DNA of 64,000 nucleotides from a virus, in IMG/VR virus record IMGVR_UViG_3300027708_002747, positions 1-64,000 of that record; one strand, given 5' to 3'. This document shows positions 1 to 64,000 of the stretch, piece after piece. A program made the translations under genes and the position numbers. Under the pieces are notes generated by a model that was given only the letters and a program-made list of their open reading frames with translations, was not told the DNA's origin and did no database searches. Numbering within the stretch: position 1 is the stretch's first letter; the number at the start of each line of letters is the position of its first letter.

Positions 1-339
1 TTTGTTTTTATCTTTAACAGTTTCTTTAATTACTTTAAATGCTTCTTCGGTGTATCTATCGTCATCATCGGCAAACATAATAAAATCACCTTCTAATGAG
101 TTAATATTTTCATTAATTAATGGATGCCCGTATTTCCACTTTTGTTCCCCTTGATTTAATATGTGATTAATTTTGAATTTAAACTCATATCTTGATAATA
201 CTTCTGAGACAAATTCGTGATTAATATCAGATATTATTGTAAAAATATCTGTTGGGTCTAATTGGTCTTTGAACGACTCAATCAATCTTGGTAGGGTTTC
301 TCTACCAATAGAAGTACAAACAATATTGAGACTAAACAT
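1..339 (-). CDS. Partial glycosyltransferase, GT2-like (runs off the window; not in the ORF track)
   Basis: Manual translation from ATG at 339: MFSLNIVCTSIGRETLPRLIESF...GDFIMFADDDDRY. GT-A N-terminal pattern and DxD-type motif. Confidence 0.7.
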   Translation of the reverse strand, partial: MFSLNIVCTSIGRETLPRLIESFKDQLDPTDIFTIISDINHEFVSEVLSRYEFKFKINHILNQGEQKWKYGHPLINENINSLEGDFIMFADDDDRYTEEAFKVIKETVKDKNK

Positions 340-1186
340 AACACTTCTCCTTTACATATTTTGTCTCGTCATAAATGTTTAAAATGTCTAAAAACGCCTT
401 TTGTAAATCTAACCAATCACCAAACTCAAATGCGTAACATTCATCTAAATGTCTACCTGTAAGGACTGTAAGAACCTCTTGTTCACTAATAAGTTGATTA
501 TGTGTTTCTAAATAACTTGTAAAAATGTTTAAATATCCGTCTAAAACATGTCTAACTTTTTCTGACGTTCCACCAAATAGACATCCAGGAACAACTTTTA
601 ATTCAACACCAAATAGGTTATTAAATTTTGCAACCGTTTCATAATTCATAACAATTGAGTTACCTTTTAAATGTATAAACCCATGTTGGTTTATCTTATC
701 AACCACCTTATCCAAAAAGTTTTTTGAGTTAATTAACGGAGCCATATAATCTCTCCATCCATCGTGGCATGAAGTTCCAATCAATCCGGCATCAATCCAA
801 AAGATATTATCACAATCGTGTGACTCATCAATTAAGAATTTAAGTTTATTTAATACAACTTCTAAATAATTGTTAACACAATAAATTCTATCGTAATTAA
901 TTCCACCCGACAATTCTTGTGTTCTAATTTTATCAATCAACTCACAAGTGTTAGAAGTATTTAATTCTTTAAATTTGAACTCAACATTTGGAAAATTAAA
1001 TTCATTTTTTAAATTAAATTTATCATATGAATTTTGGTCTGTATAAATTACATATTGATATTCAGGATAAATTATATTTTTAATCGTTGCAACCAATAGT
1101 GGAAAATTTTTATATCTTTCACTGTTAATTCCTTCAACATATTTTAATTCGTAAATTGCTGAGATTACTTTAGTACCATTTGTCAT
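332..1186 (-). CDS. HtrL/YibB-like protein (putative glycosyltransferase)
   Basis: K..FL..., FWIDAG, GCLFGG and SEQ.VL motifs typical of the HtrL/YibB family. Confidence 0.6.
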   Translation of the reverse strand: MTNGTKVISAIYELKYVEGINSERYKNFPLLVATIKNIIYPEYQYVIYTDQNSYDKFNLKNEFNFPNVEFKFKELNTSNTCELIDKIRTQELSGGINYDRIYCVNNYLEVVLNKLKFLIDESHDCDNIFWIDAGLIGTSCHDGWRDYMAPLINSKNFLDKVVDKINQHGFIHLKGNSIVMNYETVAKFNNLFGVELKVVPGCLFGGTSEKVRHVLDGYLNIFTSYLETHNQLISEQEVLTVLTGRHLDECYAFEFGDWLDLQKAFLDILNIYDETKYVKEKCYV

Positions 1187-1880
1187 GTTCGGCGTAAATA
1201 ATGTTTAAAGATTTATTTGAATTATTTCCAAGCTCTATCCCATTATAAAGTGCTGAAAAACACATTTCGTCGATATTACCTGCGGGTATATTTCGTAACC
1301 CGTCATTTTTTTTATGTTCAATACATTTATCCCATGTATCCAAAAATTGAATAAATTTATCTTTTTCAATATCCAAATACTGAATACAATCCTCAGTCAT
1401 AATACCCAATTTTTCCTTGTCAGTTACAAAATCAAAAACATTTTCATAATGTAATAATCGTCTACCTAACTCACTATTAGATTGGATTTGTTCTAAAAAA
1501 TTATAGGTAACAGGCCCTGAAACTGAATTTTCAATAAATGAATTTAATATATTTTCCTCGTTAAATAATGAAGGGTTAACCCTCATATCAGCATCTACCA
1601 ATATAACTTTGGTAAATCCTAACCTAACCGAAGCTCTAACCGCATATCGTTTAACTGAAAAATCAAAATCATAATAGTTTTTTTGATAATCAAGATAATG
1701 TGAGTTAAATTCATTAACATTAAATGTTTTTACAAAATCTTTCTTTGTTATCATCTTCTCATTATCAGTTAAAACAACCAATGAAGGTTGATAAGGTAAT
1801 AATGATATATCATCAATAAATCGGTTTACTTGTCCGTAGTAACGTTCACCGAAACAAAATGTTGCAAATGTAAAACTCAT
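1170..1880 (-). CDS. Putative GT-A fold glycosyltransferase
   Basis: VVLTD, KRYA, ILVDAD (DxD) and DE motifs; lies in a glycosyltransferase operon. Confidence 0.5.
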   Translation of the reverse strand: MSFTFATFCFGERYYGQVNRFIDDISLLPYQPSLVVLTDNEKMITKKDFVKTFNVNEFNSHYLDYQKNYYDFDFSVKRYAVRASVRLGFTKVILVDADMRVNPSLFNEENILNSFIENSVSGPVTYNFLEQIQSNSELGRRLLHYENVFDFVTDKEKLGIMTEDCIQYLDIEKDKFIQFLDTWDKCIEHKKNDGLRNIPAGNIDEMCFSALYNGIELGNNSNKSLNIIYAEHDKWY

Positions 1881-1882
1881 AA

Positions 1883-3127
1883 TTATAAATTTCCTGTTAT
1901 TCTCTCACACCAATCTTTTGACTCCGAATGTGGCCAAACCACCCAATATTTTGGTTTTGAATCTGTTAAGAACTCTCTCCAAACTTTACAATATTTATCA
2001 GGGTCATTCATCATCATTTGAATTTCATTTTTATCAGCATCTTGTCTGTAAATGGTTTCATCTTTTTCATTATGAAACGCAACAACCCAAAAGTCGTAAT
2101 CTTTTTCAGGAACTTGTGTAAAACCAATATCAATACAGTGTTTAAAAACAGATGTAAATGATTTTAACCATTCCTCCTCTGAGTTGAAGTCATATGGATT
2201 GGGTGGATAACCTTTATCTAATGTATATTGTTGAACGGCTCTTTTTGAAAATAAAAGTCCTGAGTACTTTTCATAATCTTTTAAACTTCTAACCTTACCA
2301 AAACCATACTTACCGTGATTCATATTTTCTTCGTCATCCATACTAAATAAAGAACGATTTTTTTTATGAGCAAAATTATTTTTATCTACCCACTGTGAGT
2401 CATCATCCCACTGTTTGACACGTCCCTTTCTTGTGTATTCATGCCAAATCAAAACTTTATGAGGATGAAATAAATCATACCCATGAGTATAAGCTCTTGC
2501 AGCAATTGATATTTCCTCACCATGAAAATAAAACTCAGGGTCGTGTTGAACTTCTTTAGCAAATTTTCCTAATGTAAAACAAAAGTGTGCGGAATAAAAT
2601 CTTGCCGTTACAGGTTCAGTTAAATTCTGCCATCCTGGAATTGTTTCAGGTAAAAAGAAAACAGCCCCTTCGGGAATAAATCTATCAAACGCCATTCTCC
2701 ATGGCTCCTGTGTTCTACTATTTGGGTCATTATCAGGGTCAAAAGATGATACATATCCTGTCAATAATGGTTTCTTATAACCCTTATTCTGTAAGTCCTT
2801 AACCATCTTAATCATCTCAACATCCCAATTGGGGGCAAACCTCATGTGTGAGTCAATTTGAAGGGTATACGATTCTTTGTCGTATACCTGTTGAATTTGA
2901 TTGCGAGCCCAACAAGCACCTTTTGACTCATTGTATGGGATATCTAAAACTCTAAATCTTTCATCACCTGAATATTCAGATAAGTCATCAAACTTATCAT
3001 CAGGGTGATATTGCCGAGCAATACCAAAAACCAAATTGTTTGGTTTTTTAGCATTTTCTAAAGCGGATTTAATTGTTGGAATTAATTGGGGGTCTCTATA
3101 TGACGCGATTTGAATGAAAATTTTCAT
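1883..3127 (-). CDS. GT60-like polypeptide GlcNAc-transferase (Skp1-hydroxyproline GlcNAc-T family)
   Basis: IFIQIASYRD, GACWAR, LQIDSHMRF..WD, FHGEEI and AYTHGYDLFHP motifs. Start taken at the ATG of MKIFIQ. Confidence 0.8.
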   Translation of the reverse strand: MKIFIQIASYRDPQLIPTIKSALENAKKPNNLVFGIARQYHPDDKFDDLSEYSGDERFRVLDIPYNESKGACWARNQIQQVYDKESYTLQIDSHMRFAPNWDVEMIKMVKDLQNKGYKKPLLTGYVSSFDPDNDPNSRTQEPWRMAFDRFIPEGAVFFLPETIPGWQNLTEPVTARFYSAHFCFTLGKFAKEVQHDPEFYFHGEEISIAARAYTHGYDLFHPHKVLIWHEYTRKGRVKQWDDDSQWVDKNNFAHKKNRSLFSMDDEENMNHGKYGFGKVRSLKDYEKYSGLLFSKRAVQQYTLDKGYPPNPYDFNSEEEWLKSFTSVFKHCIDIGFTQVPEKDYDFWVVAFHNEKDETIYRQDADKNEIQMMMNDPDKYCKVWREFLTDSKPKYWVVWPHSESKDWCERITGNL

Positions 3128-3161
3128 AATCAAATCTTAATTGAAAATTAAAAAATATAAA

Positions 3162-3605
3162 TTATTTTTTCTTTATTTTCACGTATTTGTACCACAATCT
3201 TTCGTGGACAAAATAAATAACGGGTTTTAATGTTAACTCACCGATACCTAATAAAGAAGACATTTCTAAAGATACTCCACAAGAAAGAGCAACTAATACA
3301 GTTGTTAACGTTCCGAGTAAACGGTAAGAAATTGTTTTTAAGATATGACGAAGAAGAACTGTTTCTTCTTTTACAGTTGTAACATAAGCAACATTATCTT
3401 TGACAACACAGTGACCTTCACAACTGATGTGCCATTTATATTCACCTAACTCGGGCATCCAATCTTTTGTCGTTGATGTATGACCATCGATAACAATCTC
3501 AGATACCAATATTTCATTACCATTTTCAATTAATCTCCATCTGTCTTCATCGGATGTTGATTTTACATTGAATCTAATTTGAAACTTTTTAATTTTGTCT
3601 TTCAT
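3162..3605 (-). CDS. Small beta-rich domain fused to a DUF2061 membrane domain
   Basis: C-terminal RHILKTISYRLLGTLTT...E...K..IYFVHERLW matches the DUF2061 pattern. Confidence 0.7.
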   Translation of the reverse strand: MKDKIKKFQIRFNVKSTSDEDRWRLIENGNEILVSEIVIDGHTSTTKDWMPELGEYKWHISCEGHCVVKDNVAYVTTVKEETVLLRHILKTISYRLLGTLTTVLVALSCGVSLEMSSLLGIGELTLKPVIYFVHERLWYKYVKIKKK

Positions 3606-4000
3606 AATTTCCCTTGAGCTCTTAATTCTTCTCTAATTTTAGTTGCGGAAATATCATGTATTTCTTGTGGTGGAACTCTTTCGATTATATTGTAACCAAC
3701 ACCTCTACCAAACTCAATAGAACAAATATCAGGAATAATCATAACTTTAACTTTATCTCCCATATCGGAGTAGTGATTTTCGATATTTGTTTTTACTTCT
3801 TCAGCACTATATGGATTTTTTTCGTCAGGTTGAATGTCTCTAATACAAATTAAAACATTTTTACCTTCATCCATTACTTGTTGAAACAACGATTGATGTC
3901 CTTTGTGTAAAGGTTGCCATCTACCTACAAACATAGCATATTGTCCGTCTTTTGCAGGTAGAGATGATTCTACGTGAATTTTTTTATCCCAGTTACTCAT
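3602..4000 (-). CDS. Small HxGH nucleotidyltransferase (cytidylyltransferase-like); candidate minimal ATP sulfurylase
   Basis: GRWQPLHKGH, GRGVGY and ISATKIR motifs; overlaps the APS kinase gene. Confidence 0.7.
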   Translation of the reverse strand: MSNWDKKIHVESSLPAKDGQYAMFVGRWQPLHKGHQSLFQQVMDEGKNVLICIRDIQPDEKNPYSAEEVKTNIENHYSDMGDKVKVMIIPDICSIEFGRGVGYNIIERVPPQEIHDISATKIREELRAQGKL

Positions 4001-4425
4001 TTTCTATTAAAAGGTATTAAATTAAGACATTCGTCTATTGTTTTATTTGTTGTGTCAATATTAATAAAGTTTTCCGTTGGAACTTCATATTCTTTAACAA
4101 AATTTTGCTCTCTACCTCTAATTTCACTTGTATGAACATAAAGTTCACATACTTCATTAGTTTCTTTAAGTGAATCTCTCATACTTTTGTATGGTGCAAC
4201 TACCGAAATAACTACAGTAAATCCTTTATGGTCTAAAAAACGAGCCAAATCTAATACAGATTGGATGTTCTTTACTCTACCCTCAGCGGAGTAATCGAAG
4301 TTTTGAAATAGTTCTCTTAAACCATCTCCGTCAACATTAATACAAGTATCCGAGCACTTCTCAATAAGTGCGTTTGCTAATGTTGTTTTTCCAGCCCCTG
4401 GCTGACCTGTAAACCAATAAATCAT
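3997..4425 (-). CDS. cysC: Adenylylsulfate (APS) kinase
   Basis: WFTGQPGAGKTT P-loop, DGDGLR, R..NI, VVAPY...R, YEVP. Confidence 0.85.
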   Translation of the reverse strand: MIYWFTGQPGAGKTTLANALIEKCSDTCINVDGDGLRELFQNFDYSAEGRVKNIQSVLDLARFLDHKGFTVVISVVAPYKSMRDSLKETNEVCELYVHTSEIRGREQNFVKEYEVPTENFINIDTTNKTIDECLNLIPFNRK

Positions 4426-5246
4426 ATGTTCTTTTGATAATTAAAAATTTCGTAAAACCACTGGTAATTATTATAAATCCAATCACTCACATCTTGTCCT
4501 AAAACTTTATTTGCCGATGATGGAGTAAGTTCCAAGCTCTTTCTAATAGTATGGTCACCAAACATACCATAAATCTCGTCATCTTCTTTGGTAACTTGTT
4601 CAATATTATCAAAATCGTGTTCAAAAAAGGGAATTTCTAAATAATTGTAAATCTTTAACATTGTTGCCTCAGGATACAAACATAAATCTTCATATCTAAT
4701 AAACAACATTTTTTCATTAATTCCTTGTCTAAAAACTTCACCCAATCGTTCAATTGCCATACCCACAGGTTGTGAGTTAGCCCAAACATCAACTCTCTTT
4801 GGTGTTGTTGTCCCTTTAAGTTCCGCATGATTGACGATACCCATATCTTTATACTGACTTTTACGAAAGTTCTTTTCCATAGAACAGAAAATATCACGTA
4901 AATCTCTTACCATACAAATAATTTTTGGTTCAGGGAATACTTCATTTAAAAAACCGTAATGAACTCCCCATCCTCTACTTTTATCAACAACATATTTTTT
5001 ATCTGTAATTGCGGTGAAGAAACCTTCAACACCTTTTTTACAAAAAGATAAGTAACCTTGTTTCATTAGTTCGGTGTCCTGTGCTTTAAATTCAGGTGAT
5101 GACGAATAATTTGCTCTCGCTCCATAGATTAATTCTAATACCCCACTTGTTGGTGTTGCGTAGACATCGGGATTTTGAGCTAAAATGTTTTGTAACATTG
5201 TGCTACCAGCTCTTGGTAGTGAACTTTGAAAGAATAATTTCTCCAT
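4422..5246 (-). CDS. PAPS-dependent sulfotransferase
   Basis: SLPRAGSTML (5'-PSB loop), DKSR, MVRDLRDIFCS (3'-PB motif) and IRYEDL. Confidence 0.85.
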   Translation of the reverse strand: MEKLFFQSSLPRAGSTMLQNILAQNPDVYATPTSGVLELIYGARANYSSSPEFKAQDTELMKQGYLSFCKKGVEGFFTAITDKKYVVDKSRGWGVHYGFLNEVFPEPKIICMVRDLRDIFCSMEKNFRKSQYKDMGIVNHAELKGTTTPKRVDVWANSQPVGMAIERLGEVFRQGINEKMLFIRYEDLCLYPEATMLKIYNYLEIPFFEHDFDNIEQVTKEDDEIYGMFGDHTIRKSLELTPSSANKVLGQDVSDWIYNNYQWFYEIFNYQKNI

Positions 5247-5632
5247 TATATAATTGTTTTAATAAATTTCCAATAGTCGGGACCTCCATATGATGTGCAG
5301 ATTTCCTCGCCGATTTCAATATCACGATTTGACACGAAATAGTAAAGAGCTGAGTTAGAATCGCAAGTCCAAAAAGCATTATTATTTTCACTATGATTGT
5401 AGATACAACCATAACCTAAAGGAATTGCGAAATGTGTTGGATTTTGACCACAGGGATAAGAAAATCTATATTTTAAAAGAACATCATTTAAATCACCCAA
5501 ATCTGTCCTGAAAAAAATTACATAACAGGTTTCAATGATTTCATCTTTATTAATTTTTTCTTTAGCAAAAACACCCAATCCATGAATGTGAGATGCTTTT
5601 ATTTCTATCTTTTGTGGGATAGGTATATTCAT
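5246..5632 (-). CDS. SET-domain protein lysine methyltransferase
   Basis: S.IHGLGVFA, IYNHS, RDIEIGEEICTSYG. Confidence 0.9.
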   Translation of the reverse strand: MNIPIPQKIEIKASHIHGLGVFAKEKINKDEIIETCYVIFFRTDLGDLNDVLLKYRFSYPCGQNPTHFAIPLGYGCIYNHSENNNAFWTCDSNSALYYFVSNRDIEIGEEICTSYGGPDYWKFIKTII

Positions 5633-5633
5633 A

Positions 5634-6503
5634 TTAATCTTCTAAAGATTGTAATACATCCTCAACACTAAAAATTTCTTCTTCTGAGTTATATGGGAAT
5701 TCCATTGGTTCCCCTAAAATGTTAAACTGATTTAAATAAGATAATTTAAGTTCAGGTTTCTTTGTAAATTTGTTGTGAACAATATTTTTGTTAAGTCCAT
5801 AACCAAATACTTTTGGTGAGTTTGCAACCCACAATACTGTTGAGGACATTCCTAATGCTGATGCGGTATGTTGCGCAAAACTGTCCATGAATAATCTTTT
5901 TGAACTCATTGCGATAACTATTGATATCGCTCTAAAACTATCTGTCAACTGAACGGTATCTCTTAATGCCGGTTGGTCATCTCTTCTAATATGGAAGATG
6001 GTGTAAGCATATTTTAATTTATCAACAACTTGTTGTGCGATATTATGAGGAATATCTCTTGCCCAAGAATACTTCATATTTTGTTCAATACCACCATTGG
6101 TTTGAATTACCATAATTGGTTTGTCAGTAGTGTATTTTTTAGAATAAAATTGTTGTTCTCTTTCGGTGATGAAAATGTTTGTTTTTTCACCGTTGTATTC
6201 CAAATCAAACAACTTACACCAAGTTTGGATTACGTGTTCTTCACTTTTAAGATGTTCTGTATCAAGATACGGGTCGTGAGCGAATATTTTAAAGTCACCA
6301 TTTTCAATATAGTCTGAGTAGAAATATTTGTGTTCACCAAAGGCATATGCTCTGTCAACAAATGGGTTGTTTAAGAATACATCAGGATAACCTGATACAA
6401 CGATTAATTTTGATTCTGGGTATTTCTTTTTTAGGATTTCACAGATAGCGGTTCCCATCACACATTTACCAATACCTCCATTTATTTGAAAAATAATATT
6501 CAT
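5634..6503 (-). CDS. GT9-like (heptosyltransferase-type, GT-B) glycosyltransferase
   Basis: GGIGK, F.NNPFVD, MDSFAQHTASALG..STVLW. Confidence 0.65.
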   Translation of the reverse strand: MNIIFQINGGIGKCVMGTAICEILKKKYPESKLIVVSGYPDVFLNNPFVDRAYAFGEHKYFYSDYIENGDFKIFAHDPYLDTEHLKSEEHVIQTWCKLFDLEYNGEKTNIFITEREQQFYSKKYTTDKPIMVIQTNGGIEQNMKYSWARDIPHNIAQQVVDKLKYAYTIFHIRRDDQPALRDTVQLTDSFRAISIVIAMSSKRLFMDSFAQHTASALGMSSTVLWVANSPKVFGYGLNKNIVHNKFTKKPELKLSYLNQFNILGEPMEFPYNSEEEIFSVEDVLQSLED

Positions 6504-6551
6504 AATTAATTTTTTAAAAAAAATAAAATAAAAATATTATAAGTAAATTAA

Positions 6552-8681
6552 TCAGAGTTGAAATAAAAAAGTTTGGTCTAAACCTGAAAAATAAAAATAA
6601 AAATTATTTGAACAACAATTAGTCAATTGTGATGTTGTTGCGGAATATGGGAATGTTCCACCTGATGTTACATGATATCGTGGGTTCATTGAGTCAACAT
6701 AATAATATAAATCAAATGTATATGCCGATAAATTTGTAGATGTAAAAGAAAGAGTTGTACCACTTTGAGTTCCAATAATGTCATCAATAATTACATCACT
6801 ACAATCAGGACATCCGTAATCAAAAAGTAAAAACGGATTTTTTAAGATATCAAAATTGTGTATAACTTCAGGATAACTTAATGGTTCAGTATACATTCTA
6901 AATTGAGAAATCGCCCCGTCAAAAGAACCTCCAAATGTCGGTTCAATTAAAATATTTGTGGTTAATGCCGACAGTGATGTCCCCGATAATGTTTGATTTG
7001 GCATAACCTCAGGGTCTTGGATATAAGTTAAACCTGTTAAAGATGTTGGACATCCTGAAAAAGTTAAACTCTCTCTTAATCCTTGTGTTCCACCACCCCA
7101 AGAAATATTAAAAGGAACCCCTAATTGTTTTTCTTTTTCGGTATTTAACGCTCTTGGAATAACTTCTTCAAACCCATTAATAACATAAAATAATCTTCCG
7201 TTAACATAAATCTTTAAAACACCCAATCTGTCTTCTCTTTCAATTAACCATCTCTCATTAAGATTAACAATTTCCACTTGTTCTGCAGGAGCCGAACCCT
7301 CATGTGTAATTGGTGGTTGAATAAGTAATATACTATTATTTGACAAACTATCAACATACTCGGTATCACTAATCAACCCTAACCCACCTCTGTAATATAA
7401 ATCACAAGTATCATAGTAAGTGTTTCGTTCCCATACACAGTCAATTAAAAACCAATGTTCTTTATTTAAATAAAGAGGGTTATCCGTTGAACAATAATTA
7501 AAAATTGTATTGGATGAACAATATTCTGTAATCGTATACCCTGTTTGATACGTAATACCTGTCGTTGCACAAGTACCCGTTGTTACACAACCTCCAGTAA
7601 AAGTTAAAACTTTAACACAAACTTTTGGATTGGCAGGGTCTCCTGATAATCTTAATGAAAACGAATTAGACATTGAGTCATACAACGGGTCTTTGTCGTT
7701 ATTTGGAACATTTGTTGTTGCATTACATCCACAATCACAAGTTGTATTGTGTTGAGCAGTATAAACTAAAGGTTCATAAACTTCAACACATCTTGAATTA
7801 GTAACACCTGTATTTGAACATGCACACGTTTGTAAACAACCTTCTAAAACACTTGTAACTCTTGTGTATCCACTATCAGAGTCAGGTGAACCTGAGGCGT
7901 GATGATAAAACTTATTTTCAGCTCTTGACCCAAAGTAAAAAAAAGTATTTTCATTTTTAGGATATGTTAAGTTTAATGTTGTTTGAGCAGATGTTGGTAT
8001 GTATTGGTCTTTCTGTCTTGCTCTTAATAACATTTCAACAGTCCAACCTTCGTTTGTTCTATTTGGAAATGTTTCATAGTCATAACCAAATAACTTAAAA
8101 AATCCCTGATAAAACCCGCCATATAGTTGATTATATACACCAATAGTATTACCTGTTTTTGTTACAATATTATAAACCGTTTCTTTTGTATTTCCTGAAA
8201 ATCTTTCATTAGGTGGATTGGTATATCCTGTAATATTAATTAATTTTTGTCTTCTATCGTAATAATACCTATTCCATTTACTACTACCTGTAAACAAACC
8301 CATAGTATAATTAATTGTCTCACCAGTCATTTGTGGTACCAAACCGTTATCTACGCCTGTTAAACCAATATCACATAACGTTGAAGCGGTTAAACAATTT
8401 AAATCTTGATTGAGTGGATTATAATAATTTAATGAAACTAAAGTATTACCTGATAAAAAATTACCATAGTTAATTGATAGTCTTTGTGATGATAAAGGAT
8501 TATTTAAATCAAAATAAATAGGTAATCTATCACCATCATTATAACCAATAAGATTTGTTGAAAATACAACCTCTTCGTTATAATCCCTTTCGTCAGACGC
8601 AAGAGAAATATCAAAAATCTTACGAACAGGTTTAATGTACCACTTATTAAAATTATATTGATTTATATTCTGTTGTGCCAT
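6552..8681 (-). CDS. Putative virion structural protein; Cys- and Thr/Gly-rich, with LamG/concanavalin-like elements
   Basis: WTVEM, LKIYVNG and FDGAISQFRMY motifs; many [ST]G-x-T motifs; TATTTAT upstream. Confidence 0.5.
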   Translation of the reverse strand: MAQQNINQYNFNKWYIKPVRKIFDISLASDERDYNEEVVFSTNLIGYNDGDRLPIYFDLNNPLSSQRLSINYGNFLSGNTLVSLNYYNPLNQDLNCLTASTLCDIGLTGVDNGLVPQMTGETINYTMGLFTGSSKWNRYYYDRRQKLINITGYTNPPNERFSGNTKETVYNIVTKTGNTIGVYNQLYGGFYQGFFKLFGYDYETFPNRTNEGWTVEMLLRARQKDQYIPTSAQTTLNLTYPKNENTFFYFGSRAENKFYHHASGSPDSDSGYTRVTSVLEGCLQTCACSNTGVTNSRCVEVYEPLVYTAQHNTTCDCGCNATTNVPNNDKDPLYDSMSNSFSLRLSGDPANPKVCVKVLTFTGGCVTTGTCATTGITYQTGYTITEYCSSNTIFNYCSTDNPLYLNKEHWFLIDCVWERNTYYDTCDLYYRGGLGLISDTEYVDSLSNNSILLIQPPITHEGSAPAEQVEIVNLNERWLIEREDRLGVLKIYVNGRLFYVINGFEEVIPRALNTEKEKQLGVPFNISWGGGTQGLRESLTFSGCPTSLTGLTYIQDPEVMPNQTLSGTSLSALTTNILIEPTFGGSFDGAISQFRMYTEPLSYPEVIHNFDILKNPFLLFDYGCPDCSDVIIDDIIGTQSGTTLSFTSTNLSAYTFDLYYYVDSMNPRYHVTSGGTFPYSATTSQLTNCCSNNFYFYFSGLDQTFLFQL

Positions 8682-8688
8682 TCTATTG

Positions 8689-8714
8689 ATAAATAGTTAA
8701 ATCAAAGTATTTAT
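8689..8714. promoter_or_regulatory. Back-to-back TATTTAT motifs (putative late promoters) serving two divergent genes
   Basis: ATAAATA at 8689-8695 precedes the minus gene; TATTTAT at 8708-8714 precedes the plus gene. Confidence 0.55.
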
Positions 8715-8728
8715 ATGTAAAATACCAA

Positions 8729-9601
8729 ATGGAATTTAATAAAGAATACTTTAGTTCACCATATTACTTCTATATCAAAGAGGGTAAAGATAGTATTTCC
8801 GTTTATTTTAGTGTTTCAAATACTTTAACTGAAGCTAGAAAAAAAGACGAAATTGTAAAATTTGATAAAAAAGACAAAGAAGAAGTTAAAAAAACAATTT
8901 CAAAAATTCAAAAAGAAAAAAAATTAAAAAATAATTCCGACGTTAAAAAAACTTTAAATAAGAAAAAAGACGAGTTAGAAGAACTAGTTGACTACGATGG
9001 TTCTTTTTTAAGTTCCAAAATTCCAATCTACAATCCATACCTTTCACCAAAGGGTACAATGGACCAAGAGGTTGTTGCAACAAGACAAACAAACAATCCT
9101 ATAACTCGTGGATATCGTGTATATTGGGGTGAGGGTGAAGAAGAAACAGACGAGGTAATTAATGAAACTGATTTTTCAGATGCATTTGGTTATGAAGAAA
9201 CAAAAGACAAAAATGGGCCTGAAACATTTAAAACATTTGTAAAAGAATTAGGTTTAGATAAAGAGGAAGCCGCCGATAGAACAAGACAACAAGGTAAAGA
9301 ACCTGACCCTAAAAAACATAAAATAAAATTACAAAATGTCCCTAAAAAAATAAAAAAACAAAAAGGGTTTATTGATAAAATGACAATCTCTGAGAAATCA
9401 GAACTTGAAAATATTAAAAAACAACAAGTTTTTGACATGGTTGAAGATATTGTTTTAGGTAAAAAAAGTTCAGACAAAGAAGTAGGTAAAAAGAAAAATA
9501 CTCTTAGTAAGTTACTAATGAAGAATTTGGAAAATATAAAGAAAATTGCAGATAAAGAAGGTATTGAAATAAATGACTTGGTTAAAATATTGAAGAAATG
9601 A
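8729..9601 (+). CDS. Hypothetical Lys/Glu-rich protein, possibly head-internal
   Basis: Long ORF with TATTTAT upstream; LTEA, INET and ISEK are candidate protease sites. Confidence 0.6.
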   Translation: MEFNKEYFSSPYYFYIKEGKDSISVYFSVSNTLTEARKKDEIVKFDKKDKEEVKKTISKIQKEKKLKNNSDVKKTLNKKKDELEELVDYDGSFLSSKIPIYNPYLSPKGTMDQEVVATRQTNNPITRGYRVYWGEGEEETDEVINETDFSDAFGYEETKDKNGPETFKTFVKELGLDKEEAADRTRQQGKEPDPKKHKIKLQNVPKKIKKQKGFIDKMTISEKSELENIKKQQVFDMVEDIVLGKKSSDKEVGKKKNTLSKLLMKNLENIKKIADKEGIEINDLVKILKK

Positions 9602-10008
9602 ATAGTGATATGTACGGGAAACAATACCAAGTCCCACAAGATGTTTTGAGTTCATTAGAAAATCATAAAGATGAAACTACAATAAATAATATTTTCACCA
9701 AAGGTTATCTAACATATCAAAATATGAAAAAAATACTTCACGATATTGATAACAATAAGTTTGAGGGTAAAGATTTAAGTTCTTTAAAATCATTTATCAC
9801 CCAAAATTTAGGTTCAGATAGAGGAAGTATTAATAGACAAAAAAGAGATGCAAGTGATTCAGGTATGCAAAACCAATATTTATCAACACATCAAAAGAGT
9901 GACCCAAGAAATATTACAAATAAACCACATTCAAAATTATATGAAAATAATAAAGAAGTGGTTGAGAATTTAAAAAGAATAAACGAAATAATGAGACAAA
10001 TACTTTAA
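9598..10008 (+). CDS. Hypothetical protein
   Basis: ATGA-coupled ORF; C-terminal ENLKRINEIM motif. Confidence 0.6.
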   Translation: MNSDMYGKQYQVPQDVLSSLENHKDETTINNIFTKGYLTYQNMKKILHDIDNNKFEGKDLSSLKSFITQNLGSDRGSINRQKRDASDSGMQNQYLSTHQKSDPRNITNKPHSKLYENNKEVVENLKRINEIMRQIL

Positions 10009-10012
10009 AATT

Positions 10013-10306
10013 ATGGCAGCAGAAAAAGAACCAGTTGACACACAACAACCATCTAATAAATTATCTGAGATTTCAGACAGAATTAGAAAAGATTTAATTA
10101 CCAGAAATAACTACGGTGGTGACAAAAACATCTACGGAGCAACAAACAAAGATGCTATCGGAGATGGTGACCTACAAGGTAAAGGTACAGGTAGTTTCTT
10201 AGACATCTATAACGGTGGTAACATCACCGATAATGTTGAGAGAAAAAGTGAAATTAAAATAAATGCATATCAACCAGAAAAACCTTATACGATTCCAACT
10301 GCGTAA
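10013..10306 (+). CDS. Hypothetical protein
   Basis: ORF in operon context; Gly-rich DG..GKGTG core. Confidence 0.6.
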   Translation: MAAEKEPVDTQQPSNKLSEISDRIRKDLITRNNYGGDKNIYGATNKDAIGDGDLQGKGTGSFLDIYNGGNITDNVERKSEIKINAYQPEKPYTIPTA

Positions 10307-10710
10307 TGAAACTTTACAATATTTTAAAAAAAGTTATTGTTGAAGCAAGTACTGATGATATTACCTCCTCGATAAGAAATAAAAATTTGGTAACAATTTA
10401 TTATGACGGGGATGATGATGGGAACTTTACAGGAAAAGGTTTAAGAGTTATTGAACCATTCTGTTACGGAACATCAAAAAAAGGTAATATGGTAATCAGA
10501 GCTTGGGACCGTGAAGGTGCCTCGTATACTGGCTCAAAAGGTGAACAACCTTTACCAGGATGGAGGTTATTTAGAGTTGATAGAATGGGAAGTTATTCTG
10601 TTAACCCTTTAGAAAATTTCACAGAACCAAGGCCACTCTACAATCCTGATGATAAGGGTATGGTAGGACTAAAAATATGTGCAAAATTTGAATTAGAAAA
10701 CAATGGATAG
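10306..10710 (+). CDS. Stand-alone WYL-domain protein
   Basis: VTIYY, R.IEPFCYG, IRAW and WRLFRVDRM motifs. Confidence 0.75.
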   Translation: MKLYNILKKVIVEASTDDITSSIRNKNLVTIYYDGDDDGNFTGKGLRVIEPFCYGTSKKGNMVIRAWDREGASYTGSKGEQPLPGWRLFRVDRMGSYSVNPLENFTEPRPLYNPDDKGMVGLKICAKFELENNG

Positions 10711-11287
10711 TTTAATAGAAAAATTAATGGTGTCTAAAAAAATCATGGATAGACACAACGAAATGGATAAAGGAATCGCCCCAAAACCAAGTAGGTCTAA
10801 TATGTCCGAATCGTATTCTCCATCAGAGTATAGTGAGGCTCCAATACCTGCAACTTACAACATACCTGAAGAATTTTTATCTTCAGCTCCACAGACACCT
10901 AAAGCTCCACCGGCAGTAATGACTGAAGATAGAATTAGAAATTCAAAATTACCCGATGCAATTAAACAATTAATGATGGAGCATCCAATACAACAACCAC
11001 AATCATACGCCCCAACATTATCAAATGAGGTTATTGAAAAAGCCGCAAGATTAATGGGTAATAAGAAGGAAATTGTTGTTGAGAATAAAAAACAACAACC
11101 AAATTCAACATCTTATGGTATAAGTGCCTCTGACATCAAAAAAATTGTTAGAGAAACAGTTGAAGAAGTATTAAGTGAAAATGGATTAATGGTTGAATCA
11201 ACTCAAAAATCTAATGAGGTTATGACTATTAAAGTTGGTAAACACATTTTTGAAGGTAAAATTTTAAAAATTAAAAAAGTTCAGTAA
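10703..11287 (+). CDS. Hypothetical protein
   Basis: Overlapping ORF followed by a terminator; internal IKKIVRETVEEVLSE motif. Confidence 0.6.
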   Translation: MDSLIEKLMVSKKIMDRHNEMDKGIAPKPSRSNMSESYSPSEYSEAPIPATYNIPEEFLSSAPQTPKAPPAVMTEDRIRNSKLPDAIKQLMMEHPIQQPQSYAPTLSNEVIEKAARLMGNKKEIVVENKKQQPNSTSYGISASDIKKIVRETVEEVLSENGLMVESTQKSNEVMTIKVGKHIFEGKILKIKKVQ

Positions 11288-11310
11288 CACATTTTAAATA
11301 TCAAATTATT

Positions 11311-11336
11311 GTCCCCTTTATGGGGACTTTTTTTTT
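11311..11336 (+). terminator. Intrinsic terminator
   Basis: GTCCCC-tttat-GGGGAC hairpin followed by T9. Confidence 0.8.
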
Positions 11337-11379
11337 ATTATAGTTGAATTATAGATGTGTTATTATTATCTTTTAGATT

Positions 11380-12594
11380 ATGAAAGAAAAAATTAAAGTT
11401 TTAGTCATACCTTCTGACACAACGGGTGTTGGTAGATTTAGGTCAATTACTCCACACACTCATTTACAAGCAAAATATGGTGATGATTTTCATGTTGATA
11501 TTGAGTTTAATCCAAATTTAAACGATTTAAATTTTTTTAAAAATTATCAAATTGTCCATTTCCACCGTTCATTAGGACAAGACATGGATTTATCCATTCA
11601 GGTAATCCCAATTTTAAATGCCATGGGTATTATAACAATTGCCGATATTGATGATTATTGGTTGCCAGGAAAAGAACATCCACTTCATCAATTAATTATC
11701 CAAGAAAAAATACACGAAAAGATTGTTAATAATTTAAAACTTGCGAAATACGTTACAACAACAACTGAAATATTTGCAGATGAAATTCGTAAGTTTAACA
11801 AGAATGTTGTAATTTTACCTAACGCAATTGACCATAAGGAAGGTCAGTTTAATGAACCAACCGAAGAATCTGATTTAGTTAGAGTTGGTTGGTTAGGTGG
11901 CTCATCTCACTTACATGATTTAATGTTACTTGATGGTATGGTTTCAAAACTATCTGATATTAAAGATAAATTACAATATGTAGTTTGTGGATTTGATACT
12001 CGTGGTATGATGACCGAAATTAATCAACAAACTGGTGAAAGAACACAAAGACCAATCAAACCACACGAAACAGTATGGTATGACTATGAGAAGATTTTCA
12101 CAAATAACTATTCAATTATTTCACCTGAATATAAAAATCATTTGGAATTATTTGTTGAGACACCATTTGAAAATGAAAAGAACTTACCATATCGTAGAGT
12201 ATGGACAAAACCTGTTACATCTTACGCACGTAACTACTCAAAATTTGACATATCTTTGGCACCGATTAAGCAACACATGTTTAACAAGGTAAAATCACAA
12301 CTTAAAGTTATTGAGGCAGGTTTTTATAAAAAAGCATTAATTGCAACCAATTATGGTCCTTATACCATTGATTTAAAACACGCAATGAAAAATGGTGAGT
12401 TTACTGATGGAAACGCATTACTAGTTGAAGACGCAAGAAACCATAGTGATTGGGCGAAATATATTAAGAAATTAGTTCAAAACCCAAACATGAGAATTGA
12501 TATGGGTGAAAGATTATATGAACACGTTTCACAACGATACAGTTTAGATGTGGTTACAAAAACAAGAGCAGAATTTTATAAATCAATAGTATGA
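11380..12594 (+). CDS. GT-B (GT4-like) glycosyltransferase
   Basis: DIDDYW, VGWLGGSSH..D, DISLAP, FNKVKSQLKVIEAG. Confidence 0.8.
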   Translation: MKEKIKVLVIPSDTTGVGRFRSITPHTHLQAKYGDDFHVDIEFNPNLNDLNFFKNYQIVHFHRSLGQDMDLSIQVIPILNAMGIITIADIDDYWLPGKEHPLHQLIIQEKIHEKIVNNLKLAKYVTTTTEIFADEIRKFNKNVVILPNAIDHKEGQFNEPTEESDLVRVGWLGGSSHLHDLMLLDGMVSKLSDIKDKLQYVVCGFDTRGMMTEINQQTGERTQRPIKPHETVWYDYEKIFTNNYSIISPEYKNHLELFVETPFENEKNLPYRRVWTKPVTSYARNYSKFDISLAPIKQHMFNKVKSQLKVIEAGFYKKALIATNYGPYTIDLKHAMKNGEFTDGNALLVEDARNHSDWAKYIKKLVQNPNMRIDMGERLYEHVSQRYSLDVVTKTRAEFYKSIV

Positions 12595-13289
12595 TAAAGC
12601 ACCCATTACACAAAATCTTATTCATTGACATTGAAACTGTTGGAGTTTCAAGTAATTATGAAAATTTCAAAAAGGATTACCCTGAACTTCATTTCCAATT
12701 TATTAATTATTTAGATTGGTTTAAAAAAAGGTTTCCTGAAGATAGTGAATTAAGTTTAGACCAAATTTTTGTTAACCGTGCTGCGTTAGTTCCCGAATTT
12801 TCAAAGATTGTTTGTGTTTCAGTAGGATTTGTTGACCCAAAGGGTGATGTTAAGAAACAAAGTTTTTTTAACTCAGATGAAAAAGCGTTACTTAAAGACG
12901 CTAACACATTATTAAATCGTGTAGATAAATTAGGATTTATTCTTTGTGGGCATAACCTTAAGAATTTTGATATTCCTGTATTGGCAAAAAGAATGTTAGT
13001 TAATGGTATTTTACCATCATCTATCTTACCATCTTACGATACTAAGCCATGGGAGATTAAAGCAATCGACACAAAAGAAATTTGGCAGTACGGACAATTT
13101 GGAGCTATCAGTTCATTAGAATTAATGTGTGTATCACTTGGTATTGAAAGTCCTAAAAACATGGAAGTAACGGGTAATAAAGTTCATAACGCATTTTGGA
13201 ATGAAAACAAATACCAAGAAATACAAGAGTATTGTGAAAAGGACGTTGAAGTATTAATAAAAGTTTTAATTAAATTAACTAACTTATGA
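12591..13289 (+). CDS. PolB-like 3'-5' exonuclease (DEDDy)
   Basis: FIDIET, GHNLKNFDIP, YCEKDV. Confidence 0.85.
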   Translation: MIKHPLHKILFIDIETVGVSSNYENFKKDYPELHFQFINYLDWFKKRFPEDSELSLDQIFVNRAALVPEFSKIVCVSVGFVDPKGDVKKQSFFNSDEKALLKDANTLLNRVDKLGFILCGHNLKNFDIPVLAKRMLVNGILPSSILPSYDTKPWEIKAIDTKEIWQYGQFGAISSLELMCVSLGIESPKNMEVTGNKVHNAFWNENKYQEIQEYCEKDVEVLIKVLIKLTNL

Positions 13290-13870
13290 TTAAAGAATTA
13301 AATTTTAAAGATGAATTAGAAACATTACAAAATTTTCTAAAACAAATGTCTGAAACCAATACAGACGAAAACGAGTTATTAATCTCAAATGAGGTTTTAG
13401 AACAATTAGGTGATGAAATGGAAAATATGGTATATAAAGTTGACCTTAACTATTCTTCAAAAGAAGGAAGATTATTAAGTTACAATTATGAATCCGATAG
13501 TGGGTTTGACTTATACTCTATTGAACAAATCACTATACCTGCATTTGGTAGAGCTTTAGTTCCAACAGGTATTGTTTTAGATATACCTGAAGGATTTGAG
13601 GTACAGATAAGGTCTAAAAGTGGTTTAGCATTAAATCAAGGATTAATGGTGTTAAATAGTCCTGGTACAATCGACCAAGGATATATTGGTGAGATTAAAG
13701 TGATAATCTTTAACACTAATAACCATTCAGTAATCGTTGAGAGAGGTATGAAAGTCGCTCAAGCGGTTTTAGCTAATGTAGTTAGTGGTAAATTTGTAAC
13801 ATTAAATAAAATTGAGAACGTAGAACAAAAAGAAAGAGGTTCTAATGGTTTTGGAAGTACAGGAATCTAA
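13286..13870 (+). CDS. dut: dUTPase with acidic N-terminal extension
   Basis: SGFDL, RSKSG, GTIDQGYIGEI, AQ, RGSNGFGSTG. Confidence 0.95.
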   Translation: MIKELNFKDELETLQNFLKQMSETNTDENELLISNEVLEQLGDEMENMVYKVDLNYSSKEGRLLSYNYESDSGFDLYSIEQITIPAFGRALVPTGIVLDIPEGFEVQIRSKSGLALNQGLMVLNSPGTIDQGYIGEIKVIIFNTNNHSVIVERGMKVAQAVLANVVSGKFVTLNKIENVEQKERGSNGFGSTGI

Positions 13871-14499
13871 TGTTAGAAAAATATTTTGATAAAATATATT
13901 GTATAAATTTAGATAGAAGAACAGACAGATGGGAACATTTTTTAAATCAATCTAAAAAATTTAATTTAAATAAGTTTGAGAGAGTTTCTGCGGTTGATGG
14001 TAGTAAATTAAATTTATCGGATTTTGGTAACTACCTAAATCATGGAGAGTTAGGTTTAGTACTTACAACTATTAAAATTTTTGAGGATTCAATACAAAAC
14101 AATTATCAAAAAATTTTAATATTAGAAGATGATTGTGTTTTTGAAAATGAATTAGATAAAATTGATTTATTTTTTGAAAACCTCCCAACCGATTGGGATA
14201 TGATTTACTTTGGGGGTAACCATAATGAACATGGCGGATATCCTGAACCTATAGTAATTAATGACTATGTTAAAAAAGTTTTATATACTTATTCATCACA
14301 CATGATTGGGTTTAATATAAAAATATATGAAAAAATAATATCATCGTTAAAAACTAATCAGTTTCCTGTTGATATTGTTTATTCTTTGTTACAAAAGGAA
14401 AATAATTGTTATACTTTCTACCCAAGACTATCAACACAATTAATTGATTTTTCAGACATACAAAATAAAGTTACAGATTATAATTGGTTAATAAAATGA
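13870..14499 (+). CDS. GT25 glycosyltransferase
   Basis: YCINLDRRTDRW, SAVDG, GELG, LILEDD, WDMIYFG. Confidence 0.85.
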   Translation: MLEKYFDKIYCINLDRRTDRWEHFLNQSKKFNLNKFERVSAVDGSKLNLSDFGNYLNHGELGLVLTTIKIFEDSIQNNYQKILILEDDCVFENELDKIDLFFENLPTDWDMIYFGGNHNEHGGYPEPIVINDYVKKVLYTYSSHMIGFNIKIYEKIISSLKTNQFPVDIVYSLLQKENNCYTFYPRLSTQLIDFSDIQNKVTDYNWLIK

Positions 14500-16517
14500 T
14501 TACAATAGGATACAGTACAAGAAAATCTAATTCAGAATTACAAGAATATTTAAAAAAATCTTGTGGTCACCCAAAAACTGAGGTAATTGAAAAAGTTACT
14601 AATGGAGAAAAAAACTTATCACAAGTTTATAATGAAATAATTTCAGAATCATCAAATGACATTGTAGTTCTTTGTCATGATGATATCTATTTTGACACTA
14701 AAAATTGGGGTCAAAAATTAGAAAAACTATTTGAAAAAAATGAAGAGTTTTCAGTAATTGGTATTGCTGGAACTACTGAAATGCATAAAAGTGGTATGTG
14801 GTGGGAAGATAGAAGTAAAATGTGTGGTATAGTAAATCATGAACACAACGGAAAAAAATGGGAGTCAAGATATTCAGATTCTTTACAAAATTCAATTAAA
14901 GAAGTTGTCATTGTTGATGGTTTATTTATTGCGATTAATAAAAATAAAATTAAACATACTTTTGACGAGACGGTTAGTGGATTTCACATGTATGATGTAA
15001 ATTTTTGTTTTAGAAATTATTTAGAAAATGTTAAAATAGGTGTAACAACAAGTGTTAGGGTTACTCATAAATCAGTTGGTGAAACCAATAACCTATGGGA
15101 AAAAAATAGAGTTATTTTTTCTAAAAAATACAAATCAAATTTACCAACAAAAATAAAATTACCTAATCTAAATGATTCAACAATTTTAGTTTTTACAGAT
15201 AATCAATTAACTGATAGTTTTGTATATGGTTTTTCAAAACAGTTAAATAAAATTTCAAATGTTTCGGTACTTTCGGTTAATAAAAATATAAATGTTTTAA
15301 ATTATTTAAATTTAAATAAAATTACGTTTATTGATATTCAATCCACACCAGGGTATAAAGTTGGTGATGGTAAATGGTATATTAATACACCTAACGGTCC
15401 TGAATTAACACAACCAAATAATTACTATAAAATTTCAGAACCAAAAATTGATTTAATAATATTTGATGATACTAAATTTTCTTCTATATTAAATAATCTT
15501 TATCCAAACGTTAATAAAGTTTTGTTACTAGAAGATACCAAAAATTTTAATAATGAAATCATTGAGTTTAAAACTGTTAGAAAAATTTTATTTTCAAATT
15601 CAGATGTTAAAACAAATTTAGTTTCTACAAATGATTTCCCAAATGAAAAAATTGATGTTTTTGAAAATTATGAAAATATTGAAAATTCATTTTTAGATAT
15701 TTTAAATTTATATGAAGAAAATAATGAATCAAAAAAAATAAAAATTTTAACAGGATTTTCAGATAAAGGGGGTTCAACAACCGTATTTGTTAATTTAACA
15801 AATGAGTTTAATAAACTTGGTTATGATTGTACATTATACGGTCCTCATAATTGGCATTTAGATAAATGTAAATCAAAATTAAGTAATGAATTAGTAATTA
15901 ACAAAGAAGATATTTTAATATCTCATTTTGTTGATTTAGGCCAAAGACCTCCCGCAGATAAAGTAATTTTAGCATGTCATGAAAAAAACTTATACGAAGT
16001 ATCTACTAAAAGACAGTTTTGGGACACCGCAGTTTTTATAAATGACACTCATAGAATTTACCATTCAGGTTATACTGGAGATTTTAAAATAATACCAAAT
16101 TTAAAAACTAATTTATCTAAGATTGATAAAACTGATAAAAATTTAATCGCCGGAGTAATTGGGTCAATTGATGAAAATAAACAAACTCATATATCAATTA
16201 AACGAGCGTTAGAAGATGGATGTGAAAAAATATATGTATTTGGTAGCATAAATGACTCAAATTATTATAACAATTTTGTTCGTCCATTATTGTCAGATAT
16301 TGTTATACATAAAGGTCATATGGATAACAAACAAGAAATATATAATATGATAGGTAAAGTTTATCAGTCATCAATTAGTGAATGTGCGTCTTTAGTTAAA
16401 GACGAATGTTATCAAACAGGTACTGAATTTTTTGGAAATGAATCAACTAAAAATGATGTATCAATTTTAGAAAATTCTGAAATAATAAATAAATGGATTG
16501 AATTATTAGAATTATAA
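14496..16517 (+). CDS. Multidomain glycosyltransferase (GT-A N-terminal plus GT-B-like C-terminal regions)
   Basis: VVLCHDDIYF, VDGLF, FDE..GFHMYD; later GGSTT and GVIGSIDENKQ. Start taken at MITIGYS. Confidence 0.7.
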   Translation: MITIGYSTRKSNSELQEYLKKSCGHPKTEVIEKVTNGEKNLSQVYNEIISESSNDIVVLCHDDIYFDTKNWGQKLEKLFEKNEEFSVIGIAGTTEMHKSGMWWEDRSKMCGIVNHEHNGKKWESRYSDSLQNSIKEVVIVDGLFIAINKNKIKHTFDETVSGFHMYDVNFCFRNYLENVKIGVTTSVRVTHKSVGETNNLWEKNRVIFSKKYKSNLPTKIKLPNLNDSTILVFTDNQLTDSFVYGFSKQLNKISNVSVLSVNKNINVLNYLNLNKITFIDIQSTPGYKVGDGKWYINTPNGPELTQPNNYYKISEPKIDLIIFDDTKFSSILNNLYPNVNKVLLLEDTKNFNNEIIEFKTVRKILFSNSDVKTNLVSTNDFPNEKIDVFENYENIENSFLDILNLYEENNESKKIKILTGFSDKGGSTTVFVNLTNEFNKLGYDCTLYGPHNWHLDKCKSKLSNELVINKEDILISHFVDLGQRPPADKVILACHEKNLYEVSTKRQFWDTAVFINDTHRIYHSGYTGDFKIIPNLKTNLSKIDKTDKNLIAGVIGSIDENKQTHISIKRALEDGCEKIYVFGSINDSNYYNNFVRPLLSDIVIHKGHMDNKQEIYNMIGKVYQSSISECASLVKDECYQTGTEFFGNESTKNDVSILENSEIINKWIELLEL

Positions 16518-16525
16518 TTTGAAAA

Positions 16526-17224
16526 ATGGTTATAGGTAACGGTTCAATTGCTAAAGTGTTCAAACAAGAATTTGAAAATGATGATTCAGTAATTATTTTT
16601 GCGTCAGGAGTTTCAAATTCAAATGAAAAAAACTTAAGTGAATATCAAAGAGAAACTATCCTATTACAAAATACTTTAACAAAGTTCCCTGAAAAAAAAA
16701 TAGTTTATTTTAGTAGTATATCTTCAAAATATGTAAATTCCCAATATTTTAACCATAAAGAATTAATGGAAAATTTAATTATTAAAAATTCAAATAATTT
16801 TATAATAATTAGATTACCACAAATAATAAGCAATAGTGGAAATCAAAATAACTTGATTAATTTTTTGGTTAATTCAATTAGAAATAATCATAGTTTAGAA
16901 ATACAAAAAGATGTTTGTAGAGCTTTGATTGATGTTGATGATTTAAAGAAAGTAACTTTAGAAGTAATTAAAAATTTTAACAATAAGATTTTAAATTTTT
17001 CTAAAATTGAAAACATTACAGTTGTTAATTTATGTGAGATGATTTTTAAAATTTTAGATTCTAAGGTTAAAATCGTTGAAGTTCCCCCAAAATTTAATAC
17101 CCCTAATTTGAACAATAGTCCTGAAATAGATAATATTTTAGAACACTTAATAGATAAAAAAAATTATACAAATAAAATTTTAAAAAAATATTTAACAAAT
17201 GGTAATTCTAACAGGATTTTATAA
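16526..17224 (+). CDS. NAD-dependent epimerase/dehydratase-like protein
   Basis: IGNGSIA, FASGVSNS, YFSS, Y..HK, IIRLP. Confidence 0.75.
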   Translation: MVIGNGSIAKVFKQEFENDDSVIIFASGVSNSNEKNLSEYQRETILLQNTLTKFPEKKIVYFSSISSKYVNSQYFNHKELMENLIIKNSNNFIIIRLPQIISNSGNQNNLINFLVNSIRNNHSLEIQKDVCRALIDVDDLKKVTLEVIKNFNNKILNFSKIENITVVNLCEMIFKILDSKVKIVEVPPKFNTPNLNNSPEIDNILEHLIDKKNYTNKILKKYLTNGNSNRIL

Positions 17225-17921
17225 CGCTGAAAAATATGTTGAAAGAAGTATTCTTTCAATAATGGGACAAACATATAAGGATTTTACATGTTATATAACC
17301 CATGACATGTCTACCGATAGTTCGGTTCAAAAAATAAAAGATTTAATTAAAGATGATAAAAGATTTATCTTAATAGATGAATACGATAAAAAATTATATC
17401 AAGCTGGTAATTTTGATAGAACTATCAGGAATAATCCAAATATCTCAGACAATGAATTGTTAATTGAAGTTGATGGTGATGATTGGTTACCGGATTCAAA
17501 AGTATTTGAAAGAATTAACAACGTATATGAAGACCCAAATGTTTGGATTGCTAATGGTAGTTTCAAATACTCTAATGGGCAATCCGGGTTTTCAAGTCCT
17601 CAAACAAATTTTGACAATCTAAGACAAAATAGATTTACCGCATCTCACATTAGGACTTGGAGAGCGTTTTTATGGCGAAATATTAAAGAAGAAGATTTAC
17701 GAGATGAAAACGGAAATTACTGGCAATGGAGTGGTGATTTGTGTTTTATGTATCCTATGTTAGAAATGTCAGGTTCTGAACATTACAAATTTATGCCCGA
17801 AATTAATTATGTTTATAATGGTGAAAATCCAATTAATGAACATAAGGTTGATATGACTATGGTTAATGACCACGCAACAAAAATTAGAAATAAAACTCCT
17901 TATCAAAAGTTAATCAGATAA
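17199..17921 (+). CDS. GT2 glycosyltransferase
   Basis: YNAEKYV, DMSTD, VDGDDWL. Confidence 0.85.
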   Translation: MVILTGFYNAEKYVERSILSIMGQTYKDFTCYITHDMSTDSSVQKIKDLIKDDKRFILIDEYDKKLYQAGNFDRTIRNNPNISDNELLIEVDGDDWLPDSKVFERINNVYEDPNVWIANGSFKYSNGQSGFSSPQTNFDNLRQNRFTASHIRTWRAFLWRNIKEEDLRDENGNYWQWSGDLCFMYPMLEMSGSEHYKFMPEINYVYNGENPINEHKVDMTMVNDHATKIRNKTPYQKLIR

Positions 17922-18685
17922 TGATATCAGCAAGATTACAAGGTGGGTTAGGGAACCAAATGTTTCAAATTGCTTCTGCAGTTTCATTAGCGATATCTAA
18001 TAATAATACATATTCTTTTAATTTTGATGAGTGTTTTACACCAAATCAAGGTAATAAATCAACCAAATATGTAGATAATATATTTAAAAACATCCCAAAC
18101 TATAAAAATTATATTTTTGATAAAATTTATAATGAACCTAAGTTTTCATTTTCTGAAATACCATATCAAAAAAATCTTTTATTAAATGGGTATTTTCAAA
18201 GTGAAAAATATTTTAAAAAAAATTCTGATATTATTAAAAAATTATTTTACATTGACGAAAAAGATATCAAAAACATATCAACTAAGTACGATACAAAAAA
18301 TTTAACTTGTGTACACGTAAGAAGAGGTGACTATTTAAAATTCAAAGACTTTCATTTTACTTGTGATATTAATTACTATCAAAATGCAATTAATATAATC
18401 AATGATACTAAATTCATATTCATTTCAGATGACATGGATTGGGTTAAATCTACATTCAAATCTGATAATTTTTTATACTCAGATTTAAATGATGAAATTT
18501 TAGATTTAACTTTAATTACTATGTGTAAAAATGTTATAATATCTAACAGTTCATTTAGTTGGTGGGGGTCATATCTCAATGATAATAATGGTAAAATAAT
18601 TGCACCAAAAAAATGGTTTGGGCCATCAGGTCATAAAGATATCCAAGACATTATTCCAAATGATTGGATTATAATTGATAATTAA
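17921..18685 (+). CDS. GT11 alpha-1,2-fucosyltransferase-like
   Basis: GGLGNQMFQ, GYFQSEKYF, HVRRGDY, SNSSFSWW. Confidence 0.9.
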   Translation: MISARLQGGLGNQMFQIASAVSLAISNNNTYSFNFDECFTPNQGNKSTKYVDNIFKNIPNYKNYIFDKIYNEPKFSFSEIPYQKNLLLNGYFQSEKYFKKNSDIIKKLFYIDEKDIKNISTKYDTKNLTCVHVRRGDYLKFKDFHFTCDINYYQNAINIINDTKFIFISDDMDWVKSTFKSDNFLYSDLNDEILDLTLITMCKNVIISNSSFSWWGSYLNDNNGKIIAPKKWFGPSGHKDIQDIIPNDWIIIDN

Positions 18686-18709
18686 AAATAGATTTATTAT
18701 ACTTGTTAC

Positions 18710-20014
18710 ATGTCAAATCAATTAGAAACTCTATTAGACGGTATTAAAGACTATTTATCTGAAAACAATCCAAAATATCTTTATAATCAAAAATTTGAAC
18801 CAGGTAAAAGTCAAGTTCTATATTCAGGACCTTATTGGGACCATCAAGAAGTATTAGCAGCGATTAACACCTTAATTTCAGGTAAATGGATAGTAACAGG
18901 TGAGAATGTTTACAAATTTGAAAACAAATTTTCAAAAATGTTTGGTGTCAAATTTTCACATATGGTAAACTCAGGTAGTTCGGCTAACTTAGTATTAATC
19001 ACTGCATTAAAAAAATATTTTGGGTGGAATGATGGTGATGAAATAATTGTATCACCTGTTGGTTTTCCAACGACAATTGCACCAATTGTTCAAAATAATA
19101 TGGTTCCTGTTTTTATTGATATTGAATGGGACACTTTGAATTTTGACTTATTAAAAATTGAGGAAAAAATTACTGAAAGAACTAAAGCAATATTTGTATC
19201 TCCTGTTCTTGGTAATCCTCCTGATATGGATTTTCTTAAATCTTTGTGTGAAAAACATAACATACAATTAATCGGAGATAGTTGTGATACTTTAGGTACT
19301 AAATGGGATGGAAAACCTATTTCAGATTATTATGTCGCTTGGTCTTCATCATTCTATCCTGCTCACCACATATCAACAGGTGAAGGTGGAATGTGTTGTA
19401 CAAACATTGCAGACCTTAAAAAATTATTTGTAAGTATTTCTTGGTGGGGTAGAGATTGTTACTGTGTTGGTTCAGCAAACTTATTATCTTGTGGAACATG
19501 TCAAAATAGATTTGGTAAATGGTTAGATTCTTATGATGGTATTATTGACCACAAATATGTGTTCACTAATATGGGTTATAATTTAAAACCTATGGATTTA
19601 CAAGGTTCAATTGGATTGGTTCAATTGACTAAATTTGAAGAGATTGACAGAAAAAGAAAAAACAGTAAAAATAGAATTGAATCAATTTTGGTAAAATATG
19701 TAGAGGGTCTAAAAAGTGTTGAATCTTTGGAAAAGTCAGATGTTTGTTGGTTTGGTACACCTTTTATTTGTGACAATAAAGAAATTAAAAATAAATTAGT
19801 TTCTTTTCTTGAAGAAAACAAAATTCAAACTAGAAATTATTTCGCAGGTAATATTTTGTTTCATCCAGGATATTCCCACTTAGATTCTATTGAGCGTTAC
19901 CCAAATTCTAATATGGTTTTAGATAAAGTGTTTTTTCTTGGAGCAGCACCTCATTATGATGAGGATGTATTTGAATACGTTGAGAATGTTTTTAAAGAAA
20001 AATGGGAGAACTAA
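18710..20014 (+). CDS. rfbH: RfbH/DdhC-like NDP-4-keto-6-deoxyhexose 3-dehydrase (DegT/DnrJ fold)
   Basis: NSGSSANL, FPTT, SFYPAHHISTGEGG (His in place of the aminotransferase Lys), GRDCYC...C..C Cys cluster, DHKY, GYNLKP. Confidence 0.8.
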   Translation: MSNQLETLLDGIKDYLSENNPKYLYNQKFEPGKSQVLYSGPYWDHQEVLAAINTLISGKWIVTGENVYKFENKFSKMFGVKFSHMVNSGSSANLVLITALKKYFGWNDGDEIIVSPVGFPTTIAPIVQNNMVPVFIDIEWDTLNFDLLKIEEKITERTKAIFVSPVLGNPPDMDFLKSLCEKHNIQLIGDSCDTLGTKWDGKPISDYYVAWSSSFYPAHHISTGEGGMCCTNIADLKKLFVSISWWGRDCYCVGSANLLSCGTCQNRFGKWLDSYDGIIDHKYVFTNMGYNLKPMDLQGSIGLVQLTKFEEIDRKRKNSKNRIESILVKYVEGLKSVESLEKSDVCWFGTPFICDNKEIKNKLVSFLEENKIQTRNYFAGNILFHPGYSHLDSIERYPNSNMVLDKVFFLGAAPHYDEDVFEYVENVFKEKWEN

Positions 20015-20688
20015 AAGTATTAATATTAGGTGACGGTTTATTAGGTTCTGAAATTGAAAAACAAACAGGATGGGACTACGTATCACGAAAAAAAGATGGA
20101 ATTGATGTATTAGATTTTAATACGTTAATCCCATATATGAATAATTTTAACACAATTTTAAATTGTATAGCATATACTAACACATATTCTGAAGATAAAA
20201 ATTCTAACTGGTTAATAAATTATAAATTTGTTGATGAATTAGTTGAATATTGTAATATTAATAATAAAAAAATTATTCATATATCAACCGATTACATTTA
20301 CTCCAACTCAATATCAAATGCTACAGAAGAGGATGTACCCGTACATATACCTACATGGTATGGATATACCAAACTTTTGTCTGACGCACATGTCCAACTA
20401 AAATCTAAAAATTTTTTAGTCTGTAGATTATCACATAAACCAAACCCATTCCCATATGATAAAGCGTGGTTAGATATTAAAACAAATTGTGACTACGTAG
20501 ATGTTATATCATCAATTGTAATTAAATTGATTTTAAATGGTTCTGAGGGGGTATATAATGTAGGTACTGAACCTAAATCAATATACGATTTAGCAAAAAA
20601 AACTTCTATGGTTGAGCCAATTTTAAAACCTTTAAATGTTCCATCAGATACTACAATGTGTTTACAAAAATTACAAAAAATACTATAA
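20002..20688 (+). CDS. RmlD-like NDP-4-keto-sugar reductase
   Basis: GDGLLG, HISTDYIY, YGYTK. Confidence 0.8.
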   Translation: MGELKVLILGDGLLGSEIEKQTGWDYVSRKKDGIDVLDFNTLIPYMNNFNTILNCIAYTNTYSEDKNSNWLINYKFVDELVEYCNINNKKIIHISTDYIYSNSISNATEEDVPVHIPTWYGYTKLLSDAHVQLKSKNFLVCRLSHKPNPFPYDKAWLDIKTNCDYVDVISSIVIKLILNGSEGVYNVGTEPKSIYDLAKKTSMVEPILKPLNVPSDTTMCLQKLQKIL

Positions 20689-20696
20689 TTCAAAAT

Positions 20697-21398
20697 ATGA
20701 AAAATTATTTCTTTTCAATATCAATACCAACGTATGAGTTCAAAGGTAAGGGAGTTAAGTATTTAACTAAAAATTTTGAGATATTTAAAGAACAAACTTT
20801 TAATAATTTTGAAATTGTAATATCTGATGATAGTAAAAATGACGATATTAAAAAATTATGTGATGAATGGTCAGATGTTTTAAACATTAAACATGTTTTT
20901 AACAAACCTCATAATTATAACTCACATTCCCCTAACATAAACAATGCAATATCACAATGTTCAGGTAAATGGATTAAAATTTTATTTCAAGATGATTTTT
21001 TATATGGAACAAAATCTTTAGAGTTACAACATAATTTCATTAATGAAAATGAAAATTTACATTGGTTTTTTACCAAATTTTATCATTCAGTTGATGGAAA
21101 CAATCTATACAATTTATATACGCCAAAATGGAACAATTCGGTGTGGTCAGGTAATAATACTTTAGGAGGTCCTAGTGGGTTAACTATTAAAAATAAAAAT
21201 ATTCCATTATTTGATGAAAATTTAATTTGGTTAATGGATTGTGATTTTTATCAAAAATTATTTATACGGTTTGGTGTACCCGGTATTTCAGATTCAATAA
21301 CTGTTGTAAATAGAACAGGATTTGACCAATTAACATCAACAATTGGTGAAGAAACAAAATTAAAAGATTTAAAAATTGTTAAAGAAAAATATGATTAA
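20697..21398 (+). CDS. GT2 glycosyltransferase
   Basis: SISIPTYE, EIVISDDS, LFQDDFL, FDE...MDCD. Start taken at MKNYFF. Confidence 0.8.
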   Translation: MKNYFFSISIPTYEFKGKGVKYLTKNFEIFKEQTFNNFEIVISDDSKNDDIKKLCDEWSDVLNIKHVFNKPHNYNSHSPNINNAISQCSGKWIKILFQDDFLYGTKSLELQHNFINENENLHWFFTKFYHSVDGNNLYNLYTPKWNNSVWSGNNTLGGPSGLTIKNKNIPLFDENLIWLMDCDFYQKLFIRFGVPGISDSITVVNRTGFDQLTSTIGEETKLKDLKIVKEKYD

Positions 21399-22050
21399 TT
21401 TAGAAAAAATAACATTAGTGGCACTTACAAGTGTAAGAATACCACAAACTATTCAAGCGTTAGAATACAGTTGTAGAGGGATAAAATTTGGGGATGTTAA
21501 ACTTGTATCAGATATCAAACCTGATAATTTACCATCCTATATTAAACATGAATATACCCCAAAAAGTTCTAATATTGATGAATGGAATTATAATATAATT
21601 TATAATTTACCAAAACATGTTGAAACTGACTATGCAATTTTAATTCATGATAATGGGTTTATAGTAAATCCTGAGTCTTGGAATGATGATTTTTTAAATT
21701 ATGATTATATTGGGGCACCATTTCCTCTTCCTACTGATGATATATCATATAGAGACATTTATGGTAATATTATTAGACAAGGAAATAGTGTCTCATTACG
21801 AAGTAAAAAATTATTGGATGTCGCAAATAATTTAAATTTAGAATGGAAGTCATTTTATGGTTATACAAATGAGGATGGGTTTATTTGTGCCCACTATAGA
21901 CATAAGTATATTGAGGAGGGCTGCATATTTGCGCATATTGATGTAGCTAAACACTTTTCCCACGAAAGCATGATACCTGAAATACAAGGAATTAAACCAT
22001 TCATGTTCCACAATTATAACGGAACTAACATGCAATACCCTAAATTTTAA
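21391..22050 (+). CDS. DUF5672-like putative glycosyltransferase
   Basis: FLNYDYIGAPF, SLRSKKLL, NEDGFIC. Start taken at MINLEK. Confidence 0.7.
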   Translation: MINLEKITLVALTSVRIPQTIQALEYSCRGIKFGDVKLVSDIKPDNLPSYIKHEYTPKSSNIDEWNYNIIYNLPKHVETDYAILIHDNGFIVNPESWNDDFLNYDYIGAPFPLPTDDISYRDIYGNIIRQGNSVSLRSKKLLDVANNLNLEWKSFYGYTNEDGFICAHYRHKYIEEGCIFAHIDVAKHFSHESMIPEIQGIKPFMFHNYNGTNMQYPKF

Positions 22051-22054
22051 AAAA

Positions 22055-22822
22055 ATGAAAAAAAAGATTGCATTAGTTACTTTAGCTCATAAAGATGAAT
22101 TATATATCCAAGAATGGATTAATTACAATCTTAAATTAGGGTTTGACGACATACATATTTTTCAGAATAATTGGAGGTGGGAAAACAATACTCTAAACGA
22201 AAATGTTTATCTTCATGAATATGACGGATTTTCATATATAAGTAATGAACCATTATGGGATAGAAATATACAGTCTAAATGTTTTACTCAATTTTGTAGA
22301 AATTATTATGAAAAATACGAATGGGTTGCGTTTTTTGACATTGATGAATTTTTAGTATTAAAAAAACATAAGAATATCCAAGATTTTATAAATGATTATA
22401 ATAATTGTAATTGTCTAATAATAAATTGGGCAATGTTTGGAGATAATGGATTAAGTACATTTGATAAATCTCACACAAGTCAACTTAAAAGATTCACTAA
22501 GAGAAAAAAAGAATTACACAATCAGTTTAAAAGTATTTGTAAATTAGGTCCATCTGTTGAACAACACGTTCATTGGTGTGGGGATTCATGGATGGATACT
22601 CATTTTAGACAAGGTAATGGTCCATTTAATTACTCTGCAAGTGATGAAATTGCTCAATTAAACCATTATTATATTAGAACTTATCCTGAATTTTTAATTA
22701 AAAGAGAAAGAGGGGGTGTTGATAATGTAAACGTGAAAAAACCAATAGACACGTTTAATGAAAACAATCATAATGAGATTGAGGATACGTTTGCAAGAGA
22801 TTTTTTATACTCAGAGGAATAA
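22055..22822 (+). CDS. GT2/GT92-like glycosyltransferase
   Basis: YIQEWI.Y...LGFD, WVAFFDIDEFL, LNHY. Confidence 0.8.
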   Translation: MKKKIALVTLAHKDELYIQEWINYNLKLGFDDIHIFQNNWRWENNTLNENVYLHEYDGFSYISNEPLWDRNIQSKCFTQFCRNYYEKYEWVAFFDIDEFLVLKKHKNIQDFINDYNNCNCLIINWAMFGDNGLSTFDKSHTSQLKRFTKRKKELHNQFKSICKLGPSVEQHVHWCGDSWMDTHFRQGNGPFNYSASDEIAQLNHYYIRTYPEFLIKRERGGVDNVNVKKPIDTFNENNHNEIEDTFARDFLYSEE

Positions 22823-23574
22823 TGGAAAAAAAAATATTATATGTTAACTGGGGAGGACTCGGAGACCATTTATCATTTACAACATTACCTGAAATTTTTA
22901 CAAATTTAGGATATGAATTTTACATAAGTGATAAATCATCATTTAGAAGTCAAGAAATTTATGATTTAGTATGGGGGACAAATCCACATGTAAAAGGTTT
23001 AACTTCAGAAATTCCAAATTGTGGTCACCTTGAAAACTGGGGTGTTTCTGACACAGTTGATTTTAATAAAGAATTTACAACTCATAAAAATATTGAATTA
23101 ATTTATGGGGTAAATAATGAAAGTAAATACGCTAAAATATATTATAACCCAAATAAGATAAATGAAGTTAATGATTTTATAGTTTTAGATTTAAATAGTG
23201 TGTCAGTTAAAGAATATGATAATGATAAAATAAAATTACATTTACTAACATATAAAAATGAGAAATTCTTAGTTATTCTAACAAATGACTATCCTAATTT
23301 AGTGGTTTCTGATGATTTTTTTTCAGATTTAAATGTTGAGTTTATCACCACTAAAGATATTTTCCATTATGTTGATTTAATTTTTTCATGTAAAAAATTT
23401 ATATGTGTTTGGTCAGGAAGTTCAATTTTATCATCATCAATAAAAAACTATTATAAAAATGATTTGGATATTGAATGTTTTAAAAAAACAGTTGATGATA
23501 AATGTCCTGAAGGGTGGGGAGTAACAAATAAATCATACTACTGGTATGATAACATAAAATATATAATGATTTAA
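22822..23574 (+). CDS. Putative GT-B glycosyltransferase
   Basis: GGLGDHL, W..NPHV and SG motifs resembling GT9-type folds. Confidence 0.5.
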   Translation: MEKKILYVNWGGLGDHLSFTTLPEIFTNLGYEFYISDKSSFRSQEIYDLVWGTNPHVKGLTSEIPNCGHLENWGVSDTVDFNKEFTTHKNIELIYGVNNESKYAKIYYNPNKINEVNDFIVLDLNSVSVKEYDNDKIKLHLLTYKNEKFLVILTNDYPNLVVSDDFFSDLNVEFITTKDIFHYVDLIFSCKKFICVWSGSSILSSSIKNYYKNDLDIECFKKTVDDKCPEGWGVTNKSYYWYDNIKYIMI

Positions 23575-23575
23575 A

Positions 23576-24199
23576 ATGATTGAAAATTACAAACTAACAC
23601 AAGATGGTGTTATTGAACAAATAATAAAAGAGGAATTTATTTATGACAAATCATATGGTGATAGATATGGTATGTTTAATCAAACCAGAAATATAGAAAA
23701 TCTTAGGTTGGGATATATAATTGGTTCTCTTGGTAAAGTACCAAATTCATTAATGGATGTCGGATATGGTAATGGGTATTTTTTAGATTCATGTAAAAAC
23801 TTAATTAAAAATTTGTATGGTAACGACATTGAGCCCGCTTATCCATTAAATGAAGGTATTGAGTTTGTCCCAAATATTTTAGAAAAAGAAGTTGAGGTTA
23901 TTACATTTTTTGATTGTTTAGAACATTTTCATGATATTGAATTTGTTAAAAATTTAAAATGTAAATATATTGTTATTAGTCTTCCTTGGTGCCATAATGG
24001 GTTAGATGATGAATGGTTTACTAATTGGAAACATAGAAAACCTAACGAACATATTTTTCACTTTGATGAAAAATCTCTTGAAACGTTTATGAAACGTCAA
24101 GGTTATATTATGTTAAATTATTGTAACTTAGAAGATAATATTAGAGTTGATAAAAATCTAACTCCTAACATTTTAACCGCAATTTTTAAAAAAATATAA
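23576..24199 (+). CDS. Class I SAM-dependent methyltransferase
   Basis: LMDVGYGNG, FFDCLEH, EHIFHF. Confidence 0.85.
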   Translation: MIENYKLTQDGVIEQIIKEEFIYDKSYGDRYGMFNQTRNIENLRLGYIIGSLGKVPNSLMDVGYGNGYFLDSCKNLIKNLYGNDIEPAYPLNEGIEFVPNILEKEVEVITFFDCLEHFHDIEFVKNLKCKYIVISLPWCHNGLDDEWFTNWKHRKPNEHIFHFDEKSLETFMKRQGYIMLNYCNLEDNIRVDKNLTPNILTAIFKKI

Positions 24200-24201
24200 T
24201 A

Positions 24202-25089
24202 ATGTATTTAAATTTATTTGGTTCAAGTGACAGATTAGGAGGTAATATTGGAGATATTGTTTCTCAAATATTATACTCAATTAAAAATAATCTTTATATA
24301 TTCTATAATAGAACTCATTTACGAGTATATAATTCATATAATCAATCGTACAATAATACAATTTTTTTAAAAACATTATTCGATATTGTTGATTTACATA
24401 ATAGTAAATTTATTTCAGAAGATTTTACTCAAGAAGTTGATTTAGCGGCGCCGACTCATTATACAGTTTGGTCTAAAACATTATTAAATTTAGAAACTGA
24501 TTTTTTTACTTATTTTAAACAAAATGTTTATTCCGATAAATTTAGAGAAAAATTTATGGAATATGGTAAATCAATGAATTATGATATTCCATTTGACCCT
24601 AAAAAAACAATTTTAGTTCATCTTAGACTTGAGGATGTTAAAGGTAGACCTGATTATGATGGTTCATTTTGTGCAAATCATTTTAAAAATCATATTGAGA
24701 ATGGATTTATCCCTGATGTTGGTTTTGATACTGAATTTAGAAGCAAATATCCTGACCACAATAGTCAATCACCATTACCACCTGAAAGAATTAAAAAAAT
24801 AATAGATGACGTTTTAAAATATAAACCAAATCATGAAGTCATTATTGTAACAAATCCTGGAGAATATGTGGATGAGTTACCTTATAGATACATTTCAAAT
24901 GATGACCCATGTTATGATTTATTTTTATTATGTAATTCTGAAACTTTAATATTATCAAGAAGTAATTTTGCGTTAAGTTCATTATTTTTTGGTATAGCCA
25001 ACAATGTATATCTTCCATTATGGGGACAAATGACTTGTTTTGGACTTTATACAAAATACGATAAAACAAATTTTAAATATTTTATATAA
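24202..25089 (+). CDS. Putative fucosyltransferase-like (GT11-related) protein
   Basis: DRLG, VHLRLED, DL..L..S..LILSRSNF. Confidence 0.55.
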   Translation: MYLNLFGSSDRLGGNIGDIVSQILYSIKNNLYIFYNRTHLRVYNSYNQSYNNTIFLKTLFDIVDLHNSKFISEDFTQEVDLAAPTHYTVWSKTLLNLETDFFTYFKQNVYSDKFREKFMEYGKSMNYDIPFDPKKTILVHLRLEDVKGRPDYDGSFCANHFKNHIENGFIPDVGFDTEFRSKYPDHNSQSPLPPERIKKIIDDVLKYKPNHEVIIVTNPGEYVDELPYRYISNDDPCYDLFLLCNSETLILSRSNFALSSLFFGIANNVYLPLWGQMTCFGLYTKYDKTNFKYFI

Positions 25090-25090
25090 T

Positions 25091-25798
25091 ATGAGTGACA
25101 AAATTATAACATCAGGCGCGTTTTTAGTAGTGACTGACTTTGGGTTTTTACCTGAAGATTTAAGTCAATCTTGGGTTGAGGAATATACCAATAATTATTT
25201 GATTTATGACAGGGCACATAGATTTGAAGAATCAGATAAAATTAAACATCAAGTAAATGTTGGTGCTAACATATATGATATATTTGATTTTATTGTTACA
25301 AACTATGAAAATTTACCTGAAATAATTATTTTTTGCAAAGGTAATGTAATTCCAAGACATTGTGGATTTGAAAAATTTAAAAACATTATTAATAATACTG
25401 AATTTACAACAATTGAAAATTACATTAGGGACCACCCTAGACATAGTCCTGGAATATATTCATTTGTTGATGAAACGGATGCTTACCATGAGAATCCTAA
25501 TGAGGTTAATTATACAGTTTCAAGAATACATAATTCTAAATATATTTTTAGTTATCCTGAAATGATACATAGTATATTTGAAAACCCAACGTTTGGTGAA
25601 TACATTAGATTTGCCCCTGGAGGAAACCATATTATACCAAAAAAAGACATTTTAAGATATAATAAACATTTTTATGAAACCATGAGAAATTATGTTTCTT
25701 GGCATGTTCAACCTGGTGAGGCGTATATTATAGAAAGAGCGATGTTTACTTTATTTAGTAATAATTTTACAATTAAAGAAGAATATAGAAATATTTAA
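25091..25798 (+). CDS. DUF3431-like protein
   Basis: NVG, FIVTNYENLPE, FAPG.N.I.PK, YIIER. Start taken at MSDKII. Confidence 0.65.
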   Translation: MSDKIITSGAFLVVTDFGFLPEDLSQSWVEEYTNNYLIYDRAHRFEESDKIKHQVNVGANIYDIFDFIVTNYENLPEIIIFCKGNVIPRHCGFEKFKNIINNTEFTTIENYIRDHPRHSPGIYSFVDETDAYHENPNEVNYTVSRIHNSKYIFSYPEMIHSIFENPTFGEYIRFAPGGNHIIPKKDILRYNKHFYETMRNYVSWHVQPGEAYIIERAMFTLFSNNFTIKEEYRNI

Positions 25799-25799
25799 A

Positions 25800-26711
25800 A
25801 TGATAACTACAAATTTAACAGGTAATTTTGGAAACCATATGTGGCAGTACTCTGTATGTAGAGCAGTTGCCGAAAAGTTAGGGTATGAATGGGGAATTAA
25901 TCCAGTACCAAGTTACGACTATCATAATGGAATGAATCAAATGTATTTTATGGATGTGGATTTTGGTAAAGAAGTTATTGGTAATTTCACCAACTTTCAT
26001 GAAAAATGGATTACTTACCAACACCACGACAATGTTAATATAACAATGTTTGACCCAAAGGTATATGAAATTACTGATAACACAAAATTAATTGGTGATA
26101 ACGGAGCGTTGGGTGGGATTTATCAGTGTGAGGATTATTTAATAGATAGAAAAAAAGATATATTGAATTGGTTTAAAATTAAAGAAGAATATGTACATAA
26201 ATTTGAAAATAAATTAAAGGAGTTGTCCATATTTCTTGACGATAATCTATGTGTTTTAAATTTTAGAGGTGGAGAATATCAAAACATCCCAAATGTAATA
26301 TTAAGAAGAGAGTATTGGAAAGATTCTATAAATAATATGTTATTGATTAATCCAAATATGAAATTTTTAGTGGTTACTGACGACCCAAATTGTTCAAGAA
26401 TGTATATGCCATTTGATATCCCAACAATACATGATGAAATTGGTTTTGATTTTTATTTAATTTATAAAGCAAAATGGTTAATTATTTCAAATTCAACATT
26501 TGGGTGGTGGCCGGCTTGGTTAAATCAAAATGTAAATAAAGTTATAGCCCCAAAGTATTGGTCAAGACATAATGTTAGTGATGGATATTGGGCAACTGGT
26601 GATGTTTATACACGAGGATTTACATATATGGATAGAGATGGGTTATTATTTGATTATGAAACTTGTAAATCACAAGCATTAGAATACTATAAATTAAAAA
26701 AAATAATATAA
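25800..26711 (+). CDS. GT11 fucosyltransferase-like
   Basis: GNFGNHMWQY, NFRGGEY, ISNSTFGWW, IAPKYW. Confidence 0.8.
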   Translation: MITTNLTGNFGNHMWQYSVCRAVAEKLGYEWGINPVPSYDYHNGMNQMYFMDVDFGKEVIGNFTNFHEKWITYQHHDNVNITMFDPKVYEITDNTKLIGDNGALGGIYQCEDYLIDRKKDILNWFKIKEEYVHKFENKLKELSIFLDDNLCVLNFRGGEYQNIPNVILRREYWKDSINNMLLINPNMKFLVVTDDPNCSRMYMPFDIPTIHDEIGFDFYLIYKAKWLIISNSTFGWWPAWLNQNVNKVIAPKYWSRHNVSDGYWATGDVYTRGFTYMDRDGLLFDYETCKSQALEYYKLKKII

Positions 26712-27577
26712 TGAAAAAAATATACGATTGTGTTTTGTTTTTTAATGAATTAGAAACATTAGAATTAAGACTAGAAATACTTAATGATATTGTAGATAAA
26801 TTTGTAATAGTTGAATCTACAGTTACTTTTTCAGGTAAAGAAAAAAAATTATTCTTTAATGAAAATAAAGAAAAATTTAAGAAATTTGAAGATAAAATAA
26901 TTCATGTGATTATTAATGATACTCCTGAAAATTTTGTTAATTTACCATATGTATTAAATCCAATAAATGACGTTGACAATATTAAAAATAGAATTTTAAA
27001 ATATGTTGAATTGTCTGAAGGGTGGGGAAGACATGAAAAACAATGGGGTAGAGAAACATATCAAAGAGAAGGAATATTTTATGGTATTAATAAATGTTCT
27101 GATGACGATATTATTTTAATTTCTGATTTGGACGAAATACCAAATCCGGTAGAAGTTGAAAATCTAAAAAATAATATAAGTAATGAAATTTTTAATTTTA
27201 AACAAACAACATATTATTACTATTTTAATTTATTAAAAGAATATAATTGGAGTGGTACTAAATGTTTATTATATGGTAATTTAAAAAATAAATCAATTAA
27301 TTTGATTAGACAAAATAAACATACAACAAATCATATTGAAAATGGTGGTTGGCATTTTAGTTTTATGGGTGGGGTTGAAAGAGTTAAAACAAAAATTGAT
27401 GCTTATTCACACCAAGAATTTAATAACCCACATATAATTTCAAGTATTGAAAATAATATTAATGGTGAAAATGACCCATTTTTTAGGGGTAAACTTTCAA
27501 AAGTAGAAATTGATTCAACTTACCCAAAATATATTTTAGATAATTTAAATAAATATTCATACATGATTAAACAATAA
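26711..27577 (+). CDS. GT17 (beta-1,4-GlcNAc-transferase III-like) glycosyltransferase
   Basis: FFNELETLELRL, VES..TFSG..K, E.YQR, SDLDEIP, GWHFSF. Confidence 0.9.
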   Translation: MKKIYDCVLFFNELETLELRLEILNDIVDKFVIVESTVTFSGKEKKLFFNENKEKFKKFEDKIIHVIINDTPENFVNLPYVLNPINDVDNIKNRILKYVELSEGWGRHEKQWGRETYQREGIFYGINKCSDDDIILISDLDEIPNPVEVENLKNNISNEIFNFKQTTYYYYFNLLKEYNWSGTKCLLYGNLKNKSINLIRQNKHTTNHIENGGWHFSFMGGVERVKTKIDAYSHQEFNNPHIISSIENNINGENDPFFRGKLSKVEIDSTYPKYILDNLNKYSYMIKQ

Positions 27578-27590
27578 AAATATTAATATT

Positions 27591-28184
27591 ATGACAAGAA
27601 CAGAAATAATTAATGGTCTAATTGAGAAAAATAACTATAAATCATATTTAGAAATTGGCGTTAACACTCCAGAACAACCTGGATATAATTGGGTTGGTGT
27701 TAAAATACCTATTAAACATGGTGTTGACCCTAATGTTGATACAACATATAAAATGACTTCAGACGAGTTTTTTGATAATTATATATCACAAAAATATGAT
27801 ATTATTTTTGTTGATGGTTTACATTTACACGAACAAGTTTATAGAGATATTGTCAATTCATTAAACAATCTTAACGAAAATGGTGTAATTGTCGTTCATG
27901 ATTGTAATCCAATTACAGAAATAACACAACGACGAGAACGAGCCAGTGACGCTTGGCATGGTGATGTATGGAAAGCCATTGTTCAGTTAAGGATAAAAAA
28001 TCCAAATATAGAAATTAATACGGTTAATACTGATGAAGGTTGTGGTATCATCAAAAAAGGTAAACAAAAACTTTTGAGTGTTAGTGAAAATGAAAATTAT
28101 TATGATTACGGTTTTTTAGAAAAAAATAGAGAAACCGCAATTAATTTGATTTCAATAGAAACATTTAAAGAAAAATATTTATAA
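27591..28184 (+). CDS. Class I SAM-dependent methyltransferase (Methyltransf_24-like)
   Basis: YLEIGV, GVDP, DIIFVDGLH, VHDC, W.GDVWK. Confidence 0.85.
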   Translation: MTRTEIINGLIEKNNYKSYLEIGVNTPEQPGYNWVGVKIPIKHGVDPNVDTTYKMTSDEFFDNYISQKYDIIFVDGLHLHEQVYRDIVNSLNNLNENGVIVVHDCNPITEITQRRERASDAWHGDVWKAIVQLRIKNPNIEINTVNTDEGCGIIKKGKQKLLSVSENENYYDYGFLEKNRETAINLISIETFKEKYL

Positions 28185-28189
28185 TAAAT

Positions 28190-29164
28190 ATGAAAAAATC
28201 ATTAATTACGGGAATTAATGGACAAGATGGGTCTTATTTATCAGAGTTTTTATTAGAAAAAGGATATGAAGTTCATGGGACATTAAAAAGAAACTCTGTT
28301 GCTGAAAATCAAACTGCAAGGTTAAATGAAGTTTATGATAAAATTAAATTACATTATGCGGATTTAACTGATATTTCATCATTAATTTCAGTTATTCAAA
28401 AAACACAACCTGATGAAATTTATAATTTAGCTGCACAATCACATGTTAGAATTTCATTTGACCAACCAATTTACACATCTAACGTCACAGGATTGGGAAC
28501 TTTAAATCTTCTTGAAGCGGTTAAATTAATTAAACCTGATACAAAAATTTACCAAGCGTCATCATCTGAAATGTTTGGTAATTCAATTGATTCTGACGGA
28601 TACCAAAGAGAAACAACACCGATGAATCCCGTGTCACCATATGGGTGTGCTAAAGTATTCAGTTATAACATTTGTCGTAACTACAGAAACTCATATGGTA
28701 TGTTCATATCGAATGGTATTTTATTCAACCATGAATCTCCAAGAAGAGGAACAAACTTTGTAACTAACAAAGTGTGTAAAGAAGCGGTTAAGATTAAATT
28801 AGGGATGTCTAATGGACTCAAATTGGGTAATCTTGATGCCACACGGGATTGGGGACATGCTAAGGATTATGTTAAAGCAATGTGGGAAATTCTACAATTA
28901 GAAAATCCTGATGATTTTGTTTGTTCAACGGGTATATCACATTCAGTTAGAGAACTATGTGATTATGTATTTTCATCATTAGGGTTAGATTATAAAGAAT
29001 ATGTAAATCAAGACGAAAAATTTTTAAGACCTGAAGAATTACACGATTTAAAAGGTGACTCATCTAAATTAATTAATACAACAGGATGGTCTCATGATTA
29101 CACATTTGAGACGATGTTAGATGAAATGATTGACTACTGGTTGGATTATTATACAATTAAATAA
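28190..29164 (+). CDS. gmd: GDP-mannose 4,6-dehydratase
   Basis: ITGINGQDGSYL, LAAQSHV, QASSSEMFG, SPYGCAK, FNHESPRRG..FV, RDWGHA. Confidence 0.95.
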   Translation: MKKSLITGINGQDGSYLSEFLLEKGYEVHGTLKRNSVAENQTARLNEVYDKIKLHYADLTDISSLISVIQKTQPDEIYNLAAQSHVRISFDQPIYTSNVTGLGTLNLLEAVKLIKPDTKIYQASSSEMFGNSIDSDGYQRETTPMNPVSPYGCAKVFSYNICRNYRNSYGMFISNGILFNHESPRRGTNFVTNKVCKEAVKIKLGMSNGLKLGNLDATRDWGHAKDYVKAMWEILQLENPDDFVCSTGISHSVRELCDYVFSSLGLDYKEYVNQDEKFLRPEELHDLKGDSSKLINTTGWSHDYTFETMLDEMIDYWLDYYTIK

Positions 29165-29904
29165 TGACAAGAAGAAAAACAATTAGCAAAGACACTCAGT
29201 ATATTCCTACTGACGCTAAACCAAAAATGTCTAAGAAAGACCAAATTAGTGGTATGATTAAAAAGAGTAAGGATAAATTCTTAACTCAAAGTCAAAGAGA
29301 GTATTACGATAAATTAATTAGAAATCAAATTACAATTTGTTCAGGTCCAGCCGGTGTCGGTAAAAGTTTTATAGCTATGAAAGCGGCAGTTGATTTAATC
29401 GCGGACCACACATCACCTTATGAAAAAATTATTATAGTTAGACCCGCAGTTGAAGCTGAGGAAAAACTTGGTTCGTTACCTGGTAACGTTGAGGAAAAAT
29501 TGGACCCATATATTTTTCCATCTTACTACCTGTTAAATAAAATTATAGGTAAAGAAGCGAGAGAAAAATTAAAACAAATGGAGGTTATTGAAGTTTTTGC
29601 TTTAGCGTATATGAGAGGGATGAATATTGATAATTCTATTTTAATATTTGAAGAAGCTCAAAACGCAACTCCAAAACAAATGAAGTTATTATTAACTCGT
29701 ATTGGAACAGATAGTAAATTTTTTATATCAGGAGATTTAGAACAAACTGACAGATATAAAGATAAAAAACATTCAGGGTTGTGGGACGCTATTGAAAAAT
29801 TTAAAAATATTTCTGAAATTGGTGTTCATGAATTTGGTGATGAGGATGTTGTTAGAAACCCATTAATTACTGAAATCTTAAAAAGATATGAAGATAGGAA
29901 TTGA
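29164..29904 (+). CDS. phoH: PhoH-family ATPase
   Basis: GPAGVGKS, RPAVEA.EKLG.LPG, LAYMRG, EAQN, LLTRIG, VVRNPL. Confidence 0.95.
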   Translation: MTRRKTISKDTQYIPTDAKPKMSKKDQISGMIKKSKDKFLTQSQREYYDKLIRNQITICSGPAGVGKSFIAMKAAVDLIADHTSPYEKIIIVRPAVEAEEKLGSLPGNVEEKLDPYIFPSYYLLNKIIGKEAREKLKQMEVIEVFALAYMRGMNIDNSILIFEEAQNATPKQMKLLLTRIGTDSKFFISGDLEQTDRYKDKKHSGLWDAIEKFKNISEIGVHEFGDEDVVRNPLITEILKRYEDRN

Positions 29905-30481
29905 GATTAATGGTGTTTTAAGGGATACTATTGGTAAGTTTAAAACCACATATGAAAAATTTTTAATAGATAATAACTTAGAAAATTCTGAATCTGAGAA
30001 TCCGTTTGAATATAAAATTAGTGAACCAATTGATTCATTAGATTTAACAAATCACTTTTCATTTCAATCAAAAGAAGAATTTTTTAGTTTTTTATATGAG
30101 GAGTTTCCTATGGAAATTTTTGGTCATTCTCCATCAACTGAGTTATCATCACTTAATGATTTAAATGATTTGTATATTAATCTAAGAGATAAAGTTGATT
30201 TTATTATTATATCAGATGAAATATCAAAATCAAAACCAGCTACTTTATTTTTCTTATCCAAATTTGGTTGTCTTATTGAAAAAATATTTTTTTATAATGA
30301 TATAACAAAAAATAAACTATTAGATGAATTAGATTTAATAGTTACTTCTAACCCTGATATTATTATTAATTACAAAGATAAAGTTGTTAAATATGAGACA
30401 ACTTATAATAATAAACTTAATTCAAAAGTTTCAATAACAAAACTAAAAGAATTAGAACCAATAATTACTGAAAAACTATAA
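29888..30481 (+). CDS. HAD-like 5'(3')-deoxynucleotidase homolog with degenerate catalytic motif
   Basis: MKIGIEINGVLRD, compared with canonical IGID.DGVL.D. Confidence 0.55.
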   Translation: MKIGIEINGVLRDTIGKFKTTYEKFLIDNNLENSESENPFEYKISEPIDSLDLTNHFSFQSKEEFFSFLYEEFPMEIFGHSPSTELSSLNDLNDLYINLRDKVDFIIISDEISKSKPATLFFLSKFGCLIEKIFFYNDITKNKLLDELDLIVTSNPDIIINYKDKVVKYETTYNNKLNSKVSITKLKELEPIITEKL

Positions 30482-30747
30482 TGTTACCCATTTTAAATGA
30501 AAATTATTATATTGATTTAGAAGAAATTAATTCTTTAATCAATATTGAGCCGACTGAACCAATATCAGGTGAAACAGGTCAACATATTAGTGTTGTTCAG
30601 TACGAACTCATTAAAATAATGATAGAAGTCATTATGAGTGAACAAGAAGAAGTTGATGAAAAATTGGGCGCAAAATCTCAATTATCAATCCCATTCAAAT
30701 TGGCATTTAATACACTATTAAATAATAAAACTATAAAAAAATACTAA
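30481..30747 (+). CDS. Hypothetical protein
   Basis: Coupled ORF in operon. Confidence 0.6.
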   Translation: MLPILNENYYIDLEEINSLINIEPTEPISGETGQHISVVQYELIKIMIEVIMSEQEEVDEKLGAKSQLSIPFKLAFNTLLNNKTIKKY

Positions 30748-30750
30748 AAT

Positions 30751-31809
30751 ATGGAAGATAGAATTTTAAAGATTGGAGAATCAATCTCAAATCTAAAAAA
30801 CAAAAAAAATAAAATATATTTTTTTGTACAAGACACTAAAGGTAATGCTAAAGCGTCCGTAAGGTACATTTATCAAATGGCAAATGCTTTACTTAAGGAA
30901 GGATATAACCCGATTATTTTACATGAAAAACCTGATTATTTTGGTGTTTCTAGTTGGTTAGGTGAACAATATTCTAATTTACCTCACCAATCAATTGAGG
31001 GTCAAAACTTACAAGTGGCACCTGAAGACTTTATTATTATTCCCGAAATTTTCGGTTATGTAATGTCACAATTAACGAATGTTAAATGTACAAAAATTGT
31101 GTTATCACAAGCGTACGACCAAATTTTTGAGACATTACAACCAGGTCAATCATGGACACAATTTGGGTTTACAAAATGTATTACAACTTCAGACACTCAA
31201 AAAAAATATATTTCACAGTACATTAAAAATGTCTCAACCGAAATTATTGAACCTGTGACTTCTGAGATTTTTCAAAAATCAAAGTATCCTGCAAAACCAA
31301 TTATTGCAATCTCCTCAAGAGAACAAAGAGATGCTATCAATGTGATTAAATCATTTTATCAAAGATATCCTCAATTTAGATGGATTACTTTCAGAGATAT
31401 GAGAGGATTAAGTGAGGAAGAATTTGCTAACACATTAAAAGATTGTATGTTATCTGTTTGGGATGATAGAACAAGTGCGTTTGGTACATTCCCATTAGAG
31501 TCCATGAAGTGTGGAGTACCTGTAATTGGTGTTATACCAAAGATGGTACCTGAATGGATGAATGAAGATAATGGAATTTGGATACAAGACGAATTAAATT
31601 TAGTCAACTTTATTGGTGAGTATATTCAAAATTGGTTAGAAGATAATATCTCAGAAGAGATATATAATGGAATGGAAAAATGTTCGTTAAAATATAGTGA
31701 TGTTAATAATTTTGAAAATAAAATTATTTCATTATTTGACGAATATACCAAATCAAAATTAAACGTTTTTGAAACCGAATACAATAAATTACAACTTATA
31801 GAACAATAA
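30751..31809 (+). CDS. GT-B (GT4-like) glycosyltransferase
   Basis: IIIPE, FGTFPLESMKCGVPVIG. Confidence 0.75.
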   Translation: MEDRILKIGESISNLKNKKNKIYFFVQDTKGNAKASVRYIYQMANALLKEGYNPIILHEKPDYFGVSSWLGEQYSNLPHQSIEGQNLQVAPEDFIIIPEIFGYVMSQLTNVKCTKIVLSQAYDQIFETLQPGQSWTQFGFTKCITTSDTQKKYISQYIKNVSTEIIEPVTSEIFQKSKYPAKPIIAISSREQRDAINVIKSFYQRYPQFRWITFRDMRGLSEEEFANTLKDCMLSVWDDRTSAFGTFPLESMKCGVPVIGVIPKMVPEWMNEDNGIWIQDELNLVNFIGEYIQNWLEDNISEEIYNGMEKCSLKYSDVNNFENKIISLFDEYTKSKLNVFETEYNKLQLIEQ

Positions 31810-31813
31810 AATT

Positions 31814-32620
31814 ATGGAGAATATTTTAGATTTAAGCGTCATCTTACCAATTAAAACAAATTTAGTTAAAGATTTTGTAGAACTTTTTAGTAAATCGATT
31901 GAATCAATTCAATTACAACCTATTAAACCTAAAGAATTAATAATTGTTCACTCAGGTGAAGAAAATTTAATTGATTTTTTAGAATCATATGATTTTGGAG
32001 ATTTAAATGTTAGAAAAATTAAATTTGAAGAGGAGCCTAATTTTTCGTCTCAAGTTAATTTAGGTATTGAAAAATCAAATACTAAATGGGTTAGTATCTT
32101 AGAATTTGATGATGAGTATGCCAAAATTTGGTTTAAAAATGTTAAATCATATATTGAAGTTTATCCTGACGTAGATGCATTTCTACCAATAGTGGTTGAT
32201 GTTGATAACAAAATGGTATTTGCAGGATTTACTAATGAGGCAACATTTGCAGCCAATTTTAGTCAAGAAATGGGTTACCTAACAAATGAAACATTATTAA
32301 ATTATCAAAATTTCCAAACCTCAGGTATGGTATTTAAGAAATTGATTGTTGAGGATTTTGGAGGATTTAAACCAAGTTTTAAATTAACATTCCCTTATGA
32401 ATTTTTATTGAGAATGACTTATAACTCGGCAAAAATTATGACAATTCCTAAAATTGGTTACAAACATATGAACCTTAGAGAAGGGTCATTATTTTGGGAA
32501 TACAAAAATGGTGAAAATAAAGTTGGGGAAAGTGAAGTTCAGTTTTGGGTATCTTTGGCAAAAAAAGAGTATTTCTTTTCTACCGACAGGAACATAAAAT
32601 ATTCTCAAGAAAATGCTTGA
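31814..32620 (+). CDS. GT2 glycosyltransferase
   Basis: SVILPI, N.GIEK, SILEFDD, GGF, EFLLR. Confidence 0.75.
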   Translation: MENILDLSVILPIKTNLVKDFVELFSKSIESIQLQPIKPKELIIVHSGEENLIDFLESYDFGDLNVRKIKFEEEPNFSSQVNLGIEKSNTKWVSILEFDDEYAKIWFKNVKSYIEVYPDVDAFLPIVVDVDNKMVFAGFTNEATFAANFSQEMGYLTNETLLNYQNFQTSGMVFKKLIVEDFGGFKPSFKLTFPYEFLLRMTYNSAKIMTIPKIGYKHMNLREGSLFWEYKNGENKVGESEVQFWVSLAKKEYFFSTDRNIKYSQENA

Positions 32621-33357
32621 TGACTATAAGTTCAAGTACTGAGATGATTGAAGTTTCTAAAAAAAAGAAACCAACCACTGAAAATTATTTTGACATAAGA
32701 GAAGAAAATGCGGTTAGAATGTTTCTAACCGCATCTACTTTTGATGAAAAAAACAAAATATATAACGACTTTTTGAGACATCCTTTAGATAAAATGATAT
32801 CCTCAATTATTCGAAGATATAAGTTGTATAGAAAAGACATGGATTTTATCGATATCCATACTGATACACATTCTTTTTTGATGACAAAAATTGACAAATT
32901 TAGTCCCTCAAAAGAAAAAAAAGCATATTCTTATTTTGGTACAATCTGTAAAAACTATTTAATGGGACAGATTTTAAAAGACCAAAAAGAAATGAATCGA
33001 AAAGTGTCTTATGAAGACATATCAGGTGATTTAGAAAATAGAGCTGAAATGGTTTATTACTTGGATGTTGAACCGGATGTTGAAGTAAATGTTATACCAA
33101 TTTTAAAATCATACATTAAAAATGTTTTAGAAGAAAATGATTTAAATGAAAATGAAATAAAATTGGGTATTGCGTTAATTGAAGTATTAGATAATTACGA
33201 AACAATATTTCCGGCAAGCGATAATAATAAGTTTAACAAAAATGTAATTCTTTTGTCTTTAAGAGAAATGACGAATCTTTCAACTAAAGAAATAAGAGCT
33301 TCCATGAAAAAATATAAAAAAATATATTTAGGTCTTATAGAAATCAAACCAGATTAA
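32620..33357 (+). CDS. T4 gp55-like late sigma factor
   Basis: KF.P.K.KKAYSYFGTICKNYL resembles sigma region 2 as found in gp55 homologs. Start taken at MTISS, overlapping the previous stop. Confidence 0.6.
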   Translation: MTISSSTEMIEVSKKKKPTTENYFDIREENAVRMFLTASTFDEKNKIYNDFLRHPLDKMISSIIRRYKLYRKDMDFIDIHTDTHSFLMTKIDKFSPSKEKKAYSYFGTICKNYLMGQILKDQKEMNRKVSYEDISGDLENRAEMVYYLDVEPDVEVNVIPILKSYIKNVLEENDLNENEIKLGIALIEVLDNYETIFPASDNNKFNKNVILLSLREMTNLSTKEIRASMKKYKKIYLGLIEIKPD

Positions 33358-33372
33358 TTTTTTTTTAAAAAC

Positions 33373-33379
33373 TATTTAT
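33373..33379 (+). promoter_or_regulatory. TATTTAT motif (putative late promoter)
   Basis: Ends 4 nt before the ATG at 33384, at the start of the structural block. Confidence 0.5.
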
Positions 33380-33383
33380 TGGT

Positions 33384-33746
33384 ATGACTAAACCAAAGAA
33401 AAAACAAATTAATTTTACTAAAGACTCAATCCTTGTTTTAATGCAGGAAATTTATAATGAGTTGGTTGAGCAACGTTCAACTGCAATCAGAATCCAAAAT
33501 AAAATGGTTTCTATGATGAAGGAACCTGAAGACATGACTCTAATTGGGCCTGTTATCGAAAAACAACAGAAAATAATCAACGACTGTGTTGATAAAAAAT
33601 TACAACTTTCAAAATTACAATCAGGTATTTGGGAAAAACAAAGTTCAAAAGAAGATTCATTTGATATCTCAAATATGGATGATGATGTTTTACAAGGTTT
33701 ATTAGATAAAGATATAAATTCTGATAATCAAAAATTTAGTTTGTAA
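33384..33746 (+). CDS. Hypothetical coiled-coil protein
   Basis: ORF preceded by TATTTAT. Confidence 0.6.
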   Translation: MTKPKKKQINFTKDSILVLMQEIYNELVEQRSTAIRIQNKMVSMMKEPEDMTLIGPVIEKQQKIINDCVDKKLQLSKLQSGIWEKQSSKEDSFDISNMDDDVLQGLLDKDINSDNQKFSL

Positions 33747-35668
33747 TGGCAATTAGTATTGAGGAAGGTTTTGAACAAAGTAAGAATAAACTTAAAGTTT
33801 ATAAAACTTTTGTGCAATCAAAAGCTGAAATTAAAAAACAAAAACTCAAAAACAAACTTGACGAAAAAAAACTTGCAAGACAACAAAAATCATTAGAAAG
33901 AGCAAAAAAAAACCAAGAAAGAAAAGAAAAAGCTCAATCAAGTTATGACCAACTTATTGATATTTTACAAATGGCCAAAGGTGCCGCAAAGCCAAAAGAT
34001 AATTATATTACAAAACTTTTAATTAAAGTTGCTAAAGATATTAAACCAAAAATCTCTGAAATAGTTTCAGAAGAAATGTTAAAATCTTTAAATTGTTCTG
34101 AAGAAAGTACCTACAACAATGATGTAATATATATTAAAGTCAGTACTTTAGATTTAGGAAAAATATTACTTATAAATCCAACAGATACCTGGGGGAAATG
34201 TATATATGAACGAAATCCTTATGACGGTGTGTCAAATTTAAAATCAACAAATCAACTTTTATATTATTTAATCCAAACACCTAACTCTCTTTCTCAGGGT
34301 GGTATTAACGGTATTACCAATCCTGTTAATACTCAATATAAAGGATTAAGTGGACAAAATCTTTTTGATATACAATTTGTAACGTCAGATGGTAATGGTA
34401 CTCCAGGTCAATATTATAAAATTACATTAGCAAATCGAGCATTACAATTAAATCGAGTTTCTGACTTTATTGTTGATTATTTTAAAACTAACTCATTATT
34501 AGATTTAAGATTTTTATTAACAACTTTAATTGATATTGTTTTAGGTAGTGTATCGGCAGATTTAAAGTTCGGAGATAACCAACTAGACGACTCAACAAAA
34601 TTTGGTTTAATAATACAAAGGATATTAGGTCAATGTCAGGATTATAATGTTGAAATTGATGTTGGGGGTCAAGCAAAATACCCGGAAGTTGACAATTCCA
34701 CAGATACTATTTTTGAAATGGAATCTAATGATTTGAGTTTTATAAATGAAAGAGTCCAATCGATTAAATCAGGTATTAGAGAATTTGTTGATTGTGGAAA
34801 CATTGCATTACCAATATCAGGTACAAATTATTTATCGGACAATATTAATCAAGTAGGTGATAATGGAGAAAATTTTGAAAATGAAATTAATAACATTATA
34901 ACTAATTTAGTTAACGACCCAAGGTGGGTTGCTAATTTTCCATTCCCTGATGATTTATCATTAAGTATAAATAAAGATTTAATACAACAATTACCGTTAG
35001 CAATAATTAAATCTATTTTAACACCAAAAGTATTATTACCATATGTTATTATGGCAAAAGCTGTAAATAATATGTTTAATGATTCTATCGAGGGTTATAA
35101 TAATTTTTTAAGAAATAATAGAGCGTTAATTGATGGGATTACAAGTAGAATAATTGCATTATTTTTAGAAGCTTTATTAATTGAAATTAAAAAGATTGTT
35201 ATTGCTCTGGCTAAAACAATTGTTCAAGACATGACTGGTGAAAAAAAGGCAACAATTGCAAGAGTTATAAATAATATTGTTTCATTATCTGTTTTTATTG
35301 CTCAAACAATTAATGATTTTAGAGAATGTAGAAGTTTAGTAGACACGTTATTAAGATTATTCCAACTAAGAATTCCACTACCAAAACAAATCACACCGAC
35401 ACCAATTTTAGCATTATCTGACATATTAGATGGAGCGTCAACTAATAGAGCTTATATGAATCATTTAGAGTTTTTACAAAGTTTAGGATTACCAACAGGA
35501 CCAAATCCTAATGGAACTCCAATGTATTCAAATATGGAAGGATTCTCAATAATGCAAGGATTAAATAAAGAAAAGGAAGAGAATGGTAAAACAGAAATGT
35601 TTATCAAACCAATACCTATCGCAGGATACGCAACCAGCCCAGTCAGAGTTACAGGAAAATACTTTTAA
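33746..35668 (+). CDS. Hypothetical protein, probably tail/baseplate-associated
   Basis: 640 aa ORF upstream of the gp5-like gene; function inferred from context only. Confidence 0.45.
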   Translation: MAISIEEGFEQSKNKLKVYKTFVQSKAEIKKQKLKNKLDEKKLARQQKSLERAKKNQERKEKAQSSYDQLIDILQMAKGAAKPKDNYITKLLIKVAKDIKPKISEIVSEEMLKSLNCSEESTYNNDVIYIKVSTLDLGKILLINPTDTWGKCIYERNPYDGVSNLKSTNQLLYYLIQTPNSLSQGGINGITNPVNTQYKGLSGQNLFDIQFVTSDGNGTPGQYYKITLANRALQLNRVSDFIVDYFKTNSLLDLRFLLTTLIDIVLGSVSADLKFGDNQLDDSTKFGLIIQRILGQCQDYNVEIDVGGQAKYPEVDNSTDTIFEMESNDLSFINERVQSIKSGIREFVDCGNIALPISGTNYLSDNINQVGDNGENFENEINNIITNLVNDPRWVANFPFPDDLSLSINKDLIQQLPLAIIKSILTPKVLLPYVIMAKAVNNMFNDSIEGYNNFLRNNRALIDGITSRIIALFLEALLIEIKKIVIALAKTIVQDMTGEKKATIARVINNIVSLSVFIAQTINDFRECRSLVDTLLRLFQLRIPLPKQITPTPILALSDILDGASTNRAYMNHLEFLQSLGLPTGPNPNGTPMYSNMEGFSIMQGLNKEKEENGKTEMFIKPIPIAGYATSPVRVTGKYF

Positions 35669-35669
35669 T

Positions 35670-35867
35670 ATGGACCAAAAAATATTTAATATAATAAAAG
35701 AACATAAGGATAGACCAAATAGAGATTTGGAAACTGCCATGAACTATCTAAATGAAGAATTTGAAAAAACTAAAGATTTAATAGTTAAATTATCTAAACA
35801 TTTAGATAATGTTGAATTTAACTATAATAAAGTGTTAAAAGAACACGAATCTCGTAAAAAATCATGA
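35670..35867 (+). CDS. Small coiled-coil protein
   Basis: Start taken at MDQKIF; coupled to neighbouring genes. Confidence 0.6.
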   Translation: MDQKIFNIIKEHKDRPNRDLETAMNYLNEEFEKTKDLIVKLSKHLDNVEFNYNKVLKEHESRKKS

Positions 35868-37426
35868 TTAAAAAAATAATATACGGTGGTAGAGTAATTG
35901 CCAACAATGACCCATGGATGATTGGACGTATTAGAATTCATCCTGATGATGAGGTTATTCAACAAATTTTAAATTCCATAAAAGGACAATATAATTCACA
36001 AGGAGTTTCAATACTAAATGATAATCAAAGTGATATTCGAGATGTTTTCCAATTTACATCTAAAGACCCATTTGTTTATTTACCTTTATTACCTATAAAT
36101 CTTTCAATTTTACCTGAAATAAATGAGTATGTTAATATCATTTATTCTAATAAAGAAGAAAATACAGGTAGAAAAAACCAATATTATGTTGCGAGTACTA
36201 AAAGTACTGTTATGAATATTGCGTATGAACAAAATTCTGCAACAAAATCAATTTTAGCTGAAGGGTCGAATATTGCCCAAAACTTATCAATTAAAAACTA
36301 CGATGGTACATACCCAAACACAAAATCTAAAGGTGTTTTTGCGGAACCTCAAGATATTGGTATTTACTCAAAAGGAAGGTCTGATATTATTTTAAAAGAT
36401 GGTGAGGTTTTAATTAGAGCCGTAAAAACAACATCACTTGAACAAACACAAAGACCTCAGGTTAATCAAAAAAGAACTTTTTTACAATTATCGTATTTTG
36501 ATAAAAAATTAACTTACTTACCTGAAAAAACTATTCAAGTACCATTTTTGGTTGATAATAATGTAAAAAAATTATTAGAGTATGATGTTATTAACATTAA
36601 TAACTCAACACAGGGAAATTACACTGGTAGTATAACAATTTATAATTTACCACCTATTGATTTAACAAAAGTTTCAGTATTCAACCAAGATACATCATTA
36701 CCCTCGACTGTAACAACACCGGCTTATATTGACGAATTTATTAATTTATCCGAAGAAGAATTAGTATTAAGAATTAATGATGCGATTGGTGGATTAAATA
36801 GAGGTAAAGTTGAGGGGTATAATAAACCTGATTATTTTGCAACTGATGGTGAAAGATTTCCATTTTATTATAGACCCGGTGTTAATTTAAAAACTGCGTT
36901 ACAAAACCCAATAGTGTCGGCTAGTTATATAAACGCTGCTTCAATAACTAATAAAATTAAATTTGTCGGGTCAACATTGAATAAAGGTTATGATTTAGTA
37001 TCTGAACAAAATAGAACTGGAAGGATAACTGACTACTCCAAAATTAAAACACAGGATATCCAAGTTTCACCTATACAAGAAGGTTATGCGGTTTTAGGTG
37101 GTGATAATCTTTATTTATTATCTCACAATTCGTTTATACCCGGAAAACAAAAATTAAATCTTGGTGATGATACTGTTTATGGTATTCCTGTTGATGAATT
37201 ATCATTAAACTACATTAAAAATACTTCAGGGATTGTTAGAGGTGACCAATTAAAAGAACTTTTAAATTTAATAATACAGTTTTTAACTGACCATACACAC
37301 CCTTGGCACAACTTACCTCCTGACGAACAACCTTTTAGTGGTAAAGGAATATCTAAATCATTAATAACTTCAGAGATGGCATTATTCGATTCTAAAGTAA
37401 TTAATCAAAATATTAGAACGAATTGA
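35864..37426 (+). CDS. gp5-like baseplate hub/central spike protein
   Basis: N-terminal GRVIANNDP..IGRIRI (gp5/GpV OB-fold-like); C-terminal VRGDQL...HTHPWH metal-binding spike-tip motif. Confidence 0.6.
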   Translation: MIKKIIYGGRVIANNDPWMIGRIRIHPDDEVIQQILNSIKGQYNSQGVSILNDNQSDIRDVFQFTSKDPFVYLPLLPINLSILPEINEYVNIIYSNKEENTGRKNQYYVASTKSTVMNIAYEQNSATKSILAEGSNIAQNLSIKNYDGTYPNTKSKGVFAEPQDIGIYSKGRSDIILKDGEVLIRAVKTTSLEQTQRPQVNQKRTFLQLSYFDKKLTYLPEKTIQVPFLVDNNVKKLLEYDVININNSTQGNYTGSITIYNLPPIDLTKVSVFNQDTSLPSTVTTPAYIDEFINLSEEELVLRINDAIGGLNRGKVEGYNKPDYFATDGERFPFYYRPGVNLKTALQNPIVSASYINAASITNKIKFVGSTLNKGYDLVSEQNRTGRITDYSKIKTQDIQVSPIQEGYAVLGGDNLYLLSHNSFIPGKQKLNLGDDTVYGIPVDELSLNYIKNTSGIVRGDQLKELLNLIIQFLTDHTHPWHNLPPDEQPFSGKGISKSLITSEMALFDSKVINQNIRTN

Positions 37427-37445
37427 TATTTATTGAAAAAAGATA

Positions 37446-38939
37446 ATGTCAATTCATCGTTCATATTTTAATAGAAACAATACAATTCAATATAACAGTT
37501 TCACAAACACTGGTAAATCACCATGGACTGAACTGTATTTTGGGTCAGCAAACGATTCTATAAGTCCATCAGGATTTAGTCGTTTTATATTTGATTTAGA
37601 TTTGAGTTCATTAACTCAAAAGTTTTCTAATAAAACAATCTCAACAGGTTGTACAGGATTTTCAGGTATAACTCATACTTTAAGAATGACAAATACTTCG
37701 TCATTTGATAATGAGTTATTAAATGATACTACATCAATAGGTCGAAGAAGAGCCACCTCGTTTGATTTAATTTTATTTAGAATACCATTAACTTCAGGTA
37801 CTACAGGTAACCCACAACCTTGGGATGAAGGCGTTGGGTATGATTACTATAATGTAACAAAAACTTTAAATACATCTAACGGATTATTAACACCAATTGC
37901 CTTACCACAAGATAAGTCATCTTCCCAAAGGCCATCTAATTGGTTTCAAACTACAACATTAAGTGGATGGAGCACTAATGGAATATATAATAATACCAAT
38001 GGTGGTAATGTTAATTATTCAGATTTAATTATTGTCGATACTCAACACTTTGAATTTGGTAATGAAGATATTGAGTTTAATATGACAAATGAAATTAATC
38101 AATACCTTACAGGTTCCACATCAGGATTTACAGGATGGGGTATTGCTTATTTACCTCAGTTAGAAAATTTGACAGGGTTAACTGAAAATTATTCTGTTGG
38201 ATTTTTTACAAGACACACACAAACATTTTATGACCCGTTTTTAGAAACAAACTATGATGATTTAGTCCAAGATGACAGAAACTCTTTTTATTCTAATAAA
38301 AGTAATAGTTTATATCTTTATACTTACATTGATGGTGACCCAATTACGTTAGATAATTTACCAATAGTCACCATTGAAAATAATAATGGCAATGTTGTTG
38401 GGGTCTATACATCTTGTACTAAAACTCAAGGTGTTTATGAAATAACTACTACATCAATGACTGCAACAACACCTTGTATGTTTACAGATACTTGGTCTAA
38501 CTTATCATATAATAACGTTTCAATACCAAATGTTGTAAACGATTTAACATTACTACCGTATAAATTTGGATTTTCTTTGTCTCCAAATAGTAAAGAACCT
38601 GAATTATACGGTTTTGACTTTTATGGTATTAAACAAGATGAAAAAGTTTTAAATACAGATATTCGTAGAGTTGGTGTTGTAATTAAAAAAGCATATACCT
38701 CATCACAGATATTAACACCTGTAAGTTCTTATTATAGAGTTTATGTTATGGAAGGAACAACAGAAGTTCAAGTTCAAGATTGGACACAAGTTAATAGAAG
38801 TTCCAATGAATATTATTTTGTGTTTGATACGAGAGATAAAATACCTAATGAATATAATATTGATATTAAAGTTTATTCTTCGGGAGAAGTTAATACTTAT
38901 AAAAAAACACTAACATTCCAAATAGTCGACAAAAAATGA
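37446..38939 (+). CDS. Putative virion structural protein
   Basis: Beta-rich composition, W.EG.G motif, several [ST]G-x-T motifs; TATTTAT at 37427-37433. Confidence 0.55.
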   Translation: MSIHRSYFNRNNTIQYNSFTNTGKSPWTELYFGSANDSISPSGFSRFIFDLDLSSLTQKFSNKTISTGCTGFSGITHTLRMTNTSSFDNELLNDTTSIGRRRATSFDLILFRIPLTSGTTGNPQPWDEGVGYDYYNVTKTLNTSNGLLTPIALPQDKSSSQRPSNWFQTTTLSGWSTNGIYNNTNGGNVNYSDLIIVDTQHFEFGNEDIEFNMTNEINQYLTGSTSGFTGWGIAYLPQLENLTGLTENYSVGFFTRHTQTFYDPFLETNYDDLVQDDRNSFYSNKSNSLYLYTYIDGDPITLDNLPIVTIENNNGNVVGVYTSCTKTQGVYEITTTSMTATTPCMFTDTWSNLSYNNVSIPNVVNDLTLLPYKFGFSLSPNSKEPELYGFDFYGIKQDEKVLNTDIRRVGVVIKKAYTSSQILTPVSSYYRVYVMEGTTEVQVQDWTQVNRSSNEYYFVFDTRDKIPNEYNIDIKVYSSGEVNTYKKTLTFQIVDKK

Positions 38940-39454
38940 AAAAAATAACACTAAAAGAAAACGAATACATTAAGTTATTAAAATTTGTTTTATCCGAAGT
39001 TTTACAACCAGGTGAAGATAAAATCGATATGATTTTAGATAAAATTAGTCAATCAGGTATGGAATCAATCACTCCTGAAGAAAAAGAAACTCTTGAAAAA
39101 TTTACTAAAGGTATTTCAATAGAAGATGAGTCATCATCTAAAGATGATTTTATGGTTAAATCAGGTGGTTTTTGGTCTTTTGAATTCCCAGGTATGCCGT
39201 CATTTAAATTTAGATATGAGTCAACTCAAGATACTGAAGATGAAAAAATACATACAGGATATTTAACAGTTGATAATAGTGATTACTACGGTGAAATTTA
39301 TTGTGATACTGAAGGTAATTTTCAAACTTGTATGTTTGAAAATACGACTGAAGGAACTAATGTATTTGAAGATTATGAAGGTATTGAACACGATATTGAA
39401 GTGTTTTTAGATGTAGTCTGTAATGACCTAAAAGAAGATGATATGATTGCGTAA
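38936..39454 (+). CDS. Hypothetical acidic protein
   Basis: IDMILDKISQSGMESITPEEKETL (DUF6576-like helix pair); N-terminal LLKFVLSE. Confidence 0.55.
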   Translation: MKKITLKENEYIKLLKFVLSEVLQPGEDKIDMILDKISQSGMESITPEEKETLEKFTKGISIEDESSSKDDFMVKSGGFWSFEFPGMPSFKFRYESTQDTEDEKIHTGYLTVDNSDYYGEIYCDTEGNFQTCMFENTTEGTNVFEDYEGIEHDIEVFLDVVCNDLKEDDMIA

Positions 39455-39455
39455 T

Positions 39456-39899
39456 ATGAAAAATTTAAATAACATAATTAAAAAAGTACTTAAAGAGGAA
39501 AATCAAAGATACATGTTTTTCTCTAACTTAGAACAAATGAAACGCCAATGCGAAATACTCCTTGGTAAAGATAAACAAATGATAGAATCTATTTTAGATA
39601 ATGGACATGATTGGGCTCAAGACCACATTGCAGAATCTAAAAATAATATGGACCAAGTTTTTGATTTTATAATGAATGAAATCGAAGGTGAGGACTTTAG
39701 TAGTGATGACGCAGTTGATGTAATGTATGAAGGTCGTAAAAAAGCTGGTACTAAATTATGCGCTCGTGGTTTAGCATCGGCAAAGGCAAAATATGACGTA
39801 TTTCCCTCAGCTTATAGTAATGGTCACGCTGTTCAAGTATGTAAAGGTAAAATCAAAGGTCTTGACGGAAAAAGACACTGTTCAGGAGCATATTGTTAA
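39456..39899 (+). CDS. Hypothetical protein with C-terminal PSAY/Cys domain
   Basis: IIKKVLKEE N-terminus; HDWA.DHI; LCARG..AKAKYDVFPSAYSNG.AVQVCKG. Confidence 0.6.
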   Translation: MKNLNNIIKKVLKEENQRYMFFSNLEQMKRQCEILLGKDKQMIESILDNGHDWAQDHIAESKNNMDQVFDFIMNEIEGEDFSSDDAVDVMYEGRKKAGTKLCARGLASAKAKYDVFPSAYSNGHAVQVCKGKIKGLDGKRHCSGAYC

Positions 39900-39907
39900 T
39901 CAATTAT

Positions 39908-39938
39908 TTTGAATTATTAAAAAATCGTAGTATATTTG
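39908..39938 (+). promoter_or_regulatory. Bacteroidota-type housekeeping promoter (-33 TTTG / -7 TAnnTTTG)
   Basis: TTTG at 39908-39911, a 19-nt spacer, then TATATTTG at 39931-39938. Confidence 0.7.
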
Positions 39939-39957
39939 TAGTCAAATCATAAATGAC

Positions 39958-40362
39958 ATGACTATAATAAAAAAACTGTGGATTAAGTATCGTCTGTATT
40001 TACGTAAATTAGACCGAAAGGATACCGAATTTGACATTTATATGTCTAACGTGAGGAAATGTTCCACCATATGTAGAAAACTCATTCATTCTCAAGATTC
40101 TGAACTCATAATTGCCCCCATATCCGATAAAAAATATATCCGTAATGATAAATTAGGTATTTTTGTTACAATGGATGGTGGGCAAGTTACGATAACCAAT
40201 CATACATACAGTTATTTTATTAAATTAAATAAAACTCAATGGGAAAAACTGGTTATCTCATTCCGTAGAGAAATGGAATATAGAGCGATGGAGATTGAAA
40301 AAGAATTAGAAAGTCAAATTAATCACTCACTTGATAATATTTATAATAAAATAAATTGTTAA
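39958..40362 (+). CDS. Hypothetical protein (early/middle-type promoter)
   Basis: ORF downstream of a host-type promoter. Confidence 0.65.
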   Translation: MTIIKKLWIKYRLYLRKLDRKDTEFDIYMSNVRKCSTICRKLIHSQDSELIIAPISDKKYIRNDKLGIFVTMDGGQVTITNHTYSYFIKLNKTQWEKLVISFRREMEYRAMEIEKELESQINHSLDNIYNKINC

Positions 40363-40372
40363 TATTAAAATC

Positions 40373-40618
40373 ATGTCAAAGTTAGATACCCAAATTAAAA
40401 AAGTATTAAAAGAAATGTCAGAAGAACCAGAATACGGAAGACTTGATAGAGGTTTAGTTCAAGACGTTATTGATAGATTACTATCAGATGAAACAGGTGG
40501 ATATAAAGGAGCACTAAAAGCTTTAAATTCTGAATTTAGTACAGGACAATATTCAAGACCTGAAAGAACGTATGAACCTCTTAAGCCAGGTATTAGAGTT
40601 GGTAAAAGTATTTATTAA
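40373..40618 (+). CDS. Hypothetical protein
   Basis: N-terminal IKKVLKEMSEE motif. Confidence 0.6.
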   Translation: MSKLDTQIKKVLKEMSEEPEYGRLDRGLVQDVIDRLLSDETGGYKGALKALNSEFSTGQYSRPERTYEPLKPGIRVGKSIY

Positions 40619-41346
40619 CCTAAAGATTTTCTAATCAAAGATATTAAGACCGATTCGTTGGTCTTTTTCTTTTTAGGTTTGTATGATGTCATCACAGGTT
40701 TTTGACCTTTACCCGTTTGAGTATCTTTTTTCTCAGCCTTTCTTTTTTGTTGACAAGCCGCCTTCTTTTGAGAATCTGACATTTTAGACGCTACACCTAC
40801 CGCCCTACATTTAGGATAACCCTTTGTATCACCTTCAGGTCTCCCACATGGTGGATGTTTACCATCTTTTTTACTACAGATATTAACCCACGGACCTTTA
40901 GGTTGTTTACTACCTTTTGGTTTTTTCTTAGTCCCAAACCAAACACCTAAATCTTCATTAACAATTTCTTTTTTAATTTGATTTTTACCTAAAACTTTTT
41001 TAAGTAATTTTTTGTTAAGAGGGTTGTCATTTAAATCACTTCCGTCATCGTCATTAAGAACAGGATGTTTTTTATCGTAATTTGAAAACTTTTTAGCAAC
41101 TTTTTCTTTGGTTTTAATATTTTTAGTATCAATATTACCGTCCAATGCGTCAACATATAATTGAGCGTTATCAAATTTTTCTAACGGAACAGTAAAAGGT
41201 TCTAAAGTATTTTTATCCCATAACTTTAAACCAGGACTTAAAGGACCCCTATAAGTTCCTGAACCTGATGTTACAGTTGCCTCGTTAACCATTTCCTCGT
41301 ACTCTAATAATTTTTGGAATATCTCCAAAATATTTTTACTTTCCAT
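40615..41346 (-). CDS. Basic protein with W..../CGR/YPKC domain (DUF5872-related)
   Basis: EDLGVWF...GPWVNI...PPCGR...YPKCR; ATAAATA at 41374-41380. Confidence 0.55.
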   Translation of the reverse strand: MESKNILEIFQKLLEYEEMVNEATVTSGSGTYRGPLSPGLKLWDKNTLEPFTVPLEKFDNAQLYVDALDGNIDTKNIKTKEKVAKKFSNYDKKHPVLNDDDGSDLNDNPLNKKLLKKVLGKNQIKKEIVNEDLGVWFGTKKKPKGSKQPKGPWVNICSKKDGKHPPCGRPEGDTKGYPKCRAVGVASKMSDSQKKAACQQKRKAEKKDTQTGKGQKPVMTSYKPKKKKTNESVLISLIRKSLG

Positions 41347-41389
41347 ATTAAAAAAAAAGAATTATATTTTAATATAAATATCTAATAAA

Positions 41390-41647
41390 ATGGAACAAAA
41401 CAATTCTGAAGAATTAAAAAAAGAAATTATTGAGAAATTTGAGAATCTTAGTCCTATTGGTAATTTATTTGATGTAATCAATTATAGTTCTTATGAAAAT
41501 TTAGATAAATTCATAGTTAATATGAGTGAAGAACAGGCTCTTTATTGTATAATTGAAGCAGTTAAATGTTCTTACAGACGAGGTGTATTTACTCTTGAAG
41601 AAAGTGAGGCGATATCCAAATCTTTGAGGATTATTTCATCTAAATAA
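41390..41647 (+). CDS. Hypothetical protein
   Basis: ORF ending at a bidirectional terminator. Confidence 0.65.
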   Translation: MEQNNSEELKKEIIEKFENLSPIGNLFDVINYSSYENLDKFIVNMSEEQALYCIIEAVKCSYRRGVFTLEESEAISKSLRIISSK

Positions 41648-41676
41648 AAAAAGGTCAGATTTCTCTGACTTTTTTT
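41646..41676. terminator. Bidirectional intrinsic terminator
   Basis: A7-g-GTCAGA-tttc-TCTGAC-T7 type hairpin between convergent genes. Confidence 0.8.
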
Positions 41677-41677
41677 A

Positions 41678-42355
41678 TTATATTTTATTTGATTTACGAA
41701 TATTTTCATCCCCCCATAACGGTTGTAAGTTTTTTAACGACCAACATTCCATAAATGACTCATCTCCAATTTCTTGTATATTAAATGAAGAAATTGGACG
41801 TATGTGGTCAACATGCCATATACCGTAATTGTCCCACGACATTTCACCTATAAATTTTTTTTCTAAATGAGTTATTAACTCATCAGGTGAATATTTTAAA
41901 ATTTCAAAATAATGTCCATTTTTTTGTACATTACTTTCTTTCAAAACCTGATATATCGCAGTACGGAAATTATTGATTAGTTTGTAGATGGGGTCATTAT
42001 GTTTACGATTTTTTTCGTAATTACGTTTATTTTCTCTATGTTTATCTATATTTTTTTCTCTCCACTCTTTATGATATTCATTAAGATGTTCTCTGTTTTT
42101 TTCAGACCAAGTTTTGTGTTTTTGTGAAAGATATTCTTTATTACTATCTCTCCATTTTTTATCGGCAATTTTTCTACCACCAATAAACCTTCTACCTGAA
42201 GGGCCTAATTTTACACCATTTTCTTTTAATATTCTTAAAATTGTTGGTTTACTTATACCTGTTTTTTCAGAAATAGTTTGTGAACCTAGAAGTTCTTCAT
42301 TATACATTTTTAATATATCAGATAATTCTTTATCATTAGGGTTATACTTTTTCAT
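41678..42355 (-). CDS. Free-standing HNH homing endonuclease with N-terminal HTH
   Basis: SWDNYG.WHVDHIRPISSF...CW...NLQPLW..EN..KSNK; N-terminal ISEKTGISKPTILRIL. Confidence 0.85.
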   Translation of the reverse strand: MKKYNPNDKELSDILKMYNEELLGSQTISEKTGISKPTILRILKENGVKLGPSGRRFIGGRKIADKKWRDSNKEYLSQKHKTWSEKNREHLNEYHKEWREKNIDKHRENKRNYEKNRKHNDPIYKLINNFRTAIYQVLKESNVQKNGHYFEILKYSPDELITHLEKKFIGEMSWDNYGIWHVDHIRPISSFNIQEIGDESFMECWSLKNLQPLWGDENIRKSNKI

Positions 42356-42410
42356 ATATTATAAATATAATATATTTTACCAAAAAAACAATTATTTAAT
42401 GTTGTAAAAT

Positions 42411-42441
42411 AAAAAAAGGGACAATTTCTTGTCCCTTTTTT
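42411..42441 (-). terminator. Intrinsic terminator after the major capsid gene
   Basis: A7-GGGACAA-tttc-TTGTCCC-T6; the loop reads GAAA on the minus strand. Confidence 0.85.
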
Positions 42442-42460
42442 ATTATCAATTAAGATAAGA

Positions 42461-44335
42461 TTATCTTAATTCATTCAAATCGAATGTACGAACACCATCA
42501 ACGATAATACGGCCATAGAAGCGATTGTTCACCATCTTTTTCGCGTATCTCGTCATAATACCCTTAATAGGAGTAAAGTTGAATGGGTTATACATTGTTG
42601 GAGTTAATTGTAACGGTACGTATGGAGCGTAGATATATCCAGTGTCCAATAAAGAAGTACCTTTATGACCAATCAACACAGTGTTAGCTGGGAAGTATGG
42701 GTCACGGTATACTTGATAACGACCACTTAATGTACCAACTCTCTCGATACCCATGTTGAATTGGTCCTGCTCAGGAGCCGCATTTGATACGTGGAAGTAT
42801 TCCAAGTCATCAAAGATAGCACTGATTTCAGAAGATACAACAATCCAGTTTGCTCCACCTCTTAAAGTAGATTTGTGGATTTGAGCTGAAATTTGGTTGA
42901 TTGCAGTAATCAACGTTTGGTTCCAGTCCTTTTGAGTGTAAGGAGTTGATTGGTTGTTCAGACGCTTCCATCCGTTGTAATCCCAACGTAATGTCCAAGC
43001 CGCACCTTTACGTAAGTCACGTAAGATTTCACGGTCAATTTCAGCTGCAACTTGTTCAGATAATAAAGCTGTTAATTCAGCTTCAGCATCGATGTTGTGG
43101 AATGCCGCAACGTCTTGAGCAAGTTCTGGAGACCATTGTGCTCTTAATTTTCTTTCTGTAACAGATACAGTTACTGACTCAAGGTCAAAAGAAACTTCAC
43201 CAATTTTGTCTTCAAATTCTAACTCTTCGTAACGTCTCCAAGCTGCTTTGATGTTAGTTAAAGAAGTAGCTCCGCTCCATTGAGATGCGGTTAATGTCGC
43301 TCCAGAATATCCATCAGGAGTTGTTTGACCACATGATATACATGCAGGAACTTGAGTATCAATTTCTAAATAGATAAATCCTGTAGTACTACAAATGTTA
43401 TCATAATAACCACCATTACCACCCGATGTTGTAGTGTTAAATCCAGCTTGAGTACGTGTGTAGTTTGGACCTACAATACCTTGACCATATTTTTGAGTAA
43501 CAACACGGAATAAAAGTGGTGTAAATGTTGCAGTATTTAAGTTAGAAGCTGCCGTTGAGTTATCAGTATAAAGAATTAAGTTAGCTAAAAACTCATCAGT
43601 ATCTTGTTCTTGACCGTTTGGTCCGATTAACTTACCAACACCAGCATTTGAGAAACCTGATAATGCAACGATGATTTTTCTAAATTCAGCGTTAGAACCA
43701 CCTACAGTGTAAGCTGAATATACAAGAGCTCCACTAGACCAAGCAACTGTTGGAGTCGCAGATGTAATTGTAAGGAAACGACCTTTAGAGTAATCGAACA
43801 AACCTGCTGGGTTAAGACCTGGCTCAGTTCCTTCGTAGAACATATCATAAAGGTTCTTAGGTGCTGTACCAAATGGTTGACCTGTTCCTGTATCATATCC
43901 TGAAAGAGGATTTCCAGGATAGTTACCAGGAGAACCTACTGGCGCGTAGTGGTCACCTGATGTAACACCAAGAGTGTCAACTGCAGAACCACCTGAATAA
44001 CCTTGAATCTTAGGTATGAAGTAGAACAATTTACCAATTGGTAAGTTCATAGCTTGTACCGATACAATCTCGTTAGACAATAATTTAGAGAACACACGTC
44101 TGATGATAGGAAATACCACAGTTTCGAATGAACCTGAATCAGCTGATGATGCAGCTTCGTTAATTAAATGTGACGCTTGGTTTTCATACAATTGTGCAAC
44201 ATTTTCTTTTAGGTGGCCTCTAAGACCTTCTAGGAACCCTAATTTGTCCCATTTGTTTATAGTGTCTTCTTTGATAACTTTCAAGTGTTTAAGACCGATG
44301 TTACCTACTAATCCACTTTCTAATAATGCTCCCAT
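42461..44335 (-). CDS. Major capsid protein (T4 gp23-like) with a large insertion domain
   Basis: FPIIRRVF, VSVQAMNLPIG, RKLRAQWSPELAQD, DAEAELT, EIDREI, YAPYVPLQ, F.P.KGIMTRY. Confidence 0.97.
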   Translation of the reverse strand: MGALLESGLVGNIGLKHLKVIKEDTINKWDKLGFLEGLRGHLKENVAQLYENQASHLINEAASSADSGSFETVVFPIIRRVFSKLLSNEIVSVQAMNLPIGKLFYFIPKIQGYSGGSAVDTLGVTSGDHYAPVGSPGNYPGNPLSGYDTGTGQPFGTAPKNLYDMFYEGTEPGLNPAGLFDYSKGRFLTITSATPTVAWSSGALVYSAYTVGGSNAEFRKIIVALSGFSNAGVGKLIGPNGQEQDTDEFLANLILYTDNSTAASNLNTATFTPLLFRVVTQKYGQGIVGPNYTRTQAGFNTTTSGGNGGYYDNICSTTGFIYLEIDTQVPACISCGQTTPDGYSGATLTASQWSGATSLTNIKAAWRRYEELEFEDKIGEVSFDLESVTVSVTERKLRAQWSPELAQDVAAFHNIDAEAELTALLSEQVAAEIDREILRDLRKGAAWTLRWDYNGWKRLNNQSTPYTQKDWNQTLITAINQISAQIHKSTLRGGANWIVVSSEISAIFDDLEYFHVSNAAPEQDQFNMGIERVGTLSGRYQVYRDPYFPANTVLIGHKGTSLLDTGYIYAPYVPLQLTPTMYNPFNFTPIKGIMTRYAKKMVNNRFYGRIIVDGVRTFDLNELR

Positions 44336-44363
44336 TTATTTTATAGGTTTTTTATTTTTAAGT

Positions 44364-45767
44364 TTATTTTATTATTTTTGACATAATGTCTTTCATTCTC
44401 AAGAATTGAGGGTTCTCGTAAGTTTTAGATTCAATTAGATTAACTGCTGAACCTGACTGTGGAGATTTATCAATTACTTTTTCGATTGACTCAGTCATGA
44501 ACTTTTTGGATTCTCCTCCAAGTTCTTCTTTTATTGTTCTATATAAAGCTTTAGATTCTTTAAGACTTTCTGCAGAATCAAATCTTCTTAAAACGTTAAT
44601 TTTTTCTTGCTTTGATGTAGAATGTTCAGTGAACAATCTTGTAGCATATGCTAAATTTGAATTAAATACAGCAACTTCGTTAAGTTTATCTCTAAACATA
44701 TTTAGAGCTTTTCTGTATTCTTCATTTTTAACTTTTAACATTTCAAGTTCTTCAACCATAGATTCAGTGTAAAGACGTGCTTGTTTTTGTCCAGCCTGAG
44801 CTCCTTTTTTAAGTGCTCCTTCTCTCCATCCCATACCATAAGTACGAGCAGCTTCTTTAGCTTCTTCCTTAGATAATTTTGGAGTTCTTGACGGCATTTC
44901 AAAACTCTCACTTTCTTTAAATTCAAACTTAGGTTTACCTGTTCCCATAGTTGGGTTAGCACGCTTCTCAATTTTACTAAACCCCCCTTTAGTTAAAGGA
45001 GTATTCTTATGCCATCCGTATTGTTTAGCGTCACCACCAATTTTAGCATTTTTACCAATTTTTGGTTTCATTGATGCTTTTCCTTTAGTAGTTTCTTCTT
45101 TAAACCCTTTTGAAAGTCCAACTAATTGTGCAGATTCTGTCATGTATTCTTCATCTTCTTCAGCTTCCTCATCCATTTCAATTTCGTAAACGACTTCTTC
45201 ATTTTCTTCTTCTTCTTCTTCATTAAAGTCACCCATTTCATACTCTTCCTCTTCAGATTCAGTTTGAATAAGATATTCATCTTCTTCATCTTTCAAATGA
45301 ATAAAATCACCATCTTTCTTAATTTCGAAAGTGTCGGTAGGTTTCATTTCTTTAAAAGCTTTTAAAACTGTGTCCATTGACTCGTCAGATAAATCTTGGA
45401 TTCCCATAGAATCGAAGTCATCGTCACCACTCATATCAGATAAATTTGACATGTCAAACATTTCATCAGAATCTTCTTCATCTTCAGTTTCAAATTCGTC
45501 TTCTTCCTCTTCAGATTCGTCTTCTTCAGACTCGTCTTCTAATTCAAATTCGTCTTCTTCTTCCTCAGAATCATCTTCAGATTCCATTTCGTCTTCAACT
45601 TCAAATTCATCTTCTTCTTCAGCCTCATTTTTCATAGACTCTTTTACTAATTCGCTAATTTCTTCTTTCATTGTAGAATGAAGTATTTCTTTTGCATTTT
45701 CATTGATTGCTTCTTCCAAATTTTGTATTTGGATTAATGCTTCTTCAACTAAGTTTTTTTCTGCCAT
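44364..45767 (-). CDS. Prohead core/scaffold protein (gp22-like position)
   Basis: Very acidic coiled-coil protein directly upstream of the MCP; LNEV..FN..L.Y..LF and QF.RMK motifs. Confidence 0.75.
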   Translation of the reverse strand: MAEKNLVEEALIQIQNLEEAINENAKEILHSTMKEEISELVKESMKNEAEEEDEFEVEDEMESEDDSEEEEDEFELEDESEEDESEEEEDEFETEDEEDSDEMFDMSNLSDMSGDDDFDSMGIQDLSDESMDTVLKAFKEMKPTDTFEIKKDGDFIHLKDEEDEYLIQTESEEEEYEMGDFNEEEEEENEEVVYEIEMDEEAEEDEEYMTESAQLVGLSKGFKEETTKGKASMKPKIGKNAKIGGDAKQYGWHKNTPLTKGGFSKIEKRANPTMGTGKPKFEFKESESFEMPSRTPKLSKEEAKEAARTYGMGWREGALKKGAQAGQKQARLYTESMVEELEMLKVKNEEYRKALNMFRDKLNEVAVFNSNLAYATRLFTEHSTSKQEKINVLRRFDSAESLKESKALYRTIKEELGGESKKFMTESIEKVIDKSPQSGSAVNLIESKTYENPQFLRMKDIMSKIIK

Positions 45768-45835
45768 TTGTGCGTTATTTTATTAAATAAATATATAGAT
45801 GTTTAGAAAAATTAATTTTTTTTAGTATATAAATG

Positions 45836-45860
45836 AAAAAAGGGACTTTCGTCCCCTTTT
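45836..45860 (-). terminator. Intrinsic terminator
   Basis: A6-GGGAC-tttc-GTCCC-cT4. Confidence 0.75.
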
Positions 45861-45882
45861 AAATTCTTTTTTAACTTTGTGA

Positions 45883-46098
45883 TTACTCAAACACTTCGTC
45901 AATTTTACTCTCACTTACTGAAGTAATTCTCCAATCATAACTAAATGATTTGTAAGCTTCAGTAACTTTAGCTTCGACATCAGTAACAGAATAACCTCTT
46001 ACAAGTTTTTCTTCTCTTACTTTTTTAATTTTTCCTGTGTTTTCATCTGGTAAATCGTATTGGATTTTAGCCACAAAGTATTTTTCGTCCATTTCCAT
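45883..46098 (-). CDS. DUF4494-like protein
   Basis: YF.AKI.Y...GKIKKV.E..LV...SVTDVEAKV pattern, which is common in Bacteroidota and their phages. Confidence 0.65.
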   Translation of the reverse strand: MEMDEKYFVAKIQYDLPDENTGKIKKVREEKLVRGYSVTDVEAKVTEAYKSFSYDWRITSVSESKIDEVFE

Positions 46099-46104
46099 AA
46101 TTAT

Positions 46105-46824
46105 TTATTTTCCTAAATAATCGGTAAGTCTTCCCATTAAATCAAGCGATTTGTTAACTGTTCTAGAAGCTTTTAGTTCATTTTCTTCTTGAAGGTTCTC
46201 TTCAAACGCAAATCGACCATCAGGTTCAGTAAATAAATAAGCTCCTGGTGTTGATGGTGAGGATACCAAGTCAAAACAAATTAATTCAAAATCGTCTTGT
46301 ACTTCGTTTTGGTCACCAACTTTTTTAAGCGAACCTACCCCTCTTGATGATATACCTAACGTTACACCCAATCTTAATAGGTTTGCCGCTTGGTCACCCT
46401 TTGTTGATACGATACCTCTTTCATGGAACCCTGGAGAAGTCAAAAGTAATAGTTTACCCAATAGAACATTACCATCCCACCACATCTCTGTAATCATGTG
46501 TGATACTCTATCTAAATCTATCAATGAAGACTCAGGGTGATTGAGTTCAGATAAAGAGGTTTTTTTACCTATATAATTTTTTATATAATTTTCAGACTCT
46601 CTCTTTAAAATTCTTTCAGGATATGTTCTACCGTTTCTATTTGGTGTATTGTATTTTTGTAGAACGGCGTAGAATTCAAATGGTTTTGAATAATCTTTAA
46701 AATCCTTACTTTCTTGCAAGAAGGTTTGATTATTTTTTTCTGTTGGGGAAACATATCCAGCATCCATCTCAATTAAAATACCTTTTCCTGTTTCTCTTGG
46801 ACCTAATATTTTGTAATTTTGCAT
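46105..46824 (-). CDS. Prohead core protein protease (T4 gp21-like)
   Basis: NRNGRTYP, ELNHP, VSH.I, GISSRGVGS, FDLVSSPSTPGA. Confidence 0.95.
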   Translation of the reverse strand: MQNYKILGPRETGKGILIEMDAGYVSPTEKNNQTFLQESKDFKDYSKPFEFYAVLQKYNTPNRNGRTYPERILKRESENYIKNYIGKKTSLSELNHPESSLIDLDRVSHMITEMWWDGNVLLGKLLLLTSPGFHERGIVSTKGDQAANLLRLGVTLGISSRGVGSLKKVGDQNEVQDDFELICFDLVSSPSTPGAYLFTEPDGRFAFEENLQEENELKASRTVNKSLDLMGRLTDYLGK

Positions 46825-46846
46825 TTTATCTTTTTATAGATAAATA

Positions 46847-47311
46847 TTAAATACTTTCTATTTTATCGATTGTTTTTGTTTTACTAGATTTTGTAAGGTA
46901 AAATTTAAAATAATTTGATTTTTTAAACGATTCTGTTTCAATATAATTTATAATATTTTTAATAGAATTTTTTAACTCAGTAGATTTAAAATCGACATCT
47001 TTTTTCAAAAAGAATGTTACCTCTAAATTCATGAAAGACCTTTTTTTAACTGATATCCCACTTGTTCTCAAATCTAAATCAACTATAAATTTTTCATTTA
47101 ATAATTCATTGTCGATAATTTCTATTAAATTTGTTTTAATATTTTTATTAAAAACTGATACAATTCTATTCCAACTTTCTTCGTGTGTTTTTGGTTTGAC
47201 CCAAGATTGGATATTTAAATAAATTGATTTTAAATTTTTCGAGTCAACCGTACCATATGAACATTTTATTTGTTTATATCCTCTAACCACACAACTTTTT
47301 CCTTTTTTCAT
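46847..47311 (-). CDS. Hypothetical protein
   Basis: Basic ORF with YGTVD..N.KSIY and FIVDLDLRTSG segments. Confidence 0.65.
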   Translation of the reverse strand: MKKGKSCVVRGYKQIKCSYGTVDSKNLKSIYLNIQSWVKPKTHEESWNRIVSVFNKNIKTNLIEIIDNELLNEKFIVDLDLRTSGISVKKRSFMNLEVTFFLKKDVDFKSTELKNSIKNIINYIETESFKKSNYFKFYLTKSSKTKTIDKIESI

Positions 47312-47379
47312 TTACAAGTTTTCCATATCTTCGTTTATTTATGTAAGTAATAATAATCAACAAAAACCGAGTTGTCAAA

Positions 47380-47565
47380 ATGTTAATAATTCCCGTTAAA
47401 AATAATGATTTAGAAAAATCTTTAAAAAATTTTAAATCAAAAGTTTTAAAAACTAAAATGATTGTAGAGTTGCAAAACAGAAAAAACTACAAAAAAAAAT
47501 CTGACATAAAACGTCAGATTTTAAACGATGCTATTTATAAAAATTCAAAAAATAATGAATTATAA
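47380..47565 (+). CDS. rpsU: Ribosomal protein bS21
   Basis: MLIIPVK..LEKSLK.FK.KV.KT...EL..R..Y.K.S..KR....AIY resembles Bacteroidota bS21; antisense to the head genes. Confidence 0.85.
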   Translation: MLIIPVKNNDLEKSLKNFKSKVLKTKMIVELQNRKNYKKKSDIKRQILNDAIYKNSKNNEL

Positions 47566-48270
47566 ATTTTGAGTTAAATTCATCAATTTAATATATTCTT
47601 TTTTAGAATGTTTTACATTTGTAAGTCTTTCTTTTGTTTCTAATAAAACTTTTGATAATTCTTCATCTGATTCAGAGATAAGAGTATCAATTTTTTGAAT
47701 TGCAGTTTCTTTTAATTCAGTAAATTTTGTTTTTAAGTTTTCATCATTTGACGTTAAAACTTCTTTTACAGAATTTCTTTCAGACTCAGTTAAGTTTTCT
47801 AAATATTTTTCAGCAGTCTTATTAGCAACTTTCAACATTGAGCTAATTGGGACATTTGAAGATTTGTTTTCTTTAATTATTGGTTTTTTACCTAAAGACT
47901 CAACAATTGATTTTTTAGCAATTGATTTCTTTTCAGGTTTTAGTAAATCGCCATAAAATAGTTCATCAATTGTTTTGTATTTGTTTTCAAGTACAATATC
48001 TTTAGTCCAACTTTTGACAAAACTTACTGTATTCTCAGATAATTTAATTTGTCTAAATTCATTAGATAAATCATCAACCAAATAAGTTGCAGTTTCTTTA
48101 TCTAATTCTTTATTTTCTTTTAAATTATCATATATCGACATTAATTTACAAAAATCACTATTTTTAAGTAATTTTCTTTCAAAAAGTCTCATATCAGTTT
48201 TAAGAGTTCCTTTAACAAAGGAATCAATTAATTTATTTTCTACTAATGTTTTTATTAATCCGAATCTCAT
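47560..48270 (-). CDS. Hypothetical head-module protein
   Basis: Downstream of the portal gene; ATAAATA at 48287-48293. Confidence 0.65.
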   Translation of the reverse strand: MRFGLIKTLVENKLIDSFVKGTLKTDMRLFERKLLKNSDFCKLMSIYDNLKENKELDKETATYLVDDLSNEFRQIKLSENTVSFVKSWTKDIVLENKYKTIDELFYGDLLKPEKKSIAKKSIVESLGKKPIIKENKSSNVPISSMLKVANKTAEKYLENLTESERNSVKEVLTSNDENLKTKFTELKETAIQKIDTLISESDEELSKVLLETKERLTNVKHSKKEYIKLMNLTQNL

Positions 48271-48293
48271 ATCTATATTTTTTTATATAAATA

Positions 48294-50147
48294 TCAACCT
48301 TTAAGTAGTTTATCCAGTTGATTACCCATTTCTCCTAAGGATTCTTGTACTCGACTTAAATCAATAATGTCATCTTCATTCAACATACCCGAATTTTCTA
48401 AAATAATATTTAAATTTTCTTTGTTTCTTTCATTGTTTTCAGGTACTGTACCACCTTCAGCTGTTGGTGGTGATGGTGATGACGGTGGTGCCGGTGATTC
48501 TCCTCCCATATCTCCCATTCCTCCTAAATCAGGTGGTGCTCCTAATCCACCTCCTGTATCAGTAGACCCTCCTTCAGTAGGTGTTCCTGCCGGTTCCCCT
48601 TCTTTCTTACCATATAACTTATCTAAGTTATCGAATATACCTGTATGAGTAATTACTTCAGCAGTTTTCTTAAGTTCTTCACCTACAGCTCTTTCAATAC
48701 GTTGTTGTTGTAAATCAAGTTTAATCTCATCATCAGAAAATCCAAGAATATGTTTTTTCGCCCATGACATAGATACTGCAGCAACACCACTACCTGGGTC
48801 AGCAACCATATCTTTATACAATAGAATTTTTTCTTTCCAAACATCTATCTTCATCAAATCAGCTTGAGTTGATGGATTTGTTAAACTTAAGTTAAAGTTT
48901 GATATCTCATCTTCAAAACCTAAAATGAATAAATGTATGATTGCAATTTTATTTAATTCAGAAATCATATTCTTTTGAATACGATTGATAGTACGAGCAA
49001 AACGAATATCTTGTAATGATAAGTTCTTACCGTCACCAACAGTTTCTTCAAACCCTAAAAACGCTTTAGGAACACGAAGAGCTGTTAACAATTTCTTTTG
49101 GATATACTCGATGTCGGCAATCTCAGATAAGTTTTGAGCTCCCGGTAATGTCTCTATCGGTGACGCTTGTGCAGTATCTCTAACAGGAACAAAATAATCT
49201 TGGTCAACTGCCATTTGATTAAATCTCATATCGACATTACCTGTCTTATGGTCAACCGTTTGACTTCTCTTAAACTTGTTTGCAAATCTTTGGATATATG
49301 GTTCAACATCTGCGTCATCCATGTTTCCAACGAATACTTTGAATACACGTCTTTCAGGCGCTCTTGATGTTCTATAAATCAACATAGCGTCTTCAGATAA
49401 CAATAATTGTTTCCAAATACGACGTGCTTTTTCTAACATAGAAGTTCCATAAGGTAATCTTCTATCATCACCCAATAATCTAAAGTGAGCGACTTCCCAT
49501 GTGTTAAACTCTAAATCTTTTTGTTTCCATTTGAACTTCAAATGTTTTTTTTCAGGATTGGTTGTTGAATCTGTTGAGTGAGCTCCCATACCCGCTTCCA
49601 ATCTTTCAATCTCAATGATTGGTAATTGCATACATCCTATAATACCTTTTTCAGGGTCTAATTTAAGATACACAAAATTATCACCATACTTACATGTGTT
49701 TCTTGTCCACATAGGTAAGTTAGTATTAATATCCAAAGCGTTATTAAATAAATCACCTAAAATTGATTTAATTCTTGATGACTCAGAATAGATTTGCAAC
49801 ATATAACCATCCTGATTAATTGTTGTTGACTCTTCGGCATAAATGTCTAAAGCCGCACCAATTTCAGGAGTAAATTCCATTGACTCGTAGTCATAAAAAG
49901 ACGATAAACGAGTTGGTTCATAAAAAACCGCTTGTGTGTATAGATTATTTTCAACCCTACCCCATTGGTTCGCTAAATAATAAGTTTGTTGGGCTTGAAG
50001 TTTTTCTCTGTCGAATTCTGACTTGGAAGTTGTTTTTAATAACTCACTTTTATCATATTTGTACGTAGGGTAATCCTGGCCCAATAAAGAATTAGGCCCA
50101 AATGTCTGGGATAACCTCTGCCATACCGTTAGTTTATTTTCACTCAT
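48294..50147 (-). CDS. Portal protein (T4 gp20-like)
   Basis: PEI.AALDIYA.E, EDAMLIYR.SRAPERRVF..FVGN, DYFVP.R, IETLPG.QNL..I.D..Y, ALRVP, DIRF. Confidence 0.95.
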   Translation of the reverse strand: MSENKLTVWQRLSQTFGPNSLLGQDYPTYKYDKSELLKTTSKSEFDREKLQAQQTYYLANQWGRVENNLYTQAVFYEPTRLSSFYDYESMEFTPEIGAALDIYAEESTTINQDGYMLQIYSESSRIKSILGDLFNNALDINTNLPMWTRNTCKYGDNFVYLKLDPEKGIIGCMQLPIIEIERLEAGMGAHSTDSTTNPEKKHLKFKWKQKDLEFNTWEVAHFRLLGDDRRLPYGTSMLEKARRIWKQLLLSEDAMLIYRTSRAPERRVFKVFVGNMDDADVEPYIQRFANKFKRSQTVDHKTGNVDMRFNQMAVDQDYFVPVRDTAQASPIETLPGAQNLSEIADIEYIQKKLLTALRVPKAFLGFEETVGDGKNLSLQDIRFARTINRIQKNMISELNKIAIIHLFILGFEDEISNFNLSLTNPSTQADLMKIDVWKEKILLYKDMVADPGSGVAAVSMSWAKKHILGFSDDEIKLDLQQQRIERAVGEELKKTAEVITHTGIFDNLDKLYGKKEGEPAGTPTEGGSTDTGGGLGAPPDLGGMGDMGGESPAPPSSPSPPTAEGGTVPENNERNKENLNIILENSGMLNEDDIIDLSRVQESLGEMGNQLDKLLKG

Positions 50148-50218
50148 ACTAAAATATAAATACTTTTAAATTAAATTAAAGTTTAATCAAAAATATGATA
50201 CATAGGTTATAGTGGTTT

Positions 50219-51511
50219 TTAGTACCCAAATCTTGTCTTATACAATGCATGTTGTGCTTGTATTTGGGATAACGATAATACACCATTCCAAACTTTAACA
50301 AATCCTATGCTGGCAGTCTGTACTTCACTACCTAATGAACGACTAAATAATCTTAATTGATTAAATCCTCCTCCTCCGGCATTAATTACAGAATATGCAA
50401 AATTACTTGGAGCAATACTTGTTGAAGTATACAGTGTACCTGTATTAGTTCCGGTATCCCAAGTTGCCCAATCTAAATGCCAAACTGTGTCAGCTCCAGA
50501 TGATGGTAAGTTTACAGTAAAGTTTGGATAGAAAGTATTTGGGTTACCATTATAAGCCCCCATTAACCAATCTTTAACCGCCTCATTTTGAGTATTCAGC
50601 AATCTACCAGCAGATGTTACAGATAGTTTATAAGCCATAAATACTGTGTAACTTTGACTAGTAACATAATTTGGGCCTCCATATATAGCATCCGTACCAA
50701 CATTATTTGATTTAACAAAAGTTCCACCATTCGCGCTGTTCCAAGATATACTACTACTAGCGTTAGTCACTGTAACTGAATACGCTCCTGTTCCGGATAC
50801 TGTAGAACCATTAGTTGGCATTGCCGAGTAGTACGCGGCATCTAAATCATAAACTAACGATGGTAGTCTTGTAGGTGTAGGTGTAGTAGTTGGTGTAGGT
50901 GTTTTAGTTGTAGTATTAGTTGGTGTTTGAGTAACCGTTGGAGTTACAGTTTTAGTTGGTGTAATTGAAGGTGTTGGGGTTATTGTTGGTGTAATTGAAG
51001 GTGTTGGGGTTATTGTTGGTGTAATTGAAGGTGTTGGAGTTATAGTGTTAGTAGGAGTTTGAGTAACCGTTGGAGTTACAGTTTTAGTTGGTGTAATTGA
51101 AGGTGTTGGCGTATTAGTTGGAGTAATTGAAGGGGTTGGTGTAATAGTATTAGTCGGAGTTTGAGTGTTAGTTGGAGTTTGAGTGTTAGTTGGAGTTTGA
51201 GTGTTAGTTGGTGTTTGAGTATTAGTCGGAGTTTGGGTATTAGTTTGGGTAGGTGTCGGAGTTTGAGTATTAGTTTGGGTAGGTGTTATAGTATTAGTTG
51301 GTGTTACAGTTGGGGTAGGTGTTGTAGATGGTATTGGTGTTGGGGTAGGTGTGGGTGATAAAGGTGGACCAGGTCCATCATTTGGTGTTTTAAAAATATT
51401 GTTAAAACCATTACTTTTATTTCTTAAAACACCAGAATTACCCTGACCATCGACAACCAGTCTTGAACCTGTGAATAAATTACCCGATTTTTTTCTATCT
51501 CCTGTTCCCAT
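50219..51511 (-). CDS. Mucin-like Thr/Pro repeat protein with C-terminal LamG-like domain
   Basis: About 160 aa of [12 protein letters not shown] repeats, then LVYDLDA...[14 protein letters not shown]......RFG. Confidence 0.75.
50875..51360 (-). repeat. Coding tandem repeats (18/24-bp units; [20 protein letters not shown])
   Basis: Repeated gttggagtttgagtgtta and ggtgtaattgaaggtgttgg units. Confidence 0.9.
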
Positions 51512-51517
51512 ATAATA

Positions 51518-53263
51518 TTATCTTCGTCCCCCGAATAACCATAAATAGTTTTCGTAGTCACTTTTAGTCGCTTCTCGTTTAAAGTTTTCTTGTTGATGTG
51601 AAATTACTGGGTCTGTAAATTGTCTTCTGTTAAATTCATTTGTATTAACAGTCCACGAATCAATCATCGCCTTTGTTTGATTTGTTACCTTATTCAGAGA
51701 TGAAAATGATGTTTCACCAACATAAAGAGCCATGGCAACTGACATAATCAAGTCATCATGTTGTCCCTTTTGGTGGTCAGGTCGTCCATTCACATAAATA
51801 AATGTGTTCATTTCATTTAACAACCTACTTGAATTTATTCTAAATCCATGTCTTAAATATTCTTCAAATGTTGCAATAATTTGAACTCTTTTAGCATTAA
51901 AGTTAATTCCCGGTATTTTTTCTGTTGCCTTTGGGTCGTATTGCCACTTATTTGAAATATCAACTCCATCAACATACACATTTCTATATCCCAACTCTCT
52001 CAATCGTAAAGATGTTGTAACTCCCATACCACCAGTAATATCCACAACAATAAATGCGTTATACATATTACCCCATTTATAACATATTTCAGCCAAAGTG
52101 TCAGGAGGAAGTTTACCAACATACTCAGCGACCTGTTCTCTTGTATCAAAATCAACAATTTGAAATGTTGAGAAGTCCTCACTGTCACCACGAGATACGT
52201 CAACACCCATAATATATTTTTTACCTATTTCAGGTTCTTTCCAAATCCATAGTCCACCACCCATCATCTTTGTAGGCGGCTCCTTAACCATATTTACTCT
52301 TAAATCTTCTAACATATCAGAATTAAATACATTATCCCCCGAACCAAGAAACGCACATTCCAACTCCTGATTAACCTTACGTTTATCGTATTTAAGTTTC
52401 TTTACCATTGATTCATACCAAGAAGAACTTGGTTTGTACCCCTGAGAAATTAATTCTTTTATTTCATCAAAGTTTTTTTCCTTATTGTTATATTCAATAA
52501 TTTCAACATTTGGGTATTCATTACGATTTAAATAATAATGAATAACATCTTTAACGTTGATTAATGATAAATCTTTAGCATATCTTGGGTCTTTCCACCA
52601 AACCATTGGGGAAATTTTAAATTCATTCATTCCCTTTAACGCTTGGTCGTAAATTTCATAATAGATTGCGTCATATCCGTTTGGTGTTGATACAACTATC
52701 ACCTTACCACCTGTTGATAAGGATGCCATACAAGCCGCCCAAAAATCACTATCGGCCTCAATGTACGCAGCCTCATCAAATATTAATATTGTGGGGGTAT
52801 AACCACGAAGAGCATCCTTAGATGTTGCAACCGCCTTAACTTCACATCCATTTGTTAATTTAAAATGTCTTTGTGAGTTTTTTTCAGATGAAAAACCAAC
52901 ACCAACCCAACTAGGCCATTGGTCGGTAAATCCTCTAATCTTATTTGCAACTTCAACCGCAGTATCCAACTTATTTGCAATAATCAAAACTTTTTCAGGA
53001 CTATTCTTTTTAGCAAAAACAAGTTTTTTTGATGACCAAGCGGCAGTTACCGTAGATACACCAGCTTGTCTATACTTTAATGCAATATTTTCATTATAAT
53101 TTTCGTAATCCTCAACCAAACTAATTTGGTCAGGGAATAACTCTAACGGGACATACTTTGAAACAGTGTTGTCATATGTCTGTAAATAAGTTTTAAGGGC
53201 GTATGGTGTTGATTTCATACACTTGGCATACTCCATTAAAACGGCTTCTCTAGATAAACTCAT
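51518..53263 (-). CDS. Terminase large subunit (T4 gp17-like)
   Basis: KYRQAGVST (Walker A), LIFDEAA (Walker B), STPNG, QELECAF, GVDVSRG, HDDLIM. Confidence 0.95.
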   Translation of the reverse strand: MSLSREAVLMEYAKCMKSTPYALKTYLQTYDNTVSKYVPLELFPDQISLVEDYENYNENIALKYRQAGVSTVTAAWSSKKLVFAKKNSPEKVLIIANKLDTAVEVANKIRGFTDQWPSWVGVGFSSEKNSQRHFKLTNGCEVKAVATSKDALRGYTPTILIFDEAAYIEADSDFWAACMASLSTGGKVIVVSTPNGYDAIYYEIYDQALKGMNEFKISPMVWWKDPRYAKDLSLINVKDVIHYYLNRNEYPNVEIIEYNNKEKNFDEIKELISQGYKPSSSWYESMVKKLKYDKRKVNQELECAFLGSGDNVFNSDMLEDLRVNMVKEPPTKMMGGGLWIWKEPEIGKKYIMGVDVSRGDSEDFSTFQIVDFDTREQVAEYVGKLPPDTLAEICYKWGNMYNAFIVVDITGGMGVTTSLRLRELGYRNVYVDGVDISNKWQYDPKATEKIPGINFNAKRVQIIATFEEYLRHGFRINSSRLLNEMNTFIYVNGRPDHQKGQHDDLIMSVAMALYVGETSFSSLNKVTNQTKAMIDSWTVNTNEFNRRQFTDPVISHQQENFKREATKSDYENYLWLFGGRR

Positions 53264-53295
53264 ATACTATAAATATAAAATTTATATAAAAATAG

Positions 53296-53321
53296 AAAAC
53301 CCTTCATCTCTGAAGGGTTTT
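53296..53321 (-). terminator. Intrinsic terminator
   Basis: AAAACCCTTCA-tctc-TGAAGGGTTTT; the loop reads GAGA on the minus strand. Confidence 0.8.
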
Positions 53322-53328
53322 AAAGTTT

Positions 53329-54636
53329 TTAGTTGATACCTAATCCTTTTAAAAAGTCATCAAAATCCTCATCATCATCGTCGTCATCATCATCCTCATA
53401 TTTTTTCATAGTATCTTCATACTCATATCCTTTTAGTTCTTCAACAATTTCATCAACCATGTCTTTCACCATTTTCTTTCCTTTTGGTGAACCTGATAAA
53501 ATTTCACGAGCCATCGCAAAAAATTCGTTTGGAGTAAGTTCAGCAAACTTAACAAGGAAATATTGTTGTAAGTTTCTCTTATCGTCATCAAATAACTCAT
53601 CAGGATAAGACTCACGGAACTTTTGCCAAATAACTGGACCTAATCTCATATCCCAAATTTCACCGACAACAGTATCTTGTGAGTTAATCACCGCCTCTTG
53701 TCTTGTCTTATCTTTTGGTAATCCGTATGTTCCCGCAATTTCCATAACACCTTTAGCAAGTTCATGAATAAGGATTGGTAAGTTAACACCACGAGCCTTT
53801 ACTGTTGGTGGGTCAGTCTTAGCATCCAATTCAGACATACCAAAAGTAGATTCTCCATCACCCGCCATACCTTGAACCATTGAGTCAGGCATTAACCAAT
53901 AAAGTGAATCCGCAAATGACATAAACACACCATACAAATTTAATAACCTTGGGTTAATAGCATTTAACTCTCTGTTTAATAATTCAAACATATAAGAAGA
54001 TTGTTTAGCAGCACCTTGAATAAGTGAGTTAATAAATCTTCTTTTAGCCTTCTCTAAATCAAATTGTTCAAATGAGTCCATGAAATCTTCAAGTTGTTCT
54101 TGTTCTTCTTCAGAACCAAACATATTTTCAATTTCTTCTTCACTTGGTTCCTCACCTTTAGGTGATAACTTACTTGAATCAATGTCATTTGGTTTAACCA
54201 ACTTTACATCATATTGTAAAGCTCCTTCAGGAATTGCAAATTCTTTTTGAACAACTTCAATTGCAAGTTCTTCCAAATATTCTTTATTTTCAGATTCAAT
54301 TTGAGCAATTTCTCGCATTGCGTTCATCACCATCATTTGAAGTTGCATCATCGAATTTTCTGATGTAACATCTTGAAGACCTGTATATCTTTTTAATCTG
54401 TTGATAACCTCTTTAAATCTTTGTGATGCAATAAGTTGCTCAAAGTTAGATGGTTTATCGGGACCTTCAGGTGTAATTTCAGGAAATGCTTTACTACCTG
54501 AATGAGGAGTTTCACCTTTTTCAAATTTAGATTGAATATCAGGAGCCATTCTTTCAGGACCTTCGTACCCAATAGGAGCCTCATTAATTCGGCTAATCAA
54601 TCTTTTAACTAATTGTTCTTTTTTCATCTTACTCAC
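53329..54636 (-). CDS. Hypothetical helical protein with PILIHELAKG motif and acidic tail
   Basis: KRRFINSLIQG, HELAKG, E.WDMRLGP; N-terminal LISRINEA. Confidence 0.65.
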   Translation of the reverse strand: MSKMKKEQLVKRLISRINEAPIGYEGPERMAPDIQSKFEKGETPHSGSKAFPEITPEGPDKPSNFEQLIASQRFKEVINRLKRYTGLQDVTSENSMMQLQMMVMNAMREIAQIESENKEYLEELAIEVVQKEFAIPEGALQYDVKLVKPNDIDSSKLSPKGEEPSEEEIENMFGSEEEQEQLEDFMDSFEQFDLEKAKRRFINSLIQGAAKQSSYMFELLNRELNAINPRLLNLYGVFMSFADSLYWLMPDSMVQGMAGDGESTFGMSELDAKTDPPTVKARGVNLPILIHELAKGVMEIAGTYGLPKDKTRQEAVINSQDTVVGEIWDMRLGPVIWQKFRESYPDELFDDDKRNLQQYFLVKFAELTPNEFFAMAREILSGSPKGKKMVKDMVDEIVEELKGYEYEDTMKKYEDDDDDDDDEDFDDFLKGLGIN

Positions 54637-55522
54637 CTTTTAATTTAATATTCATTTTACCAAAACTTAAATATTTTGGTAATTCACCTTTTGGTCTTGG
54701 GTCTGTGTTAGGAGCTGGTTGGTAAGGATTTTTTCTAGGAGTTATTGTTGTCCTTTCCTTTTCTTTAGTTTTTTCCTTTTCCTTAGTTCCTGAACCTTTT
54801 GGTCTTGGTTCAGTATTAGGAGCTGGTTGATAAGGATTTTTTCTAGTTGGAGTTGTCGTTCTTTCCTTTTCTTTAGTTCTTTCCTTTTCTTTTGTTCCTG
54901 AAGATTCTTTCATTTCGGTCATTTCAGAGGATTCTTTAGTCATTTTTTTTCTCATTAAATTCATTAAATCTTTTTTAGTAATTGCTGGTCTTATGTTAGC
55001 TTCAACAATCTCTCTCATTTTTTGTTCCAAAATTACTTCATATGGATTTTTACCTTCTTTTAATGACTTTTTGACATCAAGAACACATCTTTCAAATTTC
55101 TTATCTTCACCTTTAGTGTAATCATCTTTCTTTTTACCATTTAAACCTAATGATGATGTACAGATTGCCCAAGGATTTTTTTCAACTTTTTTCTTTGGTT
55201 TTTTATTTTCTTCCATTGGGGTTGCGGTAACCGTATTATCAGTATTTTTCTTTATTGAATACCCTTTATCGTTTGCGGGAACTACTCCACCTTTGTCTCC
55301 AATCTTATATGATGGTTTTCCAGGTACTGGCGTAACTTGTTCTTTAGATTCAGTTTTTTTAACTGAAGCCATTCTACCAATAGGTTTATCCATTCCAACA
55401 AACCCTTGAGCATTTACCATACCCTCATGTAAGTTTTTAATTTCTCTTAATGTCATCTTTGATAGAGTGCTTTTACTAACACCCATCTTAAGAATTTCTT
55501 GGATTTGTTTTTCTGTTACCAT
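54629..55522 (-). CDS. Basic protein with NPWAIC motif and a duplicated 36-aa unit
   Basis: Start taken at MVTEKQ; KNPWAICTSSLG. Confidence 0.6.
   Translation of the reverse strand: MVTEKQIQEILKMGVSKSTLSKMTLREIKNLHEGMVNAQGFVGMDKPIGRMASVKKTESKEQVTPVPGKPSYKIGDKGGVVPANDKGYSIKKNTDNTVTATPMEENKKPKKKVEKNPWAICTSSLGLNGKKKDDYTKGEDKKFERCVLDVKKSLKEGKNPYEVILEQKMREIVEANIRPAITKKDLMNLMRKKMTKESSEMTEMKESSGTKEKERTKEKERTTTPTRKNPYQPAPNTEPRPKGSGTKEKEKTKEKERTTITPRKNPYQPAPNTDPRPKGELPKYLSFGKMNIKLKGE
54686..54902 (-). repeat. Two ~108-bp imperfect direct repeats (SGTKEKE.TKEKERTT..(T/P)RKNPYQPAPNT.PRPKG)
   Basis: Visible in both DNA and protein. Confidence 0.85.
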
Positions 55523-55907
55523 TTTCTTCAAATTCTTTATAATACTCAAGGATTATATCCTTTTCGTATAGTTTATCTTTAACTTGTTGTTCACTCATTC
55601 CAAAGTGAAACACTAATCTATTATCTATATCACTATCTTTTTCCCAACCTAACGCAACAACATTATCAATTGCGTCTTTCATACAAAAAAAATCGGAGTT
55701 TTGAACGAGCTCCATATCTATTCCGTCTCTATTCAATACTCCTACTTTTTTAATTTCTTCAGTGTCAGGTGGTGTTGGGTTTCCATTTGCAGGATTTGTG
55801 TCCCAATCATCACCAAATACATCAGTGGTTTCTGAGAAAATAAACTCGTAAGTTTTATTCCCTCTATAATTTGCCCCTAGTCCGTTAATAAAAACTAAAT
55901 AACTCAT
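55488..55907 (-). CDS. Hypothetical protein
   Basis: Coupled ORF; YEFIFS, F.M.DA.D.V.ALGWE, LVFHFG segments. Confidence 0.65.
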   Translation of the reverse strand: MSYLVFINGLGANYRGNKTYEFIFSETTDVFGDDWDTNPANGNPTPPDTEEIKKVGVLNRDGIDMELVQNSDFFCMKDAIDNVVALGWEKDSDIDNRLVFHFGMSEQQVKDKLYEKDIILEYYKEFEENGNRKTNPRNS

Positions 55908-57133
55908 AGGATATTACCTTGTGGAGATACCTTAAGTTGTTTGTTATTATTTTCAAAAACTAAATTACCTTTATTTGTTTTACCAACAAAAGTTATAAAT
56001 GGGAAATTATTAACAATCTTTTTTGATATCTCAGATTGGGATTCAGTTAAAGATAATCTTTCAATTTCTTTATTGTATTTTGCCTTTCTTGATTCAGAAA
56101 TAATTTTTTGTTCTTTCTTTTTTTCATTAACAAACTTCTTTTCATTTTCGTTAACTACAACATATTTCTTTAAAATTTTGTCAACTTGAGATTCTCCAAA
56201 AACTTTAGAGAACATTCCGTCTAAATAATCTGCTTCACCCATTTCCTCAGGTTTTGGCTCTTCTTCAGTTGAAGTTTCTTCTGAATCAACATTAAATTCA
56301 TCACTTTCTTCATCTTCTGAACCCATATCTTCCATTCCGTAATTAGATTCTTCTTCACTATCAAATCTTGTTAAGATTTCTTCTTTATCTTCTTCATCTA
56401 ATGAATTTAAATCTAAAGAAGATAATATAGAATTAATAACATATTTTACATCTTTACTTGATAATTCTTCTTCATTACCCGAATAATCTCTAATTTTTTG
56501 AGCCAACTTACCAGTTAACTTTTGGATAGATTTAAATGTAACGGGTTCACCACCTTCTGAAGGTTCTCCACCCATATCTTCCATATCAGTATCCATTTCT
56601 TCACCTTCAGGTGATGTTGGCATTTCATCTGATGACGGTCCCATATCTAAAGATGTGTCCTCAGGTGCAGGAGCCGGTGATGGCTCAGGTGATGGTGATG
56701 GAGCCGGTGGTGGTAAATCTGAAGGAGCTTCAGTCGGAGCTTCAACCTTAGGTTGAGGTGTTTTCAACATATACTTTTTATCTTCAGTGAATAAAGATAT
56801 ACCTTCGCTAATACCATTGACTCTATTAATTTCACCAGCCATTAAATTTAATTTTCTCATTGCCGATGAATATGACGAAAAATGTTTTCTATTTTTAATA
56901 TTGTCAATATATTCAGATGTTGATTCATTAATTGATTTCTTAATGATGTAACCCAATCTTTCTTTAACAATTGCATATGTGTTACCATCTGCTAAAGTTA
57001 TTTTATAATCAACAGAGGATGTTTCATTTATAGAATTTGGAATTACTTCTTTATACTTAGCAATCTCCATGATTCTTTGTAATTTTTCATTTCCTTGTAG
57101 TTTTTCACTACCTATTGGTTTTAATTTACTCAT
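55904..57133 (-). CDS. Hypothetical acidic/Pro-rich protein, probably prohead-associated
   Basis: Multiple INE/LTE sites and long acidic linkers; IQKLTGKLAQKIR. Confidence 0.6.
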   Translation of the reverse strand: MSKLKPIGSEKLQGNEKLQRIMEIAKYKEVIPNSINETSSVDYKITLADGNTYAIVKERLGYIIKKSINESTSEYIDNIKNRKHFSSYSSAMRKLNLMAGEINRVNGISEGISLFTEDKKYMLKTPQPKVEAPTEAPSDLPPPAPSPSPEPSPAPAPEDTSLDMGPSSDEMPTSPEGEEMDTDMEDMGGEPSEGGEPVTFKSIQKLTGKLAQKIRDYSGNEEELSSKDVKYVINSILSSLDLNSLDEEDKEEILTRFDSEEESNYGMEDMGSEDEESDEFNVDSEETSTEEEPKPEEMGEADYLDGMFSKVFGESQVDKILKKYVVVNENEKKFVNEKKKEQKIISESRKAKYNKEIERLSLTESQSEISKKIVNNFPFITFVGKTNKGNLVFENNNKQLKVSPQGNIL

Positions 57134-57138
57134 TTTTT

Positions 57139-57324
57139 TTAATTATTTAATCCGTTAAATCCGCCAAGGGTTATTGCATTTAATTGAACAACAGTATCTG
57201 CAGAACTTGCCATACCATTATAAATTGGGTGGGGTTGAATTGCTGAGACACAACCCTCGCAGTTTGTTGCTCCAGTGAAATTAATTAACTTATACGTATA
57301 AGTTCCAGACGAAAATACTGCCAT
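57139..57324 (-). CDS. Small putative virion protein
   Basis: ATAAATA at 57339-57345; FTGAT, CxxC, PHP, VVQLNAITLGG.NGLN. Confidence 0.55.
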   Translation of the reverse strand: MAVFSSGTYTYKLINFTGATNCEGCVSAIQPHPIYNGMASSADTVVQLNAITLGGFNGLNN

Positions 57325-57354
57325 ATTATTTTTTCTTTATAAATATACAGAAAA

Positions 57355-58116
57355 TTAGGATTTTTTTAGATTAAGTAAAAAATCTACGTTTTGTTCCATT
57401 AAAGATAGCTCTTTATCTAAAAGATTATTTTCTAAATTAAATAATTTCTCTAAATAATCACTTCTTCTTAAGTATTTAAACACCAAATTCTCGTAAGAAT
57501 ATTCACCTTCTTTCTTAAGACCTGAACTACGATATTTTTTAAGTTTTTCTTTAAACTTTTTAATATATTCTCTTGCTTCGTCAATATCTTTTTCAGTTGC
57601 GTTATCTACAACAGTATCAATTTGACTTTTCCAATGATTAATTTTTGATTTAAGAATTTTTGTATCAATGTTTGAATCTTCTTTTTCAGGTTTTACATCC
57701 CATTCATCATATAGAACTGAATAAACTCCTGAACTAAAATGTGCTTCAGTCTCGTTTTGAACATATAACTCAACTTCATATCCAAAGATTTTAATATCGT
57801 GATTGGTATTAAAAATAGTTTTTTTAACTTTAAACAACTCTTCGTAAAGTGATAGTTCAGTGTCTGAGAATTGAATAAAATCACAAACAACGTGAAGGTC
57901 AATATCAGAATACTCTGACCAATTATAATTGGCTAAAGAACCTGTGAAAATAACGTCCTCAATTAATAAAGGAACTCCAATAAAATCAATAAATTCATTA
58001 GCAGTTTGAAGTAGTTTTTCCCTAACTTCTTTTCTCAATTGCATATTCTCATCCCAAATTTTTGAGTTGAGCTCATCCTTAGAGAAAAAACTTTTGATTA
58101 TATTATTATCTTTCAC
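57355..58116 (-). CDS. Pol-beta superfamily nucleotidyltransferase
   Basis: FTGSLANYNWSEYSDIDLHVV (GS...DxD) and VELYVQ (third acidic residue). Confidence 0.75.
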   Translation of the reverse strand: MKDNNIIKSFFSKDELNSKIWDENMQLRKEVREKLLQTANEFIDFIGVPLLIEDVIFTGSLANYNWSEYSDIDLHVVCDFIQFSDTELSLYEELFKVKKTIFNTNHDIKIFGYEVELYVQNETEAHFSSGVYSVLYDEWDVKPEKEDSNIDTKILKSKINHWKSQIDTVVDNATEKDIDEAREYIKKFKEKLKKYRSSGLKKEGEYSYENLVFKYLRRSDYLEKLFNLENNLLDKELSLMEQNVDFLLNLKKS

Positions 58117-58136
58117 AAATAATAAATATCAACTAA

Positions 58137-58379
58137 TTACAATCTTTTATACTTATAAACTTTTGCAATGTTTTTATTAAAAAAACTTCCTTGTGATTCA
58201 GCCATTCTAAATCTTGTATACACCTCGTGTGGAACTCCCTCATATTCATACTGAATACCTGTTTTAAAATCAACAATTAGTTTTTTACTCTCTGTATTGA
58301 AATCAGTTTTACTGATGTTTGATGATTCAATTTCACAAATAATGTTTGTTCCACTGATTGTTTCTTTTTTAATTGCCAT
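58137..58379 (-). CDS. KTSC-domain protein
   Basis: ESSNI...F......L.VDFKTG..YEY.GVP..VY..F..AESQGSFFNKNI. Confidence 0.9.
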   Translation of the reverse strand: MAIKKETISGTNIICEIESSNISKTDFNTESKKLIVDFKTGIQYEYEGVPHEVYTRFRMAESQGSFFNKNIAKVYKYKRL

Positions 58380-58411
58380 AACTTTTTTTTTAATGATAAA
58401 TAATTTTGAAT

Positions 58412-58419
58412 TACATTTG
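58412..58419 (+). promoter_or_regulatory. Bacteroidota-type -7 element (TACATTTG)
   Basis: Matches TAnnTTTG upstream of clpC; no clear -33 element. Confidence 0.45.
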
Positions 58420-58467
58420 TAGTTGAATTTAAGAACAAATTCATTTAATTTTAATAAAAACTATTTT

Positions 58468-60531
58468 ATGACAGATTCAGTTGAAGAGGGTGGGAAACTA
58501 CCAAAAAAGACAGAGGTAAACTCAAGTACCCCTGTTTTAGATAATTTTAGTCGTGACCTTATCAAACTTGCCGAAGAAGGTAAGTTAGACCCCGTTGTCG
58601 GTAGGGAAGATGAAATATTACGTATTGCTCAAATTCTTTCAAGAAGAAAGAAAAATAACCCAATTATCATCGGTGAACCTGGTTGTGGTAAGACGGCGAT
58701 TGTTGAGGGATTGGCAATGAAGATTTTTGAAGGTGATTGTCCAAGAAACTTGGTCGATAAACGTATTCTATCATTAGAGATGAATTCAGTTGTTGCAGGA
58801 ACAAAATATCGTGGTCAATTTGAAGAACGATTAAAGGTTATCTTGGAAGAAATTCAAGCGAACCCAAATGTTATTCTATTCATTGACGAAATTCATACCA
58901 TTGTAGGAGCAGGTAACGCCTCAGGTTCTATGGATGCCTCCAACATCTTAAAACCAGCGTTATCAAGAGGTGAAATACAATGTATTGGAGCCACCACATT
59001 GGATGAATACAAAAAACAAATTGAGAAAGATGGGGCGTTAGACAGACGCTTCCAAAAAGTAATTGTCAGTTCATCAACAAAAGAAGAAACATTACAAATT
59101 CTTAAGAATGTTAAAGACAAATACGAAAATTATCATAAAGTAAATTATACTGATAATATTCTACAAATCTGTGTTGATTTAGCAGAACGATATATCACCG
59201 ACAGAGAGTTCCCTGACAAAGCATTTGACATCTTGGATGAAGTCGGTGCAAGAGCTCAGGTAGATGTGAAAAATCCTGAAATAATTGACGAATTAAAACG
59301 TCAGGCCTTAGAGATTAAACAACAAAAATTACTTGTTGTTAAAAAACAGAATTACGAAGAAGCCGCAAACTTAAGAGATAAAGAAAAGAAAGTTTTATCA
59401 CAACTTGATATTGAAAAGAAAAAGTTTGAACAAACTCTTTTGGATAATAGAAAAACAATTTCAGAGGAATTGGTTTATGAGGTGGTGTCAACAATGACAA
59501 AAATACCTCTAACAAAACTTAATTTAGATGATAAGATTGCTCTTATTAATTTAGAAGAAGAATTAAATAAATCAGTCATTGGACAAAAAGAGGCGGTTAC
59601 AAAGATTGCAAAATCTATTCGTAGAAATAGATTAGGTATTAAAGACCCAAATAAACCAATTGGTTCATTTATATTCTTAGGTTCAACAGGTGTTGGTAAG
59701 ACATTATTGGCAAAAGAATTGGCAAAACAAATCTTTGGAAGCGATGAAAATCTTATTCGAGTTGATATGTCTGAATACCAAGATAAACATACCGTATCTC
59801 GTTTAATTGGTTCACCTCCTGGTTATGTAGGATATGATGAAGGTGGACAACTTACAGAACAGGTAAAAACCAAACCATACTCTGTAGTATTATTTGACGA
59901 GGTTGAGAAAGCTCACAAAGACATATTCTCAGCATTACTTCAACTATTGGATGAAGGTTACATGACAGATAGTTTTGGAAGAAAAATCAATTTCAAAAAC
60001 TGTTTAATCATTATGACATCAAATCTTGGGGTAAAAAAGATGCAAGAGTTTGGAGCAGGGGTTGGATTTAGTAAGACAGGTAATGTGTATACCAATGAAG
60101 AACTTAAGAAAACAATGTTAAACAAAGAATTAAAGAACCATTTCGCGCCTGAGTTTATCAATCGTTTGGATGAAGTAATTGTATTCAACACACTTCAAAA
60201 TGACGATATCCAAAAGATTGTTTTGGTCGAAGTCAACAAATTAAAATCTCGTTTATCAAAATTGGGATATAACATTAACTTCGGTCAGTCAGTAATTGAT
60301 TTTGTTTCAAAAGTTGGATTTGATGATGTTTACGGAGCACGTCCTTTGAAGAGAGCAATTCAAGAAAAGATTGAAGACTACATTTCAGATGAAGTATTAC
60401 GTGAAAAAATTGTAATGGATAAAACCTACAATATTGAAATTAATGAAGAGGAAGTGTCGATATCGGAGGTTGAGGTCCAACCTGATGAAACGCCAAAAGT
60501 GAAAAGAACAAGAAAGAAAAAGGGGGAATAA
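58468..60531 (+). CDS. clpC: ClpC-like AAA+ unfoldase lacking the N-terminal domain
   Basis: Two NBDs ([15 protein letters not shown] and [17 protein letters not shown]), UVR-type middle ([13 protein letters not shown]), GVGF ClpP-docking loop. Start taken at MTDSVE. Confidence 0.9.
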
Positions 60532-60543
60532 ACCCCCTTTTTT
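60517..60543. terminator. Bidirectional terminator overlapping the clpC stop
   Basis: A5-GGGGG-aataaa-CCCCC-T6. Confidence 0.75.
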
Positions 60544-60547
60544 ATTT

Positions 60548-61366
60548 TTAGAAATTATATAATTGTGACCTATGGATAAATTCGTATTTCTGATTACCAA
60601 GTTCTTCAATCAGTTTTTTACCTGTATTCATACCAGCAAAAACTTCATGAACAACAACATATTCATTTGGTGTGTGATAATTGTGATAACCAATTGAAAA
60701 GTTAATACAAGAGAAGTCAAACTTCTTACGAAGTTGCCAAACATCGGTGTAAGGGTGTTGCATATATTGTGGTTCAGACAACATACCTTCAGAAAGAACT
60801 TTTTTAGCCTTTGACTCAAATTCAGAGTCCGTTTCAAAAACTTTAACACCATAACAATATTCTGTCACCATAAAATCGTGAGGTGCGTCAAACTGAATTG
60901 CATAACCCACATTACTAAAAAATTCAGGGTCTGCTTCTTTTGAACCCAAACAACCAACTTCTTCAGATACAAACAAAGCAACTTTAATTACATCAAAAAC
61001 TTCCAATAACTGAAGACAGGCAAACACTCCACACTTATCATCACCACCAATACCTGTTGGGTCACCAAAATCGTTATATGCTTTAAGTGATAAACTTGGA
61101 TTACCTTTTGAGTCTTTAAGTTGTTCTTCATGGATATTGATTGTATCAATGTTATGAACCGTATCGGTATGTGCAACAATACAAGGATAGGATTCACCCT
61201 CATTTATTTCACCCTTTGTAACATAAACATTTCCAAAGTCATCAACTTTGAAATTGTGTTTTTTTTCGGTTAAGTATTCAACCAAAAATTCAATCATTAA
61301 ATCTTCTTTAAATGATTTTGTAGGTATTGACAATACCTTTTTTAAGAAATTAACATTTTCTATCAT
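60548..61366 (-). CDS. M20/M28/M42-type zinc peptidase
   Basis: AHTDTVH, GGDDKCG, EEVGC.GS, QFD, H...E. Confidence 0.85.
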   Translation of the reverse strand: MIENVNFLKKVLSIPTKSFKEDLMIEFLVEYLTEKKHNFKVDDFGNVYVTKGEINEGESYPCIVAHTDTVHNIDTINIHEEQLKDSKGNPSLSLKAYNDFGDPTGIGGDDKCGVFACLQLLEVFDVIKVALFVSEEVGCLGSKEADPEFFSNVGYAIQFDAPHDFMVTEYCYGVKVFETDSEFESKAKKVLSEGMLSEPQYMQHPYTDVWQLRKKFDFSCINFSIGYHNYHTPNEYVVVHEVFAGMNTGKKLIEELGNQKYEFIHRSQLYNF

Positions 61367-61393
61367 AGCTCATAAAGATAAGCTATTTTTTAA

Positions 61394-62473
61394 TTAAAAC
61401 AATTCAGGATGATATAAAAAATTTAAGAAAGTATCATAATCAATTTTAACGGTTTGGTTAAATTCATTTTTACTATGATTACTATATGTAATAAGTATTT
61501 TTCCGTCATCAACATCTCGAATTATGAATTTGTTTGGTGTCTTTTCCCCAAATGTTTTTTGTGAAGGAAATTCATACCATTTATTAAATTCACCATACTT
61601 TAACTTTGATAATTTTTCAAGTACTTCAGAGTTTTTACGATAAGAATCAATATTATCACTATTTTCAATTTTTTCCATGATTTTATCAAGATTCCAAGTT
61701 ACACTTCTGTTAAAACTTTCATCATCATAATTTTGATTATCAAAATAAGAATAATAATCTTCATATAAATCTTCATCAAATTCTATCCCCAATTGCTCAA
61801 TACTTGTTTTTAACATATCTGAAAGTTTAGCGTCTTTGTCTTCACCAGACTTATCCCAAGTATTTAAAAGAATTGACACAGTTGTCATGTAGAGATTGGT
61901 ACATTTTTTCTCAAAGATATTTAAAGGAAGTAAAGCGTTACATAATTTAGATGTAACATATTGTCTTAATCCTTTAACCAAGGCTTCATCATATTCACTT
62001 GAATAATCGTAAATAATACTATCTATCTCATTTGAAAAATTATTTTTTAACCACTTACAAATTTCCATAACCTTATCGTTATGTTCTGTTAAATTTTCTA
62101 CGGAAAGACTAGGTCGTAATATTTTTACTATTTGTTTGACCCTATCTAAATTATCGTCATTGAAATAGTGTAGTAAATAACCCTCATCCCAATCATAATC
62201 CATGGAATAATCATCAACAAAAACATTACCTCCATAATACGCCCCTTGGAAAGCAACTCTAATTAAATAACCGTTATTATTTTCATTACTATTTCTAGTG
62301 AAAAGGTCAATATAATCATTAGTATCAAATGTTAAATAAACCAAAGATTTACCAAGATTTTTTTCATTTACTCTCGTAATACGTAAAATATCCTCATCGT
62401 CTTCGTACCTAACAAAATTTGCAGTAACTAAACCTTCCGTAAAATCTTTTAATGCCTGATAAAGTTGACTCAT
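61394..62473 (-). CDS. Hypothetical acidic/Tyr-rich protein
   Basis: 359 aa ORF; ATAAATA at 62488-62494. Confidence 0.65.
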   Translation of the reverse strand: MSQLYQALKDFTEGLVTANFVRYEDDEDILRITRVNEKNLGKSLVYLTFDTNDYIDLFTRNSNENNNGYLIRVAFQGAYYGGNVFVDDYSMDYDWDEGYLLHYFNDDNLDRVKQIVKILRPSLSVENLTEHNDKVMEICKWLKNNFSNEIDSIIYDYSSEYDEALVKGLRQYVTSKLCNALLPLNIFEKKCTNLYMTTVSILLNTWDKSGEDKDAKLSDMLKTSIEQLGIEFDEDLYEDYYSYFDNQNYDDESFNRSVTWNLDKIMEKIENSDNIDSYRKNSEVLEKLSKLKYGEFNKWYEFPSQKTFGEKTPNKFIIRDVDDGKILITYSNHSKNEFNQTVKIDYDTFLNFLYHPELF

Positions 62474-62495
62474 TAAACTTTTTTTTAATAAATAC

Positions 62496-62542
62496 TTGGT
62501 AAAAGAAGAATATATTTATATCTTTACAACATAGTTCTTTGA
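62496..62542 (+). promoter_or_regulatory. tmRNA upstream region: host-type promoter, overlapping TATTTAT and boxA-like element
   Basis: TTG 62496-62498, 20-nt spacer, TATCTTTA 62519-62526; TATTTAT 62513-62519; AGTTCTTTGA 62533-62542. Confidence 0.45.
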
Positions 62543-62547
62543 TTTAT

Positions 62548-62942
62548 GGGGATGTTTTTGGATTTGACAGGTATGAATCTGTCATAAAACGCACGTCGGG
62601 GCTAAACTAACCCTGTAAAACTGGTTTAAAACACAAACGGCAACACAATTGCAAAACTTTCTACACTCGGTTTAATCCGTACTGAAGAAGTAACTGTAGC
62701 CTAATCTAAGATTAGTATACAACGGGGTCGGTGAGCATATAACCTTGCAACAGAAGCTTGTACCGTGGTGTGGTTTCTATCCGAAAAGGAACAAAGTGGA
62801 GGATTAGTTCTCAGTAAACCGAACCACTATAAAATAAGGGAATTGTGAAGTTTCGGATTGTTTAGAAAAACAATGACCTAAACGTGTAGTGTTTTATGGT
62901 CGACATATTTGGACCGGCGTTCGAGTCGCCGCATCTCCACCA
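62548..62942 (+). ncRNA. ssrA: tmRNA; predicted tag (A)GNTIAKLSTLGLIRTEEVTVA
   Basis: 5' GGGGATG pairs with 3' CATCTCC (G3.U alanine identity), followed by ACCA; GGATTTGAC D-loop-like motif; CGGCG-TTCGAGT-CGCCG T-arm; tag ORF at 62639-62704. Confidence 0.93.
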
Positions 62943-62946
62943 ATTT

Positions 62947-62973
62947 AAAAGGGACTTTTCAGTCCCTTTTTTT
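62947..62973. terminator. Bidirectional intrinsic terminator
   Basis: A4-GGGACT-tttc-AGTCCC-T7. Confidence 0.85.
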
Positions 62974-63925
62974 ATTTTATAAATCTTTTAAAGTTTTTTA
63001 GTTCTTCTGTTAAACTTACCTCTTTTTCTTCTTCTTTTTTCTTAGCTTCCTCTTCTTTTTTCTTAGCTTCCTCTTCTTTTTTCTTAGCCTCCTCTTCTTT
63101 TTCTATTTCTTTTGTAATTTCTTTAGCGGAATCAACAAATTCCGAAATTGGAATACCTAAAAACAAAGAACTACAAAACTTATCTTTTTTTGTTACATAT
63201 TTTTCACCAATATATTTAACTAAATCATTAAAGTGTTTTTCACAATCAGATTCAGTTTTTATTTCAGCTATTTTTTTAACACCAAAATTATTTAACATTT
63301 TATTAAATTCAGAATCAATTTCTGATTGTGACATAGTCAACCATTCTGGTTCAGGTTCAGGAAATTCAAAGTTCACTAAATCTGATGATGGGACTGAATT
63401 ACAAAATTGTGAGGTGTATCTACTTTCGTCACCCTTACTCTCAGAATATGAAATATGAAAATGAACTTCTGTTGAATGTGGTGTAGGGTGTCGATACTCA
63501 TCAATAAAAGTAAATCCAGGTATAGATTTTTTAGCAGCACATAAAAGAGTTGATATTTTATCCAACATTTCATCATCTGATTTTTTAACACCTGTAAAAA
63601 CTATATCATTTGCATTACCCTTATTATGTCGACTGCTTGGATAATCACTATGGAATTTATCCCTACCAGAACCAAAAGTTATTTCTAAATCAGGCATTTC
63701 TTTTTTAAACGCTGAGGATACTTTTTTCAAAACATTTGCAAATTCAGGAGTAATATCCCCAATTTCATCTAGCGTTGGTTTAACTTTATACCCTATATTA
63801 CTTAAATGTGTTCTAACACCATTAGCATTAACGTGAGTTGATTTATCAACTTCCGCTTCAAGTAAAACATTTCTTAATTTTTTAATTTCAGAAATAACTT
63901 CTTTATGACTATTAATCTTATTCAT
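62972..63925 (-). CDS. Peptidase M15 (Hedgehog/DD-peptidase fold)-like protein with charged tail
   Basis: SGRD..H....SRHNKGNAND and HFHISY zinc motifs; EEEAKKK repeats. Confidence 0.65.
   Translation of the reverse strand: MNKINSHKEVISEIKKLRNVLLEAEVDKSTHVNANGVRTHLSNIGYKVKPTLDEIGDITPEFANVLKKVSSAFKKEMPDLEITFGSGRDKFHSDYPSSRHNKGNANDIVFTGVKKSDDEMLDKISTLLCAAKKSIPGFTFIDEYRHPTPHSTEVHFHISYSESKGDESRYTSQFCNSVPSSDLVNFEFPEPEPEWLTMSQSEIDSEFNKMLNNFGVKKIAEIKTESDCEKHFNDLVKYIGEKYVTKKDKFCSSLFLGIPISEFVDSAKEITKEIEKEEEAKKKEEEAKKKEEEAKKKEEEKEVSLTEELKNFKRFIK
63030..63100 (-). repeat. 21-bp coding tandem repeat (EEEAKKK x3)
   Basis: Repeated cttagcttcctcttctttttt. Confidence 0.85.
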
Positions 63926-63952
63926 ATATTTTTTTGTATATTTATAAATATT

Positions 63953-64000
63953 ATGGAAAACAATAAATTAATTAGAATAGCTCAAAAGTTATCTTTATCC
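63953..64000 (+). CDS. Start of a gene running off the window (MENNKLIRIAQKLSLS...)
   Basis: ATG 7 nt after TATTTAT (63939-63945); frame is open to the window end. Confidence 0.45.
   Translation, partial: MENNKLIRIAQKLSLS

Follow-up and report, generated by a model that had tools for sequence, protein, structure and literature searches.

A NadM-like nucleotidyltransferase as a candidate minimal ATP sulfurylase in a putative giant-phage sulfation cassette

ATP sulfurylase is the entry point of all biological sulfate use, and to our knowledge textbooks describe only two types, Sat and CysDN. Sat (PF01747; structures 1v47, 1j70 and 4dnx) has approximately 350–400 residues, including a PUA-like N-terminal domain, and carries what we take to be its signature motifs, HxxH, a G-R-(D/G) strand end and an IS(G/A)TxxR-like stretch. 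CysDN is heterodimeric and GTP-driven, built from a PP-loop ATPase and a GTPase. Sulfurylase and APS kinase are joined in one chain in metazoan PAPSS1/2 (1x6v) and in the Sat-CysC fusions 2gks and 3cr8. A freshwater phage survey reported larger genomes in phages carrying cysC and interpreted the gene as an auxiliary one for assimilatory sulfate reduction that uses APS from the host (PMC10914622). The portion of that paper considered here makes no mention of an adjoining transferase, a DUF2061 gene or a sulfotransferase. In the openly accessible literature, we found no small NadM-like ATP sulfurylase and no DUF2061 protein in sulfate metabolism.

The locus described here resembles these systems in part. 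Its 132-residue nucleotidyltransferase (NT) has counterparts of all three presumed Sat motifs, shares the nucleotidyltransferase superfamily with Sat, would catalyze the same reaction and fills the genomic niche of Sat beside aprA and cysC, but it is far smaller and lacks the PUA-like domain. It would perform the same pathway step as CysDN with an unrelated fold and no GTPase partner in the cassette. Like the bifunctional PAPS synthases, the cassette joins a putative sulfurylase to an APS kinase, and fusions among NT relatives follow the domain order of PAPSS, with the kinase first and the transferase last; unlike them, it uses a different transferase family, encodes the two parts as separate genes with coupled translation and has a shortened kinase lid. 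The phage cysC genes of the freshwater survey are, from the portion of the paper considered, probably of the same kind as the kinase of this cassette (PMC10914622).

The four-gene cassette and its kinase

The window, a stretch of 64,000 nucleotides from an IMG/VR virus record (IMGVR_UViG_3300027708_002747, positions 1 to 64,000), was recognized as phage DNA since a major head protein, a portal and a large terminase match PHROGs. The whole record (G000, 84.7 kb) is a giant-phage fragment with an estimated completeness of 29%. Four open reading frames of 274, 142, 132 and 147 residues follow one another on the minus strand, encoding a sulfotransferase (4422–5246), an APS-kinase-like P-loop kinase with a short lid (KIN, 3997–4425), the HxGH nucleotidyltransferase NT (3602–4000) and a DUF2061 fusion protein (3162–3605). 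ATGA occurs at all three junctions, the TGA stop sharing 4 bp with the next ATG, so the overlapping four-gene arrangement of the original prediction agrees with the ORF list in order and coordinates, and the motifs it had named are present in the NT translation at residues 32–35 (HKGH), 98–103 (GRGVGY) and 117–123 (ISATKIR). Both gene order and family membership were observed directly. Since KIN lies directly upstream of NT in 78 of 80 related viral loci, with NT at the contig edge in the other two, this arrangement is not due to chance. The 80 viral loci were those kept from 242 confirmed relatives, a second set comprised 80 related cellular loci, and related loci were also sought with a 15-row alignment (A3).

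The sulfotransferase matches PF13469 (75.1 bits, cut-off 27) and PF00685 (49.3 bits, cut-off 22), and its translation contains the stretches PRAGST, near the N-terminus, and VRDLRDIFCS, presumably resembling the 5′-phosphosulfate and 3′-phosphate binding motifs of PAPS sulfotransferases, respectively. By these matches it is the predicted PAPS consumer of the cassette. Homologs of this enzyme lie within 5 kb of NT in 41/80 viral loci, and sulfotransferases flank NT in at least 45/80, a different family (PF03567) being present in locus L012 and its cluster mates in L013–L015. In the remaining 35 loci, a recognized sulfotransferase was not found within 5 kb. Sulfotransferases away from NT were detected in record G002 (PF00685, 23 bits) and in the cultured phage DLP6 (PF03567, 35.5 bits); none was present in record G004 and only a weak match in G003, both of which are incomplete records.

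KIN matches PF01583 with 64.7 bits (cut-off 21.1) over profile positions 4–110 of 152, and scores 73.5 bits against TIGR00455, below the equivalog cut-off of 138.7. Sequence comparison with the PDB returned the APS kinases 7yq0 (3.4e-17) and 8a8h (7e-14), and the best 21 of 23 matches were APS kinases or APS-kinase domains, the weakest two being zeta toxin 1gvn and adenylate kinase 4cvn. Across 28 viral homologs of KIN, the P-loop (G12, K13), D32-G33-D34, R37, R50, N53 and P78 are invariant, of which the DGD, R37, R50 and N53 are presumably residues contacting APS. Relative to the canonical kinases of two fusion proteins (P0152 and P0167), the KIN lid lacks approximately 14 residues. In SAR11, SAR86 and Salvovirus, the kinase is of a divergent type, which matches PF01583 with 22–48 bits over only the first ~90 of 152 positions, has N53 replaced by RQ and varies in the first D of the DGD.

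Fold and descent of the nucleotidyltransferase

The sole Pfam match of NT is PF01467 (CTP_transf_like; 28.7 bits, cut-off 21), and its scores against two NCBIfam models, NF002243 (36.7 bits, cut-off 127) and TIGR01527 (31.6 bits, cut-off 181.2), fall below threshold. The NadM-type protein 2qjt was recovered from the PDB by sequence at 2.4e-5, and the NT family profile recovered the NadM-type NMN adenylyltransferase (NMNAT) 1f9a at an E value of 8e-16. An AlphaFold2 model (pLDDT 90.9) has a Rossmann-like fold, and all of its top fold matches are nucleotidyltransferases, the nearest being NMNAT 1f9a (Z 9.8 over 110 residues) and the PPAT 4nah (Z 9.6). Sat chain 1v47_B ranked ninth with a Z of 7.6 over 115 residues and other Sat chains scored 5.2–6.2, a range (5.2–7.6) that, according to the comparison tool, may reflect a common arrangement only, and Sat was absent among the Foldseek PDB matches listed for the model (ranks 1–50). 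The PF01747 profile had no match at E ≤ 0.01 anywhere in the 84.7-kb record, NT included (cut-off 24.3 bits). Weak PF01747 matches to the NT genes of four related phages (14.1–17.9 bits, profile positions 29–80) were rejected as a sign of Sat ancestry, since the gene hit is in each case NT and the aligned part is limited to the HxGH region common to both families. Neither the PUA-like N-terminal domain nor the ~200-residue catalytic domain of Sat was found in the 132 residues of NT.

All searches ranked NMNAT and PPAT above Sat, and therefore NT is neither a member nor a truncation of Sat. The view of NT as a stripped-down Sat is not supported by this comparison: NadM-type proteins are nearer by NCBIfam, 2qjt and 1f9a, the relationship to Sat is at superfamily level only, and the structural comparison between Sat and NadM/CoaD that the original prediction had suggested gave a Z of 9.8 for NMNAT and 9.6 for PPAT, with a best Sat Z of 7.6. 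By sequence and predicted fold, NT is closest to the NadM-type NMN adenylyltransferases and, since its nearest kin are of this type, the activity would have arisen independently if NT is a sulfurylase.

Residues G26, R27, H32, G34, H35, R54, P63, G98, R99, V101 and G102 are near-invariant in the NT family, as are S118, T120, I122 and R123 in the C-terminal part. NadM proteins (1f9a, which is MJ0541; 1ej2/4yp7; 2qjt) share with NT the motifs GRxQPxHxGH, NP(F/Y)T, (P)DI(E) and SxTxxR and the same HxGH Rossmann-like nucleotidyltransferase chemistry. In alignments to 1f9a and 4yp7, the ATP-site motifs of NT are GRWQPLHKGH (residues 26–35) and SATKIR (118–123), and R27, H35 and R123 align with R11, H19 and R136 of NMNAT, for which mutant structures exist in the PDB, judging by their titles. 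These alignments indicate that NT is a NadM-type adenylyltransferase that has kept the predicted ATP-handling residues of GRxQPxHxGH and SxTxxR. The segment following the DIE motif, which in NMNAT presumably binds NMN, is reduced from ~33 residues in 1f9a (chain 77–109) to ~8 residues ending in GRGVGY in NT; in the alignment, the profile passes directly from position 84 to 93 across the stretch in which chain 1f9a extends from 76 to 110. Compared with NadM, the alignments place as gains in NT invariant arginines in IRD and GRGVGY, R54 and R99 being new, and the constant partner of the NT family is an APS kinase, in place of the Nudix or NAD genes.

Genomic linkage and proposed function

KIN is adjacent or fused to NT in 70/80 cellular loci in addition to the viral adjacency. 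PF01583 was detected in 33 of 53 longer NT homologs, and 35 of 48 long cluster representatives are kinase fusions by this profile (best E 9.5e-69), the scan covering 48 of 49 representatives, with P0189 (1425 aa, 22 repeated matches) left out beforehand. In P0152 and P0167, NT is fused to a canonical CysC of full length, the cultured phages DLP6 (from Stenotrophomonas) and Bacata encode a kinase-NT fusion of ~245 residues, and a haloarchaeal kinase-NT ORF adjoins a sulfotransferase ORF. The linkage or fusion with cysC that had been proposed as a check was thus found in viruses and cells alike (adjacency 78/80 and 70/80, fusion 35/48). The Bacata fusion has a COG3236-type gene as its neighbor, and no sulfotransferase of three families was found in this 56-kb phage; its PF03567 match (13.6 bits) was rejected because the ORF resembles neither the DLP6 nor the L012 enzyme and has an acidic tail.

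Known sulfurylases were sought in genomes carrying NT. Sat (PF01747) did not reach its cut-off in any of five phage records, two of them 99–100% complete, or in any of five NT-bearing cellular genomes. PF01507, the PAPS reductase/CysD family, had no match in the 84.7-kb record or in the five phage records, in keeping with the earlier observation that the window contains no PAPS reductase. A complete SAR86 genome carries KIN-NT and two strong sulfotransferases; Sat, a PF01507 family member and AprA were all not found in it. Canonical CoaD and CoaE were each present in four of the five cellular genomes, the fifth being an archaeon, and two SAR11 genomes carry, besides NT, a second, full-length PF01467 gene of 176 residues, which we take to be NadD. 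CoA synthesis therefore does not depend on NT, and NAD synthesis probably does not either. In these carriers, a CoA-synthase assignment, with NT as PPAT and the kinase as dephospho-CoA kinase, was rejected on the CoaD and CoaE counts, and an NMNAT/NadR-like assignment is unlikely given the deleted post-DIE segment and the presumed NadD.

The pattern was extended in 61 SAR11 genomes sampled at a requested completeness of at least 85%. Strong NT matches were present in 48 of them, a set identical to the one carrying aprA, and 13 genomes have the two genes 366–375 bp apart in convergent orientation. CysD occurred in 0/48 NT-positive and 5/13 NT-negative genomes (Fisher p = 2e-4, with genomes that are not phylogenetically independent), a distribution complementary to that of NT. 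Sat was found in two of the 61, one NT-positive and one NT-negative, and neither CysD nor Sat was found in 8/13 NT-negative genomes, which may represent one or a few clades. Nine NT-positive genomes have a second, full-length CysC, and in most SAR11 genomes KIN-NT lies among unrelated genes. SAR11 sulfur pathways are termed incomplete in the portion considered of a 2025 paper on this group (PMC12636525).

The DUF2061 fusion protein matches PF09834 at residues 88–138 (46.5 bits, cut-off 23.1; profile positions 1–51 of 52). Its AlphaFold2 model (pLDDT 82.2) has strands across residues 6–77 and helices at 81–108 and 113–141, suggesting a conserved N-terminal beta domain (~1–80) followed by two long helices that are probably in the membrane. 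Foldseek returned no PDB match to this fold better than an E value of 0.05, and the N-terminal 85 residues had no usable ESM Atlas match. A homolog follows NT in 64/80 viral loci, and one of the 48 long representatives combines NT and DUF2061 in a single protein. In a sample of Bacteroidia genomes with a requested completeness of at least 90%, DUF2061 lies within 1 kb of cysD or cysH in four of the ten genomes carrying it, and is thus independently linked to sulfate activation in this class.

Linkage, fusions and phyletic patterns are direct observations, and from them we infer a substrate for NT, a target for the sulfation and a role for the DUF2061 protein. In the reading that we prefer, with a probability of about 0.7 and on the strength of sequence comparisons, the cassette both makes and spends PAPS, with NT as a minimal ATP sulfurylase derived from NadM. 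NT would adenylylate sulfate (ATP + sulfate to APS + PPi), KIN would phosphorylate the 3′-OH of APS to give PAPS, pulling the unfavorable NT step, and the sulfotransferase would use the PAPS to sulfate what the neighboring glycosyltransferases produce, most likely a virion or host-envelope glycan. The DUF2061 membrane protein would assist, perhaps by helping to supply sulfate or by anchoring at the membrane. The original assignment of NT as an ATP sulfurylase is retained to the extent that this is the best candidate function, given the linkage and fusion to cysC, the sulfotransferases and the lack of Sat, CysD and CysH matches in this record and four related phage records; its derivation from a reduced Sat is not.

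Bacteria often make their own APS, and KIN could be a true APS kinase working on host APS from Sat, CysDN or AprAB, with NT doing something else, such as nucleotide recycling, regulation or serving as a scaffold. No similarity specific to Sat was seen in NT, AprAB could yield APS from sulfite in SAR11, and phage cysC has been taken as an auxiliary gene on host APS, in the part of the survey considered (PMC10914622). This explanation is nevertheless unlikely, as it leaves unexplained both the adjacency or fusion of NT and kinase (78/80, 70/80 and 35/48) and the retention of all adenylyltransferase catalytic residues in NT, and no source of APS in the form of Sat, CysD or AprA was found in the complete SAR86 genome, which has KIN-NT and two sulfotransferases. 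We know of no other HxGH-type reaction in PAPS metabolism. The proximity of NT to NMNAT, PPAT and NadR raises an alternative by analogy with CoA synthase (PPAT plus dephospho-CoA kinase) or NadR, in which NT would adenylylate another phosphate substrate (NMN, a phosphonate, or a sugar or alcohol phosphate) and KIN would 3′-phosphorylate the product to a 3′-phospho-ADP-X cofactor. This would accommodate the divergent kinase type seen in SAR11, SAR86 and Salvovirus, the SAR11 gene context unrelated to sulfation, and Bacata, with its COG3236-type neighbor and no detectable sulfotransferase. It appears rather improbable in view of the CoaD and CoaE genes in 4/5 NT-bearing genomes, the presumed NadD of two SAR11 genomes and the deletion of the post-DIE segment of NMNAT in NT; moreover, in some fusions the partner is unmistakably CysC (9.5e-69), the viral kinases retain DGD, R37, R50 and N53, and the sulfotransferase, aprA and the adjacency of DUF2061 to cysD all favor APS.

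The usual literature reading of phage cysC, in the portions of two papers considered (PMC10914622, PMC8066274), would have the cassette boost host cysteine synthesis rather than sulfate a macromolecule. That role is highly improbable here: the PAPS/APS reductase family was not found in the 84.7-kb record or the five related phage records, the sulfotransferase gene overlaps the kinase gene and sulfotransferases flank at least 45/80 related loci, and glycosyltransferases and sugar-modifying enzymes surround the cassette. Sulfation over assimilation, as originally suggested, is favored by sulfotransferases close to NT or at other places in the genome together with the lack of a CysH/PF01507 match.

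With NT as a NadM-derived sulfurylase, sequence comparisons indicate that it is probably a small kind of ATP sulfurylase not yet described and also carried by many ocean microbes. We further lean towards a wider reading, in which NT represents a third, minimal class (~110–135 residues) that evolved from NadM, supplies PAPS in giant phages and closes the “incomplete” marine sulfur pathways, with DUF2061 as a membrane partner for sulfate supply. If so, this third type would be three times smaller, would serve SAR11, SAR86, Marinimicrobia, marine Bacteroidota and some archaea, and would connect APS to sulfate both beside AprBA and ahead of APS kinase, shifting the annotation of sulfur metabolism in the most abundant ocean bacteria (SAR11). 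Phage genes annotated as cysC would then be components of self-contained sulfation kits and not assimilation aids, sulfated glycans would be candidates for phage-made surface chemistry, and KIN and NT would offer a very compact enzyme pair for PAPS regeneration in biotechnology.

Neighboring genes

Glycosyltransferases and sugar-modifying enzymes make up the surroundings of the cassette. A GT60-like GlcNAc transferase (1883–3133, minus strand; PF11397, 232.4 bits) lies just downstream and, by its family match, would give the cassette a glycan context; a homolog is present in 3/80 viral loci. A pyrophosphatase candidate was not found within the window, and the HAD gene of relatives is absent here, the Pfam scan of neighbor clusters having covered a single member each for HAD (L034) and Sulfotransfer_2 (L012). 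On the other side, a 289-residue gene (5634–6503, minus strand) belongs to no Pfam family, with a sub-threshold match only. It is probably a glycan-building partner of the cassette, and its homologs occur in 35/80 viral loci, adjoining the sulfotransferase or DUF2061 gene. Between this gene and the cassette lies a SET-domain protein of 128 residues (5246–5632, minus strand; PF00856, 47.2 bits), a neighbor whose membership in the cassette is uncertain; its stop shares 1 bp with the start of the sulfotransferase gene, and homologs occur in 4/80 viral loci and near KIN-NT in 6/80 cellular loci.

The cassette in its phage setting

All four cassette genes lie on the minus strand and exceed the curated Pfam cut-offs: a sulfotransferase of 274 aa at 4422-5246 (Sulfotransfer_3, 75.1 bits), a kinase of 142 aa at 3997-4425 (APS_kinase, 64.7 bits), the 132-aa HxGH nucleotidyltransferase, hereafter NT, at 3602-4000 (CTP_transf_like, 28.7 bits), and a 147-aa fusion protein at 3162-3605 whose DUF2061 match (46.5 bits) covers residues 88-138 only. 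ATGA is present at all three junctions, giving a 4-bp stop/start overlap each time, and the reading frame coordinates, junctions and Pfam matches confirm the four overlapping genes, and their families, described in the original prediction. The phage origin of the window is evident from PHROGs matches for a major head protein, a portal and a large terminase, and the record, 84.7 kb long, is a fragment with an estimated completeness of 29%, implying a genome near 290 kb. Around the cassette lie glycan genes, among them a GT60-like GlcNAc transferase and further glycosyltransferase-like genes.

Several other genes in the window were recorded. ARAGORN located a tmRNA gene at 62548-62942 (+ strand) with the tag peptide AKLSTLGLIRTEEVTVA, and a Lon-like ATP-dependent protease of 702 aa (58423-60531, + strand; phrog_4871, E 1.8e-237) is unusual cargo beside structural genes. 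A SET-domain gene (5246-5632, - strand) abuts the sulfotransferase gene; its homologs (E 1e-6 to 6e-11) were found a few kb from kinase-NT in 6 of 80 related cellular loci, all from SAR11 (L101, L105, L110, L117, L123 and L130), and homologs were also present in 4 of 80 viral loci.

The kinase produced 23 matches to PDB sequences. APS kinases or APS-kinase domains account for the best 21, with 7yq0 (3.4e-17) and 8a8h (7e-14) at the top, and the weakest two are zeta toxin 1gvn and adenylate kinase 4cvn. The P-loop, DGD, R37, R50, N53 and P78 are invariant in 28 viral homologs, and we take them to be the residues that form the Mg and APS sites in APS kinase. Since the protein scores under the NCBIfam equivalog cut-off (73.5 vs 138.7 bits) and its lid is ~14 residues shorter than that of canonical CysC, its sequence is best described as that of a short-lid APS-kinase-like enzyme.

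Linkage, ancestry and fold of the NT family

NT belongs to a large family, for which one search gave 5057 near-length proteins and another 1204 clusters at 50% identity (E <= 0.001 in both cases), mostly called 'cytidyltransferase-like protein' where the source names them; a description of this enzyme family was not found in the literature searched. The original prediction would have been refuted by NT homologs without linkage to cysC, but such linkage was found in both viruses and cells. Among 80 viral loci kept of 242 confirmed relatives, a kinase homolog is directly upstream of NT in 78, and NT is at the contig edge in the remaining two. The 80 cellular loci, kept of 421, come from SAR11, SAR86, Marinimicrobia, Bacteroidota, marine group II and haloarchaea, Omnitrophota and Acidobacteriota, and the kinase is adjacent to or fused with NT in 70 of them. 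PF01583, the APS_kinase family, was present in 33 of 53 longer NT homologs and in 35 of the 48 long representatives scanned (of 49; best E 9.5e-69). In two proteins, P0152 and P0167, the partner fused to NT is a canonical CysC of full length, and a kinase-NT fusion of ~245 aa is carried by the cultured Xylella phage Bacata and its relatives and by Stenotrophomonas phage DLP6.

Additional sequences were observed between or beside the two genes. In P0125-P0139 (NT-related proteins of 278-431 aa), in-frame homing-endonuclease-like sequence of the HNH type (NUMOD3 type in P0137) precedes NT, and from these arrangements mobile endonucleases seem to insert between kinase and NT. A gene of ~113 aa for a HAD-type phosphatase accompanies the cassette in 23 of the 80 related viral loci, with none in this window, and lies between kinase and NT in those loci inspected in detail; the single member scanned against Pfam (L034, 4658-4996) matched Hydrolase_3 at 29.1 bits. 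Its product could remove PPi or PAP.

NT had been read as a stripped-down Sat-type ATP sulfurylase. Its closest characterised relatives by sequence are NadM-type NMN adenylyltransferases: NT matches NF002243 at 3e-9, yet far under the family cut-off, and 2qjt at 2.4e-5, and the NT family profile matches 1f9a at 8e-16. An AlphaFold2 model of NT was confident (pLDDT 90.9), and its best 50 Foldseek matches were headed by NMNAT followed mostly by PPAT, with Sat absent. The proposed structural comparison of NT with Sat versus NadM/CoaD was carried out with VIA-align and placed NMNAT 1f9a (Z 9.8), PPAT (9.6) and NadM/NadR (8.0-9.0) above the first ATP sulfurylase, 1v47_B (7.6, rank 9), with further Sat chains at 5.2-6.2. 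The Sat profile PF01747 did not match the window NT, and matched four NT relatives at just 14-18 bits, in the shared HxGH region. By its sequence relatives and the PF01747 result, NT is not a stripped-down Sat, and that part of the original prediction was not supported.

NT shares with NMNAT its ATP-site motifs, GRWQPLHKGH and SATKIR. Unlike NMNAT 1f9a, which has ~33 residues after the DIE motif, NT has a short stretch ending in GRGVGY, and R54 and R99, nearly invariant in the NT family, are absent from NMNAT. If the deleted segment is the NMN-binding part, as we presume, the NT family would have given up its former acceptor site and acquired positively charged residues that suit a small oxyanion.

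Sulfur genes of the carriers and the proposed pathway

Homologs of the window's sulfotransferase occur no more than 5 kb from NT in 41 of the 80 viral loci. In L012, a Sulfotransfer_2 gene is directly upstream of the kinase instead, and its cluster, of which this single member was scanned against Pfam, has further members in L013-L015; the surroundings of some other viral loci hold glycosyltransferases, a DegT aminotransferase and an epimerase. Where none is near NT, the sulfotransferase can sit elsewhere in the genome, since the 99% complete phage record G002 has a PF00685 sulfotransferase away from its NT locus (23 bits) and DLP6 has a PF03567 match elsewhere (35.5 bits) that resembles the L012 enzyme. 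Two incomplete phage records gave a weak sulfotransferase match only (G003) or none (G004). The 56-kb phage Bacata has no recognisable sulfotransferase of the three families searched, and its kinase-NT fusion may serve another end; the gene upstream of that fusion (L001, 3154-3597) is annotated as COG3236 / GTP cyclohydrolase II-like. PF01507, covering CysD and CysH, had no match in this record or in five related phage records, and PF01747 had none above cut-off in five phage records, so the cassette is unable to reduce sulfate and is without a known sulfurylase. The absence of a PAPS reductase, first remarked for the window, extends to the whole record.

In five NT-bearing cellular genomes, PF01747 had no match and PF13469 sulfotransferases were present in all. 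The complete SAR86 genome holds two strong sulfotransferases together with kinase-NT, and Sat, a PF01507 family member and AprA were all not found in it, making it the cleanest case, with no known route to APS left in the genome. Just upstream of its kinase-NT (L141, 4619-5518) is a PF03601 membrane protein (Cons_hypoth698, YeiH-type), a family that we take to be the one NCBI names 'putative sulfate exporter'. In the haloarchaeal MAG locus L145, a 541-aa reading frame (4720-6342) contains kinase and NT and neighbours a 519-aa frame with a Sulfotransfer_3 match, a pair that resembles the cassette in an archaeal form.

Strong NT matches (E <= 1e-21) were present in 48 of 61 genomes sampled from the SAR11 order. 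CysD exceeded the cut-off in five genomes, all NT-negative (Fisher p = 2e-4, a value that overstates independence, as the 13 NT-negative genomes could belong to a single clade or to a few); Sat was found in two, one NT-negative and one NT-positive, and 8 of the 13 NT-negative genomes have neither. In most SAR11 genomes, unrelated genes surround kinase-NT. Nine NT-positive genomes (G005, G014, G016, G020, G040, G048, G051, G060 and G063) carry a second, full-length CysC (60-121 bits) besides the short kinase, and neither Sat nor CysD was found in these nine. The set of genomes with aprA is identical to the 48 with NT, and in the 13 genomes that carry the second NT subtype a gap of 366-375 bp separates the end of the NT match from the aprA match; the two lie on opposite strands as convergent neighbours, not as one operon. 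AprBA converts sulfite to APS and back, with Sat usually serving as the link from APS to sulfate; this arrangement fits with NT filling the Sat gap beside AprBA.

From these comparisons, we consider NT, with a probability of roughly 0.7, a candidate ATP sulfurylase, which would be a new lineage of enzymes catalysing a known reaction. NT would make APS from ATP and sulfate, a reaction that is unfavourable, and the kinase, translationally coupled here and fused elsewhere, would pull APS away as PAPS, after which the sulfotransferase would sulfate a product of the neighbouring glycosyltransferases. NT might instead adenylylate another substrate, as in CoA or NAD synthesis, with the kinase 3'-phosphorylating the product, but this is weakened by canonical CoaD and CoaE in four of five NT-bearing carriers, by a second full-length PF01467 gene (176 aa, presumably NadD) in the two SAR11 carriers, by the deletion after DIE and by the fusions of NT to canonical CysC. 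Were APS supplied by the host and NT doing something else, neither the near-obligate kinase-NT pairing nor the SAR86 case would be explained. The missing reductase and the overlap of the sulfotransferase gene with the kinase gene contradict a role in sulfur assimilation, although phage cysC is interpreted as an assimilatory auxiliary gene in PMC10914622.

The DUF2061 gene

A DUF2061 homolog follows NT in 64 of the 80 viral loci; one NT-DUF2061 fusion occurs among the long representatives, and in a single Pelagibacteraceae genome a homolog lies ahead of the kinase. DUF2061 was also present in 10 of 81 sampled Bacteroidia genomes, four of which have a cysD- or cysH-type gene within 1 kb of it (G130, at both copies, G145, G102 and G086) and a fifth of which has one at most 4.4 kb away; three others have the genes on separate contigs, and the remaining two lack a cysD/cysH-type gene. 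A part for DUF2061 in sulfate supply would be a guess. In the model of the DUF2061 fusion, a beta domain at the N terminus is followed by a hairpin of two helices, with no solved look-alike in the Foldseek PDB search. The six papers found to mention DUF2061 mostly deal with metal or iron regulation, and sulfate is not the subject of any of their titles or abstract openings. P0142, a relative of NT, has a PF01883 domain (FeS-assembly SUF / DUF59) fused C-terminally to NT and, together with those metal and iron papers, hints at a possible iron or FeS connection.
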